From NCBI GenBank assembly GCA_048938445.1, contig JBHLME010000125.1, forward strand, positions 1 to 13,000: DNA of 13,000 nucleotides. The letters are read 5' to 3'. This stretch comes from Promethearchaeota archaeon (lineage in GTDB: Archaea; Asgardarchaeota; Lokiarchaeia; Sigyniarchaeales; SOKP01). The position numbers and the translations under genes were made by a program. The notes under the pieces were generated by a model. That model was not told the DNA's origin. It made no database searches and was given only the letters and a program-made list of their open reading frames with translations. Positions 1-13,000 of this stretch are shown here, piece after piece. The first letter of the stretch is position 1. Each line of letters opens with the position of its first letter.

Positions 1-71
1 TAATAGACAATAGTTGGGAAATAGGGATTAAACAACATCTAATAAGTATGGAGTCAATATGTATTAAATAA
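1..71 (+). CDS. Possible 3' end of an upstream gene (partial, ...IDNSWEIGIKQHLISMESICIK*)
   Basis: Frame starting at position 3 is open from the window edge to TAA at 69-71 and converges on the next gene. Too short to confirm. Confidence 0.25.
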   Translation, partial: IDNSWEIGIKQHLISMESICIK

Positions 72-77
72 ATTATT

Positions 78-85
78 AAAAAAAA
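78..85 (-). terminator. Possible archaeal oligo-T terminator for the minus-strand membrane protein gene
   Basis: A8 run on + (T8 on -) about 30 nt downstream of the stop at 117. Such runs are common in AT-rich DNA. Confidence 0.25.
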
Positions 86-116
86 GATTAAATGATTTAT
101 ATTTTATTTAATGGAA

Positions 117-647
117 TTAATAGCTTTTTGATTTACCTGCGATTAATGCCACTAATACTGTCAATAATCCGTATATGATTGTGTTAAAAATTCCTCTAAG
201 GACAATCCATATCATAGCATCTTCAAAGCTAGTGGTATATGAACCTGTTATCAAATATATAACTCCTTGAACATTAAAGGCTGCAATACCAATTAGTATA
301 ATTAAAATAATGCATGTTATTACCCATCCGATAATTGCATTTTTTATACTTCCTCCAGCAATTCCTGCGATTATAGCTCCACCTATTATAGCAACTAACA
401 TTAATCCAAACCTTAAATTATCTCCATTGTTATATACATCACTATTTATCCATCCCACTATATCCCATGGAAAATGTCCCATCGGTTGGGCTAATCTATA
501 GCATAAATAATACGGATTTGCTGCAATCGCATTAAATTGAGCTTCTATAGATCCTTCAATTGCATTTGCTATAATAAAAAATAGAAAATTCATCAAAAGG
601 ATAAAAAGTAAACTAAATCCAAATGCTAAACCAATACTTTTTCGCAT
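117..647 (-). CDS. Hypothetical integral membrane protein (about 4 TM helices, 176 aa)
   Basis: Hydrophobic segments LAFGFSLLFILLMNFLFFII, FGLMLVAIIGGAIIAGIAGG, AIIGWVITCIILIILIGIAAF and IFNTIIYGLLTVLVALIAG. The track's start at 656 is a GTG inside an SD-like GAGGTGA, so the ATG at 647, 5 nt downstream of that motif, is the more likely start. Confidence 0.8.
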   Translation of the reverse strand: MRKSIGLAFGFSLLFILLMNFLFFIIANAIEGSIEAQFNAIAANPYYLCYRLAQPMGHFPWDIVGWINSDVYNNGDNLRFGLMLVAIIGGAIIAGIAGGSIKNAIIGWVITCIILIILIGIAAFNVQGVIYLITGSYTTSFEDAMIWIVLRGIFNTIIYGLLTVLVALIAGKSKSY

Positions 648-652
648 ATTAT

Positions 653-659
653 TCACCTC
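653..659 (-). promoter_or_regulatory. Shine-Dalgarno-like site GAGGTGA
   Basis: + strand tcacctc reads GAGGTGA on the - strand, 5 nt before the ATG at 647. Confidence 0.6.
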
Positions 660-827
660 GCTTATAAAACGATGGTTTCCGTGAAAAAATTAAAACCACA
701 TTTCATATCATTCAAATATGATAAGATATACATTTTAAGAAAAGATAGTATATAAAATTTATAGATCAAATATGAATTTATTATTTATTTAAAGAAAATT
801 TTTTAACAATAAGGATTTATTCTATTT

Positions 828-1529
828 ATGAAAAAAGATGAATTAAAAACCTTTAATTCTAAGTTCCTAAGCAATTCTGATGTTAAAATTATTGAGGCTC
901 AACAATATCCAAGAGAGACTACCTCAATTAATTTTAAAACGGGTACAACCACTGTGGGATTAACCTGTAAGGATGCCGTAGTTTTAGGGACGGATAAAAG
1001 AGCCACTATGGCTTATTTTATAGCTAGTAAGACAGCCGAAAAACTTCATAAGATTCAAGATCACCTTTGGATGACAATCGCGGGATCAGTTGCAGACGCT
1101 CAATACCTAATTGATGTTTTAAGAGCTGAAACAACACTGTATCAATTAGCGAAAGAAAAACCCATTAAGGTTAAAAGTGCGGGACAAATGTTATCTAACA
1201 TTCTATATCAAAGTAAAATGTTTCCTTATCAAGTAGGGCATATTCTTGGTGGAGTTACAGAAGAAGAGGGACCAGTTCTTTTAAATATTGGAGCATATGG
1301 TTCTATATTACCAGAAAAATTTTGTGCTGTGGGAAGCGGTCAAAATTTCTCCTATGGTGTATTAGAGGCAAAATATAAAGATGATTTAAGTCCAGAAGAA
1401 GGAAAGTCTATAGTAAAAAAAGCAGTCACATCCTCAATAATTCGAGATATGGCTTCTGGTAATGGAATCGATATAGTAGTAGTTAAAAAAGATGCCCCTG
1501 CTGAAAGAGAATTTATCCCTATAAAATAA
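828..1529 (+). CDS. psmB: 20S proteasome beta subunit (Ntn threonine protease), catalytically intact
   Basis: Autocleavage site KTG|TTTVG (Thr1 codon at 945). Mature Asp17 and Lys33 are in place (GTDKRAT...AEKLH), as are MTIAGSVADAQ, VGSG and RDMASG. Confidence 0.97.
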   Translation: MKKDELKTFNSKFLSNSDVKIIEAQQYPRETTSINFKTGTTTVGLTCKDAVVLGTDKRATMAYFIASKTAEKLHKIQDHLWMTIAGSVADAQYLIDVLRAETTLYQLAKEKPIKVKSAGQMLSNILYQSKMFPYQVGHILGGVTEEEGPVLLNIGAYGSILPEKFCAVGSGQNFSYGVLEAKYKDDLSPEEGKSIVKKAVTSSIIRDMASGNGIDIVVVKKDAPAEREFIPIK

Positions 1530-1730
1530 TTCTTCTTTATATCAAAAACTTTTAAATTAAGGCAATTCGTATTCATAATTATTTTTTTCCAAACTAAAAA
1601 TTTAAAAGAGATGATTTAGATAAACTTTTTTAGTGAGATGTTGTTTTAAACATATAACACTTTAATACTCTATATAAATACACATCATTCAATTAATACT
1701 TGGTTAAAGCTAAAGAAGTGAAATAGGGAG

Positions 1731-2453
1731 ATGTCTTACAAAATATTAGTAGATTTATCACATGGAGAAAAAGTAGAATTTCCTGAAGATTCATTAAGTG
1801 AAGATGATTATAGCGTTGAATATATAGATAAAAACGAAGGACCTATCAATTTTGATATTTTAGAAGATGCTGATATTTTATTTATTGGGAACATTCAACA
1901 TGAAAAAAATAATAAAAATGATAAATTTTCACCAGAGGAATTAACCGCAATTAAAAAATTTGTCGGAGAAGGTGGTGGTTTATTTTTAACATCGGGATCT
2001 GGAGGAGATAATGACATAGCTATGAAACAAGGATCCATCCGAGTTTTATATAAAATAACTGGGGTGAGACGATTTTGGAATGGAACAATCATAGAAGCAG
2101 GAACTAATTTTTTAGTTAATAGAGAAAATGTATTAGTTACTGAATTTTTTACCCATCCAATTATGGATGGTATTTCCGAATTGGTGTTTCCTAATTGCAC
2201 TTTTTTCACGCTTACTGAAGATGTTGATGACCTTATCAATACTTCTGAAAAAACTGAATTTGTATATGCAAATAATGAAAGGGGTAGTATTGGGCAAGTA
2301 CCAATATGCGTCGTGTCCAAATTTTATGATGGGAGGTGCGTTACTCTTGGTTCTTCTGACATCCTCCTAGAAGACAATGATTTTGGATTGGATGCGGGGG
2401 ATAATCTTAAATTCATAGAAAACATAGTTAAATGGCTCACTTTCGAGGAATAA
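1731..2453 (+). CDS. Stand-alone GIFT-like (GldG/IFT52, DUF4350-type, class I GATase-like fold) domain protein, acidic, no signal peptide
   Basis: ILVDLSHGE at the N-terminus, FSPEELTAIKKFVGEGGGLFL, THPIMDGISEL, and GRCVTLGSSDIL...DNLKFIENIVKWL at the C-terminus match the GIFT pattern. GGGAG lies immediately before the ATG. Confidence 0.7.
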   Translation: MSYKILVDLSHGEKVEFPEDSLSEDDYSVEYIDKNEGPINFDILEDADILFIGNIQHEKNNKNDKFSPEELTAIKKFVGEGGGLFLTSGSGGDNDIAMKQGSIRVLYKITGVRRFWNGTIIEAGTNFLVNRENVLVTEFFTHPIMDGISELVFPNCTFFTLTEDVDDLINTSEKTEFVYANNERGSIGQVPICVVSKFYDGRCVTLGSSDILLEDNDFGLDAGDNLKFIENIVKWLTFEE

Positions 2454-2478
2454 ATATAATTATAGAATAATCCTTAGT

Positions 2479-3591
2479 ATGGTCTTTAAATATATCAGAC
2501 CTGATGCAAAATCAGTTTGGGAAGATAAAGAGATTTTATCAAGATTTAATCATTATAAGGGGATTTTAGATGGAACACGTATAGCACGATATTTAATTGC
2601 CAAGTCCTTGGAATGCAATTTCAATTCAACTGATTCTTTAGAAAACCTCGAAAAGCTTTTTAAAGAAAAATCCAAGGAATTCAAGGAATTATTAAAAGAA
2701 AATCAAGATATTCTAAAGAAACGTGAAATCAAAACAAACTCTTACATTAATCTATCCGAGCATATTGCACTTAAATATCTTGAAAATTGCATATTCTGCG
2801 AAAGAAAATGTGGCATTAATAGATCCCAAGATGAGAAAGGTTATTGTCTCGTGCCAAAAGAATCTTATATTTCATCTGCTTTTCTGCATCACGGTGAAGA
2901 AGCACCACTTGTTCCTTCAGGCACTATTTTTTTCCAAGGATGTAATTTCGGATGTGTTTTTTGTCAGAATTATGACATTTCACAAGCATGGAAAGGAAGA
3001 AGAAATATTGAAGATATATCTCAAAAAGTCGATTCCGGGAGTTTAGCCGATATTGCAGAAAGGTTGGCTGAAAAAGGGGCTCTAAATATCAATTATGTTG
3101 GTGGGGATCCCATTCCAAATATTCATACAATCATTGGAAGTTTAAGATATCAAAATTCTAATATTTGTCAGTTATGGAATTCAAATTTTTATTTATCTGA
3201 TGAAGGTTTGTCTTTAATAATCGATCTAATGGATTTTTGGTTACCTGATTTCAAATATGGTAATAATAAATGTGGTGAAAAATATTCTGGTGTGAAAAAT
3301 TATTTTGATATAATATCGCGCAATCATAAAAGAATCCACTATGAGGGGAGTGGTGAAATTATAATAAGACATTTAGTAATGCCAAATCATGTCGAATGTT
3401 GTTCAAAACCTATTTTAAATTTTGTTGCACGAGAGATTCCAAAATGCGTGGTCAATATTATGGGCCAATTTCGACCAGAATTTCACAGTTATGAGTATCC
3501 TGAGATAAATCGAAGACCTAATTCAGAAGAAATGAATGAAGTTAAACATCATGCAGATAATTTAGGTATTCTTTATAAGCCCGTATCGTAA
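2479..3591 (+). CDS. Radical SAM Fe-S protein, PflX (pyruvate formate lyase activating-like) family
   Basis: CxxxCxxC in GCNFGCVFCQN, an extra Cys cluster CIFCERKCGINR...GYC, plus HHGEE, PSGTIFF, NINYVGGDP, LPDFKYGN, IIRHLVMPNH and NIMGQFRP. Confidence 0.88.
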   Translation: MVFKYIRPDAKSVWEDKEILSRFNHYKGILDGTRIARYLIAKSLECNFNSTDSLENLEKLFKEKSKEFKELLKENQDILKKREIKTNSYINLSEHIALKYLENCIFCERKCGINRSQDEKGYCLVPKESYISSAFLHHGEEAPLVPSGTIFFQGCNFGCVFCQNYDISQAWKGRRNIEDISQKVDSGSLADIAERLAEKGALNINYVGGDPIPNIHTIIGSLRYQNSNICQLWNSNFYLSDEGLSLIIDLMDFWLPDFKYGNNKCGEKYSGVKNYFDIISRNHKRIHYEGSGEIIIRHLVMPNHVECCSKPILNFVAREIPKCVVNIMGQFRPEFHSYEYPEINRRPNSEEMNEVKHHADNLGILYKPVS

Positions 3592-3688
3592 TGAATTAAA
3601 GAAAATCGAAAAATCTATAAATAATTAAGTATTTTCAAAATCAATTAACTGTAATTTAACTACTAAATTTTAATGAAATTGTATTAAA

Positions 3689-4795
3689 ATGACACCTACA
3701 TTAGAAGAAGTAAAGGGTTTAGGCAATAAAATTTCAGTTATCAAAGATGCAGGGATAGATTCTGTAGAAAAGTTAGCTGAGGCAAAAGTGGAAGATTTAA
3801 CAAATCTAAAAGGAATAGGACAAGCAACTGCGGAAAAATTGATCAATAATGCAAAAGAATTAATTCAAGAAGTAGATGTTTCTGGAGAAAAAACAACTAA
3901 TAAAAAATCTGAAGAGCCGATAGATGATAAAAAAGTTCAAGAAGAATTAAAGAAATTAGAACAAAAGAAAAAATCTCTTCAAGGGAAAAGAGTCGAAAAG
4001 GGTGATTTTATTCTAGTAAAAATAACTGCAAAAACTCAGAAGGGCAAAATATTTCGAGTATCTTCAGAAGAAGACGCAAGAAAAGCGGGGATTTACAATG
4101 AAGAAAATGCAAAACGAGGATATTATGAACCTGACTTTGTAATTGTAGGAAAACCCGGTTTTTTAAACGAGGGACTTACTGAAACCATTGAAAATATGAA
4201 CTTTTTTGAAAAAAAATCTGTAAGGATTCCTCCTAATAAAGCTTTTGGAAAACGAGATCCAAGTAAAATTGAAAGAATAGGAATTGCTAAATTCAGGAAG
4301 TTAAATGAGGGTAAAAATCCCGAGTTTGGACAAGAATTTGTTAAGAAAGGAACTGGTCAAAGAGGAACAGTAACAAATATAATGCAAGGAAAAGTCATCA
4401 TAGATTATAATCACCCTTTAGCAGGGCAAACTATTGATTATAACTTAGAAATTATTGATAAGATCGAAAATTTTAATGATAAAATCAAATATTTTATGTT
4501 TAATAAAGGGATACCTAAAGATAATGTCGAGGATTTTAAGATTAATTATGATAAAAGTGATAAATCACTAGAGATCATCATACCTAAAATGTTCCTGTTT
4601 CAAGATCTTACTTATATAAAATTTGGTCTTGCAATGGACTTGCAAACCAACATGACTGATGATGTAGATGATGTCAAGTTCATTGAGATTTTTGAAAAAA
4701 TGCCAATTCCAACAACACCAGTAGATTCGGTAATGCAAAAAGTTGAAGACTATAATAAAGAACATCATCATGAGCATGATCATGACAATGATTAA
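3689..4795 (+). CDS. Archaeal long-type FKBP peptidyl-prolyl isomerase (SlyD/FKBP26-like) with N-terminal helix-hairpin-helix domain and His-rich tail
   Basis: FKBP motifs VEKGDFILV, IPPNKAFGKRD and IDYNHPLAGQTIDYNLEI, followed by a C-terminal domain. The N-terminus has LEEVKGLG...LTNLKGIGQATAEKL (tandem HhH), and the protein ends EHHHEHDHDND. Confidence 0.88.
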   Translation: MTPTLEEVKGLGNKISVIKDAGIDSVEKLAEAKVEDLTNLKGIGQATAEKLINNAKELIQEVDVSGEKTTNKKSEEPIDDKKVQEELKKLEQKKKSLQGKRVEKGDFILVKITAKTQKGKIFRVSSEEDARKAGIYNEENAKRGYYEPDFVIVGKPGFLNEGLTETIENMNFFEKKSVRIPPNKAFGKRDPSKIERIGIAKFRKLNEGKNPEFGQEFVKKGTGQRGTVTNIMQGKVIIDYNHPLAGQTIDYNLEIIDKIENFNDKIKYFMFNKGIPKDNVEDFKINYDKSDKSLEIIIPKMFLFQDLTYIKFGLAMDLQTNMTDDVDDVKFIEIFEKMPIPTTPVDSVMQKVEDYNKEHHHEHDHDND

Positions 4796-4843
4796 ATAAT
4801 CTTATCTCTATTTGATTTAAAAATTATATAAAATAATAAATAT

Positions 4844-5818
4844 TTAAAATTTAGAGATTAATTCTTTTTTCTTCTCTTTTTCCCTCTTATATTCAATTTT
4901 TTTTCTTTTATATATAGCATGTTTTGCATGAAATTGTTCTTTTCTTTTTAGTGATTTCTTTTTTCGTTTTAAAAATTCTTCTTTAGCTTTTTTATATTCT
5001 TTTTTCGCTTTTTTATACTCTTTCTTTGTTAATTTATATTTTTTATATTTTTTTTTTATTTCTTGTCTCAAGTTTTTCCTAAGTTTATGAATTCCCATAC
5101 TCCGTAGTTGTTTTTTAAATTGTTCTAATGATTCAAATTTAATAACTATCATTCCCAATTCCCTCGCAGGAATGAGATTACTCAGTTTATCATCAATAAA
5201 AACACATCTATTGGGTTTTGTATCTAAATTTTGTAGAACATGCTTATATTTTTCGAGATCTGGTTTGAAATACCCTATCTCATTTGATAAAAACACGTGA
5301 TCAAAAATCTCAAAAAATCCCCTAAGTTCATTTGATTTCGCATGAATATCATATGTATTTGACATTAGACTCACAATATATCCTGCCCCATGCAATCTCT
5401 GAATTATTTCTTCCATTTCAGAAGATAATTTAGCTAATTTGGAATATAAATTAAACCAAATTTCTAAATAATAATCAATATTAACTTTTTTTGGTGGTAA
5501 GGATCCATTTTTTTTTTGATATGGATAGTAATACTTATCCAACAACTTTTCTAAGAATTCTCGAGAATCAATAATCCCTGCTACGGTTTGCCTACGCAAT
5601 TTTTTGATAAATAATGATTCCTCCCTACGTGGGATTCTTATTTTTAAATCTGATTCAATAATACTAAATAGATTCTTTAAAACGAAAGTTTTTTCAACTA
5701 ATACTCCACCAAAATCAAATATGAAATGTTTTATCTTATATAATTTAACCTTTTGCTTTCTTAAAACGGGAGGATTATTTAACAATTCTAAGTCAATTAT
5801 TTCCTTTTTTTTGCTCAT
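4844..5818 (-). CDS. HAD-superfamily phosphatase (subfamily IA, YihX-like) with Lys-rich C-terminal extension
   Basis: Motif I FIFDFGGVL, motif II LMSNT, motif III KPD and motif IV FIDD. The last 81 aa are highly basic. The start overlaps the upstream ATP-grasp gene by 26 nt. Confidence 0.88.
   Translation of the reverse strand: MSKKKEIIDLELLNNPPVLRKQKVKLYKIKHFIFDFGGVLVEKTFVLKNLFSIIESDLKIRIPRREESLFIKKLRRQTVAGIIDSREFLEKLLDKYYYPYQKKNGSLPPKKVNIDYYLEIWFNLYSKLAKLSSEMEEIIQRLHGAGYIVSLMSNTYDIHAKSNELRGFFEIFDHVFLSNEIGYFKPDLEKYKHVLQNLDTKPNRCVFIDDKLSNLIPARELGMIVIKFESLEQFKKQLRSMGIHKLRKNLRQEIKKKYKKYKLTKKEYKKAKKEYKKAKEEFLKRKKKSLKRKEQFHAKHAIYKRKKIEYKREKEKKKELISKF
4986..5027. repeat. Imperfect 21-bp tandem repeat (2 copies) encoding KKEYKKA heptads in the HAD tail
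   Basis: gcttttttatattcttttttc followed by gcttttttatactctttcttt. The protein reads TKKEYKKAKKEYKKAKEEF. Confidence 0.6.
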
Positions 5819-6614
5819 ATTTCTTTATTTCATTTTTGTTTAGATATTTTACTTGATTTAAAATAATATCACAAATTTTGGGACATGGATCATCTCCTTG
5901 TTTCCAGTTAGTGAATTCTGGAAAATTACCCGTATCTACAACTAATATTTGGCCTGTAGAATCTTCTTTAATGACATCTAAATGGCCAAATGAGATATGA
6001 TGACATCTTTTCCATTTTTTAACAATGTCTTTTATTTCTTCTGTAGGAGTAATTTCTTTCATTTTTACATGTTCATTGCTCAAAGGAGGCTTTTCAGAAA
6101 CCGAGATTTCATTTCCTATAAAATAAATGATATAATGAGTCCCTTTAATTTCATGTTCATAATATATAACACTATTATCTACAGAATTTAAATCTTGAAT
6201 GGATCTAATTATTTTAACGTCTTTACTTCCAGAATCCATTAATGACTTCGAAACGATAGGAAAGTCGCTCTCTTTGAGATTTTTTTTTAACATCTCTACC
6301 GAGGATACGTAAAATTCTGGAGATTTTAAACCTGCTTGTTGAATTAAATAATGAGCGTCAATTCTATATTTATGCTTAAAAGTAAGATAAGGATCTGGAT
6401 ATATTGGTATATTATTTTCCTTTATGAAGTATCCTGCATATAAATAAATGAGTTGTTTTGATTTTAAAATAAAAAAATCATGTTTTAACAAATCATCATT
6501 AATACATAAATCGTTTGAGGTATAGATCCTAACTTCATGACCTAAATCATTATAATATTGTTTAATTCTTCCAGATAATGATTTTGTTCGTTTTGATAGA
6601 ATTCCTATATCCAT
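5793..6614 (-). CDS. ATP-grasp protein, divergent ITPK1-like paralog (degenerate motifs)
   Basis: AGLKSPEF, FPIVSKSLMDSGSKDVKII, GHLDVI and LVVDTGNFPEF. The ATP-grasp fold is clear, but the specific function is uncertain. Confidence 0.72.
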   Translation of the reverse strand: MDIGILSKRTKSLSGRIKQYYNDLGHEVRIYTSNDLCINDDLLKHDFFILKSKQLIYLYAGYFIKENNIPIYPDPYLTFKHKYRIDAHYLIQQAGLKSPEFYVSSVEMLKKNLKESDFPIVSKSLMDSGSKDVKIIRSIQDLNSVDNSVIYYEHEIKGTHYIIYFIGNEISVSEKPPLSNEHVKMKEITPTEEIKDIVKKWKRCHHISFGHLDVIKEDSTGQILVVDTGNFPEFTNWKQGDDPCPKICDIILNQVKYLNKNEIKKYEQKKGNN

Positions 6615-6627
6615 TTTTTATTACTAC

Positions 6628-7437
6628 TCATTTTTTAGCTTTTGATATGAGATAATCTCCAACAATTTTAGGTCCATTTTCCATATAATTAAAATTTGGA
6701 GAGGAATTAATATCTGTCAAGAAAAATTTACCTTCCTTTGATTTAAGAAAATCTACTGAGGTTATTTTTAAATCCAAAACATCCATTGCTTTAAATACTA
6801 ATTCTCCGATTTCAGGGATCTCCACGATTTTTCTTCGGCTCTCCATTTTATTTGGATTTACCATTACAGGAATCTGCTTATAATAGAACAATTCCTCTCC
6901 AACACCATATATTTTGTATTCCCATTTACTTTTGATAAATTCTTGATAAAAAAAATAATGAGAAAAAAAAATTTTTTCCTTTATTGCTCTCCTATCCATT
7001 ACATGCAAAAATCCATTCTCTTTCTTTATTTCAGGTTCAAAACTATAATTTTTTTGGTCTATAATATTTTTAGAAATATAATCTTTAAAATTAGGCGGAA
7101 TTTTTTCTGGATTTAAAGTGAAATGTGGAACAGGAATGCCTGCCTTTTGTAATAATGTAGAATTGATGAATCTGTGTAAAGCTGTCCATATTCCTTTATA
7201 AGAATTGATAACTGGAATAGAAGTTTCATTTTCTAGTATTTTTACCATCGCTAAAATAATATCTCCTTTAGCTTTGACAAAAAACAGATTTTCATCGTAT
7301 TTTAATTTAGAATGGTTTAGAAGATATTCTTCTTCGATATAAAAACTTAATTTTGCCTTTGTTCTCAAATATTTAATAAGTTCAGAACTCTTTCGTTCCA
7401 AATGGTATTTATCGGTTATTATTCCGAGATTTATCAA
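6628..7437 (-). CDS. ATP-grasp protein, ITPK1-like/RimK-like (TTG start)
   Basis: IPVINS, AGIPVP, YQEFI...EYKIYGVG, ITSVDFL and FLTDINSSPNF. Lies 13 nt upstream of the next minus-strand gene, consistent with an operon. Confidence 0.78.
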   Translation of the reverse strand: MINLGIITDKYHLERKSSELIKYLRTKAKLSFYIEEEYLLNHSKLKYDENLFFVKAKGDIILAMVKILENETSIPVINSYKGIWTALHRFINSTLLQKAGIPVPHFTLNPEKIPPNFKDYISKNIIDQKNYSFEPEIKKENGFLHVMDRRAIKEKIFFSHYFFYQEFIKSKWEYKIYGVGEELFYYKQIPVMVNPNKMESRRKIVEIPEIGELVFKAMDVLDLKITSVDFLKSKEGKFFLTDINSSPNFNYMENGPKIVGDYLISKAKK

Positions 7438-7684
7438 TTAGATATTCATCCTTAGCTATATATATGAACAATCGAATTATTATACTAATATTAAATACAT
7501 ACACATTATCTCATTTAAATTCAATTATAATGAATAATAGATGTGTAATTAACTTCAGTTTTCAGAAGTCTTAATAAGTCCAAAAAAGTGAATTATTTTG
7601 CTATAGTACAATTATTAGTCCTAAGGAATAGATTTATATATTTTACCTTATATATAAAAAGACAATAGATTTGAGGATTTTTCG
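7438..7684. promoter_or_regulatory. Divergent promoter region between ATP-grasp genes
   Basis: 247-nt noncoding gap between divergent starts. TATA-like TTTATATA at 7633-7640 and TTATATATAAAA near 7648-7659, with SD-like GAGGA at 7673-7677. Confidence 0.5.
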
Positions 7685-8590
7685 ATGCTAAAAAAGATAT
7701 GGATTGGAGCCATATGCAACCGTGACATGGAATTATTCAACCAAATCATTAAATTTACAAAGATTAATTATCCTAATAGAATATCCATTGTATCATTATT
7801 AAAAAAAGATGGAAAGTTTAGTACAAAATACTTTAAAAAGAAAATTAAAAAATATCCTATTTCTTTTCTTATATTAAAACTCTATTCTGAACCATCAAAT
7901 CAAATTATCTATAATGCAATTAAAACTTACGCCCCAAATATTCCTATATTAAATAGTTTAAGATCAGTGTCTATATGTGAAAGTAGAAATGAGACATTTA
8001 AATTTATTGAGAGAAATTGTAAGAAATTAAATATACCAAAAAATTTTTATACAATTAAAGATGCCTATGATGCTTGTAGTCAAGGAATACCAATCATTGT
8101 TAAATTAGACATTCATAATGCTCCACATATATCAAAGTATGATAGAATATTAGGGATCGCAAAAACTCCGAAAGAGCTAATGAATTTGATTAACAATTAC
8201 GCTCCAAAAAAATTATTTTTTCAAGAATATTTAGGAAAATTCGATATTGTCTATAAAATGTATATTATTGACAAATTTACCGTTAATATAAGATCTCATA
8301 ATCGTTTAAGAGAGCATAAATTAACACAATTAGAACTAATAGATATTAGAGTTCCTATTAATAAACTATTAAAGAGAAGAATTAAACAAATTGGCAGAAA
8401 ACTTGGAATGGTTTTATATGGTGTTGATTATATAATAACTGAAGATAATAATGCATATATTGTAGATATAAATGATTTCCCTAGTTTTAAAAACATTCCT
8501 GAAGCAGTTAGTTTAATTTCAGATTATTTATATAATCGACTATATTCTCTGCAACTATTATCTAAAATACCAATCAAAATAAAAGGATAA
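7685..8590 (+). CDS. ATP-grasp protein, inositol phosphate kinase ITPK1-like
   Basis: FLILKL, PILNS...CESR, IPIIVK, FQEYL...VYKMYII, LGMVLYGVDYI and YIVDINDFPSF, the last resembling the recalled ITPK1 IDINxFPGY signature. Confidence 0.8.
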   Translation: MLKKIWIGAICNRDMELFNQIIKFTKINYPNRISIVSLLKKDGKFSTKYFKKKIKKYPISFLILKLYSEPSNQIIYNAIKTYAPNIPILNSLRSVSICESRNETFKFIERNCKKLNIPKNFYTIKDAYDACSQGIPIIVKLDIHNAPHISKYDRILGIAKTPKELMNLINNYAPKKLFFQEYLGKFDIVYKMYIIDKFTVNIRSHNRLREHKLTQLELIDIRVPINKLLKRRIKQIGRKLGMVLYGVDYIITEDNNAYIVDINDFPSFKNIPEAVSLISDYLYNRLYSLQLLSKIPIKIKG

Positions 8591-8612
8591 TAGTTAAAAT
8601 ATCTAATTAAAT

Positions 8613-9707
8613 TCATCTTTCTCTTTTACCTTCAATGAATTCTACAAGATATCTTTTAGCAATAAAATCTTGTAATTGTTGTGGCGGATGTTTCATAAAA
8701 AATGAACAAGCTGATTGAAGTACTCCTCCTATTTTTCTATCCCGTGCGATTTTAGATATTCTAATGCAATCAGCGATAATTCCTGCGGAATTATTTCCAT
8801 CTTCTACAAACATAGTAAGGTCTATCCTCACAGGAGCTCCACCAAAAATTCTCCCTTCTAATCTCATATAAGCTTCTTTTTGATTTTTTAAAAATGGGAT
8901 GTAATCTACAGCAGAAATCTGGCACTCTACGGTATCTTTATTTTGAAGTTTAGCTATCACGGATTCGGTCTTTGACTGTCGTTTTCCTTCTTCATATACT
9001 AAAGTCCCATCAGATCTGGGTGTCATTAAATTACAAAAATCAGAACACCCGCCCCAATCTAGCTGAATTGTTCTGTCTAATATTGCACCTCTCATTGGAA
9101 ATAAATTTGCTAATGAACGATGAATTATTGTTGCTCCTATTTGGGATTTAACATCATCTCCTATAATAGACAAACCTAATTCTGTTGCTTTTTTCTCTAT
9201 TTCTGGATCTTTAGCAACATTTGAAGGCATTCCACATATGACACACGCACCTGCTTCAAGTGCGATATGGGCATAATACTTTACAGCTTCATGACATCCT
9301 GTAGGTAGTAATATTACTGCAACATCTACATTTTTTGCCTTCATTTCGTTAAGAATATCTGCAGGGCCATTATTTTCATTAACAGGTATGATATGTTTAA
9401 TATTACTATTAAGGCCATCCAATATTGGACCTTTAATGACTGGAGCATTCAAAATGTTTGGAGAAAATAATTTTTTATTACAATTAGGATCTTCAAATAT
9501 TGCTTCACTCAAGTCTTTACCTACTTTATTTGAGTTGACATCAATGCCTAACACAAAATTGATATCGTTGATGCTATATTGGGTAATTTCTGGTAATAAC
9601 CCGATAATTCTCTCTGGATTTTGTTTATAATTCTCGACTCCTTGGACAAGAGCAGAGCATACATCTCCTACTCCTATTACACATGTATTAATTTTGCTCA
9701 TAGACAT
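8613..9707 (-). CDS. ino1: myo-inositol-1-phosphate (inositol-3-phosphate) synthase, archaeal/actinobacterial type
   Basis: Rossmann motif VIGVG, DVNSNKVGKDLSEAIF, IIGDDVKSQIGAT, SKT, DYIPFL..QKEAY, FGGAP, ED..NSAG and FMKHPP. The start could be 9707 or 9701. Confidence 0.93.
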   Translation of the reverse strand: MSMSKINTCVIGVGDVCSALVQGVENYKQNPERIIGLLPEITQYSINDINFVLGIDVNSNKVGKDLSEAIFEDPNCNKKLFSPNILNAPVIKGPILDGLNSNIKHIIPVNENNGPADILNEMKAKNVDVAVILLPTGCHEAVKYYAHIALEAGACVICGMPSNVAKDPEIEKKATELGLSIIGDDVKSQIGATIIHRSLANLFPMRGAILDRTIQLDWGGCSDFCNLMTPRSDGTLVYEEGKRQSKTESVIAKLQNKDTVECQISAVDYIPFLKNQKEAYMRLEGRIFGGAPVRIDLTMFVEDGNNSAGIIADCIRISKIARDRKIGGVLQSACSFFMKHPPQQLQDFIAKRYLVEFIEGKRER

Positions 9708-9895
9708 TAAAATTAATTACTAATTAATATTTGTTTATATTAAATTATCATATTTAAATAATTTTAAATCTGAAATAAAACACTATTCAACCGTAATTTT
9801 TCAAATAATTAATTATAAAAAAAATTAAGTTCATATTGATTTATTAGAAAATAAATCAATTGTTATTTTAAGATAGTATCAAAATAAGAATCACA
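9708..9895. promoter_or_regulatory. Divergent promoter region shared by ino1 and the ITPK1-like kinase
   Basis: 188-nt extremely AT-rich gap between head-to-head starts, with several TATA-like hexamers that cannot be individually assigned. Confidence 0.45.
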
Positions 9896-10780
9896 ATGAA
9901 AGTTATTTTTTCTGCTAAAAAAGAACATGATGTATTTAAAAAAGTAATTAATCAATTAAGTAATATTAAAAATCTTGAATGTTTTTTTCATGATCCTGTA
10001 AATGAATTTTTTAATTTAGAAGAAATTCACCAATTTCTGAAAGATATTGATTATATTATAGTAAAAGTAGCAAGTGAAGGATCTATTGACTTGCTTCATT
10101 TTGCAAAGTTATATAATATCCCAACCTTACATGATTTAAATGCTGTGTTAACGTGTATGAATAAAATTGCTCTAGATGGTGCTTTAAGAAAGATCTTTAA
10201 AATTCATTCTAATATGTTATCAAATTTCTCATTACCATTATCATGGAATCAAAATGTATTAGATATTATCAAATTTAAAAAATGGGCAGAAAATAAATTA
10301 CCAATTGTTATAAAAAGCCATAATCAACATGATAAATATAGACGCTTTAACTTTCTCGCAAAAAATATTGAAGAAATCGATCAATTTTGTATAAGGTATA
10401 AAGAATTCTTATATTATGATGTTTACATTCAAAAATTCATTGAATGTGATGGGATTGAAAGAAAAATTTATGTCATCGGTGATAAAATCTTTGGAATTAA
10501 AAGGGAGAATCCCATTTATCTACATATGAGAGAAAGACCCGATAATATTGATGTAAATCAAATAAAAAGGGAACCTTATAATGTTTCTGAAGAGATCAAA
10601 AAGTTAGCAAAAATATTATCAAAAGAATTACGTCTAAAGGTTTTTGGTTTTGATTTAATAAAAAGTATCGATAATGAACAATATTATTTTATGGATTTAA
10701 ATGATTTTCCGGGATTTAGAGGGATAGATAATATTGAAGATGTTTTTGTGGAATTCTTCAAATCATACTTAAATCTTTAG
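9896..10780 (+). CDS. ATP-grasp protein, inositol phosphate kinase ITPK1-like (best match of the four)
   Basis: DYIIVKV, LPIVIKSH, YIQKFIECDGIERKIYVIG...KR, LRLKVFGFDLI and YYFMDLNDFPGF parallel recalled ITPK1 segments (DVIIHKL, FPxIxK, QxFxNH..LxKVxVVG, LFGxDxI, IDINxFPGY). Confidence 0.83.
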   Translation: MKVIFSAKKEHDVFKKVINQLSNIKNLECFFHDPVNEFFNLEEIHQFLKDIDYIIVKVASEGSIDLLHFAKLYNIPTLHDLNAVLTCMNKIALDGALRKIFKIHSNMLSNFSLPLSWNQNVLDIIKFKKWAENKLPIVIKSHNQHDKYRRFNFLAKNIEEIDQFCIRYKEFLYYDVYIQKFIECDGIERKIYVIGDKIFGIKRENPIYLHMRERPDNIDVNQIKREPYNVSEEIKKLAKILSKELRLKVFGFDLIKSIDNEQYYFMDLNDFPGFRGIDNIEDVFVEFFKSYLNL

Positions 10781-11631
10781 ACCATTGTTCCAATTATTAT
10801 GAATGGAACAATAACGATAAATGATATAATTCCATAAACAATGCAGAAATATCCAAATTGAATTTTTTTAGCGATTAGTAACAAGAACTCGATAGATAAG
10901 TAACCTACACAGAAACTTATAATAGTCGCTATTAAAATAGTAAGTGGATCCAAGATTGCTAACTCCTCAGAAATAATTCCTGTAATAATTTTAAGACCAA
11001 TTGATCCAAAAACCACGGGAACTGACATTAAAAAACTTAATTTTAATGCATTATCTTTTTCATAATTTTTGTAAAGAAGAGTCGATATGGTGATTCCTGA
11101 TCGAGAGATTCCTGGTAATATTGAAATACCTTGTATGAGTCCAGATAAGAAGCTATCTTTATTCAAAACTTTATTATCAATGTTTTCAATTGATTTTTCA
11201 CCAGAAGATTTACCTTGTTTTAGCAAGATTATTCCTGTTATTATTAAAAATCCACCAATGATTAAAGTGATAAGATCTCCATGGATTGCTAAATAACCCG
11301 TAATGAGAAACTCAAATAAGAAATATAAAGGAATAGCAGTAATGGCCGTACCTATTGTTGCGATTAACACCCAATTCCTCTTTTTTTTATCTAAATATTC
11401 AAATTCAAACGTGTTTGGAAAGAAACTTGTTATCATTTTCATGTATTCCTTCCTAAATTTAATTAAAACGACTAAAGCTGTTCCTAAATGGAGCCATATA
11501 GCGAGAGAATAAGATTCTTGGGGACTTAGACCAAATAAATTCAATGAGACATTAAAAACTTGTCCCGATGAAGATATCGGAAACCATTCGAATAATCCCT
11601 GTAATATTGCCAGTATAATAATATCAATCAT
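10777..11631 (-). CDS. uppP: Undecaprenyl/polyprenyl-diphosphate phosphatase (BacA/UppP family)
   Basis: LQGLFEWFPISSSGQ, LHLGT, ILPGISRSGITI and SFLMSVP, with multiple TM segments. Confidence 0.92.
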   Translation of the reverse strand: MIDIIILAILQGLFEWFPISSSGQVFNVSLNLFGLSPQESYSLAIWLHLGTALVVLIKFRKEYMKMITSFFPNTFEFEYLDKKKRNWVLIATIGTAITAIPLYFLFEFLITGYLAIHGDLITLIIGGFLIITGIILLKQGKSSGEKSIENIDNKVLNKDSFLSGLIQGISILPGISRSGITISTLLYKNYEKDNALKLSFLMSVPVVFGSIGLKIITGIISEELAILDPLTILIATIISFCVGYLSIEFLLLIAKKIQFGYFCIVYGIISFIVIVPFIIIGTMV

Positions 11632-11912
11632 ATTTTATACATGAGGTCTTTAAATTTTATAGTCACGTGTTAATCTTTAAATTGATATAAAATATTAAAA
11701 AGGGAGAAAAAAAAAGATTATGTATTTTAGTTTTAATAAATAAAAAATCGGCTTTTTTTATAATATCTAATCTTATTAGCATGGATTTTCGTCTTAAAAA
11801 GCTCCGTTTGATTCACTTTAGATGATTTTTTAAAGATAATATTTTAATAATATTATTTACTGATCTTTAAAAGAGCACGAAGGAAAAAAAAAAATAAGAA
11901 TATATAATTACA

Positions 11913-13000
11913 ATGGCGAAAAAGCAAAAAAGTAAAATTGAGCCTTTTTTAAAATTTTTAGATAAAACAGTTGTTAAAAAAGTCGGGAATCCGTTAAAAA
12001 ATGTTGATGATTTTTTAAAATTACCCGCTTTAGCTTTTAATTTTTTGAAAGATGTTGATGTTAAACTCATACATGACTTATTCAATGTTTCTCAAATTTA
12101 TGAATTTCAGATATTAGATCAAGAGTCTCCGTTTGAAAGGTTGTATAAATCAGACCCGAAAAAAAAAGCAAAAATCGAAGAAGTCCTTCTCATTGACACT
12201 GAAATAGAAGAAAAGATCAAAAAAGCTACAATAATAAGTATTATTGCTGAACGGATCAGAAAAGATTCTGTAGTTGTTGAAAGAAAAGAACAAAAAGTTA
12301 TTGTTGTTGGTCTAAGCAATGCAGGAAAAACAACTATACTCTCGAAATTTGGTGGTCAATTGGGAATTAAAGACCTCACCAAATTAAAACCAACTAAAGG
12401 TGTTGAGAGAAAAGAAGTAAATACAAAAAACTTAAATTTGAATATTTGGGACTTTGGTGGTCAATTAGAATATCGCAACCGTTATTTACGAGAACCAGAA
12501 AAATATTTTTTTCGCGTAGATTTAGTTATATATGTTATAGATGTCCAAGATCAAGAGAATTTTGAAGAGAGTTTAGAATATTTTGAATCTATTTTAGATT
12601 ATCTTATAAGAATTGAAGAATATCCATATATCTTAATTTTTCTTCATAAATTTGACCCTGATTTAAAGGAAGATAATGAGATATTGTTAAATGTTGAATA
12701 TCTTAAGGATGAAATTAAAAATATTTTCAAAACCAAAAAGAAGCTCGATTATGAAATATATTTAAGTTCAATCTATTCGATAATTGCTAAAGAACCTAAA
12801 TTTGCGCAATATCTCAAGAATACCATGGAAAAAACTGCTACATTAGAAGATACGTCTATAACTAAAATAGAGGGAATTGCCTCAATTTTAGAAAATACCA
12901 TGAATGGTTTAATTAATTTATCTGAGACTGTAATGATCCAATTAGAGGAAATAAATAATCGTCTTTTAGCTTTAGAAAATCGAAAGAAGCATGCTGGCCG
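11913..13000 (+). CDS. Ras-superfamily small GTPase (Arf/Rag-like) with N-terminal extension and C-terminal helical region, partial (runs off the window)
   Basis: Translated by hand from ATG 11913 (MAKKQKSKIEPF...), open to the window end. G1 GLSNAGKT at 12309, G2 KPTKG, G3 WDFGGQ at 12447, G4 HKFD at 12645 and G5-like SSIY at 12765. Confidence 0.92.
   Translation, partial: MAKKQKSKIEPFLKFLDKTVVKKVGNPLKNVDDFLKLPALAFNFLKDVDVKLIHDLFNVSQIYEFQILDQESPFERLYKSDPKKKAKIEEVLLIDTEIEEKIKKATIISIIAERIRKDSVVVERKEQKVIVVGLSNAGKTTILSKFGGQLGIKDLTKLKPTKGVERKEVNTKNLNLNIWDFGGQLEYRNRYLREPEKYFFRVDLVIYVIDVQDQENFEESLEYFESILDYLIRIEEYPYILIFLHKFDPDLKEDNEILLNVEYLKDEIKNIFKTKKKLDYEIYLSSIYSIIAKEPKFAQYLKNTMEKTATLEDTSITKIEGIASILENTMNGLINLSETVMIQLEEINNRLLALENRKKHAG

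Follow-up and report, generated by a model that had tools for sequence, protein, structure and literature searches.

Published precedent and layout of the locus

Clustering of ITPK1 homologs with myo-inositol-3-phosphate synthase (MIPS) has been known in archaea since 2019, when Desfougeres et al. (PNAS, PMC6900528) described, in the main text of their paper, four Lokiarchaeum ITPK1 homologs (LcIKA-D) arranged as two kinase pairs around two IPS genes. In those clusters, as here, ITPK1 homologs flank MIPS, and the route proposed for them, from glucose-6-phosphate through Ins3P to higher inositol phosphates, is the same. One of the four homologs, LcIKC, gave partial IP6 rescue in yeast, and section 6 of the paper notes that archaeal MIPS usually serves inositol lipid or DIP-type routes. 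Related proteins are also present in the LCGC14 marine sediment metagenome, where D- and C-type sequences carrying the UniRef name 'Inositol 1,3,4-trisphos...' share 59-62% identity with D and C of the present locus. The suggestion, made earlier from the sequence alone, that the physical clustering of these genes as a pathway might be undescribed is therefore overtaken by the 2019 paper. Unlike the published clusters, however, the locus here combines one MIPS, two ITPK-family kinases, two further ATP-grasp genes and one HAD gene on one contig, and the main text of PMC6900528 mentions neither a HAD gene nor accessory ATP-grasp genes. What may be undescribed is thus the accessory module, comprising the A-B pair, a HAD protein with a polybasic tail and a dedicated MIPS.

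The window analysed here is a stretch of 13,000 nucleotides, in which ORFs and Pfam matches agree with the six contiguous genes of the sequence-only reading, in the order HAD, ATP-grasp A, B, C, MIPS and ATP-grasp D; A, B, C and D are all ATP-grasp proteins by Pfam. The six genes are not one operon and fall into four units (B-A-HAD, C, MIPS and D) forming two divergent pairs. The first unit, on the reverse strand, consists of B (6628..7437; 269 aa), A (5793..6614; 273 aa) and a HAD-superfamily hydrolase that is subfamily IA-like (4844..5818; 324 aa; PF00702 62.4 bits, PF13419 45.1 bits), the first 26 bp of which also belong to the end of A. An AT-rich intergenic region (7438..7684) separates this unit from the divergent C (7685..8590, forward strand; 301 aa), and a second AT-rich region (9708..9895) lies between MIPS (8613..9707, reverse strand; 364 aa; PF01658 73.6 bits) and the divergent D (9896..10780, forward strand; 294 aa). 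Comparison of the two regions by eye revealed no common element. A UppP/BacA-type polyprenyl-diphosphate phosphatase (10777..11631, reverse strand; PF02673 166.8 bits) is a conserved neighbour, convergent with D, to which we assign no part in the pathway. The explanation that we favour, with moderate confidence, is that the published ITPK1-MIPS locus, through which inositol phosphates would be made independently of lipids, has its Promethearchaeota counterpart of the Lokiarchaeum type here.

ITPK1-family kinases C and D

Of the four ATP-grasp paralogs, C and D alone pass as members of the ITPK1 family by their sequences, D being the most ITPK1-like. Both exceed the PF05770 gathering score of 23 (C at 32.7 bits, D at 51.7 bits), although D also scores above the RimK Pfam cut-off of 21 (33.0 bits). 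When profiles were compared with the PDB, the nine best matches of D were all ITPK1 or ITPK4, starting from 1.8e-12 (RimK 2.3e-4), while the ten best matches of C were all ITPKs (ITPK4 7pup 2e-6, HsITPK1 1.4e-5) and LysX and RimK were absent among the 12 matches listed. With both proteins passing PF05770 and only ITPKs as top PDB profile matches, the claim that MIPS stands beside ITPK1-family kinases is upheld. C and D are also closest to one another among the paralogs, with cross-HMM medians of 52 and 42 bits, and a C ortholog carries the UniRef name 'Inositol 1,3,4-trisphos...'.

All motifs previously quoted for the four paralogs were found in the translations: DLNDFPGF, RKIYVIG and IIVK in D, DINDFPSF, YKMYII and LILK in C, DINSSPNF, YKIYGVG and FFVK in B, and FILK in A. 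Lys190 and Arg203 of D align with K198 and R211 of ZmITPK1 and, together with D-L-N, are invariant in 18 orthologs. In C, D-I-N and Lys191 are invariant (8 orthologs), and the position matching the Arg of D is Thr in 7/8. Features in common with eukaryotic ITPK1/ITPK4 structures (human 2q7d/2odt, maize 7tn5-8, potato 8oxe, Arabidopsis 7pup and Entamoeba 1z2n) are, for both C and D, the PF05770 domain, D-x-N and a Lys in the central strand and, for D, also the following Arg, but similarity is low and significant alignment is found mainly in the C-terminal 60-120 residues. In contrast, the genome's two bona fide RimK-family genes (PF08443 133 and 132 bits) had no PF05770 match at E<=0.001, and both encode E-V-N, a central-strand Arg (DIRI/DIRV) and an N-domain-strand Arg (alignment A7). 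B, C and D depart from them at all three positions named beforehand, in keeping with the contrast to RimK that had been drawn.

A dedicated MIPS paralog

The MIPS of the locus matches TIGR03450 with 288 bits over 2-355 of 355, a score that does not reach the equivalog cut-off of 638. Of 24 same-family genomes, 11 have a window-type ortholog (75-90% identity), which adjoins C in each case, and all of them also encode A, B or C. The two remaining MIPS genes of the genome, 34% and 42% identical to the cluster MIPS, form a tandem pair on contig C76, adjoining a nucleotidyltransferase and a CDP-glycerol glycerophosphotransferase. The distribution is that of a dedicated paralog, co-inherited with A, B and C.

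It is very improbable, given this distribution, that the cluster MIPS supplies the inositol routes customary in archaea (archaetidylinositol, di-myo-inositol phosphate and surface polymers) and that the ATP-grasp genes are unrelated neighbours. Such routes are the usual destination of archaeal MIPS (PMC6900528), and the genome does hold two IMPase-family and six CDP-alcohol phosphotransferase genes. However, these are located elsewhere, and a scan of the window (13/13 ORFs of at least 150 aa) found no IMPase, CDP-alcohol phosphotransferase or nucleotidyltransferase, as the sequence-only reading had stated, while the tandem pair on C76 has its own neighbours of that sort and the window-type MIPS always adjoins C.

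Under the lipid-independent explanation, the dedicated MIPS would, by virtue of its family membership, convert glucose-6-phosphate to inositol-3-phosphate, and C and D would then phosphorylate inositol-3-phosphate stepwise to higher inositol phosphates. This role for C and D is suggested by homology, by the published finding that ITPK1 from humans and plants acts on Ins3P and by the LcIKC rescue. That the rescue was only partial (PMC6900528) was counted against the explanation. A search of the genome found no IPK-family kinase; a search for the PPIP5K N-domain (PF18086) likewise gave no match, but the controls of that search were silent too.

Conservation of the module and the position of D

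The closest relatives retain the linkage to ino1, in support of the sequence-only reading: of the 80 closest D loci, 71 have MIPS upstream of D, and wherever the FKBP-to-D interval of these loci is fully covered, A, B, C and MIPS are all kept (50/50). Across the 24 same-family genomes, A was identified in 12 and B, C and window-type MIPS in 11 each, and every genome with any of the four belongs to one set of 12. D has a different distribution. Eight same-family genomes (86-100% complete) encode D without A, B, C or window-type MIPS, and among GTDB relatives 7 of the 15 informative loci have D flanked by FKBP and UppP and lack MIPS. D predates the module, occurs more widely and is able to exist without it, and its not being tied to the module was also counted against the main explanation.

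It is possible, though in our view doubtful, that D is an independent ITPK-like gene, fixed beside UppP before the HAD-A-B-C-MIPS block was inserted alongside, and is not a functional part of the pathway. For example, seven genomes (G008, G009, G012, G016, G019, G020 and G022) have D orthologs (42-52% identity) in the FKBP-UppP setting but no MIPS, A, B or C there, and their MIPS genes (41-45% identity) are on other contigs or none was found. Similarly, UppP adjoins D in 67/80 loci, including genomes without the MIPS module, and the gap between MIPS and D in relatives varies from 152 to 9160 bp (median 1806 bp), often carrying unrelated genes such as an MFS transporter, Zn-ADH, GH2 or a 936-aa unknown. 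However, the paralog nearest to C is D and vice versa, a module on the same contig as D always adjoins it, and in the published clusters IPS is flanked on both sides by an ITPK homolog (PMC6900528). A shared pathway is, moreover, compatible with insertion beside D.

The accessory ATP-grasp pair

A and B are likewise mutually closest paralogs, and the proposal of four ITPK1-like kinases, which held for C and D, failed for these two: they, and not C and D, group with RimK/LysX. Membership of the ITPK1 family was rejected for A and B, with PF05770, PDB profiles, folds and tree all against it. A reaches 22.0 bits with PF05770, below the cut-off of 23, and B had no PF05770 match in the Pfam scan and scores 17.3 bits for RimK (cut-off 21). 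Among orthologs, ATP-grasp_3 was matched in 56/58 and PF05770 in 9/58 for A, and RimK in 34/62 and PF05770 in 8/62 for B (E<=0.01 for PF05770). The A profile is closest in the PDB to PurK (9.2e-6) and ArgX (3.6e-5; HsITPK1 0.08), and the B profile to ArgX and LysX (ArgX 1.2e-4; EhITPK1 0.16). In a tree with a long-branch warning and without eukaryotic ITPK1, a 99/94 split puts A and B on the same side as RimK, with {A, B, RimK} supported at 95/88.

Predicted models of A (pLDDT 91.0) and B (pLDDT 88.8) have LysX/ArgX/RimK ligases (3vpd, 3vpb, 5k2m and 7qys) as their best full-length folds, with Z of 22-24 (VIA). For A, LysX/ArgX gave Z 24.0 (rmsd 2.6, 250 aligned) and RimK 21.9, and neither ITPK1 nor the PPIP5K2 type was among the best 50 matches listed; for B, the values were 23.6 for LysX, 22.5 for RimK, 21.6 for PPIP5K2 and 19.9 for ZmITPK1. 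The second-best fold class of B is the kinase domain of PPIP5K2/Vip1/Asp1 (3t9b, 9gr8 and 8e1h), an ATP-grasp kinase acting on inositol phosphates (Z 21.0-21.6, 255-259 residues aligned, 13-15% sequence identity).

These matches raise the alternative, which we consider unlikely, that A and B act as carboxylate-amine ligases like LysX, ArgX and RimK and that the module makes an inositol-phosphate conjugate, or modifies a protein or cofactor, instead of a plain InsPn series. In addition to the folds, PDB matches and tree, A resembles these ligases in size and in the Gly-rich loop of classical ATP-grasp ligases, and B-type proteins go under the name 'RimK family alpha-L-glutamate ligase' at NCBI, the automatic annotation that had been predicted. 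In B, however, D-I-N, the central-strand Lys175 and the N-domain Lys55 are invariant (62 orthologs), giving D-x-N and Lys in place of E-x-N and Arg, and A has D-x-G-N/S (DTGN here, D-P-G-S in the ortholog consensus), without D-x-N and with neither Lys nor Arg in its central strand. Neither protein has the R..N..G[AG] stretch found after the central strand in the genome's RimK genes, and the cluster has no LysW-type carrier or amino-acid biosynthesis gene near them. The profile of B matches that of D at 98.6% probability (hhalign, E 7.6e-16), although the cross-HMM medians of B with D (32.6 bits) and with the genome's RimK genes (28.5 bits) place it no nearer to the former, and for B the kinase PPIP5K2 lies at most 2 Z units below LysX.

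Within the favoured lipid-independent explanation, B-A-HAD would be an accessory unit inherited with MIPS and C, in which B, with A as partner subunit, may add or transfer a further phosphate as our best guess; the kinase-type metal and Lys positions are kept in B and not in A. A and B form a predicted heterodimer. Their complex, modelled from the analyst's own alignments, reached ipSAE 0.88 (best control 0.00), with at least 90% of contacts agreeing between runs and partner pLDDT of at least 85; the ipSAE mark was reached by 58/80 solved complexes and 2/110 mismatched pairs. This pass may reflect mere likeness to the solved LysX/RimK homodimers.

The HAD protein

The HAD protein comprises a catalytic core (approximately residues 29-235) and a Lys/Arg-rich C-terminal tail of about 89 residues. 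HAD-IA phosphatases of the sEH-N-terminal/YihX kind are its best NCBIfam matches, both below cut-off (TIGR02247 82.6 bits, cut-off 125; PRK09456 54.5 bits). Motifs I-IV are kept as in HAD-IA phosphatases, with FDFGGV (nucleophile Asp35), SNT, Lys185 and Asp208-Asp209 at least 98% conserved (42/42 orthologs). The D+2 position, where HAD phosphatases usually have a second Asp, is Gly in 42/42 orthologs, a replacement presumably shared by E. coli YihX. The gene is kept in 40 of the 50 fully covered FKBP-to-D intervals.

In the pathway we favour, the HAD protein would remove a phosphate, and the locus may have its own phosphatase, as the sequence-only reading proposed; the assignment stays putative. 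The gene is missing from 10/50 complete clusters, and Gly occupies the second-Asp position. Both features were counted against the main explanation. To our knowledge, the polybasic tail has no counterpart in HAD families of the sEH-N-terminal/YihX kind. It is retained in all 42 orthologs, at 87-96 residues and 36-51% K+R.

Organisation of the locus and its published precedent

The six genes singled out by the sequence-only reading were all recovered, with the same boundaries, as open reading frames (ORFs), and every motif quoted for them was found in the translations. The HAD hydrolase gene (4844–5818) and the ATP-grasp paralogs A (5793–6614) and B (6628–7437) lie on the reverse strand, as does the myo-inositol-3-phosphate synthase gene (MIPS, ino1; 8613–9707), while paralogs C (7685–8590) and D (9896–10780) lie on the forward strand. 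They are organised as two divergent pairs comprising four transcription units, with B, A and HAD packed tightly (a 13-bp gap followed by a 26-bp overlap), in a window of approximately 24–33% GC. No shared regulatory element between the two divergent intergenic regions was seen in an inspection by eye of this 24% GC sequence. The cluster is flanked on one side by genes for a membrane protein, a proteasome subunit, a 240-aa ORF, a radical-SAM enzyme and an HhH-FKBP26-type protein, and on the other by UppP/BacA and then a Gtr1/RagA/Arf-like GTPase. The source genome comprises 4.63 Mb in 256 contigs (96.5% complete, 8.2% contamination).

Inositol polyphosphates have long been regarded as a eukaryotic hallmark. 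Four ITPK1 homologs (LcIKA-D) have been reported from Lokiarchaeum, and their position beside MIPS is the basis on which the searchable text of that study proposes a pre-eukaryotic soluble route (Desfougeres et al. 2019, PMC6900528). According to the same text, human ITPK1 phosphorylates Ins3P, and expression of LcIKC in plc1-delta yeast partly restored IP6. The pairing of ITPK1 with MIPS is thus already in print, and the suggestion that the physical clustering may be undescribed does not stand; the window is a further instance of the published locus and so introduces no new principle. Full-text searches, which covered article text as distinct from figures and supplements, found the cluster described nowhere beyond PMC6900528, and the searchable parts of PMC8024741, PMC12077091 and bioRxiv 10.64898/2026.05.08.723234 merely cite that study for it; PMC7278568 is unrelated. 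Neither the HAD gene nor the extra ATP-grasp genes are mentioned in the searchable text, though they may already appear in PMC6900528 (Fig. 2C and SI Fig. S1/S2), and the searchable text held no published activity for proteins of the window's locus. In the LCGC14 marine sediment metagenome two D-type proteins and one C-type protein are named Ins(1,3,4)P3 5/6-kinase-like in UniRef, in keeping with the possibility that the LcIKs are of the C and D types described here.

Two of the four ATP-grasp paralogs belong to the ITPK1 family

All four paralogs had been proposed as ITPK1-like kinases; this holds for C and D, while Pfam scores, profile searches against solved structures, predicted folds and phylogeny place A and B elsewhere. 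Against the Ins134_P3_kin model (PF05770; gathering cut-off 23 bits), D scored 51.7 bits and C 32.7 bits, and these were the only matches above the cut-off in the whole genome, with none in any of 14 control genomes. When a profile of 18 D orthologs was compared with the PDB, the nine top matches were all ITPK1 or ITPK4 (1.8e-12 to 1.8e-8), with RimK scoring 2.3e-4; for C (8 orthologs) the ten top matches were all ITPKs, and neither LysX nor RimK was among the 12 matches listed. D also matched the RimK model PF08443 at 33.0 bits, above its cut-off of 21 but below the PF05770 score, and reached 40.8 bits on TIGR00768, below the cut-off of 143.4. C and D were each other's best match in family-HMM cross-scoring (medians of 52 and 42 bits). 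The D profile matched 1599 representative proteins at E ≤ 1e-3, of which 123 reached E ≤ 1e-10 and 11 reached E ≤ 1e-30.

In D, K190, R203 and the D-L-N motif line up with K198, R211 and D-I-N of ZmITPK1, and the metal motif (D253 and D267-L-N269) is invariant among the 18 orthologs, as are K57, K190 and R203. Human ITPK1 K199 and R212 are named as substrate-contacting residues in the searchable text of PMC6900528, and K190 and R203 of D would correspond to them. The metal motif of C (D248 and D261-I-N263) and its K191 are likewise invariant among 8 orthologs, and the position of the following Arg is occupied by Thr in seven of the eight. C and D are assigned by sequence to the ITPK1 family, and kinase activity is predicted for both.

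A and B lie on the LysX/RimK side

Paralog A scored 22.0 bits on PF05770, just under the cut-off of 23, and B gave no match at E ≤ 1; among their orthologs, 9/58 (A) and 8/62 (B) matched this model at E ≤ 0.01, while ATP-grasp_3 was matched by 56/58 A orthologs and RimK by 34/62 B orthologs. Neither is a canonical RimK protein by score, with TIGR00768 values of 39.2 (B) and 15.2 (A) against the cut-off of 143.4, and with PF08443 giving 17.3 bits for B against a cut-off of 21 and no match for A. Compared with the PDB, the A profile returned PurK (9.2e-6) and ArgX (3.6e-5) and the B profile returned ArgX first (1.2e-4), with ITPK1 only at 0.08–0.16, behind ArgX, PurK and LysX, and this ranking was unchanged when the small profiles were replaced by profiles of 58 (A) and 62 (B) rows. 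AlphaFold models (pLDDT 91.0 for A and 88.8 for B) were closest by VIA-align to LysX/ArgX 5k2m_A for A (Z 24.0, rmsd 2.6, 250 residues aligned) and to LysX 3vpd_A for B (Z 23.6, rmsd 3.2, 255 aligned). Inositol kinases ranked lower for B (PPIP5K2 at Z 21.6, ITPK1 at 19.9), and none appeared among the best 50 entries for A. Foldseek matched both models to every ATP-grasp class at E values of 1e-12 to 1e-16 and did not discriminate between them. Among solved structures, the closest fold of both models is that of LysX/ArgX; fold by itself does not define family.

Family-HMM cross-scoring made A and B mutual best matches (36 and 27.5 bits), with B about equally far from D (32.6) and from the genome's own two RimK-family proteins, RimK1 and RimK2 (28.5). 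In a maximum-likelihood tree (40 rows), C and D separated from A, B, RimK1 and RimK2 (support 99/94), and A and B grouped with RimK (95/88); the tree holds two RimK rows and no eukaryotic ITPK1, and the program issued a long-branch warning. In the Protein Atlas, the nearest clusters beyond those of the queried proteins are bacterial ATP-grasp clusters, whose members often match both PF08443 and PF05770, indicating that the two models overlap in prokaryotes. Taken together, the sequence and model comparisons argue that A and B are not ITPK1-family proteins.

The residue differences from RimK on which the original proposal rested are real for B, C and D when these are set against the genome's own RimK genes. 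RimK1 and RimK2 reach 133 and 132 bits with the PF08443 model, do not match PF05770, and in an alignment with the four paralogs carry E-V-N, a central-strand Arg (DIR[IV]), an Arg in the N-domain strand and R..N..G[AG] after the central strand. B, C and D instead carry D-x-N and Lys at the corresponding positions; the N-domain-strand Lys is present in all four paralogs, and the R..N..GG stretch is absent from A and B. The metal motif of B (D229 and D242-I-N244) is invariant among its orthologs, as are K55 and K175, with K175 placed in the central strand through this alignment alone. Because of these invariant Lys and D-x-N residues, B is read as a hybrid that would combine a LysX-like fold with kinase-like catalytic positions. 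In place of D-x-N, A has D227-x-G229, followed by Asn here and by Ser in the consensus (D-P-G-S), and its central strand (HYIIY) lacks the Lys, although it keeps the ATP-binding Lys123, the GSGSKGV loop and two acidic metal ligands. A is the most divergent of the paralogs.

Complex prediction supports an A–B heterodimer, with an ipSAE of 0.88 versus 0.00 for the best control with custom alignments as input, a mark attained by 58/80 solved complexes and 2/110 mismatched pairs. Contact agreement between runs was at least 90% and partner pLDDT at least 85. The predicted interface is formed by equivalent N-domain and linker segments from each chain and so resembles the dimer of a homodimeric ATP-grasp enzyme, which means that the result may instead reflect likeness to solved LysX/RimK dimers.

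In a genome of another family in the same order (G026), genes resembling C (31% identity) and B (36–38%) lie tail to tail (23801–25373 of contig C13; 8703–10374 of fetched locus L131), and no MIPS, A or HAD gene was found within the 18 kb fetched around them. The B–C association may be older than the module.

MIPS and the HAD protein

The gene at 8613–9707 is a predicted myo-inositol-3-phosphate synthase, with a PF01658 catalytic domain (73.6 bits versus a cut-off of 27) and an alignment to positions 2–355 of the 355 in TIGR03450 (288 bits, below that model's mycothiol-specific cut-off of 638). Two further MIPS-family genes lie in tandem elsewhere in the source genome (34537–36778 of contig C76; 7541–9782 of fetched locus L123), and the window MIPS, to which they are 34% and 42% identical, is a dedicated third copy. 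The tandem pair adjoins genes for a MobA-like nucleotidyltransferase, a CDP-glycerol glycerophosphotransferase, three FkbM methyltransferases, an ATP sulfurylase and a type I phosphodiesterase, a gene content suggestive of a locus for surface polymers or headgroups that uses inositol phosphate. The source genome also encodes two IMPase-family proteins and six CDP-alcohol phosphotransferases. No IPK-family kinase was found in it, and PPIP5K2_N (PF18086) gave no match there but was equally silent in the controls.

The HAD protein scored 62.4 bits on PF00702, and its nucleophile Asp35, SNT motif, Lys185 and Asp208-Asp209 are conserved in 42/42 orthologs. The residue two past the nucleophile, normally an Asp that serves as general acid in HAD phosphatases, is Gly37, and is Gly in all 42. 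The best NCBIfam models, those for an sEH-N-terminal-like phosphatase and a glucose-1-phosphatase, were both under their cut-offs. HAD may plausibly act as a phosphohydrolase. In every one of the 42 orthologs the last 87–96 residues are 36–51% Lys+Arg, and such a polybasic tail could bind a polyanion, for example InsP6, polyphosphate or nucleic acid. In the window, the C-terminal ~89 residues (4844–5110, reverse strand) are 46% Lys+Arg with KKxYKK-like repeats, which is unusual for a HAD hydrolase. An apparent A–HAD fusion of 595 aa in locus L100 was ruled out by an internal stop in the translation.

A co-inherited module beside an older gene

Linkage was assessed in two samples. The first comprised 40 GTDB relatives, 24 of them of the same family, from which 20 loci were fetched and mapped by tblastn and ORF calling; the second comprised the best 80 of 128 D-encoding loci in genome_contigs and is biased to the module-bearing clade (D at 54–64% identity). 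In the second sample MIPS lay upstream of D in 71/80 loci, and wherever the interval from FKBP to D was fully covered, A, B, C and MIPS were present (50/50), with HAD in 40/50. The MIPS–D gap in these 80 loci ranged from 152 to 9160 bp (median 1806 bp). Its cargo in relatives includes a recurrent MFS transporter, a Zn-dependent dehydrogenase, a GH2 glycosidase and a URO-D-like protein, as well as ORFs of 811–936 aa without a Pfam family (for example in L026 at 7315–12462 and L023 at 7844–12107).

The first sample divides differently. D orthologs (E below 1e-60) occurred in 18 of the 24 same-family genomes, and MIPS and C lay beside D in eight of the 20 loci (G005, G006, G013, G014, G018, G021, G023 and G024). 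Seven others (G008, G009, G012, G016, G019, G020 and G022) showed FKBP, zero to three unrelated genes and then D, with no MIPS, A, B or C; UppP followed in five of these seven. Three of the remaining loci end too near D to judge, and two hold distant homologs from another family. Linkage to ino1 is conserved among the closest D loci; in these seven, D stands without MIPS. In whole-genome searches of the 24 same-family genomes, C, B and window-type MIPS (75–90% identity) were each found in 11 and A in 12, all inside one set of 12 genomes. Eight same-family genomes (86–100% complete) have D and no A, B, C or window-type MIPS, and in these any MIPS paralogs were only 41–45% identical or none were found. 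Synteny and phyletic pattern in both samples thus define [HAD]-A-B-C-MIPS as the co-inherited functional unit, and D, fixed beside UppP, is older and more widespread than this module.

In three closed single-contig genomes of the same order (G032, G033 and G038), no match was found to D at E ≤ 1e-5 or to C, B or A at E ≤ 1e-20, and the module may be missing from them. All three carry MIPS-family genes only 35–42% identical to the window MIPS. The entire Asgard-type cluster, together with the flanking genes seen here, also occurs on a contig titled 'Candidatus Nanopelagicaceae bacterium' (L080, DATKTW010000070.1), which is most likely mis-binned.

Functional interpretation

The locus is best explained by the published soluble inositol phosphate route, whose enzymatic steps would here be carried out by the predicted MIPS and ITPK1-family proteins. 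Three results are added here to that route: the MIPS is a dedicated paralog, B-A-HAD is inherited with it as an accessory unit, and D is independent. In one clade the arrangement forms a stable unit that is widely conserved; sister genera lack it and keep D only. A, B and HAD travel with MIPS, and the cluster as a whole offers six defined proteins for reconstitution in vitro.

A more ambitious reading, which we consider improbable, is that the five-gene module and D would synthesize and turn over one particular, highly phosphorylated inositol species, which may contain a phosphoanhydride bond. The LysX-like A–B pair, with kinase-type residues in B that are lost from A, would then act as a PPIP5K-like kinase, and HAD, with its ~90-residue polybasic tail and without the usual general acid, as a phosphatase for substrates with a good leaving group, giving a prokaryotic inositol (pyro)phosphate cycle. 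If so, the enzymes of this cycle would not be homologous to the eukaryotic IP6K, PPIP5K or DIPP set.

Genes bordering the cluster

The gene at 3689–4795 (forward strand) encodes a fusion of an N-terminal helix-hairpin-helix domain with an FKBP26-like peptidyl-prolyl isomerase that ends in a His/Asp-rich tail; in relatives this gene is the conserved left boundary of the cluster. Further upstream lies the gene for an acidic 240-aa protein (1731–2453, forward strand), which has a single Pfam match, to the IFT52 GIFT domain (26.1 bits, just below the cut-off of 27.2). Many relatives keep this protein at 56–72% identity, with its gene flanked by those for the proteasome subunit and the radical-SAM enzyme. 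At the opposite end, the small GTPase (11913–12998, forward strand, running past the window end) scored 91.0 bits on Gtr1/RagA and 87.5 bits on Arf and carries an N-terminal extension of ~120 residues. Such GTPases are of a eukaryote-like type typical of Asgard genomes, and at this position, among the loci examined, the gene is conserved in one relative only (G005).
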